A model generated the notes under the pieces. The model made no database searches. It worked only from the letters and a program-made list of their open reading frames with translations, and had not been told where the DNA came from. A DNA stretch of 60,552 bases from an uncultured virus (IMG/VR IMGVR_UViG_3300032893_000007). Lineage: Duplodnaviria; Heunggongvirae; Uroviricota; Caudoviricetes. Location: IMG/VR virus record IMGVR_UViG_3300032893_000007. One strand, given 5' to 3'. A program made the position numbers and the translations under genes. This document shows positions 1 to 60,552 of the stretch, piece by piece (within the stretch, counting starts at the first letter, position 1; each line of letters begins with the position of its first letter).

Positions 1-38
1 GCGAAAATCTTCGGCCGTCGAGGAGCCCGACGTCAGGT

Positions 39-290
39 CTACTCCGATTCGACTTCCGGAACACACGTGATGGCCGAGACGTCGTCGAGGTTGATTCTCA
101 CGGGCAACCCAGTTTTCACGTCTTTGAAATCGCGAACCGGTCGCAAGGGATCCAGCGGGTTGCCGTCCTTGAATTGCTCGAAAAGCCACCGATAGTCCTC
201 CACCGAGAGCCACGCGTAGATGGTCTCGACGCCACCGCATTTCTTGTCGTTTCTACGGGCAAACACGAAATGGCCGCACACTATCTTCAT
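39..290 (-). CDS. hypothetical protein
   Basis: 83-aa ORF with ATG, AGGAG RBS, directly downstream of the promoter at ~346-385. Confidence 0.7.
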   Translation of the reverse strand: MKIVCGHFVFARRNDKKCGGVETIYAWLSVEDYRWLFEQFKDGNPLDPLRPVRDFKDVKTGLPVRINLDDVSAITCVPEVESE

Positions 291-345
291 GATCTCAATC
301 TCCTGTAGGCGCGAGCTTCTGACGAGTCAATCTCGGTCCTCCTTT

Positions 346-385
346 ACTTTTCTACCTTCTAAACAAGGTGTCAAGAATAAAAATC
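346..385 (-). promoter_or_regulatory. sigma70-like promoter, phage motif family
   Basis: Minus strand TTGACA (369-374) followed by ccttgttt; AT-rich upstream tract; weak -10. Confidence 0.55.
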
Positions 386-417
386 GGCAGATAAAATTTT
401 CACTATTTTTTGTGTTT

Positions 418-1503
418 TTAGCACCGCTTGCCGGTCTGCTGTTCGAACTCGGCGACCAGGAACTGGCGCTCCTTGCCGAGCCTCGCGAGCTCCTCGTCGA
501 TCTTCTTGATGGCCAGCACGGCGTCGCGGATCCGGTCGAGGCGCTCCGCGTTTCTCACGGAGCCGGGAACCCTGGCGGAGAGGTCGAGGAGCATGACGGC
601 AGTCTCCAGTGTGAGGGAGACCTCGACGACGCCTCCCACCGGGGGCGGGGAGGCGGCGGGACTCGGCGAGGTCTCGGTACCTGCCGCCGGGGTTTCGAGC
701 GCGTCTTTTACCGACCAGTGATTCTGCAGCCTCTCCCGGATGGTCTCGGCGGGGAGGTGCTTGACGAGCGCCCACTCGTCGACGGTGAGCCTTCTGCCCT
801 CGTGGGCGATGCGCGGCGACCGGGGGTGCGCGGAGGTCACGCGCCGGGGGCGGTTATCAGTGACGGTGACGCCCTCCGCTCGGGCGACGGGGGAGGATTT
901 CGGCGCCGGGGGTGACAGGACCTTGTCCATTGGCCACCCGGCCTGCACGCGCCAGATGATGGTCGTCGGTGAGATCCCGGTCAGGGCGGCCCACTCGCGG
1001 ACCGTCTTGGTTACACCGTCGTGCGAGAGGATCATGCCCTCTTCCCTCGACGACGCGCGTCCCGGGTGAAGGGGTTCAAGCACCTCCTCGGGTGGCAGGC
1101 CCTTGGCGAGCCTCGCGTAGATCGTGGCTTCCGAGAGGCCGAGATCTTTGGACCATTCGGCTGGGCCCTGGGTCCTGCCGAGGTGGGTGATCTGGTATCT
1201 GGTGCCGGGCGGGGAGGAGACGGTCTCCGGCGACTCGGACGGAGACTTTTCGACGGCGGAGATGGGAGTCACGGTCCGAGGCTCCGGGGGGTGATCGTCG
1301 GGGACGGGGGGAAGATTGGCGCTGCTCGCGTCCTCGGCTATGGTCTCGGGGAGGATTTCAAGTTCGTGGTCGTCGAGCTCATCTTCGTCGGACGTGGTCG
1401 GTCCGGAGTCGACGTCTTCGGCTTCGTCTTCGGTCTCGGCTTCGTCGTCCGGGTCTACGACCTCCGTGCCGCAGGTGAAGCTCTTATTTCGGTCGCCCGT
1501 CAT
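418..1503 (-). CDS. acidic N-terminus protein with three repeated HTH-like DNA-binding modules
   Basis: Three copies of (I/L)xHxGxxxxxxEW...(G/H)(L/I)xxxTIxxR(L/V)xx(G/H)(W/L), resembling the DNA-binding tail of phage HNH endonucleases; no nuclease motif; C-terminal coiled coil. Confidence 0.7.
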   Translation of the reverse strand: MTGDRNKSFTCGTEVVDPDDEAETEDEAEDVDSGPTTSDEDELDDHELEILPETIAEDASSANLPPVPDDHPPEPRTVTPISAVEKSPSESPETVSSPPGTRYQITHLGRTQGPAEWSKDLGLSEATIYARLAKGLPPEEVLEPLHPGRASSREEGMILSHDGVTKTVREWAALTGISPTTIIWRVQAGWPMDKVLSPPAPKSSPVARAEGVTVTDNRPRRVTSAHPRSPRIAHEGRRLTVDEWALVKHLPAETIRERLQNHWSVKDALETPAAGTETSPSPAASPPPVGGVVEVSLTLETAVMLLDLSARVPGSVRNAERLDRIRDAVLAIKKIDEELARLGKERQFLVAEFEQQTGKRC

Positions 1504-1768
1504 CGTCGGTAAATCTCCCCGGGACTCGTTCGGTGAGCACGCGGATCTGGTCGGCGTCTAGCACCGAGCAGACGGCGTCGAGGAACTTCCACAGAAGCTC
1601 GACGTCGAGCTTCTCGCAGATCGCGTCGAGGGTTGGCTCGGGACTCCCCCCGCATCCGTCGCACAGCGGCTTTCCGTCGTGGACAGGGTTCGAGGGGTAG
1701 CCCTCCGGGACCGCGTAGCGGTTCGTGCCATCGACGATCTTCTTGCAGTTGCAGCATTCGAAGCTCAC
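1484..1768 (-). CDS. small Zn-finger protein
   Basis: CCNC...CDGC; GTG start overlaps upstream stop. Confidence 0.55.
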   Translation of the reverse strand: MSFECCNCKKIVDGTNRYAVPEGYPSNPVHDGKPLCDGCGGSPEPTLDAICEKLDVELLWKFLDAVCSVLDADQIRVLTERVPGRFTDDDGRPK

Positions 1769-2502
1769 TTCGTCTTCCTCCCGTGAAGCTGCGACTCCAG
1801 CTCCCTGATGCGCACCTCGAGCGCTGTCTCGCGCGCCCTGTGGGTCTTGTTGGCCTGCCAGAAAGCCTTCTCCCACCCGACCTCCTTCGTGGGGTTCTCG
1901 GACAGCACGAAGTCGAGCTTGTCGAAGATCTCATCGACGGAGAGTCCGTCGTGCTCGACGCCCAGGGGCCGGCCCTCGATCACCCCGCAGACGTCGCGCA
2001 GCAGGTGGGCGGCGAGGCGACGATGGGGAGAATTTCCGACGATGAGCACGTATCGCCAGGGCAGGTTATCCACGATCTTGCAGGCAACCTTCCAGTAAAG
2101 CTTCGCGACGGTATCGACGAAAGATCCTGAGAACTTCAGGGCCTCAAGATAGCTCCACAGATCAGGATACTCGAGGAGGTCATCGTCGTGTACGGACAGG
2201 TGTTCGAACGTGCTCGCCAGCCGGAGCATGTCGCCGTAGTTGGCCGGGTCTGACGATGCCAGAAGCTTGGCGACGAACCACGACTGCAGGTTCTGCGGAA
2301 AAGTTTTCGGTAGCTCATCGGCTGCGGGAGATCGGGAACCCAAGAGCCCGCGCCTGCGGAGCTCGGTCTCTACCTCGTCCATCCTCTCGACCATCCACTC
2401 GCCCGGCAAACCTCCTCCTTCGTGCCGCTCGCTAAACGAGTGACTGAGCTCGGTCAGCTCCGAGGTGAGCTCGTCGACCGCCATGGTCGTCACGTCTTTC
2501 AT
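1765..2502 (-). CDS. hypothetical protein
   Basis: 245-aa ORF, translationally coupled on both sides. Confidence 0.7.
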   Translation of the reverse strand: MKDVTTMAVDELTSELTELSHSFSERHEGGGLPGEWMVERMDEVETELRRRGLLGSRSPAADELPKTFPQNLQSWFVAKLLASSDPANYGDMLRLASTFEHLSVHDDDLLEYPDLWSYLEALKFSGSFVDTVAKLYWKVACKIVDNLPWRYVLIVGNSPHRRLAAHLLRDVCGVIEGRPLGVEHDGLSVDEIFDKLDFVLSENPTKEVGWEKAFWQANKTHRARETALEVRIRELESQLHGRKTK

Positions 2503-3101
2503 GGCTTCACTCGCTTCTTCACGAGCTCGAGCTGTGCCTCGTAGACCTCCTTGTGGGCTTCCATCGAGATCGCCTCGGCCAGCATCCAGTTCTCCATGAC
2601 CTCGGCTGCCTCCTCGATCTTCTTGCGCAGCTCCGGCATCCCGACGTCGCGGGCGTGCACGAGATCCTTCTTGTAACCGTCCATGCTCCGGCCGTCGTGG
2701 ACCGCGAGGGCCTTGGCCTCGTCTCCCGGTCCGGGCTCCCCGAGCATGAGCCGTCCCGCGATGGCGGAGATCTGCCTCGTAGCGTCCGCGATGATCGTCC
2801 TCTGCTCGGCGATCTTGCCGACGATGACGGCGGTCGCCGCCGGCTCAGGCACGCAGCGCTCCGCGAAGTCGCGAAAGTGGATGCGCGTGACGTGGTGGCC
2901 TCTCCCCGACTCCGAGGGTCCTATGAGCTTGGCGTAGTTCGAGCCGACCCTGGTCACGCAGCCGAGCCAGCGGATCTCGTCCGCATCTCCCACCCAGTAC
3001 CACTCCCCGACGCTCGGAAGGCGGTCGGCCGCGCATGGTCTCCCGCTCGGACCGGCAGCGTCCTCGACGAGCCCGCGCTCGGCGTCCTTCTCGCTGGTCA
3101 C
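2499..3101 (-). CDS. hypothetical coiled-coil protein
   Basis: 200-aa ORF, coupled overlaps. Confidence 0.7.
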   Translation of the reverse strand: MTSEKDAERGLVEDAAGPSGRPCAADRLPSVGEWYWVGDADEIRWLGCVTRVGSNYAKLIGPSESGRGHHVTRIHFRDFAERCVPEPAATAVIVGKIAEQRTIIADATRQISAIAGRLMLGEPGPGDEAKALAVHDGRSMDGYKKDLVHARDVGMPELRKKIEEAAEVMENWMLAEAISMEAHKEVYEAQLELVKKRVKP

Positions 3102-3457
3102 CGTTGACCTCGCACTCGCCGAGTCCTCGGGTGTTTCTTCTTGGGGAGACTGATCGCCTTGACGTGCGTGCCGAGAAAATTGGGAAAGTGGAAGGTTGAT
3201 GGTACTCGGAGCCGGAGGATCTCGTAGGCGTCTACGAGCTCGAGGTAGCCGGCACCGCGGGCGTCGTAGTCGCTCCTGATCGCCTCGCCTCGCCGAGGTT
3301 TGAACACGATCTCGGTCCGATATTCGAGTCCTAGCCGCCGGCAGAGCGGGAGGAGAACCTCCTTCCGGTACCGGGCCGCGATCTCGTCGACTTTCGTCTT
3401 GACGTTCTTATCCAACGTGGCGAGTTGATCTAAGATTTCGGCTAGGTTCATGGTCAT
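3098..3457 (-). CDS. hypothetical protein
   Basis: 119-aa ORF, ATGA overlap. Confidence 0.65.
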   Translation of the reverse strand: MTMNLAEILDQLATLDKNVKTKVDEIAARYRKEVLLPLCRRLGLEYRTEIVFKPRRGEAIRSDYDARGAGYLELVDAYEILRLRVPSTFHFPNFLGTHVKAISLPKKKHPRTRRVRGQR

Positions 3458-4386
3458 GCGGTTTTCTCCTGAGGAGCGTCAGCTAGCTCTACCGAAGGTT
3501 CGCCTCGATCGCCGGGAGCGGGTCGGGGCAGCTCGACGCCCGCCTTCCGGGCCAGGATGTCGATGGTCGTCCCGAGGCTCGTCGCCTTGCAAGCCAGGCG
3601 CTTGAGGAGAGACTCTCGCCTCTGGAGGACGGGCTTCTTGGCCCTCTGGATCTTCTTGTGCTCGTCCACCCGAGCCGAGGCGAGCGACGCGGCCTCCGTG
3701 TAAGGGAGGAGCCTCTGGTGCTCGCCGGCGATCGACCTCTCAATATCTTCGAGCGCGAGCTGACAAGTCGTCTGGTCGTCGCGAGCTGCCGCGAGCTCGT
3801 CCTCGAGGAGACGCACGCGTTCGGCCTTCTCGCGGAGGCGTATTTCACCCAGGGCACGACACTCTTCGAGCGTGCTCCTTCGCTTTGACTCTTCGTCGAA
3901 CTTCCTCTTTGCCCGGTCGAGCTCGGCAGCGAGCTCCGCCTTCGCGCCCGCGAAGGCCGCATCGATCTCGGCGATCTCACCATCCATCGTGGCGAGCCTC
4001 TCGAAGCCGGGGCGGAACTGGTCGACTCTCGAGGCAGGGGACTCCGCCTCTTGCGGTACCGGCACCTCCGCGACGTCGGAAGCGCTCGTCCGGACTGAGG
4101 AGGGACCCGGGACCTCGGACGCCGGCTCCCGGTAGAAGAGCCTGCCCTTGCCGTCCATCACCACGCGGCGGCCCTCCTTCTCGACGAACCTCCTCCTGGC
4201 GCAGGGACAGAGGACCTTGCGTCGCCGGTCGCCGCCGGCGTGGAACCGGAGCTCGCCGCGTCCGTCGCATCTCGGGCAGTTCGGCTTGGCGCACGCGATG
4301 ACGTCGGCGTCGGGGACCGGGGTGTCGCGGACCTGGTCGGCCCAAGGACTGCTCGGGACTGTGTTGGTCGCGGAGGGATCGGTCAT
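3454..4386 (-). CDS. Zn-finger plus coiled-coil protein
   Basis: CPRCDGRG (DnaJ-type repeat)...CPC, followed by a long heptad region. Confidence 0.7.
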   Translation of the reverse strand: MTDPSATNTVPSSPWADQVRDTPVPDADVIACAKPNCPRCDGRGELRFHAGGDRRRKVLCPCARRRFVEKEGRRVVMDGKGRLFYREPASEVPGPSSVRTSASDVAEVPVPQEAESPASRVDQFRPGFERLATMDGEIAEIDAAFAGAKAELAAELDRAKRKFDEESKRRSTLEECRALGEIRLREKAERVRLLEDELAAARDDQTTCQLALEDIERSIAGEHQRLLPYTEAASLASARVDEHKKIQRAKKPVLQRRESLLKRLACKATSLGTTIDILARKAGVELPRPAPGDRGEPSVELADAPQEKTA

Positions 4387-4922
4387 GGTCTCTGCTCCTT
4401 GGTGTAACTTGAGACTGCGTCGCAGTCGGTGGTGGTGAAGGTCGCGAGGACAACCGTGAATCCTCCCGCGCGCTCGTAGAAGAGTGTGGTCCTAGGTCCC
4501 ACGACGGCCTGAACACTTCCCCGCGCGAGGTGGGAGCGGTCGGAGGCGTCTTGCTGGTCGCGCACTGGACGAAAACCGCTCGTCTCCAAGATCTTCGCGA
4601 CCGCAAGGATCTTGTCGGGGAGCTCGGCGTCGGCCCTGTGGGGACGCAGGAGCGGTCGAGTCCCGGCCGCGCAGGGGATGCGCGTCCCGCGGAAGCCGTC
4701 CTCGCGCGCGACCACCCGGTCGTGCGCGAACAGCTCACCGCCTACCGTCGGCACGCGCACGCGGCCGCAGGCTGGGCAGGTCGCGAGCGCGACGCCGAGG
4801 CGGGCAGCGCAGGCCTCGCAGAGCCTCGGGCAGCCGGCGGGGTAGAGCGCGGCGTGCGCCCGGGCGACGTCAGCTGCCGCGCGTCCTGCCAGGACCACGA
4901 GATCTTCGCCGGCGGAGCTCAC
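4383..4922 (-). CDS. Zn-ribbon protein
   Basis: CPRLCEAC and CPAC motifs; coupled overlaps. Confidence 0.6.
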   Translation of the reverse strand: MSSAGEDLVVLAGRAAADVARAHAALYPAGCPRLCEACAARLGVALATCPACGRVRVPTVGGELFAHDRVVAREDGFRGTRIPCAAGTRPLLRPHRADAELPDKILAVAKILETSGFRPVRDQQDASDRSHLARGSVQAVVGPRTTLFYERAGGFTVVLATFTTTDCDAVSSYTKEQRP

Positions 4923-5752
4923 GTCATACTCCCCGAGGTCAGCTTGAGTAGATCGCCGAGGAGGCAGTCGAGTATGTCCTCGTCTCTACCAACGGCGGCC
5001 TGGACGTCGGGCTCGCAGAACGCGACGGTGGTCCAGGGGATACTCCTGGCGAGGTTTCTCCACCGGGGTCCATCGCCGGGGTTGAGCAGGACGATCCAGG
5101 GGCAGCCGAACAGGGCGTCCCTCTCGAGGCGGGCGCGCAGGTCTTTTTTCCGGCAGACGAGGTTGCAGCGTGAGATGTCGCATTCGATCGGAGAGCACAA
5201 CGCCCCGCCGGCCGACAGGCTCGGGAAGATCTTCTTCCAGGCGAGCGCTTCGAACAGCCGGTCGCGATCTTCCTCCGACGGTCCCGACTCGAAAGAATTA
5301 GTCCCGCGCGCGGCCTCGCTGAGGTCGTACCGATAGACTGCCCCCGTCGGGCCCGACTCCAAGATCGCGCGGAGATTGACCGTCCTGGCCAGGAGGATCC
5401 CGGTCAGGAAGCTCGTCTTCGAGGGAACGACCACGACCTCACCGGGCGAGCGGGGCACCCTCATCACCTTGCGCCTCGCTCCCGCAACCTGATTGAGCAT
5501 CACGTCGAGCAGCCTCCACGAGGCTTCTCCGAACCTCGTCCGCTCGCAGGCGTCAGGAAATCTTCCCTCGAGGATGCTGCAGCAGCTGGCCGCCGCGGCA
5601 ACCATCCTCACCGGCTGATACGCCCACACGTCCTGGAGCATGTCGTCGAAGGTGCCCTCGTAACCTTTCGGGACCCGGCTGTCGAGCGCCTCCAGGAGAG
5701 GTACCAGCTCTTGGCCGGTAGCCGTCAACACGCCAACCTCTTCATGGTTCAT
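4919..5752 (-). CDS. hypothetical protein
   Basis: 277-aa ORF with GGAGG RBS. Confidence 0.7.
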   Translation of the reverse strand: MNHEEVGVLTATGQELVPLLEALDSRVPKGYEGTFDDMLQDVWAYQPVRMVAAAASCCSILEGRFPDACERTRFGEASWRLLDVMLNQVAGARRKVMRVPRSPGEVVVVPSKTSFLTGILLARTVNLRAILESGPTGAVYRYDLSEAARGTNSFESGPSEEDRDRLFEALAWKKIFPSLSAGGALCSPIECDISRCNLVCRKKDLRARLERDALFGCPWIVLLNPGDGPRWRNLARSIPWTTVAFCEPDVQAAVGRDEDILDCLLGDLLKLTSGSMT

Positions 5753-5785
5753 CTCGATTTCCTCCGGATGAGTCAGGAGACTTGA

Positions 5786-6031
5786 TCACACCTTCGAGAT
5801 CGCGGCGAGCCCCTTCGGCGTGAGGTGCATGGGACCGTCCCAGTCTCCGGGGACGTCGAAGGTGGCGAAGCCAAACTTGGCGATGCGCTGCTTGGTCGGC
5901 CGACCGACGGTGCCTCCCGACAGGTCGTACGTGTCGAGGGTCGCGCCGTTCGACAGCATCGTGAGGGCGACCTTCATCTTCGGCGTCAGGGGGTTCTTCG
6001 GTGTCAGGATGTACTTCGAGCACGATTTCAT
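5786..6031 (-). CDS. small basic protein, possible winged helix
   Basis: ATG at 6031 with GGAG RBS; ends LTPKG, typical of a wHTH wing. Confidence 0.55.
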   Translation of the reverse strand: MKSCSKYILTPKNPLTPKMKVALTMLSNGATLDTYDLSGGTVGRPTKQRIAKFGFATFDVPGDWDGPMHLTPKGLAAISKV

Positions 6032-6042
6032 GAAGTTTCTCC

Positions 6043-6060
6043 CATGCCTATCCGGTTGAC
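6043..6060. mobile_element. solitary terminal inverted-repeat end of a cassette element
   Basis: CATGCCTATCCGGTTGAC is identical to the left end of the 40022-40361 element and borders a lower-GC segment to ~6340; no partner end found. Confidence 0.7.
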
Positions 6061-6293
6061 GCCCATTTAGTTGGATCGATACCGTACCTGAGCAAATACG
6101 CCCGGCAAGCGTGACAACACCATGTAGGATCATCGGGCGAAATGATGCGACAAAGTTTGCCCGAACCGTTGCCAGTGCATGGTTGGTCAGCCAGCCACTC
6201 AACAAAATTCACAACAGCCTCGGGGTTGGCACACATTCGCTCAAACTCGTTTCGACGTAAATACTTTCCGTGCTGCAAAGCCCAGGAATCCAT
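6048..6293 (-). CDS. Cys-rich passenger protein of cassette remnant
   Basis: Lower-GC ORF (MDSWALQHG...CCHAC) whose TAG stop lies inside the IR. Confidence 0.55.
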   Translation of the reverse strand: MDSWALQHGKYLRRNEFERMCANPEAVVNFVEWLADQPCTGNGSGKLCRIISPDDPTWCCHACRAYLLRYGIDPTKWASTG

Positions 6294-6306
6294 GGCTTTT
6301 GCGCAT

Positions 6307-6813
6307 TCACGCGATGCCTTCCTTGAGGGCCGATAATTCAATCAAGACCTTGCAGCTCCGCTTGAGGTGGGCCGTCATGCTCCCCGCGGGACCTTTTTGG
6401 AGCTGCCGCATACCTTTCAGGTTCAACGGGGCGAAGAGGATCTCCACGATCAGTTCGGAGCCTTTCCAGCGTCGCTCTGCAGAAATCACGACATCGGTCT
6501 CTTCGAATACCTTCCTGGCGCTCGACTTGAACAGGAGCTCATCGCTCCAGGAGCAGACGACGAAGTCGTCCGAGGCGTGCATCCTGAGAACCTCGACACC
6601 CCAACTCTTCCACCGACTGAACACCCAGTAGGAACCAAGATCGATGACGTCGTAGCCGCTGCCGGGCAGCGCGCATAGTCGGACGCCAAGGTAGGCGTCG
6701 TATCCTCGCTTGGCGATGCTGTTCAATTTCCGCACGATGATTCGGCTGGTCTTCGCGGGAAGGGACGACAGAGTACGCGACGCCTCGGCGGAGTACTTGA
6801 CGAGATGATTCAT
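6307..6813 (-). CDS. RelE/ParE-fold-like N-terminal domain protein
   Basis: VKYSAEASRTLSSLP...IVRKLNSIA...LPGS...LGSYWV...VEVLRM fits the RelE pattern but lacks the usual YR catalytic residues. Confidence 0.5.
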   Translation of the reverse strand: MNHLVKYSAEASRTLSSLPAKTSRIIVRKLNSIAKRGYDAYLGVRLCALPGSGYDVIDLGSYWVFSRWKSWGVEVLRMHASDDFVVCSWSDELLFKSSARKVFEETDVVISAERRWKGSELIVEILFAPLNLKGMRQLQKGPAGSMTAHLKRSCKVLIELSALKEGIA

Positions 6814-7403
6814 GACGACCTTCCTGTCAGATCCAGGATGAGGGTGGTGACCCCGAGCTCGTCAGCGCACCGCTGGGCGGCCCATCCTAGTCCGGTGTAA
6901 TTCTCGCCGAGCGAGTCGAGCACGCAGAGGACGATCAGCTTCTCACTGCGCGTGTACGGGCGCACGCAGTCCGAGAGCCGAACCGACTCCGGGCCGCTGC
7001 GGCGCTCGACGTCGTCGTACTTCTCGGTCAGCGCGAGGCGGGCCGACTCGAAGAGCTTGGCCGACCACTCGACGTCGTCGTACTTCTCGGTCAGCGCGAG
7101 GCGGGCCGACTCGAAGAGCTTGGCCGACCACTCGGCTCGGCTCGCGTGGGGGTTGCAGGACTTGACCACGGCCAGGGCTACGTCGAGCAGGGAGCGCACG
7201 GAGCGGATCATCTTCCCCATCGCCTCGAGCAGCTCGCTCGTGTCCCGGTCGGGGGCCTTCAGCCATCCGCGGCCGCGCAGCGAGATCCTGCTGGCGTGGC
7301 TCCGTTCGGCGTAGCGGAACAGCGTGAGGTCGTCGAGCTCCTGCAGGTACTCCTCGTAGCTCGGATCTTCAGTCGTCTTGACGGTGCGAGTGCTGGCGTC
7401 CAT
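6810..7403 (-). CDS. hypothetical protein with internal 21-aa duplication
   Basis: GGAGG RBS before MDAST; EWSAKLFESARLALTEKYDDV present twice. Confidence 0.65.
   Translation of the reverse strand: MDASTRTVKTTEDPSYEEYLQELDDLTLFRYAERSHASRISLRGRGWLKAPDRDTSELLEAMGKMIRSVRSLLDVALAVVKSCNPHASRAEWSAKLFESARLALTEKYDDVEWSAKLFESARLALTEKYDDVERRSGPESVRLSDCVRPYTRSEKLIVLCVLDSLGENYTGLGWAAQRCADELGVTTLILDLTGRSS
7005..7134. repeat. perfect 63-bp tandem duplication
   Basis: 7005-7067 equals 7068-7130; in frame. Confidence 0.95.
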
Positions 7404-7581
7404 CGTGCCTCCTCGGTTCAGATCCTGCGTATCAGCCACTACCAGGCCCCTCGTGGCTGGTTGTCCGCACCGTGGGTCGCGGCATCCGAGATCCGGGGCT
7501 CATCGCCTGGTGTTCCACCAAGATACTCCCGCACCTCGCGGCGCAGGACGGCTCCCCGCTCGGTTCTCGTCATCGTTGACG

Positions 7582-7622
7582 AGCATGGACCTCTCCGAAC
7601 CAAGTGTCAAGAATAAAAAATG
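7582..7622 (-). promoter_or_regulatory. sigma70-like promoter, phage motif family
   Basis: TTGACA(7605-7610)-cttggttcggagaggtc (17 bp)-CATGCT; T-tract upstream. Confidence 0.75.
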
Positions 7623-8653
7623 GAGGACAAGAATTCGGCGTTACCCACCGGCAGCGCTCAGGTGCTTCCAGCACACTCCGTACTCGCTGAGGTGTACGTA
7701 GGTGCGCAGATCGGGCATCGTCGCGACGAGCTCCTCGCGCCAGATGTAGTCCACGACCTCGGCCTCCACCCAGCCCGACGGGCGCCTGAACAAGATCTTC
7801 TCGCCGACGACCGGCGCAAGCAGGAGGTGTCCCTCTCGTTGGAACCAGGTGTGAAGCAGCCAGGACCCGAGCGCTCGCCTCGCTCGCATCCACCGTGAGG
7901 GTCTAAAGCTCGGGCGAATGTCGACCTGCAAAGTCACTTCTTCTCTCCTCTCTGGCGACGATTCCACTCGGCGACGGCGACGAGTCCGGACGTGTCCTCG
8001 ACCACCGTCCAGCAGCTCGGGCAGACGATCGTGTGTCTCCGAGGATTCCTGGGCTTGAAGTAGTGGGTCGGCAGACGATGGCAGGTGGAGCACTCTCGGA
8101 GCTTCCAGCCAGGTTCCCGTCGTTCAACTACGTTGATCGGATCTGGTTTCTTCACGACGCTTACCATAGTCCCTTTGCGCGTCCGATGCGGTAACCGAAA
8201 AAGAGCCCGATGGAGAAGGCGACGAGCAGACACAGCAGGAAAAAATGATCGACCTGATCGCAGATCGAGCGTTGTGCGATCCTGTACGCGCAGTACTCGC
8301 TTCTGGTCATGTGCTCGCCGTTCTGCAGGCACGCTTCGAAGTAGCTCGCGTACCGGACGGCTGCCCGTCGAGATACGCGTGCTCTGCACACGGCTCGACT
8401 AGTAATCCGGTCAAACCAGGCTCGCAGGACTCGGTCCTTCGTTTCCGACTTCGCGTCGCCTGCCAATCGTTCCACGGCCAGTCCAGGGGTTGTCCGAATT
8501 TGTCGGCAACTTCGCAACCATCTTCGTTCAGGTACGCGTTCGATTCCGGGTCGTAACGCCAACGCCTGGCGGACGCCGCTTTACGGTTGATCTCATTCTC
8601 TGGAGACAGATCTGAGTCGAACTGAGGTAGGTCAGTCTTCATCACGTAGATGG

Positions 8654-9517
8654 TCACGTCGCCTCCCGGTAGATGATACTCTCGCAGACGATCCCCCGCC
8701 GGTGTCCCTGGGAGTTGATCTTCCGGATGGCCGGGACGAGATCGCAGGTGAAGCCCAGTTTCCGGTAGAGCTCGAGGGTGTCCTCGTCGTCGGACTGGGA
8801 CACGACCACGTGGCAGCCCTCGTCGGCGAGCCTCCCCGCGTAGCGGGCGAGCCTCTCGTGGTCCGGCCTGTCGAACTTTCGGCTCGTGAAGGACGTGAAG
8901 TTTGCGGTCTTCGAACGGGGAGGGTAAGGCGGGTCCAGGTAGACCAGGGTGCCCGCCGGGTACTTTCGCCGCCGGGCGAAGTCGTCCGAGGTGATGGTGA
9001 CGGAGCCCTCGCGCAGGAGCTCCCCGCAGAGGCGGAGGTTCTCCTCGTCGAGCACGACGGCGGTCAGGTTCTGACCCCAGGGCACGTTGAACTTCCCCGA
9101 CTTGTTCACCCTGTGAAGGCCGTTGAAGCAGGTCTTGTTGAGGAAGATGAGGCGGGCGGCGACCTCCGTGACGTCCTGTCCTGGCTCGACGTCGTCGCGC
9201 ACGTCGTAGTAGGTCTTGGAAGGGTCTTTCCGGTATTTGTTTTCGAGCTCGCGCAGCAGGGAGACCACCGCCGGCGTAGCGTACTGCAGGGCCCGCCAGC
9301 AGGCGGCGAGGTCCGGGTTCGCGTCGTTGAGCACCGCGCGCAGCGGTCGCAGCCCGAAGTAGACCGCCCCGGACCCGACGAACGGCTCCGCGTAGAGGTC
9401 GCGCTCGCGGTCCCACGACTTCGGTACCCGGGCCAAGATCTCCGGCAGGAGCTGCGTCTTGCCTCCGGCCCACTTCACGAACGGCCGGGCCCTCTGCTCG
9501 ACCTTGGGACTCTTCAT
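8654..9517 (-). CDS. dam: DNA adenine methyltransferase, Dam/D12 class
   Basis: PFVKWAGGK, EPFVGSGAV, LND, FNGLHRVNKSGKFNVPWG, YLDPPY. Confidence 0.92.
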   Translation of the reverse strand: MKSPKVEQRARPFVKWAGGKTQLLPEILARVPKSWDRERDLYAEPFVGSGAVYFGLRPLRAVLNDANPDLAACWRALQYATPAVVSLLRELENKYRKDPSKTYYDVRDDVEPGQDVTEVAARLIFLNKTCFNGLHRVNKSGKFNVPWGQNLTAVVLDEENLRLCGELLREGSVTITSDDFARRRKYPAGTLVYLDPPYPPRSKTANFTSFTSRKFDRPDHERLARYAGRLADEGCHVVVSQSDDEDTLELYRKLGFTCDLVPAIRKINSQGHRRGIVCESIIYREAT

Positions 9518-9798
9518 GTCGACCTACTTTCTTTCATCTTCTTCAACTCGAGAGCTATCGACAACGCCGAAGCCTTCCCGCCGTCGTCGAGGAGATCTTT
9601 CCGACCGCCGACCCACCCGCACCCCAAGCAGGCGACGTGATCCAGCTTCTTCCGGAAAACGTAGGTTCCGCACGCCGGGCAGAACCGGTAGTAGGCCATG
9701 AACCTCCTGCAGCTCGGGCACCCGGCGCAGGCGCCGCGACCGTTCTTGTGATGAGCTCGACGGTCTCCGCATACGCACTTGTCCGAATATACGATCAC
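9514..9798 (-). CDS. multi-Cys Zn-ribbon protein
   Basis: CVCG, CAGCPSC, CPAC, CLGC. Confidence 0.65.
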   Translation of the reverse strand: MIVYSDKCVCGDRRAHHKNGRGACAGCPSCRRFMAYYRFCPACGTYVFRKKLDHVACLGCGWVGGRKDLLDDGGKASALSIALELKKMKESRST

Positions 9799-9808
9799 TT
9801 CAAATTTC

Positions 9809-10186
9809 TCAGGCGTCGGCCGTCTTCGGCCAGGTGATACCTCGCGACGCCATGACGGTGACGAGCGTGGCCTGGTTCTCGAAGACGACGGACGAATAAA
9901 ATAGCTCGCTGCACTCAGCGTCGCTCGACTGCTCGTTCCAGATGGTCACGGCGCGTGCCCATTCTCGCTCGAATTCTCCGTCGGTCACGTCCTTGAAGTC
10001 GAGGTCGCGCGCGAGCTCGCGTGTTCGGACGGCCCAACCGTAGTTGAGGTTCTGGAGCCCCACGATCACGAGGCCGTCCGCGATCTTCGCCACGACGATC
10101 TCATCGGGGGTGAATCCAAGCCTCCGGAAGGCCTCGTGAACAGCTAGAGCCTCGCGCCAGACGGGATGCAGCTCACCGAGCTTCAC
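9809..10186 (-). CDS. hypothetical protein
   Basis: 125-aa ORF with GGAG RBS. Confidence 0.65.
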   Translation of the reverse strand: MKLGELHPVWREALAVHEAFRRLGFTPDEIVVAKIADGLVIVGLQNLNYGWAVRTRELARDLDFKDVTDGEFEREWARAVTIWNEQSSDAECSELFYSSVVFENQATLVTVMASRGITWPKTADA

Positions 10187-10383
10187 GTCGATCTACTCCC
10201 AAAACGAGCCAACCATGGCCGCGCGGAAATGAACTCCGGCAGCTCTTCGAGTCTGATCCCTCTTGAACGGCCGTCCATGAGATCCTTCAGGGCCTGCAGC
10301 TTGTCGTCCAGCACGTCAACCACGAGGACGCCGTCGGCCCGAATGTTCAACGTGACTTTCATGTCGTGATGCTCTCATCTCCT

Positions 10384-10701
10384 CTACTCGTTTTTCGTCT
10401 TCGAAGCTGAGCCGACCACGTACTCTCGACTCGCGACTTCCATGCCGGCCGCGGTGAGGGTCCAGACCGTGTGGACCTTGTCCCAACCGAGGCTGCTCGC
10501 GACGAGTCCCTGATCCTCGAGTCGCCTCAGGACGGCTCCTCCCTCCCTGGCGCGGTTGGTGGTCGTCTTGTCTGTCGGGTAGAGGTGCAGGCCGAGCTCG
10601 GAGCACGTCACCCCGTTGTGGCCACGGCTCGCCACGTACCGCACGGCCGCGAGGCTCGTGCTCGACGGCATTTTTTCGAGAATGCCAGGAGCTGAACTCA
10701 T
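10384..10701 (-). CDS. winged-helix DNA-binding protein
   Basis: TCSELG...VLRRLEDQGLV...WTLTAAG wHTH pattern. Confidence 0.65.
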   Translation of the reverse strand: MSSAPGILEKMPSSTSLAAVRYVASRGHNGVTCSELGLHLYPTDKTTTNRAREGGAVLRRLEDQGLVASSLGWDKVHTVWTLTAAGMEVASREYVVGSASKTKNE

Positions 10702-10927
10702 CTACGCGCTCTTCGTGTTCTCGATGGTGAGGAGCCTTGTACGGCACGCGTCCTGGAGGCTGCGAAGATCGCTGGGCTCCGCGCAGAACACAGTCTCCGT
10801 GCCGATGGCGTCGATCACCTTGAGGGTGGTCAAGATCCCGGGATGTCCCTGGTTGGCCGCGATGTCCGGCACCGGGATCAACTCGAACGACAGCATGCTT
10901 TCATCCTTTCGATTTTTGTGAAGAACG

Positions 10928-10966
10928 ATCTTCGCCCCGGCAGAACCAAGTGTCAACAAGGAAATT
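10928..10966 (-). promoter_or_regulatory. sigma70-like promoter, phage motif family
   Basis: TTGACA(10951-10956)-cttggttctgccggggc (17 bp)-GAAGAT. Confidence 0.65.
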
Positions 10967-10982
10967 TGGGGGCCGATCTTCT

Positions 10983-11768
10983 TCAGTCGAGGTGCCGCAG
11001 GTACCGCTCGCCCCACGGCAGCTGCAGGAAGAGGTGCAGGCAGAGGATCTCCTCGGCAGCCGGCACCGAGTAGTCGTGCACGCAGTAGGCTCGCCCCTCG
11101 TCGAGGTCGTAGAGCTGCCGGCGGAACTGGGCGAGTCGTCCCCGAGCGTGGCGCGAGGTCACCATGTACCGGTGGCCGGTACCCGCCCCGCTCGACACGA
11201 AGGAGTTGTGGCGGACGAAGTCCGCCATCTGCTCACCCGACAGGAAGACTCCCAGCACCTCGCGCGCGCGAATCTCCGCGTTGGGCAGTCTCGGCTCCGG
11301 GCACCCGAGCACGGGGCGCTTCACCGTCACGCCGGCCTTCGCCTTCGACTCCTCGGACCCGCTGAAAAGTGGAGTCGGCACATCACCGGCGACGCTCTTC
11401 GCCTCCTCCGGACGCTCGGTCTCCACGAGCTCGATGATGTGACCGTCCTCGAACTTCACCACGTCGACGGTGTCGCGTCCCCTGCCCATGGCCCTCGCCA
11501 CCACCTTCCTGACGTTGTCGAGCGAGGCGTCGAGGAGCACGCTGCCCCGGTCGGGGGCGAAGAGTCCGTCAGGACGCGACGCCTTCGTCTCCGGGAGGGC
11601 CACCGCCCCCCGCGGATTCCAGCTGCGGTCGGCCTTCTTCGCCAGAGCGTCGAGCGCCCCCCTCTCCGCCGCCGTGAGCTTCTCCCAGCTCACCCGGGTG
11701 AGCTTCTTCTCGAGCCTCGTGAGCCTCACGTCTCCGTAGAACGACGGAACGTACCATGTTGGGATCAT
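10983..11768 (-). CDS. conserved-looking hypothetical phage protein
   Basis: 261 aa; RPVLGCP, GxxTGHRY, YCVH motifs. Confidence 0.7.
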   Translation of the reverse strand: MIPTWYVPSFYGDVRLTRLEKKLTRVSWEKLTAAERGALDALAKKADRSWNPRGAVALPETKASRPDGLFAPDRGSVLLDASLDNVRKVVARAMGRGRDTVDVVKFEDGHIIELVETERPEEAKSVAGDVPTPLFSGSEESKAKAGVTVKRPVLGCPEPRLPNAEIRAREVLGVFLSGEQMADFVRHNSFVSSGAGTGHRYMVTSRHARGRLAQFRRQLYDLDEGRAYCVHDYSVPAAEEILCLHLFLQLPWGERYLRHLD

Positions 11769-12261
11769 CGGCGAGCACCTCCTGCAGTTGGGTTATCCGA
11801 GAGTCGACCGCATCCGTCGACAGTCCGGCATCATGCAACTCTTTTCGGGTCTGGCACAAGCTGGTGAGCGACGTCGCGACCTCCCTGTCGGCCTCGGCCG
11901 CCGCGCGGCGCTTCTGGAAATCGAGGAAAGGCTGCATCATCGTCACGATCTCGCGCAGGAAGTCCTGAGCCTCGCCCCCGCCGACCGCTCCCATGATGTT
12001 TCGTCCCACGATGACCTGGTTGGCCAGTCCGCCGTCATCGTTGTCCTCGGTCTGGTTGACGGCGTCCACGCGGCTCTCGGCGAGCATGCGGGAGAAAGCC
12101 GCGACCTGCTCGCTCATCTTCTTGATCTTGACGAATCGCCGCCGGTCGTCTCGGTCGCCGCAGAGCCGGCAGATCTCGTCCTCGTAGGCCTTAACGACGG
12201 GGTGGACCTCGTCGCTCTTTCTCGTGAGCATGAGCTGCTCCTGTATACTTGCGGTCGTCAT
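11569..12261 (-). CDS. hypothetical protein
   Basis: ORF with AAGGAG RBS; C-terminus overlaps next gene. Confidence 0.55.
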   Translation of the reverse strand: MTTASIQEQLMLTRKSDEVHPVVKAYEDEICRLCGDRDDRRRFVKIKKMSEQVAAFSRMLAESRVDAVNQTEDNDDGGLANQVIVGRNIMGAVGGGEAQDFLREIVTMMQPFLDFQKRRAAAEADREVATSLTSLCQTRKELHDAGLSTDAVDSRITQLQEVLADDPNMVRSVVLRRREAHEAREEAHPGELGEAHGGGEGGARRSGEEGRPQLESAGGGGPPGDEGVAS

Positions 12262-12644
12262 GACGGTGCGTTCTCCTTAGGGACTGACGTTTTCAGGACC
12301 TGAACGACCTGGGTGATCCACCGGTGCGCGGCTTTCAACCGTGCAGCGGGATCGGCCGGTTCGGCGGAACCGCGGTTCTCGTACAAAAACGCGAAGGCCG
12401 ACTGGTAGCGCTCAACCAGGTGCTTCTTAGACTGAACCACTTCCGCGATCTCCTCTACGATCGGCAGGTCGCGGAACAAGATCGAGACCTCGACGCTTTC
12501 CGCCTTCGCGGAGCCGAGTCGTCGCCTGGTCTTCGCCTTCCCCACCGCCACGACGACCGCGAAGATGGCCCAGAACCCTAGCCAGACCAACCATCCGGCG
12601 AGAAGGCCGATCGAGACTCCGCTCCAGAACGTGTATGAGATCAC
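12258..12644 (-). CDS. membrane protein with N-terminal TM helix
   Basis: Hydrophobic FWSGVSIGLLAGWLVWLGFWAIFAVVVAV; GTGA overlap. Confidence 0.65.
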   Translation of the reverse strand: MISYTFWSGVSIGLLAGWLVWLGFWAIFAVVVAVGKAKTRRRLGSAKAESVEVSILFRDLPIVEEIAEVVQSKKHLVERYQSAFAFLYENRGSAEPADPAARLKAAHRWITQVVQVLKTSVPKENAPS

Positions 12645-13099
12645 GGGAGCTCCTCGAAGCTCAACGTCATGGTGACTCCCGACAGCAGGCGGTTTCCGGT
12701 GAGCTTCCGGTAGGCCAGCGGGACGAGGTAGGACAGGTCCGGCACCACCTCGTATTGCGACAACGAGTTCCAGTTCCTGATCACGAGAGCCTCGCCGGTC
12801 GAGGGTACCTCGGGCAGCAGCACGAGCGGTTTTCCCGCGAGCCGACCGCAGAAGACTCCGAGGTCGTATTCGCCTTTTTTCTGTATGCGGACGAGCGGCT
12901 CGAGGTGCACCTGCTGTTCGGTAAGTCCAGTCTCCTCGCTTAGCTCTCGGCGAGAGGCGACGAGGAAGCTCTCGCCGTCCTCGACGCTTCCCCCGGGACC
13001 GTTGAGAAGTCCCTTTTGCCACTCCGGCCTCATCTTGCGGACAAGCAGGACGTTCTCGAGTCTCCCGTCAAATACGATGACAACCACGTACTTCTTCAT
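12641..13099 (-). CDS. Nudix hydrolase
   Basis: Nudix box GGSVEDGESFLVASRRELSEETGL. Confidence 0.9.
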   Translation of the reverse strand: MKKYVVVIVFDGRLENVLLVRKMRPEWQKGLLNGPGGSVEDGESFLVASRRELSEETGLTEQQVHLEPLVRIQKKGEYDLGVFCGRLAGKPLVLLPEVPSTGEALVIRNWNSLSQYEVVPDLSYLVPLAYRKLTGNRLLSGVTMTLSFEELP

Positions 13100-13138
13100 C
13101 AGATCACCCCTTCATGAGCTTCGAAAGCTCGCCGTCTC

Positions 13139-13684
13139 TTAGAGCGACTCCTCTAAGATCTTCGCCAGCTCCCTGCTCGCCTGGTTGAGGACGTCCGGAC
13201 TGTCGTGAAGCACGTACAGGACAGACGCGATGTTGGGACGGTTCACCATGCCGTAGCGGTCGGCGCGGATGTCGAACTGGATGATTTCGAGCAGCTTCGT
13301 GGCCACCAAGATCCTGTCGGCAGCCGTCCACTCGGTGGGAACAACGTACTGATTGTTGTGGGAGGCGGCATCGCAGTCGGGTACGGGCGCGGGATGCAGG
13401 TTGTGGACGGGGCAGTTCTGGGACGCGCCCGCCGGCGAGGTGTCTGGAGACTGACAACCACAGGAGGCCGGACAAACGCGCGCGGAACTGATGCTCGCGG
13501 CGATGTCGAAATGTTCCGCCCTGACGTAGGCATCTATCTGAGGCATCCTGAGCTTGAAGACGTAGAGCTCGTTCTCGTAGCGCAAGATCTGCGGGCGATC
13601 GGGGTCGTACTCAGGAACCTCGATCTCGGCCACCAGGCGAGGATGGGTCTTCACCGACGCGTCGTAGAGGCGGGCTGTGCGCAT
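13139..13684 (-). CDS. hypothetical protein
   Basis: ORF from MRTARLY; Cys/His cluster. Confidence 0.55.
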   Translation of the reverse strand: MRTARLYDASVKTHPRLVAEIEVPEYDPDRPQILRYENELYVFKLRMPQIDAYVRAEHFDIAASISSARVCPASCGCQSPDTSPAGASQNCPVHNLHPAPVPDCDAASHNNQYVVPTEWTAADRILVATKLLEIIQFDIRADRYGMVNRPNIASVLYVLHDSPDVLNQASRELAKILEESL

Positions 13685-13689
13685 GGTCG

Positions 13690-14295
13690 TCAACCCTTCT
13701 TGTCGAGAAGATCTCCCCAGACGAGGGCCGCCTTCATCATGGAGGTGAGCTGCTCGGCGATGACGTTGGGTAGCCATTCCGTCCCCACGACGAGTTTCAC
13801 GAAGGCCGGCTCCCTCTGCATCCACCAGGTGCAGAAGAGTCTCCACCCAGCAACGTCCGCCTCTACCACGGAGGCGAGCACCACCTCGTGGCAGTGCCTG
13901 GCGAGCTTGAGGGTGAAGCTCTGGCCGAGGTCTCTCCGCATGGCACAGAGGCGCTTGACGAAGATCAACCCGAGCCTCGCGAGCTTGGTCTGCGAGGTGT
14001 CGGCGTGCTCGAGGCACTCCGCCTCGAGAAGGAGCGTGCGCCTGAGCCGGGCGAGCTTCTCGCCCGGGACGAAGCGACGGTCGCGCGGGACGGAGGCCAT
14101 CATGGAGTAGGCCAGCGTGCTCTCGACCTGACCGGACTCGCAGGCGCGGCCGAGCAGCTCCTGGGCGGCGACGGCTGCCGCTCCCGCCGCCGCCACCTCC
14201 CTCACGAGCGCTCGCAGCGCCTCGAAGTGGGTGACGTAGAGGTGGGCGGCTGTCGGTACCGCGGTCATCTTCTCTTCGACTTTTTCGTTGTTCAT
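13690..14295 (-). CDS. hypothetical helical protein
   Basis: 201-aa ORF with AAGGA RBS. Confidence 0.7.
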   Translation of the reverse strand: MNNEKVEEKMTAVPTAAHLYVTHFEALRALVREVAAAGAAAVAAQELLGRACESGQVESTLAYSMMASVPRDRRFVPGEKLARLRRTLLLEAECLEHADTSQTKLARLGLIFVKRLCAMRRDLGQSFTLKLARHCHEVVLASVVEADVAGWRLFCTWWMQREPAFVKLVVGTEWLPNVIAEQLTSMMKAALVWGDLLDKKG

Positions 14296-14350
14296 CGTCG
14301 CGTCCTTCTTCCGTATGGAGTGGTTGGAAATAGGGGTCTATGTGCTCGGA

Positions 14351-14710
14351 CTACTTAACTCCGGCCCTCTGCAGCAGGAGACGGTCATGCGCCGGGACCT
14401 CGGCCCGCTTCATGAGGACTGCCGTCAGGTTGGCCGCCCTGGCCACCTCGCGCACCACGTTCGCGTCGTGGCTGACGCGGAGGACGTCTACCAGGGCCGT
14501 GGTGATCCCGCGGGCGAGCACGAGGTCAGGATCTTCGAGCCTCTTCCGATTCTTCCGCGGCTTCTGTCGAGAGGTCGCGTTCAGCTTGCAGGCGACGAGG
14601 TCGCCTAGCCTGTACGGGAGGTTCGTGCAGCTGTTGTACTGGTCAGCCACGGCGGCCGCCGCGAGGACGCCTCGCCGGAAGCTGACCGGGTCGAACTTCA
14701 TCTTGTTCAT
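14351..14710 (-). CDS. hypothetical protein
   Basis: ORF from MNKMKFD. Confidence 0.6.
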   Translation of the reverse strand: MNKMKFDPVSFRRGVLAAAAVADQYNSCTNLPYRLGDLVACKLNATSRQKPRKNRKRLEDPDLVLARGITTALVDVLRVSHDANVVREVARAANLTAVLMKRAEVPAHDRLLLQRAGVK

Positions 14711-14715
14711 GGAAG

Positions 14716-14778
14716 ATCCGTCCGGAAGACCCGACCGCTCTCGCGGTCGAGTCATCCGCCCGAGTGTGAATGGACGTC
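14716..14778 (-). other. intergenic RNA stem-loop with GAGA tetraloop
   Basis: Minus strand GACUCGACCGC-GAGA-GCGGUCGGGUC (one G-U pair), flanked by further pairing CGUCC/GGACG. Confidence 0.5.
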
Positions 14779-15333
14779 CTACCGCCGCTCCAGGTGCGAG
14801 AGCTGGGCCCAGCCGAACACGGCCGGCGTACCTGCCGGAACTCCCTCCAAGTCGAACTGTCGTTCGTCGACGAGCAGGACCCGCTTGATGCGGTTGTTTT
14901 CGCTGCGCTCGACCTCGCCCACTGCCAGTCCCGTGCCCTCGGGGATGAAGGCATACGAGCGCTGGGCGTCCACCTTGATGGAGACCTTGTCGCCGGTGCT
15001 GAGATCTTTGAGCTCGCCCCGGACGACCGGCTGCCAACCCCCCTCGACGAGCGCCTTGACCTCGCCGCGCCAGCCGTCGGCGTCCACCATGAAGTTTTTC
15101 AGGGAGGAGAGAACCTCGACCGGCACCCCGTAGAAGGTGGCCATGTCGGACACGTCCTTGATCACCGCATAAGCGTGCTCGGCCTTGGCCACGAGGCGCT
15201 CGGGCACCGTGAGTCGCTTGCGGGGCACGGAGGCACTTCCGCCGCCATCGGACGAAGAGGCCTGCGTGGAGGTGCTCGAGGCTGCTTCGGTTGTGGTTTT
15301 ACGATCTCTGTTCTTGTTGTTCTTCTTGCTCAT
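14779..15333 (-). CDS. hypothetical protein
   Basis: GAGGA RBS before MSKKNNK; possibly related to 40642-41142. Confidence 0.7.
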   Translation of the reverse strand: MSKKNNKNRDRKTTTEAASSTSTQASSSDGGGSASVPRKRLTVPERLVAKAEHAYAVIKDVSDMATFYGVPVEVLSSLKNFMVDADGWRGEVKALVEGGWQPVVRGELKDLSTGDKVSIKVDAQRSYAFIPEGTGLAVGEVERSENNRIKRVLLVDERQFDLEGVPAGTPAVFGWAQLSHLERR

Positions 15334-15972
15334 GCTGCTTTCCTCATGGGTGGGGGGTTTCGGGTCATGGCGCGAAGGGCATCTTTTCGAGCTCCTCGGG
15401 CCAAAATTCGCAGCGGGTAAAGTCCTCGAGCCTGACGCCGACCATCGGGAGTACGGGTGCTCGCGCAGGTACCGCAGGGTCATCAGTTGCGTGTTGGTCA
15501 ACGGCATTTTTTCACGTTCTTCTTTCGGGAGGAAGCTCGACACTCCCTCAGCATCATGCTGTCCACGTCGAAGCAGCGGACAACGCACTTGAGGTGCCAC
15601 CTGAAGGGTGATCTCAGCGGGTGGACCAGGCTCCGCCGCATGTCTCGAACCTGTCTGCCGCAACCCGGACAGATCGTGAGGAGCCGGGCGACCCAGTTGC
15701 CGATCTGGGTGACGGCTTCTTCCGTTAACTGCTCGCGTCGAGTAGGTCGTCGGTCGCGGAGCCGCGATAGGCGAGAGATCCTGAGCCAGAGGTTCTGCAT
15801 GTGGGTGCCGACTTCCTCGAAAGTCTTGGAGAAGAAGTCGTCATATTCCTGAGCGGCTCGGAATTCGTCCCACATCCTCGCGGCCAGCTGGCGCTCAGTC
15901 ATGTTCTTGTTCGGCACGTCGAGCTTCACGGCGCGACCCTCGGGAGACAGCCCGTACCTGGATCCGACCAGC

Positions 15973-16458
15973 TCACGCATTCCGAGGCTCCGTCGCCGGG
16001 GCATAGCCGACCTCCGAGTCCAGCGCTCGGGACTCCCACTTCATCCTCATGACCGACATTCCCTCGAACACCGTGACGCCGAACTTCGTGACGATTGCGT
16101 TCCATAAGTCGTTGGTACCCAGCCGCTCTACCGCACCGTCGCCGACGTGCACTGCCCAGTTGATCGGATTATGGCCGATCTCCTCGAGCTCTCTGGCGAG
16201 GTACCACATGAGCCTCTGAGGCTCCGTCAGGAGAGCGAGGAGCCGGACCATCTCGCGTCCGACCAGGCGGACCACGACGCCCGACGCGGAGTCCTCATCC
16301 AGCTTGCGAGCGCAGTCGAGGACGTCGCTGTCGCTGATGTGGCCGTCGTCCGTGACGACGTGAAGAAATCTTCCTCCCGCCACCGCCGGTTGCTCATGCA
16401 GGCAGCCGCTGAGGGTGTCCAGGTCGCGAAAGATCGCCCCGATCTTCTCACCGGTCAT
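15973..16458 (-). CDS. hypothetical protein
   Basis: 161-aa ORF with GAGGAG RBS. Confidence 0.7.
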   Translation of the reverse strand: MTGEKIGAIFRDLDTLSGCLHEQPAVAGGRFLHVVTDDGHISDSDVLDCARKLDEDSASGVVVRLVGREMVRLLALLTEPQRLMWYLARELEEIGHNPINWAVHVGDGAVERLGTNDLWNAIVTKFGVTVFEGMSVMRMKWESRALDSEVGYAPATEPRNA

Positions 16459-17191
16459 GGCCGGACTCCTCGAAGCTCCTCAAGAACGCCGCAGACAGGA
16501 AGCGCGGCTGCTTACTCGCGAACGAAGTCCGCAGGATCTGCGCCCTGACCTCGTCCCCGGCCCGCACGACGAGATCCTGAGACTCGTCGAGCAGGGTAGC
16601 CCTGTAGTCCCTCTCCGTGAAGCAGGTGGCCGCACTGGGAGCCCACAGGAGCTCTGCTCCCTTGACCTTGAGCGACCGCAGCTCGAAGTCGCCCGCCAAC
16701 GACGACGACACAACGTACTGGTCAAAGATCCAGCTGCCATTCAGAGGCTCGAAGGACACGGCGATCTCCTCCCCGGGCTCCACAACCCTCCACGCCGGCA
16801 GCGAGCACATGATGCCGAGGTGGAGGCGAGAACCGGCCGAGGTGCTCACCTCGAAACGGTCGTCTCGGACGACGAGACCCGCGACCTCGTCAAGCCACCT
16901 CTCGCACCTCTTCTTCGCGGCCCTCTGGTCGGCCGAAAAGAAGTTGAACTCCCGCTCTTGGGTGAGGTGCCCAAACTTGTACCAGGCAGTCGCCCTGTAC
17001 TTCGCCCACTCGGGAACATGGTGCTCCTGCCTCCGCCGTTCGTCGACGAAGCAGATCTCGGCGCCGGTGCCGTACAGCTGGTTCGAGTCGGTGAAGTAGT
17101 CGGTCTCCGTGCGGCCTCCGATCCCGACCATATCGTGGTTCCGCCGCCATCTCCGCTCACCGGTGCCGAGTGCTCTCGTCATGTTCCGCAC
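16448..17191 (-). CDS. two-domain protein: N-domain paralogous to 17291-17632 plus C-terminal beta-sandwich family domain
   Basis: TDYFTDSNQLYGTGAE...FGH...RCERWLDE, then VVEPGE...VVSS...FELRSLKV. Confidence 0.7.
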   Translation of the reverse strand: MRNMTRALGTGERRWRRNHDMVGIGGRTETDYFTDSNQLYGTGAEICFVDERRRQEHHVPEWAKYRATAWYKFGHLTQEREFNFFSADQRAAKKRCERWLDEVAGLVVRDDRFEVSTSAGSRLHLGIMCSLPAWRVVEPGEEIAVSFEPLNGSWIFDQYVVSSSLAGDFELRSLKVKGAELLWAPSAATCFTERDYRATLLDESQDLVVRAGDEVRAQILRTSFASKQPRFLSAAFLRSFEESGHDR

Positions 17192-17193
17192 CC

Positions 17194-17316
17194 TCAGGGC
17201 AGGTCGTCTTCGTCGTCGTCTTCGTCTTCGTCTTCGTCGTCGTCGTCCGGTACGGTACGGAAAGAAACCTCGAAAACTACTAGTGACAGGTCAGGTCGAT
17301 GATGGTTGCGCTTCAT
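17194..17316 (-). CDS. 40-aa peptide with poly-Asp/Glu tail
   Basis: MKRNHHRPDL...DDDDEDEDEDDDEDDLP; GAGGA upstream. Confidence 0.45.
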   Translation of the reverse strand: MKRNHHRPDLSLVVFEVSFRTVPDDDDEDEDEDDDEDDLP

Positions 17317-17632
17317 CTTTCGGTTCCTCCTCGTGCTTGTTTTTTCGGGACAGCGTCTCGTCGAGCCACTCCTCGCACCGTCGCTACGCCTCCGCGACGC
17401 TCCTCGCGTAGAACACGATCCTGCGTTCGTCCGTCTTGTGGCCAAAACACGTCCAGGCCGACGCCCAGTAGAACATCTCAGGAGGCACGTCGTCCTCCCG
17501 GCGCAGCTCGGCGTCCACCGGCGATACCTCGGCCCCCGAGCCGTAGACCTTACCCGAACCGGTCACGAAATCGGTCCCCACGCGGCCACGGACATCCTTA
17601 TGATCCCTGCAGTGACGCCACCTCCACTTCAC
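17291..17632 (-). pseudogene. paralog of the 16448 N-domain interrupted by in-frame TAG at 17384-17386
   Basis: ...VAEA*RRCEEWLDE aligns to ...RAAKKRCERWLDE in the neighbouring gene. Confidence 0.75.
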
Positions 17633-17642
17633 GGTACTCCTC

Positions 17643-18791
17643 CTACGAAGTGGACGTCGCAGTAGGGACTGTCCAGGCGAACGTTTTCGGATCGAAATCC
17701 CCCAAGATCTTGCGGGCCCTCCTGACCTCGGACGTCTTAGCGAACCGCGGATAGAAGACGCCTCGCTCGTTCTGCTCGACAGCCTCGTGAAGCTTCGTCA
17801 TCCATCGACGATCTTCGGGGTGCGGCCACGAGAGTTGAAGGAGCATCTCGGCGCGGGCGAACCCCAGGTCGGCAGCCTTCGCGTACTTCATCATGGCGAG
17901 GTTGTGTATTCCGAGCCGGTGGAAGCTATTTCCCAGGATCACGTCGCGCCAAGCCTCGTCGAAGTCGCAGATGCTATCGGGGACCTTATTGCAGAGCTCG
18001 ACCGCGAGCTCGGGATTCACGTCCGCGGCCTCGTCGGCGAGGTAGATGAGCAGGTGGGGGCTCGCGCCTCCTCCTTCCCTTAGAGTACGCGCATACTCCC
18101 GCAAAAGGACCTTGTAGTAGAGGAGTGGATCTCGTACTCCGCCGTCGCGCATGTCCCTCCACGTGAAGGTCAGGCATCCAATCCAGTTGTCGCACCCGCG
18201 ACACCAGTCGACGTTCTCGTGCATGACCTCGCGGAACCTGATCTTCGCGTCGTTGCGCCAGAGTCTCGTGTAGAGCTCCACGTGCTCGACCTCCCGCGGA
18301 GCCAAAAGCTCCTCACCCATCACCTCGCGGGGAGCTACCAGGATGTCGGCCTTCCTGAACTGGTCGTCCATCAGGTCGAGAACACCGGGGAGGCTCCCTC
18401 CGTCAACGAGCACGTCGTCGGCATCGAGCTTGAGAACGTACCGGCCCCGACACAGGTCGAGCCCCAGGTTGCGGGCGGCCGCCCAGTCGCGCAAGAGGTA
18501 TCTCGTCGTGACCTCGGGCACCTCGTAGGGTTCGTACTCCCCGGCGACGTCGCGGAAGTAGAGATCGGGCCTCGACCAAGGAGACACCGCGACCCCAGAG
18601 CAGGGTGCTCCTAGCCTCGCCGCGACCTCGGCCACGAAGTCGGGCGTCCCGTCCGTCGAGCCGGTGTCGACGCAGACGACCTCGGCCTCGCCGGGACGGA
18701 TACCAGCGAGGACCGACTCGAGGCCTCGCTCGACCACGACGGCGCCGTTTCTCACCATCAGGTGCACGGAGAGTCGGGGTCGGTCCGCCAT
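17643..18791 (-). CDS. family 2 glycosyltransferase with helical (TPR-like) C-terminus
   Basis: LSVHLMVRN, VDTGSTDGT, WAAARN, LDADD, MHE. Confidence 0.85.
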   Translation of the reverse strand: MADRPRLSVHLMVRNGAVVVERGLESVLAGIRPGEAEVVCVDTGSTDGTPDFVAEVAARLGAPCSGVAVSPWSRPDLYFRDVAGEYEPYEVPEVTTRYLLRDWAAARNLGLDLCRGRYVLKLDADDVLVDGGSLPGVLDLMDDQFRKADILVAPREVMGEELLAPREVEHVELYTRLWRNDAKIRFREVMHENVDWCRGCDNWIGCLTFTWRDMRDGGVRDPLLYYKVLLREYARTLREGGGASPHLLIYLADEAADVNPELAVELCNKVPDSICDFDEAWRDVILGNSFHRLGIHNLAMMKYAKAADLGFARAEMLLQLSWPHPEDRRWMTKLHEAVEQNERGVFYPRFAKTSEVRRARKILGDFDPKTFAWTVPTATSTS

Positions 18792-19114
18792 CACTGCCTC
18801 CGCTCGGCGGCCATCTCGCGGGCCGTCGCCACGATGGACTCCACCTGACGGCGCTGCGCGAGCGGCAGACGATCTAGGTCGACCTCGCTCGCCCTCCGAA
18901 GCGTGGTGTCCTCGCAGAAGGCGAGCAGGGTCCCGCACGCGATGCAGATGGTGAGCTCTCCCTCCCGGACCCACCTCTCGGCTCCCTCTCCTATCACCGC
19001 GACGGCGTTGAGGGTATCGCGGCACTCGGGGCATCTCGCGGGCGGCAGCTTCTGGGGGCCGCGGTACGCGAGCGTGGCCTGCTGGGTCGCCTGCCTGTAC
19101 GTGTTCTCGTTCAT
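18791..19114 (-). CDS. Zn-ribbon protein
   Basis: CPEC...CIAC. Confidence 0.65.
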   Translation of the reverse strand: MNENTYRQATQQATLAYRGPQKLPPARCPECRDTLNAVAVIGEGAERWVREGELTICIACGTLLAFCEDTTLRRASEVDLDRLPLAQRRQVESIVATAREMAAERRQ

Positions 19115-19365
19115 GTTCGTTCTCCCCTCTCGTCCTCTTCGTCCGAGCTTCGATGCTCGCGCTTCGCCGCGAGGGTCTGATCGGCGACGAGCTCGCGGAG
19201 CTCGTCGTGAACCTTGCCGGTGAGGAGCGCCACGGCCGCATCGACATCGTCGGCGGCGCACCGAACGTCCTCTCCGTGCTCGACGACGCTGAGCGCCTCC
19301 TGCACGCAGTGGCGCGCCTGCTCGAGCGTCCTCCTCAGGGTCACGCGGCGGTCTTTTTTCGTCAT
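19111..19365 (-). CDS. hypothetical protein
   Basis: GAGGAG RBS before MTKKDRR. Confidence 0.55.
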   Translation of the reverse strand: MTKKDRRVTLRRTLEQARHCVQEALSVVEHGEDVRCAADDVDAAVALLTGKVHDELRELVADQTLAAKREHRSSDEEDERGERT

Positions 19366-19370
19366 CGACG

Positions 19371-19670
19371 TCAGCTCCTCTCTCGCCTCGCCGAGAGCCC
19401 AGATCGAGGCTGACCTAGCTGTCCCACGTACAGCCGTCGTGAGGCCAGGTCTACGACCTGCCCATCGCGACAGGCCCGCAGCACCTCGGACGAGAGCCTG
19501 TAACCCGGGCAGTTGACGAGCAGCTCGCCCTCGGAGGCTCCGCACGCCGAGCACACGAGGAATCCGCCGTCGCAGATCGGACAGTACCGGTCGGCATGTT
19601 CCGGACAAAAGCGCTCCTCGCAGGGCGAGAAGTCGTGCGGGAAGCGCAGGATGGGCAGCACGTCACCCAC
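19371..19670 (-). CDS. Cys-rich phage protein
   Basis: CPICDGG...CSACGASEGEL...CPG. Confidence 0.65.
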   Translation of the reverse strand: MGDVLPILRFPHDFSPCEERFCPEHADRYCPICDGGFLVCSACGASEGELLVNCPGYRLSSEVLRACRDGQVVDLASRRLYVGQLGQPRSGLSARRERS

Positions 19671-20058
19671 GTCCGAGCCTCGCAGCCAGGTTTGCGATCT
19701 TCTCCGGATGGGGACTGAAGGCCCACGCGATCATCGCCAGGTGGCGCCGCGTCGGGTTGCCGTAGACGTCGAAGAGGGGCTCTCCCCGCACCTCGACCTG
19801 GGCCGTGTGCCGGGCGACGAAACCCTCTCTCTTGACCACCCAGTAGGAGTCGAGGTCTCTCGACCTTCCGTTCACCGCCTTGTACGCGGTGAGAAAACCG
19901 CGCGGCGACCGAGCGACCTCGGAGACGTGACGTCGCCTCATCATACCCTCGAACTTATCGATGATGTGAAGTGGTAAGAACTTATGCACGTCGCGACTCC
20001 TAGTCAAAAACCTGTTGAGCTTCAGCGTCTCGGTCCGACGTTCGTGTGTTTCTCTCAA
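19663..20058 (-). CDS. basic hypothetical protein
   Basis: VSEVARSPRGFLTAY...FVARH...PTRRHLAMIAWAFSP. Confidence 0.65.
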   Translation of the reverse strand: MRETHERRTETLKLNRFLTRSRDVHKFLPLHIIDKFEGMMRRRHVSEVARSPRGFLTAYKAVNGRSRDLDSYWVVKREGFVARHTAQVEVRGEPLFDVYGNPTRRHLAMIAWAFSPHPEKIANLAARLGRG

Positions 20059-20351
20059 CGTCTTCCGCGCTGTCGCAACTCGCGCGGCACAAAGATGGGA
20101 GCGGCTACCAGGAAGGCTACTGGAACGTGCAAAAGAGACGGCCGGTAGTGACCGGTGATCTGCTTACCCTGTGGCACTGGACCAGTCTTGACGACGTCGA
20201 CGTCCCAGGGACGACCTGCCGCTATCGCGAGCCTGCGTTGCCTTGCTTCACCCATCTACGTGCCTCGATAGAGCCTCCGGTGGACCTGTCCCAACCAACG
20301 AAAACCACACCACGTTGCAGGACAGGCCCGACCGGCGGCCGGAATCTTTAC

Positions 20352-20615
20352 CTACGCGGCCTTGCCGGCGATGACCGGAATGCCTTGGCGGATCACGCTG
20401 ACCAGCACGTCGGTGGCGACGCTGGGCTTCTCTTGCTGCTCCATCATGATGATCTGGGCCAAGGTCTGGGCCGTGAGATCGGTGCCCGTCTCGTTGTCCA
20501 CCACGACGAATTCTTCTCCCGTTCGGACCATCTTTGCGATATCGCCGAGCCTGACGTATTGGCTGTCGGTCGTGTCGTACAACTTCCGGTTCGCGTAGCG
20601 CTTGATATGCCTCAT
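20352..20615 (-). CDS. PhaR-type (PHB accumulation regulator) DNA-binding domain protein
   Basis: IKRYANRKLYDT.DSQYV.L.DI...V..GEEFVVVDNETG.DLT..TLAQII. Confidence 0.9.
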   Translation of the reverse strand: MRHIKRYANRKLYDTTDSQYVRLGDIAKMVRTGEEFVVVDNETGTDLTAQTLAQIIMMEQQEKPSVATDVLVSVIRQGIPVIAGKAA

Positions 20616-20651
20616 CGATCATCCTTTCCGTCCGGACCACCACGTCCGGCA

Positions 20652-20728
20652 TGATGCGAACGCTATATTCAAAGAGTCAAAAGAAAAAAGCAAGCGGAAA
20701 AATAACTAGATGTCAAAAGTACAAAAAC
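20652..20728 (-). promoter_or_regulatory. AT-rich promoter region upstream of PhaR-like gene
   Basis: TTGACA (20711-20716) and TTGACT (20675-20680) in an AT-rich gap; -10 elements weak. Confidence 0.5.
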
Positions 20729-20730
20729 GT

Positions 20731-21069
20731 TCAAGTTTTCGTCGGGACTCCCGGAGCAGAAACGTTCACCTTGGACCTCTCGTGTAGGCGTTCTCTCCGT
20801 CTCATGAGGTCTTCGAGGTAGTCTTCGAGCTCGTCTTTGGTGAGCTCGAGCATGACCACGACGTCCATGTCGAGCGAGCGGTGGAACTCGTCGCACCCCC
20901 GGTACCTCGTCGCCCTCCAGATCCTCCACTTCGCCCGGAGCCTCCTCGCCATCCTGAACGGCCACCAGGTATCCATGAGCTGCCACGCCAGCTTGAGGCT
21001 CATCTTCCGCTTGACCACGCGCGAGGCGAACACGAGCGGCAGTAGGAGCTCCTCGCAGAAGCGCTCCAT
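20731..21069 (-). CDS. hypothetical protein
   Basis: ORF from MERFCEE; TGATG overlap. Confidence 0.55.
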   Translation of the reverse strand: MERFCEELLLPLVFASRVVKRKMSLKLAWQLMDTWWPFRMARRLRAKWRIWRATRYRGCDEFHRSLDMDVVVMLELTKDELEDYLEDLMRRRERLHERSKVNVSAPGVPTKT

Positions 21070-21809
21070 CACGTGGCAGCCGGCCAGGCCGAGGCGACGG
21101 CGAGGAAGCGCTCGACCCTGCCGAGGTCGAACTTCTTCTCGTCGAACGAGCGCAAGTAGGTCTCGGCGTCGATCCAGTAAGACCTCACCGTCGCGTCCGA
21201 GCAGACCACCTCGAGCTTGGCGATCTGCCCGGCGACGTTTTCCGGGGAGAGGCCGCCGGCGAAGCCGCAGTAGACTTCCGGGAGCGGGACGGGCCACTCG
21301 GACGGCAAGATCCCGGCCCCGTGCGAGACGTCGAAGAGGGTCGCGACGTCGAACTTGAGTCCTGCCCGCCGGCCCGCCAGCACGAGGTCGAAGAGGTCGT
21401 CGTTCGCGCCGTCGCGCTGGAAGATGACCTGCACGCCGTGCTCGGCGCAGGTCACGAGGTTCCGCCGGAGGTTGCGAAGATAGGTGACGTGCGGCTCGGC
21501 GTGCGTGTTGAGCTGGATCCTCCGATAGTGCGAGGGCAGCTCGGACAGGACACCCGACAAGAACTCGGGGACGTACTCCCCGCAGAGGTGCGCCGCAAAC
21601 TTCGGTGCGCAGGGCCCCGCCTGCAGGGCCATGGCTTCGAGCTCCGCGACCCACCTGTGCGACGGGAAGCGAGGCTTGCCCGGGTGATTGTCGTAGAGGA
21701 TCCCGAACTCGACGAGCGGGTACCTCCCGGCGAGCTCGAAGAGGTGGCCGGGCTCGACCGAGTCGTCCGCGCCGGTGACCGTGATGCGATCCAGTTTTGA
21801 CATGTTCAA
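21069..21809 (-). CDS. phosphoribosylanthranilate-isomerase-like TIM barrel
   Basis: ITVTGADD, RIQLN, LFDVSHGAG, GFAGGLSPENV, WIDAET. Confidence 0.75.
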   Translation of the reverse strand: MNMSKLDRITVTGADDSVEPGHLFELAGRYPLVEFGILYDNHPGKPRFPSHRWVAELEAMALQAGPCAPKFAAHLCGEYVPEFLSGVLSELPSHYRRIQLNTHAEPHVTYLRNLRRNLVTCAEHGVQVIFQRDGANDDLFDLVLAGRRAGLKFDVATLFDVSHGAGILPSEWPVPLPEVYCGFAGGLSPENVAGQIAKLEVVCSDATVRSYWIDAETYLRSFDEKKFDLGRVERFLAVASAWPAAT

Positions 21810-22033
21810 TTCACTCTCCTTTCAAGATTGGTAGATCATCCTTTGTTGATTCCATCGTGGTCCCTTCTCCTCGCACTAAAGAACGTCGCTACGACTGTTG
21901 AAGGTCTGCAAAACGACGAGGCACATGATCGGCTCGAGTCCGTCGGACACGGCCTCGTTGGCCGTCTCGGTCACTTTTCGGTCGGCAAGCTTCAGCGTCT
22001 GGGCTCTGTGGTCCAGTATCTTAGGAGCATTAG

Positions 22034-22663
22034 TCACCTCGTCCACCTTCCCGGCAGTTCCGAACGACGGTCGACCGCCTTCCCGGCCACCATGGCCCTC
22101 ACGTAAAGAGAAGACGTTCCGACGTTCTCGAACACTCCGAGGACAATCACCTCACCGACCTCGTAGCGCCTCTTGGGATAGAAGTCGAGTTGCTGCACCC
22201 TCGCGTGCTCGGGTCGCAAGATCAGGCTGGCCGGCACCTTCCTGCCGGCCCCCGGCGCCCAGACGTCCTCCAAGATCTGATCGTGGTGGAAGAAGAGCCT
22301 GGGCGTCTTCGTGACCTGATCGTAGGTCACTTCGTCCGGTACCATGACGTAGTCGAGCTGGACCTGACACGTCATCGGGAGCGTCGCCAGCTCGGCCTTC
22401 TCCCCCGGCGCGAGCTCGCGGTTCGCTCCTATGAAGACGCTCATCAGCTTGCCGGGCAGGAGGTCGGTCATCCCCCCGAACCTGTCGGACATGATCTTCT
22501 CGTGGCCCTCCGGGGAGCGGAGAGCGTCGACCCTCTCCTCGATCTTGACCCGGCATTCCTTCAGGTCTTCTTCGCCCTGATCGAGATTTTTCAGATGGGT
22601 CTCTCCCATCTTCGCGGTCTCGTCGTACGTGCGGCACAACTGTGCGATCGTGAGCTTCGACAT
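22034..22663 (-). CDS. coiled coil plus C-terminal beta-sandwich family domain
   Basis: LAPGE...VMVP...KVPA...FENVG...VRAMVAG. Confidence 0.65.
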   Translation of the reverse strand: MSKLTIAQLCRTYDETAKMGETHLKNLDQGEEDLKECRVKIEERVDALRSPEGHEKIMSDRFGGMTDLLPGKLMSVFIGANRELAPGEKAELATLPMTCQVQLDYVMVPDEVTYDQVTKTPRLFFHHDQILEDVWAPGAGRKVPASLILRPEHARVQQLDFYPKRRYEVGEVIVLGVFENVGTSSLYVRAMVAGKAVDRRSELPGRWTR

Positions 22664-22872
22664 CGTCGTTGTTCCCTTCCGGTTTCAACCTGGTCGCTTC
22701 CGCGCGACCTTCGATCTGCGGGCGGACCTGAGGAGGTAGGAGCGCACCTCGTCGGCGATCTCCCTCGATACGCAGCCGTCCGGATCCCACGCTAAGATCG
22801 GCTCCACCAGCCGGCAGAGAACTCTCTTCTCGGGAACCCGGACATAGAAAACACTTCTTCGCCGGCTCGCCA

Positions 22873-24009
22873 TCAGAGGATCTTCCCGTCGGAAGTCCTC
22901 ACCCGCACAAAGTAGGAGCGCGGGACCACGTCCTCCGCATGCTCCCAGACGAGGACGTGCGAGTGCGGCAGATGGCCCTGCCACTCGGAGGTCCATCCTC
23001 CCGAGTCGACGCACGCGAATGGCACGCCGCAGGCGACGAGCGTCTTGAAGGTCCCGAGGTGGTCGTGGCCGAAGGTCACGCACGAGGGACGCTCGAAGGC
23101 CGGATGGGGCTCTCCCTGACGGAGCGAGCCGACCGGCGTCGGGAGATACGGGTCCATGACGAGCACGTCGAGGAGCCAGGGCAAGTTTATCTGGTAGCCC
23201 TGCCCGGCCGGCGGGGCGTCGGCCGAGAGCATGGACGCGTCCATCTGGTAGTACCCGTCGACCGGGAAGGCCGGCTGCCAGGCGCAGGCCTGCGGGTGCT
23301 CGAGCCGGCGCATGACGTAGTTCGCGTAGGTAAAATCACGAGGCGAGTACCTCCTCCACATGTGCAGGATGAAGTCGAGGGTGGTCTCGGCGACCGCCCT
23401 GAGCGACCCGACCTTCTCGGACTCCGTCGCGACCGCGGGTCTTTTGCACCCGAGCGCGCTCAAGAACTCGTACTTCGCGGACGACTCCCACCCGAGCACG
23501 AGCGGGTCTAGGAGATGCCCGTGGGTAGTCACGAGCATCGGGTAGTCAGAGCCGACCGACCTATCCCAGTAGAGGGGATACGCGACCGTGAGCTTTCCCG
23601 CGAAGCCGGGCAGGAAGAGCTTCCAGGGCCACGTCGAGGCGTCCGCGGGCCTGCCCTCGTAGGACGTTACGGCTGAGATCCCGCCGGTCATGTCGGCGAA
23701 CCACTTCCAAACGGACAGGTCGTGGTTGCCCGGTATCCACACGACCTCGTCCACCTTAACCTCGCGGAAGAGGGCGCCGAAGAAGTTGCTCGCCGCCTCG
23801 TGTACCGAGAGCGCGAGTCCCTCGCACATCTCGGCCATGTCGCCCGGTACGCACTCCTCCACGGCGTCGCCGGCGAGAACGAGCTTGCCGACCTCTCCCC
23901 CGCTCAGCGAGGCAAGCTGCCTCACGGCGGACGCTGCAACAGTAGGGTTCGACAGGACGGAGCGTGGGTCTCCGAGGTGCAGGTCCGACATCTGGAGTCT
24001 GGCGATCAT
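22873..24009 (-). CDS. calcineurin-like metallophosphoesterase
   Basis: SDLHLG, LAGD, PGNHD, THGH, FGHDH. Confidence 0.88.
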   Translation of the reverse strand: MIARLQMSDLHLGDPRSVLSNPTVAASAVRQLASLSGGEVGKLVLAGDAVEECVPGDMAEMCEGLALSVHEAASNFFGALFREVKVDEVVWIPGNHDLSVWKWFADMTGGISAVTSYEGRPADASTWPWKLFLPGFAGKLTVAYPLYWDRSVGSDYPMLVTTHGHLLDPLVLGWESSAKYEFLSALGCKRPAVATESEKVGSLRAVAETTLDFILHMWRRYSPRDFTYANYVMRRLEHPQACAWQPAFPVDGYYQMDASMLSADAPPAGQGYQINLPWLLDVLVMDPYLPTPVGSLRQGEPHPAFERPSCVTFGHDHLGTFKTLVACGVPFACVDSGGWTSEWQGHLPHSHVLVWEHAEDVVPRSYFVRVRTSDGKIL

Positions 24010-24030
24010 GGCGTGTTCCTTTCGTTGGTA

Positions 24031-24471
24031 TTAGGCGTTCTCGGACGAACGAAGCAGATCTATGCTCAAGTTGAGCTCGGCGTCGGTCATGCCGGCGACC
24101 TTCACGCCCGAGGCGTGGGCGACGATGCGGACCACGACGGGGTTCCTGAGGAGCGAGAGGACGGCGTCCTGCAGCTGCTCGACGTTGTTCGCCGTGATGT
24201 GCTGCCCCGGCCCATCGACCTTCACCGAGAAGCCCTCAGGACTCGCGAGCTCCATCGCGGCGACCACGTAGTACACGTCAAGGCGGTTGCGGACGAGGAG
24301 CGCTCGGTCCACCCAGACTACGTCGACGGGACTCGGCAGCATCCCCGACACATCGCGGGAAGCCTGCTGGAGCAAGATGCCGACAAGCTTGTCGATGCGT
24401 GCGGCGCAACAGTTGGCGGGCATCACCTTCGACAGTCCCTCGTAGAAAGCCACGGCGCATTTCATGTTCAT
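24031..24471 (-). CDS. hypothetical protein
   Basis: 146-aa ORF with AAAGGA RBS after an AT-rich gap. Confidence 0.65.
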   Translation of the reverse strand: MNMKCAVAFYEGLSKVMPANCCAARIDKLVGILLQQASRDVSGMLPSPVDVVWVDRALLVRNRLDVYYVVAAMELASPEGFSVKVDGPGQHITANNVEQLQDAVLSLLRNPVVVRIVAHASGVKVAGMTDAELNLSIDLLRSSENA

Positions 24472-24603
24472 GTCCTTTCTTAAGTAGTACGAGCATGATG
24501 CTATCGGTTTTTTGCCGACAATCTCCTCTTTATACCCCGCACTTTCACACTGAAATCGTCGAGAGCTTCCACTCCCTCATACTTGGCCACGTCGTAGAGG
24601 AAA

Positions 24604-25152
24604 TCACACGTGACGAGCACCCTCCTCTTCGGCTCGGCGTATTAAGACAGCACGGTCGGCGTCGCGCTGCTGGAAGTGAGCTGCAAGCTCCGACTCCTCG
24701 TTTCGGTAGCTCTCGACCTGTCGCTCGAGGTCTCGCAGGTGCTCGATATCTACCTGACACGCCGGTACCGACCCCTGCGTCGCTCCGAAGTGCTCCCGAG
24801 CCGACTTTTCGCTGGTCAGGAGCTCCTGGCAGTGAAAGCACCGCCACGACCTCGACTCCACCTCCGCGCGGGTCACCACGCAAGCCACCCCGTCACAGTC
24901 TACGCAGGGCTCCGAGTCTCCGAGCTCGTATCCCTCCTCCTGGACCGGCTCGACGGCACCGCAGAGGGAGCAGTACCAACAGAGGCTGCTCGTCTTCGAG
25001 ACGGCTCGTCCGAGCTCTCCCGTGACCGCCGCGAGCAGCTCCCGCAACCGCAGGGCGTAGTACCCGAGCTTCCGGGCCTTGACCTGCCACCACTCGAGGT
25101 CGTCGGCTAACGACTCGTATGCCGCTCGACTCACTACCACGTCCTTCTTCAC
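24604..25152 (-). CDS. Zn-finger and coiled-coil phage protein
   Basis: CSLC, CVDC, WRCFHC...AREHFG. Confidence 0.7.
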   Translation of the reverse strand: MKKDVVVSRAAYESLADDLEWWQVKARKLGYYALRLRELLAAVTGELGRAVSKTSSLCWYCSLCGAVEPVQEEGYELGDSEPCVDCDGVACVVTRAEVESRSWRCFHCQELLTSEKSAREHFGATQGSVPACQVDIEHLRDLERQVESYRNEESELAAHFQQRDADRAVLIRRAEEEGARHV

Positions 25153-25460
25153 GACGGACTTCCCCTTCCCTTGACGTCGTGACTACCTCCGTCCATCACG
25201 TCCACGTGGGGAAACTTCTTCGTGAAGCTCGTGAGAGTCTCGACCAGCTCTTTTTTGAGATCGTCCGTCGTCGGTGGTCCCTCGCCAAGTACCCTCGAAA
25301 CGGACGCCTTCACCAGCGTGTAGTCGAAGGTCTGTGCGGCCACCACGACCAATAAGCCGCGCCGCTCAAAGTGGAGCTTGAGGTCCGTGAGGATCCCCTC
25401 CATGAACGCGAGGTCTTCGAGAGCTCCCTCGGCTGACCGCACCTGATCTTTCTCGCTCAC
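25149..25460 (-). CDS. hypothetical protein
   Basis: 103-aa ORF, coupled. Confidence 0.6.
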   Translation of the reverse strand: MSEKDQVRSAEGALEDLAFMEGILTDLKLHFERRGLLVVVAAQTFDYTLVKASVSRVLGEGPPTTDDLKKELVETLTSFTKKFPHVDVMDGGSHDVKGRGSPS

Positions 25461-25557
25461 GCTCCACCTACTTTCTTTCCGAGCTCGACGAGCACCGCTC
25501 GGACGGCCTCGCGGATGGTTTTCCCCGCACCTGAAGTCCTCTCATTCCTTAAAGACG

Positions 25558-26316
25558 TCATTTCTCCTCCGCCTCGTCCTCGACGTAGCCAAGCTTCTCG
25601 CAGGTCGTGACGAGCCTCGCCCGGGCGAGGTCGTTAACCGCCATGCCGGCCGTCCAGATGCTGACCTGTCCGTCGCTCCAGATCGTGAGCCTGTAGTAGG
25701 TCGGCCTCCTCACGTACCCGATTCTCTGCACTGCCTTCGCCGACGGCGCCCGACCCCGGTAGACGAGCGTCGCCCGCTTGTCGGCGAGCATCCTGGCCGG
25801 AACCTGACCCCGATGGCGCTCCGCCACCTCCCGGCATCTCTCAACCAAGATCGAAACCTCCCGAGCCTCCACTCGCCCGACGGTATGCACTCGCACGTCT
25901 CCGTCGTCGTAGACCTCCAAGTAGAGGTGATCGGGCAGCCGGAACGCGCCCATGTGCTTGACATTCTCGCTCCCCTGCACCGAGAGCTGCAGGAGGATCT
26001 TGGCCGGCTCGCCGGCTTGAGAAGGACCTCGTCGACCCTCCAAGACTGTCCGAGGCGGAAGAGGATTGTAGTTGAAGGCGGGGCGCACGTCGAGCTGCGC
26101 CTGCTTGTCGCTGCCGAGGTAGTAGACCTCCTGGACCCTCGACATGTGTTCAAGGTCGTTGTACTTCTTAACCACCTCGCGGATCTCCTCGCCGGCCATC
26201 ACGTACACCGGGCGGTCGACGTATTCGTAGGTGTCGCAGACCACGACCATGTGCGTGGCCTTCCGGCGCACTCCCTCGTCGAACCACCCCGAGATCGTCT
26301 CCAAGCTCGCACTCAC
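25558..26316 (-). CDS. hypothetical phage protein with internal C-terminal repeat
   Basis: ATHMVVVCDTY N-domain; LxVYxDGxVxVxT-like segment twice. Confidence 0.7.
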   Translation of the reverse strand: MSASLETISGWFDEGVRRKATHMVVVCDTYEYVDRPVYVMAGEEIREVVKKYNDLEHMSRVQEVYYLGSDKQAQLDVRPAFNYNPLPPRTVLEGRRGPSQAGEPAKILLQLSVQGSENVKHMGAFRLPDHLYLEVYDDGDVRVHTVGRVEAREVSILVERCREVAERHRGQVPARMLADKRATLVYRGRAPSAKAVQRIGYVRRPTYYRLTIWSDGQVSIWTAGMAVNDLARARLVTTCEKLGYVEDEAEEK

Positions 26317-26332
26317 GTCGTCGTCCCTCCCT

Positions 26333-26809
26333 TCACGTCCTCACGAGCAGCTGGACGGCGAAGTCGGCGCCGTCCGTCGGACGGGCGCTTGCCCTCTGCC
26401 GGTTGCCGGCCCGGCGCTTCTGCTCGTCCGTCCTCAAGCGGCCGCCGAGGTCGGGAGTGCGGCACGTCAGGACCCGTACGCTTCCGGTACGCGGACCCTT
26501 CGCCAAGACGACGTACCACCGGCGGAGCTCCAGGCGCCGCAGGACCATCCGCGCCGCCTCGTCATCCACGGCGACAAGTCCCACCGGCACGTCCGCGTAG
26601 GTCTCCACCGTCTCCTGACTCTCGGGACCCGTCAAGATCGCCTGCATCGAGGAGAACCCTTTCTTCTTGGCGTTCACGTCTGAGCAGGCCACCAAGTAGG
26701 TCCCCGGCGACGTCCGACGGACCGCAAGTCCTCTCAGCTCGTACCGACGGAGTCCCCCGGTACCGTGCTCGAGCTGGGCGTGGTACATCTTGAACTGGAC
26801 TGACTTCAT
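26333..26809 (-). CDS. hypothetical protein
   Basis: GGAGG RBS before MKSVQFK. Confidence 0.6.
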   Translation of the reverse strand: MKSVQFKMYHAQLEHGTGGLRRYELRGLAVRRTSPGTYLVACSDVNAKKKGFSSMQAILTGPESQETVETYADVPVGLVAVDDEAARMVLRRLELRRWYVVLAKGPRTGSVRVLTCRTPDLGGRLRTDEQKRRAGNRQRASARPTDGADFAVQLLVRT

Positions 26810-27495
26810 CTGAGGACCTCCCGGCCGCCCGCCAGGTAGCGGTCGAGGGCCGAACGCGAGCTCGAGCTCGAGAGGAGCTCGCCCACCAGGTCCCCGAGCT
26901 GTCCCTCGGGGAGGTCGCACGAGATAGCGTCGACCCCCGAGGCGACCCTCGCCACCAGGCGGCCGAGGGTGTGCGCCGAGGGTCTGTAGCCCTCGTCGTA
27001 GTACTTGAAGAGCCGGAGGAAGCTCCCGCCCTCGTCACCCTCTTCTCGCCGGTCCGGACACGAGTACACGAGCCTCCTGTCTCTCAAATCGCCGTAGAAC
27101 CTGTCGCACGCCTGACCCACGAGCTTGCCGTCGCTGTCGTACCAGATACCCGCCTGGCACACCGTGAAGTCGAGGATCCTCACGAGATCTTCCGGATGCT
27201 CGAAAGACCACCGGAAGATGAACTCGACGTTGAACCTCTTCCCGAACACCGTCACGCGATCTTTCTCCACCCGCACGGCTCCGGGATGGTCCACCACGTT
27301 CCGCACGAGGTTCTGGGCCGTCTTCGCCGAGGGAACAAACACGTCGACGTCGTCCGTACACCTCCCCGACAGGAGCGAGCGCACGAACCCCCCGGCGACG
27401 ACCACCTCCCCGGAGCGGCTCCTCATGACCTCCTTGAGGTCTGAAGGCAGCTGACACTCGCACCTGTAGACGTCCTCGCTCTTGAGACTGATCAT
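26806..27495 (-). CDS. nucleotidyltransferase (CCA-adding/poly(A) polymerase head-like)
   Basis: VVAGGFVRS...DDVDVF, DFTVCQAG. Confidence 0.8.
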   Translation of the reverse strand: MISLKSEDVYRCECQLPSDLKEVMRSRSGEVVVAGGFVRSLLSGRCTDDVDVFVPSAKTAQNLVRNVVDHPGAVRVEKDRVTVFGKRFNVEFIFRWSFEHPEDLVRILDFTVCQAGIWYDSDGKLVGQACDRFYGDLRDRRLVYSCPDRREEGDEGGSFLRLFKYYDEGYRPSAHTLGRLVARVASGVDAISCDLPEGQLGDLVGELLSSSSSRSALDRYLAGGREVLR

Positions 27496-27505
27496 GGGAT
27501 CCTCC

Positions 27506-28219
27506 TCAAAAATTCTCGCGGCTCCCGTCGGCCATGTAGTCGGTGCCGTCCGACGACCTGTCGGCCTCGAGGAGCAGCCTCGTCAGCACGACGGCTAGCG
27601 CGGCCTCGCGCTGCCGCCGAGCCTCCGCGTCCTCCGACGTGGGCCCCGTCGCGGCGAACAGCCGGGCCGCCACCTTGCCGAGGCTCCCGAAGGAGATCTT
27701 GTAGCCCTTCTGGTAGTACTTGAGCACGCGCAAGAAGCTCGCCCCGGCCTCCTCGTCCCTCACCGGGCTCGAGTAGGCGAGGCGCTTGTAGTGAACATCC
27801 TCGTAGAAGCGACTACCTGCGATGCCTCGCGCGGTCCCCAAGCCGTCGTACCAGAGGACCGCCTGGCAGACGCTGAAGTCGAAGCTCTCGACGAGCTCGG
27901 CCGGCGACGCGAACGACCAGCGGTGGACGAGCTGCACCGGGTACTTGTAGGTCGAGGAGGCGACCACGGTGACCGCGCTCTTCCCCCTGAGCAGTCGGCC
28001 CCTGCCCTGGTCGAGCCTCTCGGCGGCCCCGAGGGCGAGCTCCTTACTCGCCGCGAACACGTCGACGTCGCGCACCTCCTCCTTCGCCACCACCGCGCGC
28101 AGGAGACCCCCGGCGACGACCAGCTCGCCGGGATGCTCCCTCATGAGCGTGGCGAGCTCCGGCGACAGGTAGGTGAGGGCGTTTGAAAGATCTGCGGGAC
28201 GCAACTCCACTATGTTCAC
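27506..28219 (-). CDS. nucleotidyltransferase, tandem paralog of 26806-27495
   Basis: VVAGGLLRA...RDVDVF, FDFSVCQA, SFLRVLKYY. Confidence 0.8.
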   Translation of the reverse strand: MNIVELRPADLSNALTYLSPELATLMREHPGELVVAGGLLRAVVAKEEVRDVDVFAASKELALGAAERLDQGRGRLLRGKSAVTVVASSTYKYPVQLVHRWSFASPAELVESFDFSVCQAVLWYDGLGTARGIAGSRFYEDVHYKRLAYSSPVRDEEAGASFLRVLKYYQKGYKISFGSLGKVAARLFAATGPTSEDAEARRQREAALAVVLTRLLLEADRSSDGTDYMADGSRENF

Positions 28220-28611
28220 TTCGCACCTCCAGGCTCGCCGCCGTCCTGCACGACGGCGTCGATCTTCTTCACGAGGGTATCCAACTTCTGTCGGCGGTAG
28301 GCGTCGGCCACCGCCCTGCAATACCGGTCAGCCTTCTCGCCGTGTGGCAGCTGGTGCCCATCGATGTACAGTCGATTGCCGTCCTGCACCTCGATGATGT
28401 CGAACGTCCTGCGCCTCACGTCACCCTTCCACCTCGGGTCTTCCGGCACGGGCAGGACGAGCTCGCCGAACACGTTGATGCGCTCAAAGTCAAACGACTT
28501 GGACCTCCTGTTCCGCCCGATCTTCCAGGACCTCAGCGCTCGTCGCCCGACGGTCAGCAAGATCCCGGCGAAGATCCCCGCGGCGAAGACGAGCGCGTAT
28601 CTGCCGATCAC
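28216..28611 (-). CDS. membrane-anchored protein
   Basis: N-terminal TM; NVFGELVLPVPEDPRW...LYIDGHQLP. Confidence 0.7.
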   Translation of the reverse strand: MIGRYALVFAAGIFAGILLTVGRRALRSWKIGRNRRSKSFDFERINVFGELVLPVPEDPRWKGDVRRRTFDIIEVQDGNRLYIDGHQLPHGEKADRYCRAVADAYRRQKLDTLVKKIDAVVQDGGEPGGAK

Positions 28612-29000
28612 GACGAGCTCCCGATCTTTTCGCCGCCGGCCGACAACTGCCCCTGTACGGAAGCGTCGACCTTCCTGACGAGCTGATCGTGCGCCTCCCT
28701 GAGAGCCGCCTCCACCACGGCCACGCAGTACCTCGAGCTTTGTACGTCGGCCGGCAGCTGCCGGCCGTCAACGTAGAGACTGTGGCCCTCCAAGACCGCG
28801 ATGAACCCAAGACGTCGCCTGCCAAGCGGACCAGACCACCTCGGATCGTCCGGCGTGGGCAGGACGAAATCTCCGCACACGTTCAGCGGACTCTCGAGCA
28901 ATCGCCGGTTCCTCCAGATCTTGGGCAGTTCGATCAGGAGGACGATCGCCGCTCCAACCAAGATCCCATCTACGAAAGCTGCCACCACCTCTCCATTCAC
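28608..29000 (-). CDS. membrane-anchored protein, tandem paralog of 28216-28611
   Basis: N-terminal TM; NVCGDFVLPTPDDPRW...LYVDGRQLP. Confidence 0.7.
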   Translation of the reverse strand: MNGEVVAAFVDGILVGAAIVLLIELPKIWRNRRLLESPLNVCGDFVLPTPDDPRWSGPLGRRRLGFIAVLEGHSLYVDGRQLPADVQSSRYCVAVVEAALREAHDQLVRKVDASVQGQLSAGGEKIGSSS

Positions 29001-29665
29001 GACGAGCCTCCCCCGTCGGAAGCGTCGTTCCCGTCGCGTTCCGAACCCGGATGCCGGAGCTTCCAGAGCCTCTCGGAGCCCCGCACGTCCACGACGACGT
29101 GCCCGGATCCGCAGTTCCCGCACTCCGACGGCCTACCCAGCTGCTTCAGGAAGAGCCTGAGCTGATGACAGCTCGGGCAGTAGTACTCGTAGCCGCCGAG
29201 ACCCTCGCGGAGCGACCACCTGACCTCGGATCTCGGAGGCCTCACGGTGCTGTCGGTGGCGGACTTGTCCCACCGGATCCGGTCTCCGTCGTCGTGCTGG
29301 AACTCCTCGTGTCCTCTCGGCAGGTGGCAGCGGTTGTGGTAGTCGTACCAGACCCCGCACGTGGCTTCGTCCCCTCGAACCCTCTCAGCATCCTCGCCGT
29401 CGTAGAGAGCCTCGAAAACCGCAGCTCGCACCCCGTCCGACCTCTCCACCCTGACCATCTCCTCGAGTCGGTTCCGCACGCCATCGGCCTGCAGGTGACC
29501 AGAAAGGCCGTAAGCTGCGCCCTCGCGCACGACGGACGCCGCGTGCCTCAACATGCCGACCAAGAACGAGACCGTCGTCCGCCCGTCGGCAGACTTTCCG
29601 TCCGACGGGGCTCCCTTGAGGAGCTCGCACGCGAACGACAGGTCGACCTCATCTTGCGTGATCAC
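28997..29665 (-). CDS. Zn-ribbon hypothetical protein
   Basis: CHLPRGH, CPSC, CGNC. Confidence 0.6.
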   Translation of the reverse strand: MITQDEVDLSFACELLKGAPSDGKSADGRTTVSFLVGMLRHAASVVREGAAYGLSGHLQADGVRNRLEEMVRVERSDGVRAAVFEALYDGEDAERVRGDEATCGVWYDYHNRCHLPRGHEEFQHDDGDRIRWDKSATDSTVRPPRSEVRWSLREGLGGYEYYCPSCHQLRLFLKQLGRPSECGNCGSGHVVVDVRGSERLWKLRHPGSERDGNDASDGGGSS

Positions 29666-29860
29666 GTTTTCGACCCTCCCTTCGGACGATCTAGCGGCAA
29701 GATCTCCGCGCCCCAGGCACAGCAGCATCCGTTTTGCTGAGCGGCATTATAAGCCTCTTCTTCCGAGTAGAACTCGGCCGGGTTCCCGTCGTCATCGGAC
29801 ACGACCAAGAGCATCCCCGTCGTCGGATTGCGGGTCACTATTATGTAGCTGAGCATCGTA

Positions 29861-30787
29861 TTACATCCGGTCTTTGCGGTGCCATGGGCATGGGTAGCCA
29901 GTCATGCAGCTGCACATCTTCTGCCGCCGTCGAGGGTCTGACTTCCCGACAGATTCGCGCGCAGAAGACGGAATGACCTGATCAGCTCTGCTCGCGGAAG
30001 ATTGGATGAGCTGATCCTCGTCGACGAGGCTTTCCGCGACGATCGTCACCCTCACCGGACGTTGTCCCGTTTTTCGCTCGACGCCACGAAGTTCAGCTTC
30101 GGTGTCGAACCCCCCGCGCGAACCCCACACGTCGTCCGGAACCACCGCCAGCGACAACTTCGTATACCCATACACGACCTTCGTCGCCCGAGCCTGTGGC
30201 AGGCGAGGCTCGCCAGCGGACTGCCGTGCTGTAGTATAGCGTTCGCGGAACCACGCAAACTCGCGAGCTGCGACGTCCCTGTCGGTAACCAGCTTACCTT
30301 CCGCCAGCTCACGGCGGATGCCGACCTTGAGCTCGCATAGCGCCATCAGATCATCAGATGTCGGATCCGTCGGTATTTGACGGGCTACGAGGTGCTCTTC
30401 GAGGGAGCGAATCGTGACGTCGCGTCGAGCGACGGCACCCGACACTCGGTCCAGCTCCTGGCGGTGCTTCTCCTCGAGTACCAGTCGTTCCTGTTCGAGC
30501 TTGAGGATACGCTCCCTGACGACCCTCCTCTCGTCGTACGTGAGGCACTCCTCCTCGTCTGCCGGCGTTGACCGAGATCCTACCGACTCATCTGGCGCGT
30601 GCTCGCGGACATCCAGGGGAACAAGCTCGGCGAAAAATTTACAGACCACGTCGAAGGCCAAGACCGCAGAACTCCTCTCGTCAGTTCCCCCCTGGCTCCG
30701 CTTGTCGAACGCTGATTCGAGCGCCTTCCGCAGCTCCTCCCTGTCCAATCCCGCGACAATGTTGGTGTGATGTATATCAATCGCCAT
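29861..30787 (-). CDS. hypothetical coiled-coil protein
   Basis: 308-aa ORF with AAAGGA RBS; somewhat lower GC. Confidence 0.65.
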   Translation of the reverse strand: MAIDIHHTNIVAGLDREELRKALESAFDKRSQGGTDERSSAVLAFDVVCKFFAELVPLDVREHAPDESVGSRSTPADEEECLTYDERRVVRERILKLEQERLVLEEKHRQELDRVSGAVARRDVTIRSLEEHLVARQIPTDPTSDDLMALCELKVGIRRELAEGKLVTDRDVAAREFAWFRERYTTARQSAGEPRLPQARATKVVYGYTKLSLAVVPDDVWGSRGGFDTEAELRGVERKTGQRPVRVTIVAESLVDEDQLIQSSASRADQVIPSSARESVGKSDPRRRQKMCSCMTGYPCPWHRKDRM

Positions 30788-30822
30788 GACTCGTCCTTTC
30801 AGCCTCTTGCTTCGCTCTTAAA

Positions 30823-31092
30823 CTACTTCGTCCTCACGGTTACGCCCTTGAACGGCCACCCAGCGCACGCAATGAGCTGCACCCGCTGCCCATTGACGTT
30901 CGTCGCGTCCATCTCGTAGGCAGCATTATCGTCCCTCCCACAACCGTGCAACTCGACGAAGAAGATGTAAGAGTCCGTGATCGTGACGTTTCGGTATCCT
31001 TGCTTCGCCACAGCCGTTCGCGTGTCGTCGTCACTGACGAACGCTCCACAGCCGCCGAACGCTAATACAGTCAACACGATTAGTTTCTTCAT
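30823..31092 (-). CDS. small lipoprotein
   Basis: MKK + hydrophobic core + FGGC lipobox; GCGRDD, ATNVNG, CAG. Confidence 0.75.
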   Translation of the reverse strand: MKKLIVLTVLAFGGCGAFVSDDDTRTAVAKQGYRNVTITDSYIFFVELHGCGRDDNAAYEMDATNVNGQRVQLIACAGWPFKGVTVRTK

Positions 31093-31105
31093 GGTTTCTT
31101 AGCTC

Positions 31106-32854
31106 CTAGTTACAGTCGAAGAGCAAGCTCGACGCCCGAACGGCTCCCCCCTGACACTCCACCAGGAGCTTGTGGCGCAACTTGTACAGGAACGTGTCGC
31201 GCGAGCTCCGACTGTAGCCGCACTCCCCGTCGATCTTCTCCCTGCTGACGGCATCAGGATACGCGGAGACGGCGACGTACAGGACGTTCCACTCGCCGCG
31301 CGACAGTCGTCCTTTCCAGTACTCGAGCAATTTCGAACCCTCGGGCAGTGGTGAAAAATCATGGCCGTATCGCCTCTTGGCTTCCCCGGTGGCCGCGAAC
31401 CTCCGATCGTCGTCCTCCGACACCTCCAACAACCCCTGCTGCCTGAGCTTGTAGAGAAAGGTATCCCGGGAGCTCCGGCTGTAGCCGCACAGGACGCTGA
31501 GCTGCTCCCTCGTAACGCCGCCGACGGCATCGAACTGCAGCGCGGCCGCGAGCACGTTCCGCTCACCTTTCGAGAGCTTGTCTTGACCGCCGTCAACCTT
31601 CCGACGCTCGACGGAGAGCTGCTTCTCGGTAGGTCGAGCCGGCTGGCACTCCTGTCGGACGGTGACCATGCGGCCAACCGGAGACCTCACCGACAACGGG
31701 AAGTTCTCCTGCGCCGCCTCTATGAGCCCGAGCGCCATGGTCGCCTGCACGCGGACGAGGTCGGCGACCTGTCCGGGAAGAGATTCGAGCCTCCGCCGGC
31801 CGTCCTCCACGACGTCCCTCCACTTGGAAGGCACCACCGGCACCTGCTCGACGACGGGTTTCACAGCGGTTCGCGCCTCGAGCTCCGCCACCTGACGGCG
31901 GAGCCTCGTGATCTCGGCCTGCAGGGCCGAGGGGGTCCCGCGCGACACCTCCTCGGCCGCCTTGCCCATGGAGGCGACGAGGGCATCCAGATCGAGGGGC
32001 TGGGTGACCACATCGTCCTGGGCCTCCACCGGCGTTGCCCCCGTGTCGAAGGTCGACTTGAGCCTCGTCTGGTACCGGCCGAAGATGCCCCGCACCGGAC
32101 ACCAGGCGTAGCAGACCCCCGTCGGGAGCTCCGGCAGCTGGTCGGCGATATCGCGCGTCCCGGCGGCGCCCTTTTCCTGCACCCACTTCTCGATCGCCTG
32201 CCGCTCGAGCGTGCCGTTGGTCCGGAAGGCGAGGACGGTGTCGGACAGGAACATGACATCCTTGCTGATCTTCTGCGGCCGCTGCGTGATGAGGAGGAGG
32301 CCGACGCCGAAGTTCCTGCCGACCTCGCCGATCTCTGCCCAGGCCCCGAGCATGCGCTCCTGACCCTTGTAGAGCATCTGGGGGACGAACCGCTGGGCCT
32401 CCTCAAGGACGACGAGGGTGGGGCCCCGGTGTTTCTTCTTGGCGCCAAAAAAGGCCTCGGCGAAGTCGGTCGCGAACCTGGCCCGGTCGGACTTGCTGAA
32501 TTCGGAGAGATCCAAGATGGCCGCAGAGCGGCGCTCGGCGAGCGCCTCGGCGACCACCCGGCCGGCGGTCGCCGAGAGGTCGACGTCGCCGTGCCTGCCG
32601 CCCAGGATGGGGACGTCGTACTTCGACGGCGTCTTCCCGTCGGGCATGAGGCGGAGTCCGTACCAGATCCCGACGTAGTCGAGGACGATGACCTGCACGC
32701 CGGCGTCGAGCATCTGCTCGGCGATCACGGTAGCCCCGTTGGTCTTGCCGCCCCCGCGGTTACCGACGAGCGTGGTCACCTCGCAGGCAAACCTCAGGGC
32801 GGGGAACGCCAGATCTTTCGCCAGCTTGATCGTCTTCTCGGTGGTCACGTCCAC
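31106..32854 (-). CDS. HerA/FtsK-superfamily (DUF87-like) ATPase with two C-terminal winged-helix repeats
   Basis: Walker A GNRGGGKT, Walker B LVVLEEAQRF, GRNFGVG, TQRPQ; GYSRSSRDTFLYKLR twice. Confidence 0.85.
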   Translation of the reverse strand: MDVTTEKTIKLAKDLAFPALRFACEVTTLVGNRGGGKTNGATVIAEQMLDAGVQVIVLDYVGIWYGLRLMPDGKTPSKYDVPILGGRHGDVDLSATAGRVVAEALAERRSAAILDLSEFSKSDRARFATDFAEAFFGAKKKHRGPTLVVLEEAQRFVPQMLYKGQERMLGAWAEIGEVGRNFGVGLLLITQRPQKISKDVMFLSDTVLAFRTNGTLERQAIEKWVQEKGAAGTRDIADQLPELPTGVCYAWCPVRGIFGRYQTRLKSTFDTGATPVEAQDDVVTQPLDLDALVASMGKAAEEVSRGTPSALQAEITRLRRQVAELEARTAVKPVVEQVPVVPSKWRDVVEDGRRRLESLPGQVADLVRVQATMALGLIEAAQENFPLSVRSPVGRMVTVRQECQPARPTEKQLSVERRKVDGGQDKLSKGERNVLAAALQFDAVGGVTREQLSVLCGYSRSSRDTFLYKLRQQGLLEVSEDDDRRFAATGEAKRRYGHDFSPLPEGSKLLEYWKGRLSRGEWNVLYVAVSAYPDAVSREKIDGECGYSRSSRDTFLYKLRHKLLVECQGGAVRASSLLFDCN

Positions 32855-33250
32855 GTTACCTCCGGATCACGCCCGAGCAGCCTCGGGCTCGCAGAACATG
32901 TAGAGCGTCGACGCCAGGAAGCGCACCGCCTCCGACGTTCCCGTCTCGTGGTAGCACCAGTCGAACATCCAGACCTCCCCCAGAGGCGTGCGATCGTGGT
33001 ACTTCCGACATCGGCACTGCCCGCAGTGCTGGTCCGCGCTGCCTCCCCAGCTCGCCCGAGCCGACGACGTCGCCGTGCCACCCGCCATCGAGTCCCTCAG
33101 CCGACCGACCTCTTGAGATCGTCGCACGTCCGACGATCTCTCCTCCCGAGCTCCCGGCGCTCGAGCTCCTCGCACTTCGCGATTTCAGACTTGACGTCGA
33201 CCTGGCAGGCGAGCGCCACCTCGTAGGTAGTCTTGAAGCGCCTCGTTCCT

Positions 33251-33781
33251 TCACGTCGAGCTCCGCGGAAAAACACCGTCGTAGTAGCCCTCGGCGACCT
33301 GCCCGGCCAAGATCTTGACCGGACCCTTGAAGATCAGGCTCGCGTGCAGGGTGTTCCGAGTGACTTCCCACAGGCACACGTACTCGCCGAACGAGTCGAG
33401 GACGTGGTTGGTGGTGTAGCTGCAGACGAAGACGCTGGACGGGTACCGCTCTCGCAGGGTGTCCACGACCTCGGCCGCCTTGAGGGCAACCTCCGCGTAC
33501 TTCGTGACCCGACCCACCTTCAATCCTCGGTACCTGACGACGAGCCTGACGAACCGGCCGAGCTCGGCGATCATCTTGCGATGATACGCGACGACGACGA
33601 CCACCAAGCAGAGCATGACCGCCGAGCAGAGCATGACCGCAGCCGCCTCAACGGCGAAGATCCAAGGGTGACAAGCGGGACTGCGATACAGCCGGTAACA
33701 GGCGGCGATGCTCGCCACCGCCCCGATAGCCCAGATCCAGGCGAAAACTTCGCCCCGCAACTTCTTGGTACCGTCCATCAT
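33251..33781 (-). CDS. membrane protein with two TM helices, possibly frameshifted near 33270
   Basis: Two hydrophobic segments after MMDGTKK. Confidence 0.6.
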   Translation of the reverse strand: MMDGTKKLRGEVFAWIWAIGAVASIAACYRLYRSPACHPWIFAVEAAAVMLCSAVMLCLVVVVVAYHRKMIAELGRFVRLVVRYRGLKVGRVTKYAEVALKAAEVVDTLRERYPSSVFVCSYTTNHVLDSFGEYVCLWEVTRNTLHASLIFKGPVKILAGQVAEGYYDGVFPRSST

Positions 33782-33986
33782 GTCTTCACCCTGTCGCGAA
33801 ACAGCTCGACGGCCTTGGCCCACGTCGTCCGCCTCACGGAGAACCCCACCGGCAGGTTCGCGACCGGTGAACGATCTCCGTCCCAGACGGCCACCGGCCG
33901 ACCTGAGAGATCGCAGGCGAGCCAGCACCCCGTCTCGAGGAAGCGCACAGTCTTGCCGTCGGACTTCCACTGGGCGAACGTCGTGA

Positions 33987-34535
33987 TCATGAGTTGGGAC
34001 TCCACCAGCCGCGCACGAAGATCTTCGAGAGCCTCCGAACGATCTCGGAGATCCTGTCGGAGAGGTGGTAATTCGCGGACGGACGAGCCCGCAGGGTAGC
34101 CGCGACCCCCAGGACCTGGTCGACGTAGAGGGGGTTGCCCTCGTTGTAGTGCGCGAGGAAGTGGTGGCTCCCCTTGTGCTTCCTCGCGCACCACTTCTTC
34201 CACCTAGCCATGCGCTTGGCGGCGAGCTGGTAGAGCGCCCGAGCGTCGTACCCGGCCCGCTTCTCGACGCCCATGATCCGGACGCCCATCGGGCAGGCGT
34301 CAAACCCGACGACCACCTCGCGTCCCCGCACCAACTTCTTGACCGGGTTGTCCTTGTCCTGCATGTCGCACTCGACGATCTCGAGCGACACCATGTGGAC
34401 CGGGTCGAGGGAGTACTCCTCGGCAGCCTCCATGATGTACGCGGCGTGCTCCTCGCACCTGGCGTCGTCCCAGGCCGGCCGGCCGAACACCCCGGAGGCG
34501 AGGCAGAGCATCCTGGTGAGCATCGCGAGCGTCAT
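33987..34535 (-). CDS. lytic transglycosylase (SLT)-like protein
   Basis: AAEEYSLDP..MVSLEIVEC (candidate catalytic Glu) and LAHYNEG; N-terminal hydrophobic segment. Confidence 0.6.
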   Translation of the reverse strand: MTLAMLTRMLCLASGVFGRPAWDDARCEEHAAYIMEAAEEYSLDPVHMVSLEIVECDMQDKDNPVKKLVRGREVVVGFDACPMGVRIMGVEKRAGYDARALYQLAAKRMARWKKWCARKHKGSHHFLAHYNEGNPLYVDQVLGVAATLRARPSANYHLSDRISEIVRRLSKIFVRGWWSPNS

Positions 34536-34811
34536 CTGTCCCCACGACGGCAAACGTCTCTCGAGGCACCTCGCGGCCTCCCCCCGACCGCGGGAGGACG
34601 TCGCTCGTCCCCGTCGAGCACTCCGGCGCAAGATACCTTCGCTCGTGAGACGCGCGCGACCACCTGCTCGTACGCCGTCGGACTCCAGACGCTCTTCCGC
34701 CTGGTACGACGATCGCAGCCCGCCAGCCAGCGGACGAGACGGTAGAGGCCGACCGAGCCCGCCAGGCTCGCGAAGCCGAAGGCCAGGACGACCAGGCAGT
34801 CTCCGGCCAGG

Positions 34812-36074
34812 TCAAGCACCGCGGACCTCGTCCCTGCCGAGCTTGGCGGCTAGATCGGCCAACGCGGAACTCTCGGGATGCTTCTCCGTCAGTCCCTCCG
34901 ACATCTCCTTGGCCAGCGCGTACTTGCCGAGGCGGCGGTACGCCACCGCGACCAAGATCTTGGTGGAGTCCTCGTAGACCACCCCGTTGTCGAGGCACTG
35001 CGGGCGATCCTTGTTCACCATCGCCCTCTCGAAGGCCGAGATGCATTCCTGCCACCTCTCCTGGCGAAAGTAGGCGCGCGACAACCTCAAGGCAGAGAGC
35101 ACACCGGGATGGAGCTCCAGCGAGCGCTCGTACCAGCGGCTCGCCAGGGCGAAGTTCTGCTCCTCCTCGCAGATCTCGCCCATCATGGACGCTGCCCACG
35201 CCCGCTCCTCGTCCCAGCGCGAGGTCGCGATGCACATCTCGATGAGCTGGGCCGCCAGCCTCGGCATGAATGCCCGGGCCTCGGCGGCGAGGTAGACCAT
35301 CTCGCGGGACGTAATCTGCCAGTCCCTGCGGCGGGCGTTGTGGTAGAGGATCTTGAGATTGCGTCCCGGTATCCTGATCCCCGTGCCGGTGCTGTCGCGC
35401 AGGTCGCGCACGACGAGACTGCCGTCGACCATAGCCGCGCGGTCCGGCCGCAACATCCTCAAGTACTCGTGCACGGACCCGTGCCAGACGACGTCGGTCG
35501 TGTTCCGGGCGATCCGCTCGCGGAAGGCGTCAGCCCTCGAGAGTCCTCCCCGGACGTGGTCGTAGTGGTAGCGGGTCGACACGGCGTCGAGCCCCCGCTC
35601 GCCCATCAACTGGCAGAGTCCCGGGAGGCTCCGAGGGTCGTCGACCACGTCGTCGGCGTCGAGGTGGAGCCTATACGCCGCTTCTCCCTGGCACCACCCG
35701 ACGTTGCGGGCGGCAGCCCACTCGGCCAGGATGGGACCTCCCGTGTAGGGCACCTCGAAGGACTCACCGACGAGCGAGTGCCCCACCTCGTACGTGGACT
35801 TGACGTCCGTGATGTAGAGGTCGGGGTTGAGCGCGCTCGTGACCTCGAAGACCCTGAGCCGGAGCGAGTGCTTCTCGCATCCGGCCGCGATGACCTCCCG
35901 AGTGTCGTCCTCGCAGTCGTTGAGCACGACCACCACCTCGTCGAGGTAGGGACCCACGCAGTCGAGGAGCCTGCCCACCACGCTCCTCCCGTTCTTGACC
36001 ATGAGGTGGAGCCCGATCGTGGGACGATCTGTGATGTCCTCCGGACGCCTGAGCTGGATACCATCGCTTGTCAC
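34812..36074 (-). CDS. family 2 glycosyltransferase with TPR-like C-terminus
   Basis: IGLHLMVKN, WAAARN, LDADD, GSVHE, RNLKIL; paralog of 17643-18791. Confidence 0.85.
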   Translation of the reverse strand: MTSDGIQLRRPEDITDRPTIGLHLMVKNGRSVVGRLLDCVGPYLDEVVVVLNDCEDDTREVIAAGCEKHSLRLRVFEVTSALNPDLYITDVKSTYEVGHSLVGESFEVPYTGGPILAEWAAARNVGWCQGEAAYRLHLDADDVVDDPRSLPGLCQLMGERGLDAVSTRYHYDHVRGGLSRADAFRERIARNTTDVVWHGSVHEYLRMLRPDRAAMVDGSLVVRDLRDSTGTGIRIPGRNLKILYHNARRRDWQITSREMVYLAAEARAFMPRLAAQLIEMCIATSRWDEERAWAASMMGEICEEEQNFALASRWYERSLELHPGVLSALRLSRAYFRQERWQECISAFERAMVNKDRPQCLDNGVVYEDSTKILVAVAYRRLGKYALAKEMSEGLTEKHPESSALADLAAKLGRDEVRGA

Positions 36075-36629
36075 CTAGTCCTCCGTCTTCGAGAGTCTGA
36101 GAAGATGGGCAAACAACACCCGCTTATTCGGAAAATGATCGGACAAAAACATCTTCACCTCAAGGTAATCCACCCCCGACTTAAGGAGCTCCACGATATC
36201 CGCCTGATCTTTTTGCCTGCCTGCCAGGAGCTTCATAGCCACGAGGGGTACGACCGGCATGACCGGAACCTCCCCCTCGGCCGGCACAACCAAGAACTTC
36301 TCGAAGACGCTCCGCTCTCTCCCATCGAGCGACACCCAGTCTATGGTCACGCCCGCGTAGCGCACGGGCAGACCAGGTTTAGGCATCACGATCGGACCGT
36401 GAAACTCGAAGGCTTCGTCCCCCACGAGGAAGTCGACGTCCCTCGTGAATCGAGGATAGCCTGACATCCCCACGGCCATCCCCCCCACGAGCACGTGCCT
36501 TATCCCCGCCTTCCTGAACGCATCGGAAGTAGCTCGTGCCGCCTCCACGTGATCGGGCGAGGACGTGACCGCCAGATCGTCGAGCGTCGTCGCCCTGCCT
36601 GCCCTGCTTGTTCCGCGTCGGTGTACCAT
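36075..36629 (-). CDS. nucleotidyltransferase, AbiEii/MNT-like
   Basis: VLVGGMAV...PRFTRDVDFLV...MKLLAGRQKDQADI. Confidence 0.8.
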   Translation of the reverse strand: MVHRRGTSRAGRATTLDDLAVTSSPDHVEAARATSDAFRKAGIRHVLVGGMAVGMSGYPRFTRDVDFLVGDEAFEFHGPIVMPKPGLPVRYAGVTIDWVSLDGRERSVFEKFLVVPAEGEVPVMPVVPLVAMKLLAGRQKDQADIVELLKSGVDYLEVKMFLSDHFPNKRVLFAHLLRLSKTED

Positions 36630-36639
36630 GTCTTCCCTC

Positions 36640-37263
36640 TTAACAGTGACAGACACCGGTCTCCACGCTGCACGTGCAGGTGGCGCAGGCCTGGCACTGC
36701 CCGCCGGGACCGCAACCCACGTTGCACCCCGCGAAACACTCCGCGGCGCACTTCCTGACATCCGGTCCGACCTCTCGACGATCGGTAACCAGGTCAGGCG
36801 CACCCTCGGTCCCCGACTCCGCCCGAGCCTCAGGACGCGACGTGGAAACCAGGTCGACGGCGACCTCCGCGAAGACCTCGACCGCTCGGACGTCACTGCG
36901 GACCACGACGACCCGAGCATCGACCTCGACCTCCGACCCCGCGTCGTCCGCGGAGCTCACCTCGCTCGAAGAACCGTGACCGTCCGTCCCGACCTCTCCT
37001 GAAAGAAGAGACGTCCCGGCGTCGAACGTGACTCGGGCATCTCCCGACCGCGCACCTACCTCGGACCCCACTCCCCCGTCCGCGAGGCTCCCACCGACGC
37101 CTCCTCCGCCCGTCCCGGCCCCGTCGGCGACCGGAACGACCTGTCCCCGATGCCCCGCCGCACCCGACGGCACGTAGCGGAGCCCGTCCTCGTCCACGCT
37201 GCAGGACGAAGCAACCAGGAAAACACCCGAGATCGCGACGATGAAGCTTTTGATCGTAGTCAT
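36640..37263 (-). CDS. lipoprotein with Gly/Asp low-complexity linker and Cys-rich C-terminus
   Basis: Lipobox VASSC; DGAG/DGG/DAG repeats; terminal CAAECFAGCNVGC...CHC with 10 Cys. Confidence 0.75.
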   Translation of the reverse strand: MTTIKSFIVAISGVFLVASSCSVDEDGLRYVPSGAAGHRGQVVPVADGAGTGGGGVGGSLADGGVGSEVGARSGDARVTFDAGTSLLSGEVGTDGHGSSSEVSSADDAGSEVEVDARVVVVRSDVRAVEVFAEVAVDLVSTSRPEARAESGTEGAPDLVTDRREVGPDVRKCAAECFAGCNVGCGPGGQCQACATCTCSVETGVCHC

Positions 37264-37271
37264 GATTTTGA

Positions 37272-37312
37272 ATTCTCGAACAATCCGAACCAAGTGTCAA
37301 GAATCAAAAATG
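37272..37312 (-). promoter_or_regulatory. sigma70-like promoter, phage motif family
   Basis: TTGACA(37295-37300)-cttggttcggattgttc (17 bp)-GAGAAT; 28/29 identical to 7594-7622. Confidence 0.8.
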
Positions 37313-37344
37313 ATGAGCATCGGGCCGAGTCGAAATTACCCGCG

Positions 37345-37378
37345 AGCCTACTCCCGTTTCGAACAAAGTGTCAAGAAG
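37345..37378 (-). promoter_or_regulatory. second tandem promoter
   Basis: TTGACA(37369-37374)-ctttgttcg...(18 bp)-TAGGCT. Confidence 0.65.
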
Positions 37379-37670
37379 GTTTCTCGCTCCCGACGGACCT
37401 GACCTCGAAGCCGAGTTCGCGAAGCTGCTGGAGAAAAAGCGAACCCTGCGAGATGCAGTACTTTGGGGAGAAGCTCGTCATGTAGAAGACGAGAACCTGT
37501 CCCACGGCCTCCTCGGGGCTGAGCGACCTCACCTTCAGTGCCTCGAACCTGTCCGATCTTTCCTGCTGCTCGGCGCGCTTGGAGAGCTCCAAGAGCGCGA
37601 AAAACCCGACGCTCCCTCCTGTCATCCCGCAGAGGGTCCCGAGCTCCTCGAAAAAATGGAGCCAGTTCAC
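37371..37670 (-). CDS. hypothetical protein
   Basis: 99-aa ORF coupled to tmk. Confidence 0.55.
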   Translation of the reverse strand: MNWLHFFEELGTLCGMTGGSVGFFALLELSKRAEQQERSDRFEALKVRSLSPEEAVGQVLVFYMTSFSPKYCISQGSLFLQQLRELGFEVRSVGSEKPS

Positions 37671-38350
37671 GGCGATCGTCTTTCCCGAAAGAGCTCCGGC
37701 CTCAGGTCGAGCACGGCCCTCCAGATACGCTCGCCGACCTCGTCGACCGTCATGTTGCCGGGCACCACAACCCGACTAGCATCGCCGTACTCCCTCAACC
37801 ACCTCCACCTGTCGAAGTACGCCCGAGAGAGCCTCTCCTGCCTCGCGTAGTCGGACTCGTAGCGATTATGGTGATCGGCCCGATGCCCTACCTCGGAAGC
37901 CCTCACGTCGAGAAGGACGTTCAGGTCGGGAACCGGCAGGCAGGAGAGCGAAGCCTCGACGAAATTTCCGCTGAGCCCATCGGAGAGTCCGTAGAGCACC
38001 GCCGAGTCCTTCCAGCGCACGCAGACCGCCGACCTTCCCTCACGGAGGCAGGAGACGATCTCCGACGCCACCTCGTAGCGGTTGGCCAGCATGAGGCACT
38101 GCAAGGCTAGGGCGTCATGATCCGACATCTCACCTCCTCGACTGTCCCAACGAACGAGGCTCACCTTACCCGCGAGGTACTGGACGATCGCCTCGCCAGT
38201 CCGCGACTCGTACTTGGGGGTCGAAAAAAGCCTTGCCGGCACGGAGGCGGCCTCGAGCCTCTCGACGAGCCTTTCAGCCTGGAGGCTCTTACCGCACCGA
38301 TCGATCCCCTCGATGGCGACAAAAAATGGATCGCTCTTTCCGAAAACCAC
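37667..38350 (-). CDS. tmk: thymidylate kinase
   Basis: FVAIEGIDRCGKS P-loop, ANRYE, PDLNVLLD, RYES; the usual DR motif reads VR. Confidence 0.85.
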   Translation of the reverse strand: MVFGKSDPFFVAIEGIDRCGKSLQAERLVERLEAASVPARLFSTPKYESRTGEAIVQYLAGKVSLVRWDSRGGEMSDHDALALQCLMLANRYEVASEIVSCLREGRSAVCVRWKDSAVLYGLSDGLSGNFVEASLSCLPVPDLNVLLDVRASEVGHRADHHNRYESDYARQERLSRAYFDRWRWLREYGDASRVVVPGNMTVDEVGERIWRAVLDLRPELFRERRSP

Positions 38351-38359
38351 CCCGACCTC

Positions 38360-38640
38360 CTACACCACGCAGGTCCTCGAGCGCCTCACGACGAGTCCCG
38401 GAACCCCCACCCTCAAGATCCTGCGCTTCATGTTCAGCCTCTCCCGACCGTCCTCGCAGAGCCAGCTCATGTCTCGCCTCGCGCGCTTGCCGCCCTCATG
38501 TCTCGCCTCGCGCGCTTGCCGCCACCCACTAACATGCCGCTCGACTCTCGCGGCTTCGCGGCCGCCCTGACGACATCCCCGTCGTACTCCTCGAAGTACC
38601 TGGCAGGATACTCAATCTCGAGAACCCACATCTTCGCCAT
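38360..38640 (-). pseudogene. small gene frameshifted by a 29-bp tandem duplication
   Basis: Removing one repeat copy gives an open 83-aa ORF ...RRDMSWLCEDGRERL...TCVV ending just before tmk. Confidence 0.7.
38466..38523. repeat. perfect 29-bp tandem duplication
   Basis: ctcatgtctcgcctcgcgcgcttgccgcc twice. Confidence 0.95.
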
Positions 38641-38661
38641 GGGGCACACCGCCTGAGCAGA

Positions 38662-39660
38662 TCAGCCGTCCTCTCGGAACGCCTGCTCGAGACCTCCCTC
38701 CTCGTCCTCGGCCTCGACCTCAGGCGCCGCGACCGACTGGTCGTCGCCGTCGTCGCGAGGCGAGCCACCCTCGACGTACTCCTCGACCGCGGAAGCTTGC
38801 GACTCCTTCGCCGCCTGCTCGTCGAGCATCTTCTCCTCGGCGAGCCGAGCCTCGTCGAGGACCAGCTTGCACACCAGCTTCTCCCCATCGGTCATCGACT
38901 CCCGCAGGAACTTAGCCATCGAGACGTCCTCCCGCGGATCCTTGAGCAGCCTGAGCTGCATCGCGATGTACTCCACGGCACCTCGTCGCAAGATCGTGCA
39001 GACGTCGCGACCGGCAGACTCGAACCTATGTTTGGTGATCCTGAGGGGCCACACGTCGTCGAGCGCTGAGTAGTAGCCGTGCAGCGACGCTCCCACGTGG
39101 TCGCGCAGGGGCAAAGGCCTGAAGGCAGAAGACCTCGAGTCCCGGCCGTCAGCGTATGCGCAAGCCGTGACGAGGTAGAGCCTCGCGACGCTACCCCGCA
39201 TCGTGTGGGCCGCGTAGAGCGGCTCCACGCACGACGACCAGGTCATAAGACCCTGCTCGCCGAGCGCTCGCATGACCGCGACCTCCTCGGACTCACCCGG
39301 CCCGACGTCGGCGCTCGGCAGGTCGCACATGCCGTCAACTCCGCCTCCGAGCACCACCAGGACCTCGTACGAGAGCGGCAGATCGGGGCGTGCCGACTGC
39401 CCGTCCGGAAGCGTGACGAGCCTCGGGACCATGACCTTGACCCGCTTGACAAGCGACCGAGTGGACGTCGGCACGAAGTCTCCCTGCATGCGCTTCCAGA
39501 TCCAGTAGGAGTGAACCGAGCAGGCCTCGCAGACCCCGTGCTCGGCCGACGGCGCGCACATCACCACCCGCTCAGTGTTCCCACAGAAGGAGCAGGCGAC
39601 CGACTCCCGAAACTCGTACTGCCATGCCGGCACCAGAGCCGCCTTGCTGGCGTCAGACAT
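38662..39660 (-). CDS. ClpX-type Zn finger plus degenerate Nudix-like domain, acidic tail
   Basis: CSFCG...VCEAC; DLPSADVGPGESEEVAVMRALGEQGL. Confidence 0.65.
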   Translation of the reverse strand: MSDASKAALVPAWQYEFRESVACSFCGNTERVVMCAPSAEHGVCEACSVHSYWIWKRMQGDFVPTSTRSLVKRVKVMVPRLVTLPDGQSARPDLPLSYEVLVVLGGGVDGMCDLPSADVGPGESEEVAVMRALGEQGLMTWSSCVEPLYAAHTMRGSVARLYLVTACAYADGRDSRSSAFRPLPLRDHVGASLHGYYSALDDVWPLRITKHRFESAGRDVCTILRRGAVEYIAMQLRLLKDPREDVSMAKFLRESMTDGEKLVCKLVLDEARLAEEKMLDEQAAKESQASAVEEYVEGGSPRDDGDDQSVAAPEVEAEDEEGGLEQAFREDG

Positions 39661-40006
39661 CGTCGTTCGCCCACGGACCACGAGAGCGTCCGCGACCTCG
39701 CCTGGGGGCATCTCCTCCCCTTCCCCGCTCACCTCGACGGTCGCGGTCCTGCTGGCGCTCGTTGGCCACGTCGACCACCAGGCAGCGTCCCTTGACCTCA
39801 TGGTCGACGAGCGCCACCCTGGCCACCTCGCAGTCCTGGTCGGAGTCGAAGTGGACGAAGCCGAAACCCCTCGACCGGTTACCGTCCACGCGATTGTAGA
39901 CCACCTCGGCCCGCGAAAAACGAATACCCAACGTCGCGAGCTCGTCTTCGAGATCGTCGTCGTTCACGGACCAGGGAAGATTACCAACGAACAGTTTTCT
40001 CGCCAT
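39653..40006 (-). CDS. RRM RNA-binding protein
   Basis: RNP2 KLFVGNL, RNP1 RGFGFVHF, RGG-rich tail. Confidence 0.92.
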   Translation of the reverse strand: MARKLFVGNLPWSVNDDDLEDELATLGIRFSRAEVVYNRVDGNRSRGFGFVHFDSDQDCEVARVALVDHEVKGRCLVVDVANERQQDRDRRGERGRGGDAPRRGRGRSRGPWANDDV

Positions 40007-40021
40007 CGTGTTCCCTCTACC

Positions 40022-40361
40022 CATGCCTATCCGGTTGACACCCCTAAAGGGTAAAAACCTTGGTTTTTGGTCGCTGCGCTTGGACGTGTGATACAATGGC
40101 AAACAAGGAATCGAAATCGCCAGGATTGACAGATCCGTCTGGTGCCAAACGACCTAATCGTTTTCCTTTGCTGGCTCCTCGCTCGGCTGTACCGTCCGTG
40201 TAAATCAGTGTAATCGCTCCACCCTTCGCTAGTTGTTGGGCTTCTGCTACGCCTGTCATCATCGACTCGATTTTAGGCGCCATTGTGTGAATTACCATTG
40301 GAGTTTTTCTCATTGTTCAATTCCTATCGTTTTTGTGGAGTGTGTGAACCGGATAGGCATG
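40022..40361. mobile_element. 340-bp non-autonomous insertion cassette with terminal IRs and 8-bp target duplication
   Basis: IRs CATGCCTATCCGGTT(G/C)ACAC, 19/20 match; CCTCTACC at 40014-40021 and 40362-40369; lower-GC interior. Confidence 0.9.
40044..40313 (-). CDS. passenger hypothetical protein of the cassette
   Basis: 89-aa ORF filling the element; AGGA RBS; no DDE motifs. Confidence 0.65.
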   Translation of the reverse strand: MRKTPMVIHTMAPKIESMMTGVAEAQQLAKGGAITLIYTDGTAERGASKGKRLGRLAPDGSVNPGDFDSLFAIVSHVQAQRPKTKVFTL

Positions 40362-40641
40362 CCTCTACCTATGTGAAGGTTGCTCCCGTATACCGATCTT
40401 GCCAGACTCTACTCCAGATCGTCCTCGTCTGCGGACGGTAACGGTCGTCTCCGCTCGCCGGGAACCGGCGGGCGCCTCGAGACTCTGACGTCCTCGTCCA
40501 GATCTGCCGCGGGAGGCGCCATGCCCGACACGCCTCGCATGTGCTTCTTCACCCTACTCGCGAGGACGTACCTCTCGGAGTCGTGGCTCGCCTCGGGTCG
40601 CACTACCCGGTAGGGTCCCACCCTGATCTTCTTGACGGAAC

Positions 40642-41142
40642 TCACGCCGACTCCTCCGACAACCGCACGACGTGACTCTTTCGCACGATGAACGGAGTCC
40701 TCCTCCCGCGCTGCACGAGGATCTCCCTCGACGACAGGAGGTCCACCACCACGAGCTCATCGAGCAGGTTAGGATCTGACCTGAGCACCTTCGCGTAAGC
40801 ATCCTCGTACCGCCCCCTGTGCTCCGTCGCCACCTTGACCCGATCTCCCTTGGAGGGTCTCCACGGGAGCATCCGCCTCGGTGGCACGAAGTCGTCGCGC
40901 TCGAGCGCATCCACGAGGCCGAGCAGCTCGACGACCCTCTCCTTCACACCCGTCACGGCCCGCAGGGCAGCCTCGACCCGACCGTCGCCGGACGACCTCC
41001 ACACCTCGAGCCTGTCCTGACAAAGCACCGCGTGGCGCTCGATCTTGTCGACGTTGCGCCTCAGGCGGATCACCGGAGTAGACCTCCGGTAGGCACTCTT
41101 GGATACTCCGCTCTTGGATGCTCCTCGTGACCGACGTCGCAC
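40642..41142 (-). CDS. basic hypothetical protein
   Basis: Helical N-half, SH3-like GDRVKV C-half. Confidence 0.6.
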   Translation of the reverse strand: MRRRSRGASKSGVSKSAYRRSTPVIRLRRNVDKIERHAVLCQDRLEVWRSSGDGRVEAALRAVTGVKERVVELLGLVDALERDDFVPPRRMLPWRPSKGDRVKVATEHRGRYEDAYAKVLRSDPNLLDELVVVDLLSSREILVQRGRRTPFIVRKSHVVRLSEESA

Positions 41143-41144
41143 GG

Positions 41145-41426
41145 TTACCCCCCTACCTTCTTCTCCTCGACGCCTACCGCCCTCACGAGCTCTTCCAGCC
41201 GCTCGACCGCCCACGCCCGCTTCTTCACCATGCCTACCTTGAGCACCTCGTAGTAGGCCCGCGCCAGCGTCTCGAGCGTGATGTCATCCTGAGTAAGATC
41301 GCACGTCACGACTACCTTATTTCCCTCGGCGACGATCTCGGCGAGCTCGACCATCGAGATGTAGCTGGCCCGATCCTCGTCGTACAATTTCCGGTTGCCG
41401 TACTTGCGCACGCTGATCGTCTTCAT
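41145..41426 (-). CDS. second PhaR-type DNA-binding domain protein
   Basis: VRKYGNRKLYD...SYISM.EL..IV.EG...DIT.ETLA. Confidence 0.85.
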   Translation of the reverse strand: MKTISVRKYGNRKLYDEDRASYISMVELAEIVAEGNKVVVTCDLTQDDITLETLARAYYEVLKVGMVKKRAWAVERLEELVRAVGVEEKKVGG

Positions 41427-41459
41427 GACTGTCCTTCCGCAACATTACTCCGGGAACAA

Positions 41460-41921
41460 CTAACCAGGACCCCTGCGCAGCTCAACCTCTTCCTGCACGT
41501 CACACGCGAGGGTACGCATGTCCCTGATAAGCTTCCGCGTGTGATCCGTATGACCCTGAAACTGGTTGAGCCTCCCCGCCATGCCGTGCAGCATGGGCAC
41601 GAGCCGCAGGAGCTCGTTCATGATGGCGGCGTCTCCCGGGGAAATCCGCACCTCGGCTCGCACCCCGTGACGACCCGCCTGGTAGACCTCCGGCACCCTC
41701 GGGAGGTTCAAGACGACGTCGGGAACCTCCGCTATCGCCTGCTCGACGTCCGGCGGTAGCACCCTCCGAACACCTATCCTGCTGCACGCCGAACAGATCG
41801 CCTGCCCCTGCCCCACCGACTGGTGACACGTCATGCACGCCAGGTCTTGTCCTCCGCACACCGGACAAGATACGCTCCCTAGGGCGAGCTCCTGACGACA
41901 CGGCCTGCAGTAGAGGCTCAC
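41460..41921 (-). CDS. double Zn-ribbon protein
   Basis: CRPC, CPVC, CMTC, CSAC. Confidence 0.65.
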   Translation of the reverse strand: MSLYCRPCRQELALGSVSCPVCGGQDLACMTCHQSVGQGQAICSACSRIGVRRVLPPDVEQAIAEVPDVVLNLPRVPEVYQAGRHGVRAEVRISPGDAAIMNELLRLVPMLHGMAGRLNQFQGHTDHTRKLIRDMRTLACDVQEEVELRRGPG

Positions 41922-42187
41922 GGCGATCTCACCTTCCCCGCGTACACCTGAAAATTGCCATCGACCTTGCAGCTGGCCAAACACACCACGCCCCTGACCA
42001 CCGGTGTTTTCCGCATGCCGTACAGCTGAGCGAGGACCGTCTCCTGCCACCGTTCGACCTGACGATCGAACTCCTCGGCGGTCAAGAGCTGGTCGTTGCC
42101 ACACCAGCACCGCAGGACGTCCTCGCCAAGCTCATGGACCTCGTCGCTACTTATGTATCCCACGCAGTACTTCATGATCGGTCTCTG

Positions 42188-43048
42188 TCAGAGCAGGAGG
42201 CCCTCCCAGTTCACGTCGATCGCCCGGCAGATCTCCGCGCTCTCCCTGAACGTCGCCAGTGCGGCGTTGTAGGTCTCCCTCCCGACGTACCCGTAAAGGT
42301 GTCGCGACCTCAGCCACAAGATCGCCGTCTGGATACTGTCCTGCAGGCAGTACCTCTTCGTCTTCGCCTGGAGCTCCTCCGCCCGGCTCGGGTCGCAAAG
42401 CGACTCCGCGTAGAGCACGGCCACCTTATCACCCGACATATCGGTCTTGCCCGGCAGCCCGATGAGTCTCGCCATGTCGCCGAGCTTCATGAAGCGGGCG
42501 GCCCCATAGTCCGCGAGTGAGTCCATGAGGTCGCAGTGACCCTCGTCGGTGAACCGGTACCGCATCCCCCGACGGTCCTTGTTGTAGTACCACCGGCAAG
42601 AGATCCCGTGCTTGAGCGACCTCATCATGATGACCGGGAGGTCGAACTGCCTGCCGTTCCAGGTCACGAGGTGGATGAGCGAGGCCGCGACCTCGCTCCC
42701 GGCGCTCATCGCCTCGTGGAAAGACTGAAGCAACCTCCGCTCGAGCGCGTCCGCCCTCGCCGCCGACCCGTCAGCCGCCCAGAAGCACTCGGTAGAGCAC
42801 CTGTCGTACCAGTAAGGCGGAGAGTGCGTCGGATCGAAGCACACGTCCACCGTGGAGATCGACACCACCCTGCAGGCGTAAGGAGGAGGAAGACCGTCCA
42901 CCACCTCAACGACGGGCTCGCGGTATGTCCCTTCTCCTCCCTGGTAGCTCTCATGCGGCCTCCCGCCGACGAGCTTGTACGTCGGCGACACCTTCGACAG
43001 GGCACCCTCGTCGACGAGCGTCTCGATGTCCGTCGACCTGAAGATCAT
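42188..43048 (-). CDS. stand-alone DEDD 3'-5' exonuclease (PolB-exonuclease-like)
   Basis: DIET, VTWNGRQFDLP, HCDLMD, LIGLPGK, YCLQD. Confidence 0.87.
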   Translation of the reverse strand: MIFRSTDIETLVDEGALSKVSPTYKLVGGRPHESYQGGEGTYREPVVEVVDGLPPPYACRVVSISTVDVCFDPTHSPPYWYDRCSTECFWAADGSAARADALERRLLQSFHEAMSAGSEVAASLIHLVTWNGRQFDLPVIMMRSLKHGISCRWYYNKDRRGMRYRFTDEGHCDLMDSLADYGAARFMKLGDMARLIGLPGKTDMSGDKVAVLYAESLCDPSRAEELQAKTKRYCLQDSIQTAILWLRSRHLYGYVGRETYNAALATFRESAEICRAIDVNWEGLLL

Positions 43049-43069
43049 CGTCACGACGAGCAACTCCCG

Positions 43070-43180
43070 CGGATAGTGGATGAATTTTTCATCGTCAAGA
43101 AGGGGGTCTCAAAGACTGTTTTTATACTCGATAAAGTCATGTGTCAACCATCAAAATATGTGTCCAAACGAACAAATCGA
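43070..43180 (-). promoter_or_regulatory. AT-rich promoter region with palindrome
   Basis: TTGACA (43142-43147), TTGACG (43093-43098), GATGAA-ttt-TTCATC (43079-43093). Confidence 0.55.
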
Positions 43181-43208
43181 TCAGGATTAACTACCAAGAG
43201 CTTCTCCG

Positions 43209-43598
43209 TTACTTTCCCTTCCACTCGGCGTTGGTCACGCGCGAGAGCCTGTCGATCTCGGCCGCCACCAGCGCACCCGCCTTCGCGAGCTCCCTGATCC
43301 TCTCGAGGCGAGTCTGCCTGCTCCGGTCAAGCACGTTGCCGTCGTGAGGCCGAAAATCACAGTACTGACCCAGCCACGGCCACGGATCGTTGAACTCGAC
43401 CGAATTCGCGAACGTTTCCATGACGTAGATCGGGTCGGGAGACGCCGCGCATGCCGCCGCCATGGCTAGCTCTCCCCCCGCGTGCTGAGCGTCGTCTACG
43501 AGAGTGTAACTACGGAGCTGCCTCCTGCGCTCGGCCGCGATGAGCTCCACTCCACTACTGCTGCTCCGCTTAGCCACCTCCGCCCTCCGGTCCGCCAT
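43209..43598 (-). CDS. conserved phage protein
   Basis: IAAERRRQ...GELAMAAAC...WPW...LAKAGALVAAEIDRL, a widespread phage pattern. Confidence 0.75.
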   Translation of the reverse strand: MADRRAEVAKRSSSSGVELIAAERRRQLRSYTLVDDAQHAGGELAMAAACAASPDPIYVMETFANSVEFNDPWPWLGQYCDFRPHDGNVLDRSRQTRLERIRELAKAGALVAAEIDRLSRVTNAEWKGK

Positions 43599-43826
43599 CC
43601 TTCCTGACCTTGGGCACGACCTCCGCAATCTCGTTGACCTCGAACGAAGCAATCCAGTTGTCGTCTCCGCTCGCGTACTCGTCCGTCACCAGCCCCTCGA
43701 CGTAGGGTCCGAGGTCGGAGATATCGGCCGGACACTCGGCGGCGGCCGCCTCGACCCCGGCCACCTTGTCGTCCGGAACCTCGACGACGAGCTTACCCGT
43801 GAGCACCACGTTGAACGCGAACCTCT

Positions 43827-44219
43827 TCATGTCTCTTCCTTTCCGCCAAGCCTCGAGATCTCCTGGTCGCAAAAGACTCGGATCTTCCGCAGACGGTCGA
43901 CCTCCTCGGCCTTCAGGACGTCGTCCAGCTCCAGCTTCGTCCCCCACGAGCTCCCCGACATCCTGACCACTTGCCAGTACCACCTGATGCCGTCGACACT
44001 GGCCCGGACCACGCCCACATGGTCAGGTACGGAGTCCACCACCAAGTCGCGAAGACTCATAGCTCGATTCAGCTCGAGCTCGCAGAAATCGAGGACCTCC
44101 TCGCGCACCAGCTGGCGATCAAACACTGGATCTCTCGACATCGCCCAGTCCTCGAGCCGCCGTCGCATGCCATAGCGCCTCAAACTCTCAAGCTTCTTGC
44201 CCTTCGTCTCGTCCTTCAC
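43827..44219 (-). CDS. hypothetical protein
   Basis: 130-aa ORF with GGAGG RBS. Confidence 0.6.
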   Translation of the reverse strand: MKDETKGKKLESLRRYGMRRRLEDWAMSRDPVFDRQLVREEVLDFCELELNRAMSLRDLVVDSVPDHVGVVRASVDGIRWYWQVVRMSGSSWGTKLELDDVLKAEEVDRLRKIRVFCDQEISRLGGKEET

Positions 44220-45064
44220 CTCGACCTCCTTCCTACCAGCGTAATTTCACCGTCCTCACTCACCTTTACGCGAGCCTCCGCCATCTTACAGCCGAGCTCG
44301 AACAGCAGCGGATGCGCCTCGTCCCGGAGGTCGACCGACTTCTCCACCGGCGCGTGGCGCTCCCTCACCTTCTCGGCGTGCTCGGCCAACCTCAGATCTC
44401 CCGACACCGCGAGCTCCCCGTACCTGACGAGCGCTCGGCACCCCCGGTCCGCCCCCTCCAACCTCGGGGCATCGGGCTCGACGGTCTTCCCTCCGTCAGC
44501 CGAACCGGATGCCGCTCGTCCTCTACCCACCGCCGAACCCTCGTCATCGCCGGACGTCGACTTCTTCCCTCCACTCCTACAAACCCTGGCAATGCCGTAC
44601 ACGACCCCCTGGCGAAACGAGTCGGAGATCTCGCTCGCCGTGAGCTCGCCGACCAGCTTCGCCACGACACGACCGTAGCGGACGGCGGCCTCGCGCTCGA
44701 GGATCCTCACCGCGTTCTCGAGCTCCTTGAAGAGCTTCTCGGCCCGCCTCACGCTCCCGCGAGCCCCGCAGACCTTGACCTTGCGGCGTTGACCGAACTG
44801 GAGTCCCACCACCTCGACCCCGCACCGGCGGGCGGCGACCGTCGCGAGCGCAAACCTCCACGTCGCGTCCCAACCCACGGCCCCGAGAGACACCTCGCAG
44901 TAGGCCTCGTCGTCCGCCTCCTCCACGTCCCGCCTCGTGAGGCCGTGCCGCCGCATGAACCTCTCGGCCGACCTCCTGGCGGCGTCGGCCTCGTGGGCGT
45001 TCGGAGACCCGCCGAGCGCCAGAAGCTTCCGGAGCTTGTCGACCTTGTCCTCTCGGCTGCTCAC
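44216..45064 (-). CDS. DUF2786-like protein
   Basis: KLRKLLAL..SPNAHEADAA...FMRRHGL; SFRQG. Confidence 0.8.
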   Translation of the reverse strand: MSSREDKVDKLRKLLALGGSPNAHEADAARRSAERFMRRHGLTRRDVEEADDEAYCEVSLGAVGWDATWRFALATVAARRCGVEVVGLQFGQRRKVKVCGARGSVRRAEKLFKELENAVRILEREAAVRYGRVVAKLVGELTASEISDSFRQGVVYGIARVCRSGGKKSTSGDDEGSAVGRGRAASGSADGGKTVEPDAPRLEGADRGCRALVRYGELAVSGDLRLAEHAEKVRERHAPVEKSVDLRDEAHPLLFELGCKMAEARVKVSEDGEITLVGRRSR

Positions 45065-45354
45065 GTCGCCTCCGACTCCTCCAACTGCTCTTCGATCTGA
45101 CCGAGAGCAAAAGCGACGTCGCTACCAGAGGCCATCTTCTTGACTGCCAAGCTCCTCGCGAGAACGACAACGAACTTCGCGTAGAGCAGAAAGACGTCCG
45201 GGTGATGATCGGAGTACTCGCGGAGCACGTGCGCCACCCCGACCGAACCGTCAGTCTCGTATACCCGCAAGAGGAGGTACGCCCGCTCGCCGAGATGCTC
45301 AACGTCGTCGAGTGCACGCAGGTACCGCCGGAGGCGATCGATGGTAGACGTCAT
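45061..45354 (-). CDS. hypothetical protein, paralog of 45351-45662
   Basis: DGSVGVAHVLREY...YAKFVVVLA. Confidence 0.6.
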   Translation of the reverse strand: MTSTIDRLRRYLRALDDVEHLGERAYLLLRVYETDGSVGVAHVLREYSDHHPDVFLLYAKFVVVLARSLAVKKMASGSDVAFALGQIEEQLEESEAT

Positions 45355-45662
45355 CGCGCCACCTTCGCGAACTCGTCGGACAGCACATTTAACACAAAAA
45401 AGAAAGAGTGACTCCGACCTTGGACCTCGAGATGCTCTGCCAATCCCACCAAGAACTTCGTGTAGATGTCGAGCATCTGCTCGCGCCGCATAACCTCGCG
45501 TTGAAAGTACTGCAAAAGCACGACCCCGACGAACGTGGGCCCATGAATGTCGATCCAACTTACGAGACGCGAAACGACGTTTCTGAGGTTTCCCTTCTCG
45601 AGGGACAACACCTCAGACGACATGTTGACGGTCGCTAGGGAATAGCTCAGATAGTTTGGCAT
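45351..45662 (-). CDS. hypothetical promoter-proximal protein
   Basis: HGPTFVGVVLLQY...YTKFLVGLA. Confidence 0.6.
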   Translation of the reverse strand: MPNYLSYSLATVNMSSEVLSLEKGNLRNVVSRLVSWIDIHGPTFVGVVLLQYFQREVMRREQMLDIYTKFLVGLAEHLEVQGRSHSFFFVLNVLSDEFAKVAR

Positions 45663-45672
45663 CACAAAAACA

Positions 45673-45712
45673 ATGTTAAGCAAAACCGAACAAAGTGTCA
45701 AGTATCAAAAAG
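45673..45712 (-). promoter_or_regulatory. sigma70-like promoter, phage motif family
   Basis: TTGACA(45696-45701)-ctttgttcggttttgct (17 bp)-TAACAT. Confidence 0.8.
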
Positions 45713-46678
45713 TCGCATCTGAACCAGGCGCTCACCCATCTGCCTCCGGTTCGTCCCGTGCGTCGGGAACGCCACGATCGACGTCCGGTTCCGCTTCTGG
45801 CAGAGAGCACACGTCTGACACGTCACGATCTTTGCCTCAGTCTCGTCAGAGCCCGTCGTCCGTCGGACCGCCGGACACACCACCACGCGCCTCCCCGCCG
45901 GCGTCCGCAAAGTCGTCGTGTGTCCGTCGTCCGGGATCACGACCACCACCGGACCCAGATCCAGGGCCGCCTTCTGGTCTGCCTCCTCGAGGCCGTCGGC
46001 CGAGAGGTTCACGGCAAGCCCCACGTAATCGCGCAGCCTGTCCAAGATCATCCGATTCTCCCTGGCGACACCGTCACCCAAAACCGGCTTGTGCGTGTAG
46101 GTGAAGCCCCGGGTATGGTTCGCCGCCTCGAGGAGCTGCTTCAGAAGGCGCTGGTCTATCACTTCACCGTCCCCCGGCAGGTCACCAGCCTCGTTGTGCC
46201 TCCACAGCTGGCCGCGGGGGAGCCCCGCCACGACCTCGCAGAAGTCGTCCCAGGACATGCCGCCCCCTGCGGCGAGCCTCCTCCAATGCATCCCGGAGAA
46301 GTTCTGGTCGCCGTAGCAGCCGCGACCCATCCACGGGCAGCTCGCCGGACACGTATTGGGGCTCGTCATCGACACCGGGATACCCCCGGTCTTGCGGTTG
46401 CGGGCCGCCCTCATGAACTGCACCCTGAGCTCGCCGCCCGAGTGCGAGAACATGTTCCTCCTGACCGAGATCCTCTCCCGACATCGCCTGCACCTCCTGC
46501 CGAGCCTGGCCCTGACCAGGAACTCGCTGACCGATTGCCACGCGAAACACTCCCTGCACCTCCGCTCGGAGACCCCCGTTCCGTAGCAGGGCGAGCACAC
46601 GACTCCTCCCACCAGGCGCTCGCCCTTGCAAGCCCCACACGTCCTGTCGCGCACCCGCTCGATCGTCGCGATCAACAC
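45698..46678 (-). CDS. Cys-rich conserved phage protein (DUF7227/gp88-like) with N-terminal Zn fingers
   Basis: NRKTG.IPVS, TCPASCP...GCY, WRHNEAGDL, GFTYTH, VCPA, CQTCALC. Confidence 0.7.
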   Translation of the reverse strand: MLIATIERVRDRTCGACKGERLVGGVVCSPCYGTGVSERRCRECFAWQSVSEFLVRARLGRRCRRCRERISVRRNMFSHSGGELRVQFMRAARNRKTGGIPVSMTSPNTCPASCPWMGRGCYGDQNFSGMHWRRLAAGGGMSWDDFCEVVAGLPRGQLWRHNEAGDLPGDGEVIDQRLLKQLLEAANHTRGFTYTHKPVLGDGVARENRMILDRLRDYVGLAVNLSADGLEEADQKAALDLGPVVVVIPDDGHTTTLRTPAGRRVVVCPAVRRTTGSDETEAKIVTCQTCALCQKRNRTSIVAFPTHGTNRRQMGERLVQMRLFDT

Positions 46679-47391
46679 GTCTCCACCAGCATGGCCCCCT
46701 GAAATTCCCTATCCACGGAGTCGCAATTCCTGACCACCACGAAGAAGTCGTCCGCCAACTGAACAAAGTCCGCAGCCTCGAACATACGCCACGTGGGTGC
46801 TGATCCCTCAGAGAAGATCTCCGCCGGACAACCCGAGCTCATGCTGATAAGCGACAGATTCCCGCACGACACGTCGACGAGCTCGAAGTACTTACCGACG
46901 TAACTCGGAACAACAAGACCGGTCGGTCTGAGCACGAGCGCACGTCGAGGTCGAACCGTCCTCATCTCGCCTGGAGCCACCCGCACGCTCCCGAGTCCGA
47001 GGCAAGTTCTCCTCCGAGCTGAGACCTGATCTCCCGACAACTCTCTCCCCACGATCTTCGCGCTGAACACCTGAGAAATCGACGACTGGTTCGTCACCAA
47101 CACGGAGAAGTCCCGATCCTCCGGGAGCAAGTCGAACGTCGAGTACCTCCTGACCGAGACCTGCGCCAACTCAGAGAAGAGGACGGCCGGCACCACGTCA
47201 TCACCACCAAACTGAAAGATCTCCCCTACCTTGAAGTCGCACATGAGAAAATTCACGGCAACCTCGTGCGAAACGACCACCTCCGCGATCCTGAACGGAC
47301 GCGGAAGATTCTGGCCCTCAAACCGAAAGCGCATACTGCTCTTGGCCGCTACCACCGTCGGCCTAACGTCAACGACAAACTCATTACTCAC
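46672..47391 (-). CDS. protein made of two tandem beta-sandwich family domains
   Basis: Two copies of R.xxVV...F...D...G...PA.(L/I)FSE...V.V.N.....F.(A/G). Confidence 0.75.
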   Translation of the reverse strand: MSNEFVVDVRPTVVAAKSSMRFRFEGQNLPRPFRIAEVVVSHEVAVNFLMCDFKVGEIFQFGGDDVVPAVLFSELAQVSVRRYSTFDLLPEDRDFSVLVTNQSSISQVFSAKIVGRELSGDQVSARRRTCLGLGSVRVAPGEMRTVRPRRALVLRPTGLVVPSYVGKYFELVDVSCGNLSLISMSSGCPAEIFSEGSAPTWRMFEAADFVQLADDFFVVVRNCDSVDREFQGAMLVETC

Positions 47392-47622
47392 GATGATCCT
47401 TTCAGCTAGAGTTCAAAACGCCGTAACACGTGATCATCCTCGACCGCCCTGAACCAGTATCGGTCAGGACGCTTCGGATCTTCCTGCCGCTGCCTACAGA
47501 TCTCGTCAGCCTCCTGCCCCGTAAGTCCGGGCCCGGCCACCACCTTCTCGTCCGAACCCGGTCCTTTCCCGTCGTAGTTGTCGACTCGAATGACCTTCAT
47601 CTCGCTCCTCCTGTTCATCTAA

Positions 47623-48756
47623 CTACTCGTCGTCGTCCATCCCGCGCAGAGCATGAATGACCTGCTCCCTCGCGGGCGCCCTCCCGACGCTCACCCGAAC
47701 CTGATCGCGGCTCATCTTCTCGAGAAGGTCGGCCGTCAGGTCACCCGGAGCGTCGACCACCTTGCTGCCGACCTGGACTCCCTCGAGCGCGTAGATCCTG
47801 GTACCGTCCCTCCACCTCACGGCCGGACCCTCCACCGAGTGGAGCATCCTCGCCTCGCTCACCCTCAGAACCTCCGGCCGGTCGCTCACGACGCAGAACT
47901 CGGGATGCGCCACCCAGGGACCCACGAACCCGGCCAACTTCGCTCGCAAGGATAGATCGCACCTCCCCCTCACGACTGCATCCACCGAGATACCCCTCCG
48001 CTCGTAGTAGGACACGCACGCCGACCCGTCGGCCTTCAGGTTCCCACCCTCGAGCGCGTCCGTGATCTCCCCCACGCGCGACACGAACTCGGACTGGTCC
48101 CAGTCGCGACACGACAGCGTCCCGACGTCGAGTCCCGTGCACTTGATCACGGAATCACCTACCTCAAATGCCAACCGCTCGCTACCGAGGCAAGACACCA
48201 CGTTCTTGATGATCCTCCCGTCCGAGATCATGACGTCAGCGAGCAGATCGACAGCCTGTCCCACCGGCAGAGAAATCATGAGAGCAAACTTCTTGCACAC
48301 CTCGCCAACCTGGTTTCCCACCACCTGACCGGACAACGACAACATGGTCGAACCAGCTGAAACCTGCGTGCGCAACCTGTCGACGAAGAGATTCGCAGAC
48401 GCCTTACCGCTCCACCACTTGTCAAACTTGTAACCCCCTCCCCGCTTCCACCCCCAGTAGACCGATGAGATCCCCGCAACAACCATCAGGACGAACGGCG
48501 ACGGCACCAGGACCACGCGCGAGTCCGGCAACGACCTCCACCCCCTTCTCTCGTAGAGCTCCTTAACCACTCCTCGCACCTCGGCCATCTCCGCATCACC
48601 GACACTACTCGTGGAAAGCGCATTCTCAACCCAGAACTTATGAACCTCACCGGCGATCTCGTCACCCAATATATCGACACTATCAGTCGAACCTGTTCTC
48701 CGCGACAGCAACCTGTTCGACCACTCGTTTCGATCGCTACTCCTATTCTTCGGCAT
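47623..48756 (-). CDS. DUF6745-like protein
   Basis: VPSP; VVSDRPE...LHSVEGPAVRWRDG..IYALEGV. Confidence 0.7.
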   Translation of the reverse strand: MPKNRSSDRNEWSNRLLSRRTGSTDSVDILGDEIAGEVHKFWVENALSTSSVGDAEMAEVRGVVKELYERRGWRSLPDSRVVLVPSPFVLMVVAGISSVYWGWKRGGGYKFDKWWSGKASANLFVDRLRTQVSAGSTMLSLSGQVVGNQVGEVCKKFALMISLPVGQAVDLLADVMISDGRIIKNVVSCLGSERLAFEVGDSVIKCTGLDVGTLSCRDWDQSEFVSRVGEITDALEGGNLKADGSACVSYYERRGISVDAVVRGRCDLSLRAKLAGFVGPWVAHPEFCVVSDRPEVLRVSEARMLHSVEGPAVRWRDGTRIYALEGVQVGSKVVDAPGDLTADLLEKMSRDQVRVSVGRAPAREQVIHALRGMDDDE

Positions 48757-49981
48757 AACGATCCTCCTCGACGAAGATGCTCTCACCCCACTCCGCCGCT
48801 TTTTTCGCGTACCTACCTACCAATACCCAGATGACCCTCATACCCCTCGGTGGGTCGACCGGCGCCGGACCCTGCCCGTCCGTCATGATCACGAGCAGCC
48901 CCGGCCGGAGCCTGAGCCGCTCAACCTCCTGCAAGATGACCACGAAGTCCGTCCCTCCTCCACCCCGCAGACCCCTCACCGCCTCCGCGACGCTCCTCAC
49001 CCGTCGAGGCTTCGCCGACAACCGGCAGTCGCCCACCAAAAACGTCACCTCCGACCTCGTCACCCTCAGCACTCCCGCCACCTCCGACATGACGGCGGAA
49101 AGCTCCGCCTCACCCATGGAGCCCGAGGTGTCCACCAGGACCGCGACCCGAGGCACGGCTCCCACCAGGGCCGACACCTGGACGGCCTCCGCCCCCATGG
49201 ACCGCGCCAGGGCGTCGTAGCAGAGCTGCCTCCTGCAGATGCGCGACCTCGAGTAGTCGACGGTCCCGGCGACTGCCGCGACGTTCGACCTCAGCGCCCG
49301 ACCAATCTTGTCCTGCCACCTCACCTTCGGGGGCGAGAGCTTGGTGCGGGCCCACCTGAGGAGGTCACCCGGCACGTCACCCGCGCTCCTTGAGGCCGCC
49401 CGGACGACCGCCTCGGCCACCTCCCTGCGCATGCGCTGGACCTCGACCTCGGTGCGGCTCCCCGAAGCCCCCTCCTCCGGCTCGCAGTCGAGCCTCTCGC
49501 CTCCGCTCCCGCCGCCGCACTCCCCGGCGGCAACTCCTCCACCTGAAGACAGACTCAAGTTTCCGAGCCTCTCGTAGTACTCCTCCGCCAGGAGCCCGTC
49601 GGGAAAGTGAAAAGACTCTGGCAGGCAGGGCTCGCCCGGCAGGAGGTCGCGCTGAAGTCCGGAGTTGACCTCGCAGTCGGCCGCCACGTTCCACTTATGA
49701 CGGTCGACGAGCAGCACTAGGTCCGACCTCCCGGCGTGGTCGCGGACGAGGTGCTGGAGCTCGTGGACCAGCACCTCCCCGAGCTGCCTCGACCCGAACC
49801 TCTCGACGAACCTCGGGTCGACGAGCAGGACACCGTCCCGCGTGACGCCCATCGTGCCGGACGGCAGCTCGGCCCACCTCCTGACGAGCAGCGCGAGCCC
49901 GCTCGCGAAGTACGGGTACGCTGCGAAGGCAGCCATGAAGGCAGCCGAGAGCCGCTCGTCCCTAGACAACCCCTCGGCCAC
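48743..49981 (-). CDS. DUF2201-type metallopeptidase plus VWA domain protein
   Basis: HELQH (HExxH), WNVAADCEVN, MIDAS DTSGSM, GGGGTDF, MTDG. Confidence 0.9.
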   Translation of the reverse strand: MAEGLSRDERLSAAFMAAFAAYPYFASGLALLVRRWAELPSGTMGVTRDGVLLVDPRFVERFGSRQLGEVLVHELQHLVRDHAGRSDLVLLVDRHKWNVAADCEVNSGLQRDLLPGEPCLPESFHFPDGLLAEEYYERLGNLSLSSGGGVAAGECGGGSGGERLDCEPEEGASGSRTEVEVQRMRREVAEAVVRAASRSAGDVPGDLLRWARTKLSPPKVRWQDKIGRALRSNVAAVAGTVDYSRSRICRRQLCYDALARSMGAEAVQVSALVGAVPRVAVLVDTSGSMGEAELSAVMSEVAGVLRVTRSEVTFLVGDCRLSAKPRRVRSVAEAVRGLRGGGGTDFVVILQEVERLRLRPGLLVIMTDGQGPAPVDPPRGMRVIWVLVGRYAKKAAEWGESIFVEEDRYAEE

Positions 49982-49982
49982 G

Positions 49983-51167
49983 CTACCCCCTCATGAGTCC
50001 CGCGGCCGCGAGCATCGGCTGGAACCTCGTCAAGACCGCTGAGGCGTCCTCGTTGAAGACCTCCCCGTCCCGCTCGAGCCCCACCCCCTTCTTGCAGAGC
50101 ACCTTCACCGTCGGGAAGGCGACGTCCGCCGCCTTCGCCATGACCTGCCGGATAAACGACCAGAGGACGGCCGCCCGCTCGACCCTCCGGTCGGCGTCCC
50201 TCGGGACGACCAGGGCCGAACACGACGCCAACACGGCCATGGTGCGGTCCATCCTCGAGTCGTCGTGCCTGAACTCGACGAGTCCGTCAAGGAAGTCGGC
50301 CGGGTGGGGCAGATCGCAGTTCTGGATGAAGCTGCGCAGCTCCACGACGGCCGCCTGCCCCACGAAAGCCCCCACGTACCTGTCGGTCTCCTCCTCGGTG
50401 AGACCATGAGCTCGAGAGGCTGCAAGGGCCCTCGTGGCCATGGCCCAGGTCCTGCGGCTCGGCCAGGCGAGGCTCGCCTGCGGGCTGCCCGCCTCGGGCT
50501 TCGCGTGCAAGATCGACGGCTTCCGCTGGACGAAGGTCGACACGTGCCCGGCCGCCCAGGCGTAGTCCGCGTGCCAGCGCTCAAGGACCCTCTCCTGCAA
50601 AGCTACCGGGTCGACCGTCCCGACCGGCTCCGCCCCGAAGCCTCCCTCCCCTACGAGCCAAGCCGACCAGGCCTCGGCGTCAGGTGCGCGCCAATCGCAG
50701 AGAGTCCCGAACCTGTTCGCCAGCGACGACGACACGTCGTAACCCCCGGCCGAGTCGTCCACCCCGTTCTGCGCCGCGATCATCCTCACCGTAGAGGGCA
50801 GCCTCACCTCGCCCACCACGCGGTCGAGGACGATCCTGAGGAGGACAGCCTGGACGGCGGGAGGACAGGTGTTGATCTCGTCGAAGAAGACGGCCGAGTG
50901 GGGGTGCTCGAGCACCTCGGAGACCCAGTCCGGCGGAGCGTTACCGACGGTGCCGTCACCGCGGACCACCGGCAGACCGAGAAAGTCCGCGGGCTCCCGC
51001 AGGCTCGCGATGAGCACCTTGACGTGAAGACCGGCGTTCGCCGCCACCTGCACCATGATGTCCGACTTCGCGGTACCGGGCTCCCCGACGAGCCTGAAGG
51101 GCAGCCCCCAGAGCCCCCGCGGCCCCGGCGTGAAGAGTGCGGCCCTGATGATGTTCGCGTCGCTCAT
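49983..51167 (-). CDS. MoxR-like AAA+ ATPase
   Basis: Walker A GEPGTAKS, Walker B VFFDE, LANRF, PSRRTW. Confidence 0.9.
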   Translation of the reverse strand: MSDANIIRAALFTPGPRGLWGLPFRLVGEPGTAKSDIMVQVAANAGLHVKVLIASLREPADFLGLPVVRGDGTVGNAPPDWVSEVLEHPHSAVFFDEINTCPPAVQAVLLRIVLDRVVGEVRLPSTVRMIAAQNGVDDSAGGYDVSSSLANRFGTLCDWRAPDAEAWSAWLVGEGGFGAEPVGTVDPVALQERVLERWHADYAWAAGHVSTFVQRKPSILHAKPEAGSPQASLAWPSRRTWAMATRALAASRAHGLTEEETDRYVGAFVGQAAVVELRSFIQNCDLPHPADFLDGLVEFRHDDSRMDRTMAVLASCSALVVPRDADRRVERAAVLWSFIRQVMAKAADVAFPTVKVLCKKGVGLERDGEVFNEDASAVLTRFQPMLAAAGLMRG

Positions 51168-51187
51168 CGCACATCCCTCCCGAAAAT

Positions 51188-51682
51188 TCAGCGCAGCTCG
51201 CCCGGCTCAACGTCGGGAACCTTGCAGCGATACGGATACTTATCCCGCCAGGCCCGAATCCGCTTGACGAGCTCGTCGATCTCCGCAAGCCTCGGGAGAC
51301 TCGCTCCGCGCTCCGCAAGATCTTCACGGTAGAGCTCGAGGCACGGCAAAAAGGAGTTATCGTGCGGCCTGAACACCACGTAGGTAGACGAATCCACCTC
51401 CTCGCCGTCCGCGTCCCGAACTAGCGTCCCGTGCACCTTGAGATCTAAGATCTCGCCCCGAAACTCCCCTCGCCTGGCAGCCTCGACCCTGACGATCAGG
51501 TCCAAGACTGCCTTCCTCTGCTCCTGCCCGACCCCGTCTACCGCCACCCGCAGACTGTAAACTTGCAGCATGCGAAGGAAGGCGTCGTCTTCGGCGAAGA
51601 AGACGACGATCTCGTCCTCCGGGATCTCCCGACCATTCTTATTTTTTACCAGCGTCCCGTGGAACCTCTCGTCGAGTCTCAT
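51188..51682 (-). CDS. phage protein with internal domain duplication
   Basis: LDERFHGTLV...VVFFAEDDAF versus LDLKVHGTLV...VVFRPHDNSF. Confidence 0.7.
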   Translation of the reverse strand: MRLDERFHGTLVKNKNGREIPEDEIVVFFAEDDAFLRMLQVYSLRVAVDGVGQEQRKAVLDLIVRVEAARRGEFRGEILDLKVHGTLVRDADGEEVDSSTYVVFRPHDNSFLPCLELYREDLAERGASLPRLAEIDELVKRIRAWRDKYPYRCKVPDVEPGELR

Positions 51683-52185
51683 ACCCACTTTCCTCCTTCT
51701 TCGTGTTTCAAATAGATCTCGCGCTTCTTCCCGGCCAAGGCCACGTGGAAAGCCTGCTCGACCGGCGGCCAGGGCAGCGCGACTCCCGCCTCGGCCATCG
51801 TCCTCGTGACCTCGAGGCCCATCGCCTCTGGAGTCGCCTCGACGAGCCAATCGACCTCCGGGTGCTCCTCCCGAAACTTCGTCACCTCCTCGCGGAGCCT
51901 CTTTCGGGCCTTACCCTGCCAGTAGAGCACGCACCTCACCTGCCGGTCACTCCACCTCGGGTGCACCTCCCTCATCGCCCGCACGTGATCGCCTAGCTGA
52001 AAGACGGACCACACGACGTAGAACGGGGCTCCCAGGTCGAACACGTCGTCGAGGTGCCTCGCCCTCGGGGGACACCTCTCCACCGTCCCGAAGTTTGGAC
52101 AGCCCCTCGGATGTCCCGGATAAGGCCGACAGCAGAGCTTGCGGACGGCAGGGTCGAGCACGGGAACCACCTTCGCGTACGGCAT
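51679..52185 (-). CDS. DUF2284-like metal-binding protein
   Basis: LCCRPYPGHPRGCPNFG...CPP; PEAMGLEV..T. Confidence 0.65.
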   Translation of the reverse strand: MPYAKVVPVLDPAVRKLCCRPYPGHPRGCPNFGTVERCPPRARHLDDVFDLGAPFYVVWSVFQLGDHVRAMREVHPRWSDRQVRCVLYWQGKARKRLREEVTKFREEHPEVDWLVEATPEAMGLEVTRTMAEAGVALPWPPVEQAFHVALAGKKREIYLKHEEGGKWV

Positions 52186-52189
52186 GATC

Positions 52190-52687
52190 TCATCCCCCGA
52201 GTCGAGTCAAGACGAAGTACCCCAAGAAGATCTCGCGACCGAAAAAACTCGCGCAGCACTTCCCGAGCAGGAGGCACGGGTCGCCCGTCGTTCTCAGGTA
52301 GTACCTGAGCCTCCGCGACGACCACCAGCAGTTCGAGGGCTGCCCGTGATCGAGCAGTACGGCCTGCCCGCCGTCCCCCGCGTAAGCAACCTGGTCGTCA
52401 ACCTCGAACCTCCCCCACGGCCAGTACTTAGAACGGAAGAAGCAGTTACACCCGGTAACCTTCCCCTTCCACGCGAAGTTGGCGAACATCACAACGTGAC
52501 GAAAGAACCAGCCGCCGAGGTTCGGCAGGAAGCCGGCGAGCCTCGTGACCCTCCAATACGTTGTAGCTCCTCCCCTGCCGAGGAGCTGCGTCGCCCTCAA
52601 TGAGATCCCCGATCGAAACATAACCTCGAGCGCAGACCGGTCGTGGCAGTCGAACTTCAGGATGGGTCGCCCGTCGAAGTAGAGCAT
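52190..52687 (-). CDS. hypothetical protein
   Basis: GAGG RBS before MLYFDG; WKGK motif. Confidence 0.55.
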   Translation of the reverse strand: MLYFDGRPILKFDCHDRSALEVMFRSGISLRATQLLGRGGATTYWRVTRLAGFLPNLGGWFFRHVVMFANFAWKGKVTGCNCFFRSKYWPWGRFEVDDQVAYAGDGGQAVLLDHGQPSNCWWSSRRLRYYLRTTGDPCLLLGKCCASFFGREIFLGYFVLTRLGG

Positions 52688-53418
52688 GTCCTCAACCCTC
52701 GTACGTCCTGGTGTGCACGGCAAGCAACTTCCACCTGGTCCTGTCCTCAACGGAAGAACCCCCACAGACCGGGTCTGACTCCGCGGGCACCACCTCGAAC
52801 AACACGGCGTCGTCGGGAAGTCCGAACGCCTTCCGCACCTCGTCCGCAGTATACACAACGCGAAACTCCTCGGTCCTCTTCACCTTCGTCGTCGGCATCC
52901 TCTTACCTTCCTTCTTTCCCCGCGATCAACCGGACGACCCGGGCGTGCTGCCGCTCATAGCGCACCTCGGGCACACTGCCACCCTGACCCGAGTCTTCGG
53001 CACCGTCATCTCGTCGCACGTGTGGCAGCGGATCTCCTCGTCGGGCTCCCAAGCGTCCTTGTACCGCTTCTCCGACACCTTGGCGATCCTCTCGGCCAGC
53101 TCCCTGATCCTCTCCCTGGGCATGCCCGGGGCCGCGTGCGGGGTGATCATGATCGCGATCTCGGTCGCGAGGCGAACCGTCCGCTCGTCGTAGTCAAAGT
53201 CTATCGACAACTGCCCAGCACCCATCATGGCCTCCCGGCCGACTTGAACCACCACACGAGGCCCACCCCGAAGGCTCCCGTCCCGAGCCCCAGGTACCAG
53301 TTCGGGCAGGACTGCATAGCGTGTCCCGCCAGGGCGAGGCCCGCCACCTCGGCGAGCGAGCGCTGGTAGCCGTCGAGCAACACCGCAAAATACAGCAGGA
53401 CACCTACTCCGAACATGA

Positions 53419-53655
53419 TCACTCGCATGTTGGTACCTTCCTGGGAGGTCGTCCCACCCGGGCCGGCAGCTGTCCCAGGTCTATCCCGAGGTGGCTGATG
53501 CGCGAGTAGAGGTAGCGCCTCCTCACGCCGAGCGACCTGGCAGCCCGCGTGCGGGAGCCCCCGCACCCCTGGATCGCCTTGATGATGAGGATCCTCTCAT
53601 ACGCGGCGACCAGCTCGGGCAGCGACCTCGGTCCTTCCTGCATGCTCATACTCAA
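53419..53655 (-). CDS. stand-alone Fis/NtrC-type HTH protein
   Basis: YERILIIKAI...GGSRTRAARSLGVRRRYLYSRI..LGI. Confidence 0.85.
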   Translation of the reverse strand: MSMSMQEGPRSLPELVAAYERILIIKAIQGCGGSRTRAARSLGVRRRYLYSRISHLGIDLGQLPARVGRPPRKVPTCE

Positions 53656-53918
53656 AGCTCCTGTTCATCTTCGGGCATCATCCCGATCGCCTCGGCGACC
53701 GCCGCCCGTGCGTTGTCCTCGTCAAGGTACCCGAGATCGACGGCCCTCTCGTAGAGCTGCTGCTTCAGCTCGTGCCAGAACCCGAGCACCGAACCCTTCC
53801 TCTTCTGCGAGTGCTTCCTGCTCGTCCTCAACATGTTGTACACCTCGGAGTAGGTGAGCCCGGTACGAAACTCGTCGTACTTCGGCAGCCCGTGCCTCTT
53901 GCCCCAGGTGCTCGGCAT
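53652..53918 (-). CDS. hypothetical protein
   Basis: MPSTWG...YDEFRTGLTY...VLGFWHELKQ. Confidence 0.6.
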   Translation of the reverse strand: MPSTWGKRHGLPKYDEFRTGLTYSEVYNMLRTSRKHSQKRKGSVLGFWHELKQQLYERAVDLGYLDEDNARAAVAEAIGMMPEDEQEL

Positions 53919-53932
53919 CTCACCCTCGCCCC

Positions 53933-54457
53933 TCACGGAGCATCGCCCGTCGGCCCTTTCCACGACTCCTTCCACCTGGCAATCCACACCCGCAACCCGT
54001 TGGAACCCGACGAACCCGAGTCGCACACAGTGCAGATCTCCTGCTCACGTTCATCATACAGCACGACCCCGGGCGGACACTCACTCACGACCTCCAGCAC
54101 GGCACCGTCATTATGCCTTTTTATGAGGCCCATCACGGGATACTCGTCGAAGAAAACGCTCTTTCCAGCAGATCGCGCGTATCGAACATCGTTGGTCGTC
54201 CCCTCGCTCAACTCGTACGTCCTCGACGACATGGCGACCGCCACCGCGTGGCAGGTCGAGAGCACCGACAGGGAGGCCTCATCGATGAACGGACCCGGAA
54301 CGGCACCCTGCAGGTGACGATACATCGTGTGGAAGATCACCGGCACGGCGCCGAGCCTCGCCACGAGGATCCCCAGGTCTTCCGCGCGGCGTATGTTGAG
54401 CTCGACCTCATACGGAGTCGACGCCCTGAACGCTCCGGCGATGAAAATCCTGGGCAT
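53933..54457 (-). CDS. nucleoside 2-deoxyribosyltransferase-fold (DUF1937-like) protein
   Basis: IFIAGAF...NIRRAE...SEGT..DV.YA...GKSVFF. Confidence 0.65.
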   Translation of the reverse strand: MPRIFIAGAFRASTPYEVELNIRRAEDLGILVARLGAVPVIFHTMYRHLQGAVPGPFIDEASLSVLSTCHAVAVAMSSRTYELSEGTTNDVRYARSAGKSVFFDEYPVMGLIKRHNDGAVLEVVSECPPGVVLYDEREQEICTVCDSGSSGSNGLRVWIARWKESWKGPTGDAP

Positions 54458-54957
54458 CGTGAACCGAATCAAACCGACCTCACTCACGACGACCGTTCCT
54501 TTCCAGATCTTCGATCTGCCTCCTGGCTGCTCCGAGCTCGTCGCCCAAGTCTTCCACCCTCTCAACGAGAACCGGCAGAGCACAGGCAGAGCAATAAGAG
54601 TTCCCTCGCAGGAAAATCCACCCGTACTTGTCAGCCTTTTCTCCGCCAGCCAACTCAAGACGAGCAGCACAACCCTGTACAGAGCACTTCAACTGATCTT
54701 TTCGAAAATACTTGACAAACACGCTCATCCTCCTTCAAGAGTTTTTGAACGACCCTCGTCAAGACAACCGCAACTACCGTCCGCCGGACAGGTAGGCTGA
54801 TCCATGAAGTTAAGCGCCTCACGCTCTCCGACGACGTCCAGACAGTACCGGTGGAGCTTCGGATGAGTCGCTGCTTCAGCACTGCTAGGTCAAGCATCAG
54901 CATCCTACTAACTTCTCGAAATATGTAAACGAACAGAACACACAACCTTCTCCAAAA

Positions 54958-57900
54958 CTAAACAGCTGCCGCGAGCATCGCCTTGGTGACTGAGTCGAAG
55001 TTCTTCCGAATCTCGTCCTCGAAGTCGAACTCCCCAGGCACTCGGTCTCCCGAGCGGAGCTCGGCGACGCTCCAGGGTCTCGTCTCTCCGTCCGGGTAGT
55101 GGAAACGCTTCGAGAGCATCTCGAACGTGAGCGCCTTGATGACAAGGAGCTCAAAAGGAGCCGTCGTGTACTGACCCCCCACCATGGTCCGATAGAGCTC
55201 TCGCATCCGGGTCATGCGCTGGACGCCGACCCGGTCGCCGGCGATGATCCGGTCGAGCTTGTCCCAGGCCTCTTTACCGGCACCGAGCGAGAACCCCTTG
55301 GCCTTGGTGAGCCTCTTCTCCTTCCACGTCCCGTCTCGCTGAAGCTCGAAGCCCTCCCCGCGATAGATCTTCGGGGCGACGAACTCCGCCCAGTCGATCT
55401 TCTTCTCGAGCTTGAGGGCCCCGAGCCGCTTGTCGTCACGAGGGAGATCCGCCGTTGTACACAGTGAGTCAGTGTTGTGGAGGAGCACCCGCCCTAGACC
55501 ATCAACAAACGTATGAGCCCCCTCTACCTCGAGATCATATACGAACCCGTCATGCTTCATCACCTCAACATGGGTCGTGTACCTGTTCCGTTCGCTCCCA
55601 TCAGGCCGCAATCGTATCTGGTAACTCTTCTTCTCAGGACGATAATGAACCGAGTGTTCCAAACCATGCTGATCTAGGAGATACGATAGCCCGGCAGCCA
55701 ACTTCTGCGACTTCGTTCCGTACTCAGTATTTGCCCCTTCACTACCGTCCCCCTCCATCAACTTCAACCAGAACACCTCAAAATCCTCCCGCGACAAGTC
55801 GTACACAAACGAAGGAAGATGACGATCTTCACTCCCCATCATCCCGCCGAGAGTACCGAACAACGCCGCCATAGAATGAGTGCCACTACGCATCCAGTAG
55901 ACATTGGCACCGGAATCCCACGTCGGAGTGCTGATCACCAGTCCCTCGGAGATTGCCAACAGATCGATCCGAAGCTGCTCGAGCCAACTTCTCTCCTGCT
56001 GGCATAGCGAAAACATGCTGCGGTGCCTGTTGGTGATGCCCTTATAGCTTGAACTTCCCTCGGCAATGAAGGCGGCCAAAACCCGCAAGAGCCGACGAAA
56101 GTCTTCAGTTCCTGCCCGATAATAACGCCTAAACCGAAAAGACGACTTCCTGAAGGTAGCAAACCACAGCCACTCACCGTCGGCCGACACCTCGAACCGA
56201 TGACGAATCTTTCCGCCATGATCTGAATTCGTCTCGACAACGTGCTCAAAATCCTTCACATATTCATAAAGATCGATCAGCTCGCGCACCACGGGAACCG
56301 GCGCCTTGACCACGTCAAATTGCAAGTTCCGCTCCGCGAAGTCCGCAGGCTTCACTTCCTCGCCTCCCACCATGATCGAATGATCTTCCGTCACGTGGAC
56401 CTGCCCCCTCTTCGAGCTAACAAGGTACACGTCTTTACTCGTCTCGTGACGAATGACCCTCTTGAGCGGAAACCACCCCTGTCGCCCACCTGCATCCTGA
56501 GCCAACGCCGTCCATCCCTTACCCAACCAATCCCTCAACCGACAAGCTTCTTTCACTCCGTGCCACTCCGTCGCCGCCTCCCCGTACCTCCTCCAGACGT
56601 CCTCCACCGGCTCTATGACGATCTTCCCCTCCGGTGACTTCAACACCACCGTCCGATCTCCAGTAATGCTATCCATGTAATACAGATTGCGTTTTTGATC
56701 GAAGCAAATCTTGGCGTAGTCGTACAGGGTCCGGCGCGCGATGGCCGTGATGACCGCCGCGACGATGACGTGCCGGTGGTCAATCTTCGCCTCCTTCTCG
56801 CAGAGCCACACGCCCGGCTGGAGCATCTGCATGACCTCTCGGTCGATCTCGTCGGGGTTGATCAGCATCTCCTGCTTGTGCGTGCCCTCAGCGCACTTGC
56901 CGTAGAGGCTATTGAGCAGGTATTTGAGCACGAGCTTGCGGAAGTCGGTCTTGGCCTCCGCCCTGAGCGCGTAGATCTTCTTGGCGTACTCGCCGAAGTC
57001 GTAGAACGGCTCAAACACGTACACCTGGTGCACCTTGTGCAGCCTCGCCCCCTCGCGCAGGGCGAGCCGGATGTCCGTCGAGGTGAACCAGCTGCGCCAC
57101 CTGCCCACCGGAAAGAACACCCGGCTATCCTTGCGGTACGGCAGCGGCGGAAAGTACATCTCCGGCACCTCCACCGTCGCGTCGGCGAGGTAGATACACT
57201 CGTCCCGGTCGTCGTCGGGCAAGTCGAGTCGGTACTCGACGAGGTTACCCGGCAGGGGAAAAGTCATGGCGTACGGGAAGCTAGAGTTGATGTCGTAGAT
57301 AAGGAAGTCCTCCGCGTGCCTGGCGAGCACCTCCACGCGGCTCGCGAAGTAGCTCTCCCCGGCGACCTGGTTGAGCGCCTCCGACGTGAAGATGTCCCTC
57401 TGGAGGAACGACCTGCGGAAGAGGGTCATGGCCGTAGAGGCGATGGTCTGCTGGAGCTGACCCCCGAGACCCACTATCTCGTCCTCGAACTGCGCGATGG
57501 CCCTCCACAAGATCTCGCAATCAAGCCGGTTATAAAGGATCAAGATCTCGACCGGCACCTCAGCGTAGAAGATGGTCTTCTCTTGCCTCGAGAGCTCCTC
57601 GAAGTCCCTGATGGTGCGGCCGAACCGCTCGGACATCCAGGCGAGAGCCTTCGGGTCATCTCCCTTCTTAAGACCGATCGCCTCCCCGATGCTCGCAAGC
57701 TTGTCGCGCAGGAGCCAGAAGGAGTCGCAGAAGTGCCAGGCATTCTTGCCCGAGATGACGTGCACGATGATCGCCGAGCTGCCCGAGAACGACGCCTTGA
57801 TCTTCCAGCTCCTACCCGACGGAGTCACTCCCGACGCTTGCTCAGTCACCTTCTGGCCGTCCGGTGCGTACGACGTGCTCGACCTGGCTCCTCCCCCTCC

Positions 57901-58314
57901 TGGCTGCCGGAGCTGGTTCTTGATCTCGGTCAGGAGCTCGTCGAGCACGAACTGCATGTCGGCTAGCCCGCCAGCGTGTGCGAAGAACCAGTTCCCCCGG
58001 TTCTCGCGAACCAGCATGAAGTCAACCAGCTGGCGCACGGTCGTGAAGTACTGGTACCGCTCCGCCATCTCGACCTCGTCGTCCTCCTCGGCCCCCGACG
58101 GCTGCTGGTCGTAGTACCCCGCCACCCGGAGCTCGAGTGGTCCGGTCATCCTCTTCGGCACCGGGAGCGGTATCCTCACCCTCGTCCTCACCCCCTCGAC
58201 CTTGACCTCGGTGTTAACGAGCACCGGCAGCGCCTCCCCAGGAACCCACTCAAGGTCGAGTACGCCGAACCTGCGCAGCTTCTGCTCGCTCCTGATCGGG
58301 TTGAAGACGGGCAC
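54958..58314 (-). CDS. polB: family B DNA polymerase, protein-primed-type motifs, intein-containing
   Basis: ExoI DLEW, ExoII AHAGGLAD, ExoIII YNRLD, motif A YDINSSFP, motif B KYLLNSLYGK, motif C YMD/TDS split by intein, KIY, KAKG. Confidence 0.93.
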   Translation of the reverse strand: MPVFNPIRSEQKLRRFGVLDLEWVPGEALPVLVNTEVKVEGVRTRVRIPLPVPKRMTGPLELRVAGYYDQQPSGAEEDDEVEMAERYQYFTTVRQLVDFMLVRENRGNWFFAHAGGLADMQFVLDELLTEIKNQLRQPGGGGARSSTSYAPDGQKVTEQASGVTPSGRSWKIKASFSGSSAIIVHVISGKNAWHFCDSFWLLRDKLASIGEAIGLKKGDDPKALAWMSERFGRTIRDFEELSRQEKTIFYAEVPVEILILYNRLDCEILWRAIAQFEDEIVGLGGQLQQTIASTAMTLFRRSFLQRDIFTSEALNQVAGESYFASRVEVLARHAEDFLIYDINSSFPYAMTFPLPGNLVEYRLDLPDDDRDECIYLADATVEVPEMYFPPLPYRKDSRVFFPVGRWRSWFTSTDIRLALREGARLHKVHQVYVFEPFYDFGEYAKKIYALRAEAKTDFRKLVLKYLLNSLYGKCAEGTHKQEMLINPDEIDREVMQMLQPGVWLCEKEAKIDHRHVIVAAVITAIARRTLYDYAKICFDQKRNLYYMDSITGDRTVVLKSPEGKIVIEPVEDVWRRYGEAATEWHGVKEACRLRDWLGKGWTALAQDAGGRQGWFPLKRVIRHETSKDVYLVSSKRGQVHVTEDHSIMVGGEEVKPADFAERNLQFDVVKAPVPVVRELIDLYEYVKDFEHVVETNSDHGGKIRHRFEVSADGEWLWFATFRKSSFRFRRYYRAGTEDFRRLLRVLAAFIAEGSSSYKGITNRHRSMFSLCQQERSWLEQLRIDLLAISEGLVISTPTWDSGANVYWMRSGTHSMAALFGTLGGMMGSEDRHLPSFVYDLSREDFEVFWLKLMEGDGSEGANTEYGTKSQKLAAGLSYLLDQHGLEHSVHYRPEKKSYQIRLRPDGSERNRYTTHVEVMKHDGFVYDLEVEGAHTFVDGLGRVLLHNTDSLCTTADLPRDDKRLGALKLEKKIDWAEFVAPKIYRGEGFELQRDGTWKEKRLTKAKGFSLGAGKEAWDKLDRIIAGDRVGVQRMTRMRELYRTMVGGQYTTAPFELLVIKALTFEMLSKRFHYPDGETRPWSVAELRSGDRVPGEFDFEDEIRKNFDSVTKAMLAAAV
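55474..56670 (-). mobile_element. intein with LAGLIDADG homing endonuclease (399 aa)
   Basis: Starts SITGD after YMD; block B TEDHS; AAFIAEGS and LMEGDGS; VYDLEV...LLHN followed by Thr; lower GC than flanks. Confidence 0.95.
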
Positions 58315-58770
58315 TACGCCCCTCCCCCGTCAATCTCACGACCGCACCGGCAGTGGATCACGCTCGGGAGCTCGCTTTTCCGGTACCTTCGACCACACTC
58401 GCACGCAACCAGCTTCACGACGGGTCCGTCGCCCCGCGAGTCCCCTCCACCCTTCTCTTGACCTTGCCGCACGCCAACCTCATCCGGATCCAACCGGCCA
58501 GCGTTCAGCACCCCGACTCCCCCGGCGTGGTAGAGCACGAAATTTTCAGCCGGCCACCTGCTCGCGGGAGGCTTGGTACAGACATGGTCTTCGACGATCG
58601 CCGCCAGCTCCTCCAGCGAAAGCTTGCACCCCGACATGCACGCCCTCAGGGTACCGACCGACCTCACGGCCCGGACCATCGCCCCCTCGACGGTGTCGCC
58701 GAAGACGAGCACCGTCACCGGCTTCTCGGAGATCCTCGAATCTTCGAGGAGCCAACAAAAAACCTGGACC

Positions 58771-59085
58771 CTACCCAACAAGCTCGCCTCCCCTCGCGAT
58801 CTTGCACACATGCAAGTAGTCGAAGGACACCTCGCTCCCCCGGTCGACCCCCACCGCGTCCGGATCCACGGGCGTGCTCTCCACGACCCCCTCGTACATC
58901 AGACAAGACGAGGCGTTACGCGTCCCCGTGACCCTGACCCATAGCCTCTCTCCCCCTACGAACACAAGCTGAGCATAGTCACCGGCGACGAGCATCGTCC
59001 TGGCGAGGACGGTCGGAATCTCGAAGTCGCGCATCCTCCGACTCCGCGCTTCTACGTCTACGAGCTCGTACGACCTGGAAGTCAC
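58771..59085 (-). CDS. DUF2314-like small protein
   Basis: ERLWVRV...YEG...P...G.EVSF...HV. Confidence 0.55.
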   Translation of the reverse strand: MTSRSYELVDVEARSRRMRDFEIPTVLARTMLVAGDYAQLVFVGGERLWVRVTGTRNASSCLMYEGVVESTPVDPDAVGVDRGSEVSFDYLHVCKIARGGELVG

Positions 59086-59483
59086 TCGACGAGCTCGCAA
59101 TAGAAGACCGACTTGAACAGCCTCGCGCAGGGATAATCGTTGCGAACCCGCACGACGATGCTCTGTCCGGCACCGCACACGTCGAAATTCACCGGCAACG
59201 GAAAGTCCATCTCCTCGGGCCTGACCACCCCGAGACCGTTCGGCCTCATCTTGTAGACGGTACACTCACCGGCAAACACCTCGGCCGGTACTCCTCCCCC
59301 GGCCACCGAAAACTGAGTCTTACCAGCGATCAGCACGTCCAACACCGTAAATTCCACGTCCGAAACTCCCTTCGGCACCACGAGGTACCTCGGCCTAACC
59401 GCCACGTTCACGACAACCTCCGTGCCGCCCGCTTCAGTCCCCATCACGCTTATGACAGGCATCGGAACTACCGCGTAGTTCAT
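59082..59483 (-). CDS. single beta-sandwich family domain protein
   Basis: VRPRYLVVP...FTVLDVLIAGKTQF...VPAEVF...VRVRN...F. Confidence 0.7.
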   Translation of the reverse strand: MNYAVVPMPVISVMGTEAGGTEVVVNVAVRPRYLVVPKGVSDVEFTVLDVLIAGKTQFSVAGGGVPAEVFAGECTVYKMRPNGLGVVRPEEMDFPLPVNFDVCGAGQSIVVRVRNDYPCARLFKSVFYCELVE

Positions 59484-59761
59484 CTCTCACTCCTATCTTC
59501 GCAGTCCACTTTGCCTAGTATCTCTCCTCCCCGCCGCGTCCACTCGCACGCCCTCGCCGAGAACATCGCGGGCATCCAACCCATGATGAGCCGCAGCCTC
59601 CCTCCGCTCAGGGCTGTCAGCACGACTCCCGTCAAAAAGTAACCCGCCAGCCACTCTACCAGGCATCCCCAAAAACCCCAGCCGTCGATCGCGTACGACG
59701 TGGTGAACACGCCTCCCAAAACAAACCAGGCAACGACGAATATGATGTTTCCCCTAAGCAT
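59480..59761 (-). CDS. small membrane protein
   Basis: Two hydrophobic helices after MLRGN. Confidence 0.6.
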   Translation of the reverse strand: MLRGNIIFVVAWFVLGGVFTTSYAIDGWGFWGCLVEWLAGYFLTGVVLTALSGGRLRLIMGWMPAMFSARACEWTRRGGEILGKVDCEDRSER

Positions 59762-60552
59762 CACTTTTCTCCTCGGTAGTGTCCCGGACTGACTCCGTCC
59801 GGCGTCCATATGAACCTGACCAGGATCACCGTCGGCGGCATCCCTCGCTTCTCCATGAGCGACCGAATCATCGCCCGCAGGCCGACATTGTCGGCGGTGA
59901 GCGCGATCTGTATCGCGCCCGTACCCCAAGCCGGCGTGGGATACGTGCCAATCTGGAAAAGACCCCGGTGCCTCTTGTAGAGCTTGTAGAGCTCTCCGAT
60001 CTCAGCCTCGTTCTGCGGCCCGAACCTGATGCCGAACGAGCACCAGAACGCCCCTCCCATCTCCGGCTTCGCGTCGAACGGCCTGAACGTCCGAAACGCC
60101 GACGACAGAGTCGCGATGAGGTACCCGAACCCCTGCTCCGTCCTCCACTCCTCAGGCAAATTCCGGATCGTGAGCTCACCGTCCACCGTACCATCTCGAT
60201 TCGGGAAGGTCTGAATCGCCATGTCGAGCCCGTCCTGCAGGAGCGCCACCGCGTCCTGCAGAGCCATGAGCCTCCCCTGCATCTCAGCCTCAGCCTCGAG
60301 TGACCGCTTCGCGACGAGCGGACGCTCGGGCCTGCGCGGACGTCGAGGCTTCTCCTTGACGGGAGGCTTCGGGCGCCTCGGAGGCTTCGGTGGTTTCCTC
60401 CGTTCCGGCTTGACGACGGGCTTCTCCGGCCGCGCCGACCTCCTCGCCTCGGGCTTCGCCGCAGGCTTCTTGCCCACCGGCCGCGCCGGCCTCCCCGCCG
60501 CGGGTCTCGCCACAGGCTTCTTGCCGGCAGGCCGCGCGGGCCTCTCAGCCGC
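59761..60552 (-). CDS. protein with Lys/Arg/Pro-rich repetitive N-terminus (5' end outside window)
   Basis: Frame is open to the window edge; RPARP(A/V)GKKP repeats followed by a globular domain. Confidence 0.7.
   Translation of the reverse strand, partial: AAERPARPAGKKPVARPAAGRPARPVGKKPAAKPEARRSARPEKPVVKPERRKPPKPPRRPKPPVKEKPRRPRRPERPLVAKRSLEAEAEMQGRLMALQDAVALLQDGLDMAIQTFPNRDGTVDGELTIRNLPEEWRTEQGFGYLIATLSSAFRTFRPFDAKPEMGGAFWCSFGIRFGPQNEAEIGELYKLYKRHRGLFQIGTYPTPAWGTGAIQIALTADNVGLRAMIRSLMEKRGMPPTVILVRFIWTPDGVSPGHYRGEK

Follow-up and report, generated by a model that had tools for sequence, protein, structure and literature searches.

A probable transposase-less insertion cassette with IS1595-type ends carries a conserved 89-aa gene in an uncultured virus-like genome

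The window, by which we mean the whole 60,552-nucleotide stretch of DNA that was analysed, contains a 340-bp element at 40022-40361 that lies between 20-bp inverted repeats (CATGCCTATCCGGTTGACAC / CATGCCTATCCGGTTCACAC). The repeats are 19/20 identical and their match stops at 20 bp, with no extension; one (40022..40041, + strand) is 18/20 identical to the left end of ISAcr1 and lies on the 3' side of the element's passenger gene, and the other (40342..40361, – strand) lies on the 5' side. An exact 8-bp target duplication, CCTCTACC, flanks the element at 40014..40021 and 40362..40369. For a 19/20 inverted pair within 2 kb together with an exact 8-bp direct repeat, the rough chance expectation in the window is 8e-7. 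The GC content of the element is 0.485 as compared to 0.645 and 0.638 in its flanks and about 0.64 in the genome. Most of the element (79%) is occupied by one 89-aa ORF at 40044..40313 (– strand), and an ORF as long appeared in 2 of 200 shuffles of the element interior. These measurements bear out an earlier note on this DNA, which had described an element AT-richer than its flanks, with 20-bp inverted repeats and an exact 8-bp duplication, nearly filled by one 89-aa ORF and inserted directly upstream of the start of an RRM gene.

The RRM gene (39653..40006, – strand) encodes a 117-aa RNA-binding protein that matches Pfam RRM_1 (E 3e-12). Its start, at 40006, lies 37 nt past the passenger stop codon, and both genes are on the same strand. 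Read on the – strand, the first copy of the duplicated octamer includes a GAGG that belongs to the likely ribosome-binding site of the RRM gene; the insertion therefore copied this site and left the RRM gene intact. The RRM protein, which is virus-encoded, has an Arg/Gly-rich tail, and a pattern search of IMG/VR returned no close relative. On the other side of the element there is a 78-aa ORF (40409..40645, – strand) with the same orientation as the passenger and no PHROGs family. The passenger itself starts about 49 nt from the element end, in the slot where plain relatives begin their transposase, and is preceded by a conserved sub-terminal leader (40314..40341, – strand) with a Shine-Dalgarno-like GATAGGA (40322-40328) that precedes unrelated passengers elsewhere too.

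When we compared the passenger with the viral copy at locus L039, we found a dS of 2.0 and a dN of 0.116 (dN/dS of about 0.06), with 48 of the 66 differences at third codon positions. Among six copies of the gene, pN/pS was 0.09-0.22 in 14 of 15 pairs, the exception being a near-identical pair. Thus, the 89-aa ORF is a real gene under purifying selection. It has 29 profile matches, about 20 of which are small full-length homologues, and its AlphaFold model has a mean pLDDT of 93. The predicted fold gave no clear structural match, and searches with the protein, a member of an unnamed small family, matched neither transposases nor any family in Pfam, PHROGs, NCBIfam or PADLOC. The earlier note had seen no DDE motif in this ORF, and the absence of transposase similarity agrees that it is not a transposase fragment. 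The passenger is most likely a small non-enzymatic binding protein, predicted to benefit the virus; as to its role, a KTSC-like nucleic-acid-binding function is our best guess, and a doubtful one.

Homologues of the gene were found at nine loci (L262-L270, four of which represent one site and two another), and in all of them the gene lies within the same ends, and similarity stops at the terminal repeats. The cassette is complete at five sites, where it is 340-341 bp long and has its own flanks each time, and a sixth copy has one end only and yet another flank. The 8-bp duplication is clean at four of these five sites, and at L265 one side carries an additional CATG. None of the nine loci has a transposase near the gene. 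Contigs from wetland runs X1-X3 contain further diverged copies with other flanks, as well as elements with both ends and other interiors, and a 56,190-bp contig of run X1, from which the window DNA may come, bears both ends of an autonomous relative together with co-linear pieces of its transposase; this locates a candidate helper within the community but not within the same cell. The earlier note had proposed a search for an empty-site allele; none was found in the X1-X3 contigs or by pattern search of IMG/VR, and the five sites with different flanks stand in for it without being equivalent. At one locus (L262:3291-3755), an ORF takes its ATG from the terminal CATG of the cassette and runs into an HNH-like flank, and the cassette appears to have split a gene there.

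Copies occur in tandem at two metagenome loci. In L264 (81-429), a second copy of the cassette end lies 8 bp upstream, separated by the same octamer. In L266:893-1513 and L267:1585-2205, a one-ended unit, this cassette and a 264-bp cassette encoding a different gene (62 aa) stand head to tail, and the same octamer separates the three units. We infer that these tandems arise by re-use of the duplicated target. The exact tandem-junction pattern had 0 matches in IMG/VR, so cassette arrays are rare. A further 544-bp, two-ORF cassette lies about 1 kb away in L266/L267.

The window belongs to a genome (G000) that is a single contig of 122,552 bp. Among 34 of its proteins that were tested, PHROGs matches include a DNA polymerase, an endolysin, a DNA methyltransferase and a thymidylate kinase, and on these matches it looks like the genome of a virus of prokaryotes. 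Following the earlier note's suggestion that the rest of the contig be searched for more ends, we found a second complete cassette, a one-ended relic and no transposase of this family. The second cassette lies outside the window (G000:C1:55310-55526, equivalent to L273:13310-13526), is 217 bp long, has the exact duplication GGTCCTTT and encodes a 56-aa Cys-rich ORF; over 51 bp, one of its ends matches an end of the window cassette at 88% identity, and its interior is unrelated. Its duplication contains the likely ribosome-binding site of the next gene. The relic (6043-6341) begins with a solo end at 6043..6068 (+ strand) whose first 26 nt are identical to an end of the second cassette, and for which we looked for a partner end and a target duplication and found neither. 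A 97-aa ORF without PHROGs family (6048..6341, – strand) has its stop codon inside this solo end and is likely the passenger of a cassette whose other end is lost, so that 6043-6341 looks like a cassette fixed by that loss. A tblastn search of G000 with three family transposases returned nothing better than E 0.30. Because this 122.6-kb genome has no family transposase, mobilisation in trans is the likely route for its cassettes.

To place the ends, we compared them with named elements. The nearest is ISAcr1 of Acidiphilium cryptum, which is annotated as IS1595-like. Its ends are 18/20 identical to those of the window element, it makes an 8-bp duplication, and its transposase shares 64% identity with the one encoded by the viral element L048; the ISAcr1 reading frame begins about 48 nt in from the end. 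In contrast to the window element, which encodes an unrelated 89-aa protein and no transposase, ISAcr1 encodes only a transposase and has a promoter-like left end (TTGAC..TAG). We presume that ISAcr1 and its relatives here belong to the ISSod11 group of IS1595. The available part of PMC5737581 names that group without giving end sequences. IS1595 elements have 8-bp duplications and a transposase with a zinc finger and a DDE domain (PMC8101967, in its available part); the window element has the 8-bp duplication and ends common to elements with Zn-ribbon and DDE_Tnp_IS1595 domains, and the transposase of an autonomous IS1595 element is absent both from it and from G000. Judged by these features, the family is IS1595 with ISAcr1-like ends, and the window element is a non-autonomous derivative. 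Assignment to the IS231 subgroup of IS4 was rejected. IS231 ends read CAT-------AA--TAA, with duplications of 10-12 bp, and are nearly confined to Firmicutes (PMC2266710, with its Table 1); the window ends have CG at positions 11-12 and TGA or TCA at positions 15-17, and the duplication is 8 bp. Autonomous partners of that subgroup would have an IS4-type DDE/YREK transposase, and 7/7 partner transposases tested here match PF12762 and PF12760 instead.

To determine how widespread these ends are, we searched with a degenerate end motif and found at least 133 loci in IMG/VR (about 160 estimated) and at least 128 in GTDB genomes (about 390 estimated), with long flanks for only about 80 loci of each set; 136 ends were left unpaired, mostly for lack of flank. 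The end family was not found in cultured phages. Among the IMG/VR matches listed, there are 63 distinct two-ended elements, 50 of which have an 8-bp duplication and 19 of which (1414-2150 bp) encode a transposase. All 19 match IS1595-type queries by tblastn; PF12762 and PF12760 were present in 7/7 transposases tested from same-ended elements, and NF033547 was above cut-off in 3/3. In each of the 19, the transposase is preceded by at least about 350 nt of additional sequence that contains small ORFs. L059, a viral locus that was left unpaired, resembles a plain IS.

The other 44 paired viral elements among the matches listed have no transposase and measure 213-1191 bp. Their duplications are exact 8-bp copies in 35, have one mismatch in 2 and are absent in 7. 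One ORF fills at least 60% of the element in 38/44, and in 34 the ORF beats shuffles at p≤0.05. The set includes three near-duplicate pairs and one homologous pair, which leaves about 40 different passengers among the 44 elements. Few Pfam matches were found among the 43 passenger ORFs scanned (the window's own and its L039 homologue were excluded): Lar, C5 methylase and a phage zinc finger above cut-off, and MazG-like, N6 methylase, deoxyribosyltransferase and PAPS reductase below it. A homologue of the L012 passenger, 63% identical to it, is present in cassette L031.

Among the GTDB matches listed, we found 48 paired cellular elements, including ten plain ISs of 1064-1180 bp and two longer transposase elements. 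The remainder are mostly short and non-coding (34 of up to 1000 bp, median 170 bp, 7/34 ORF-filled), although the contrast between viral and cellular sets is open to bias, since one end type is favoured by the exact pattern, metagenome-assembled contigs break at multicopy ISs and the counts are not per base. One Myxococcales metagenome-assembled genome shows a MITE expansion with many 131-163-bp non-coding derivatives (L135, L136, L154, L155, L173, L175, L196, L213). In a tree of 35 transposases, from which the broken L004 and short remnants were excluded, the viral and cellular labels change 5 times as compared to 11.8 for shuffles, and one supported clade contains 12 viral sequences and 1 cellular sequence. 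The tree suggests that the viral transposases are clustered, but without a single origin. A sub-terminal motif around CTAGATGT occurs near both ends of L009, L029, L058, L064, L077, L149 and L166 (one subfamily) and of ISAcr1-like ISs, and is absent from the window cassette. We take this motif to resemble an NrdR operator.

We then asked how the passengers might be expressed. In 19/19 viral transposase elements, the left end consists of TTGACA, 17 nt and TA, which by consensus is a putative built-in inward promoter. A -10-like TAnnnT follows the TTGACA-type hexamer of the end in 13/19 transposase elements and 2/41 cassettes (Fisher p 4e-7); the 41 comprise 39 viral cassettes and the two of G000, after two duplicates and three of unclear orientation were dropped, and five orientations were set by hand. 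The putative end promoter of the autonomous elements is thus missing from most cassettes, and a promoter consensus was looked for in 39600-41600 of the window without success. Many cassettes instead have AGGA or GGAG ahead of a start codon 34-63 nt from the end, which is the slot where the transposases of plain cellular relatives start. The same 48-nt leader stands ahead of unrelated genes in the window cassette, the second cassette, L006, L036, L127 and the third unit of L266.

Past the 3' end of the passenger, a Shine-Dalgarno motif and start codon on the same strand were found in 11/41 cassettes (9/39 without those of G000), as compared to 0/41 on the other side and 0/19 transposase elements. 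The second cassette and the relic in G000 have the same placement at a ribosome-binding site. By a codon classifier that was right on 15/19 control pieces, flanks are co-oriented with the passenger in 24/31 cases upstream and 25/32 downstream; the transposase elements also lean co-oriented downstream (12/15). The 69 distinct duplications favour G-W-W-N-N-W-W-C. The window site fits this preference poorly, so that placement at ribosome-binding sites more likely reflects the survival of harmless insertions than targeting.

Taken together, these data suggest, with a probability of roughly 0.88, that 40022-40361 is a transposase-less mobile insertion cassette with ISAcr1-like IS1595 ends and one conserved 89-aa gene, likely inserted in trans by a related transposase. 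That it is a transposase-less cassette with a passenger gene had been proposed in the earlier note, and this part stands, with purifying selection, a passenger that is not a transposase fragment and five differently flanked sites behind it. In the proposed sequence of steps, the 20-bp ends would be bound by a DDE transposase that an autonomous relative encodes, either in the host or in a co-infecting virus; the cassette would likely move via a circular intermediate, the route reported for MTnSag1, also an IS1595 element, and insert by an 8-bp staggered cut with the family's target preference. The surviving copy would have landed on the RRM ribosome-binding site, which the duplication would have kept intact, and the cassette end would supply the passenger's Shine-Dalgarno motif, with transcription likely coming from the resident viral operon.

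An improbable alternative is that such elements are dead-end deletion products, in which a passenger-carrying IS loses its transposase in place and is then inherited without moving. The additional sequence that precedes the transposase in each of the 19 viral elements encoding one, and the L012/L031 homologues, would suit this, and a parent carrying the 89-aa gene could have seeded each site. However, five sites share 340-341 bp and the same boundaries at up to saturated synonymous divergence, which makes five identical independent deletions unlikely, and no homologue of the gene adjoins a transposase in the nine loci examined. Still less probable is an ordinary MITE or deleted IS whose ORF is a chance frame or transposase remnant; cellular genomes do hold many short non-coding derivatives with these ends and the passenger has no named family, but MITEs have no functional coding sequence, and the selection signal (with the homologues, the confident fold and the lack of transposase similarity) refutes this reading. 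We give least credence to an IS231/IS4-family cassette, the identity that the earlier note had wrongly given the ends: they do begin with CAT, as IS231 and ISH8 ends do (PMC2266710, available part), and IS231 is the founding example of such cassettes (as cited in the available parts of PMC3129680 and PMC4337579), but the internal IS231 signature and a 10-12-bp duplication are absent, and the IS1595-type transposases found between the same ends refute it.

A mobile insertion cassette (MIC) consists of passenger genes between IS-related inverted repeats, without a transposase, and is activated in trans (PMC4337579; PMC3129680, each in its available part); the window element likewise has a passenger between IS-related inverted repeats and no transposase of its own. 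It resembles MIC231 (Bacillus cereus, IS231) and the TnXax1 MICs of Xanthomonas in these respects and in its target duplication, and solo ends and tandem clusters are described there too (PMC4337579, available part). In contrast, the ends there are of IS4 or Tn3 type and here of IS1595 type, the non-TALE Xanthomonas MICs measure 3-19 kb (same source) as compared to 213-1191 bp here, and our elements lie on viral contigs with some 40 different passengers. Transporter ISs of the IS1595 family with 8-bp duplications and a circular intermediate have been described (PMC5704250; PMC9330008, available parts), and those such as MTnSag1/tISSag10 and tISCpe8 combine IS1595 ends and an 8-bp duplication with passenger genes (PMC5704250, available part). 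The 19 viral transposase elements have this same build. The transporter ISs differ from the window element, which is non-autonomous, in having their own transposase, a Firmicutes origin and resistance genes (PMC5704250, as available), and the family here is found mainly in uncultured viruses with phage-type passengers. A literature search, with subscription journals and supplements outside its coverage, found no paper on a virus-rich IS1595 family, and a term search of the available part of the 2024 MITE review PMC10969869 did not return the word phage. Cassettes of this kind are thus known from bacteria, and a large virus-concentrated IS1595 family is apparently undescribed. The components, MICs and IS1595 transporter ISs, are already known. 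Siguier et al. 2009 is reportedly the defining paper of the IS1595 family and may already list IS1595 cassettes.

Integron gene cassettes offer an analogy only: both are single, apparently promoterless genes with their own ribosome-binding site, drawn from a varied pool and occasionally arrayed head to tail. In contrast to integron cassettes, those described here have terminal inverted repeats and 8-bp duplications, would be moved by a DDE transposase, rarely form arrays and have no evident dedicated attI platform; the repeats and duplication explain their boundaries. More tentatively, environmental viruses may draw on a common, integron-like pool of single-gene cassettes that virus-adapted IS1595 transposases operate; the end would supply the ribosome-binding site, and the cassettes would enter operons before resident genes, stack in tandem via the same 8-bp target and become ordinary viral genes after end loss. 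If true, phages would gain small accessory genes by a general route not yet described; how they acquire the many small lineage-specific ones is largely unexplained. One vehicle carries about 40 passengers (Lar, MazG-like, methyltransferase-like, deoxyribosyltransferase-like and many orphans), and at least one passenger has been kept under selection through saturated synonymous divergence while changing sites. Because ends and target duplication mark the insertions, it is possible to count and date the acquisitions, and a search with the 20-bp end motif is a direct way to harvest acquired genes. Should the cassettes, with their 20-bp ends, prove mobile in trans and have little polar effect, they could also serve as a compact gene-delivery tool.

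Three further features of this genome were noted. At G000:C1:20600-21300, an AT-rich region contains short pieces that resemble the cassette's sub-terminal leader and do not score with the end profile; these are possibly decayed elements. An AT-rich intergenic motif around GTGTCAAG is present in five copies in the window (356-384, 7592-7620, 10938-10966, 37282-37310 and 45683-45711), and with its TTGACA on the – strand it may be a recurring viral promoter. Lastly, a 209-aa ORF contains a perfect 63-nt (21-codon) tandem duplication at 7005-7130 of the window.
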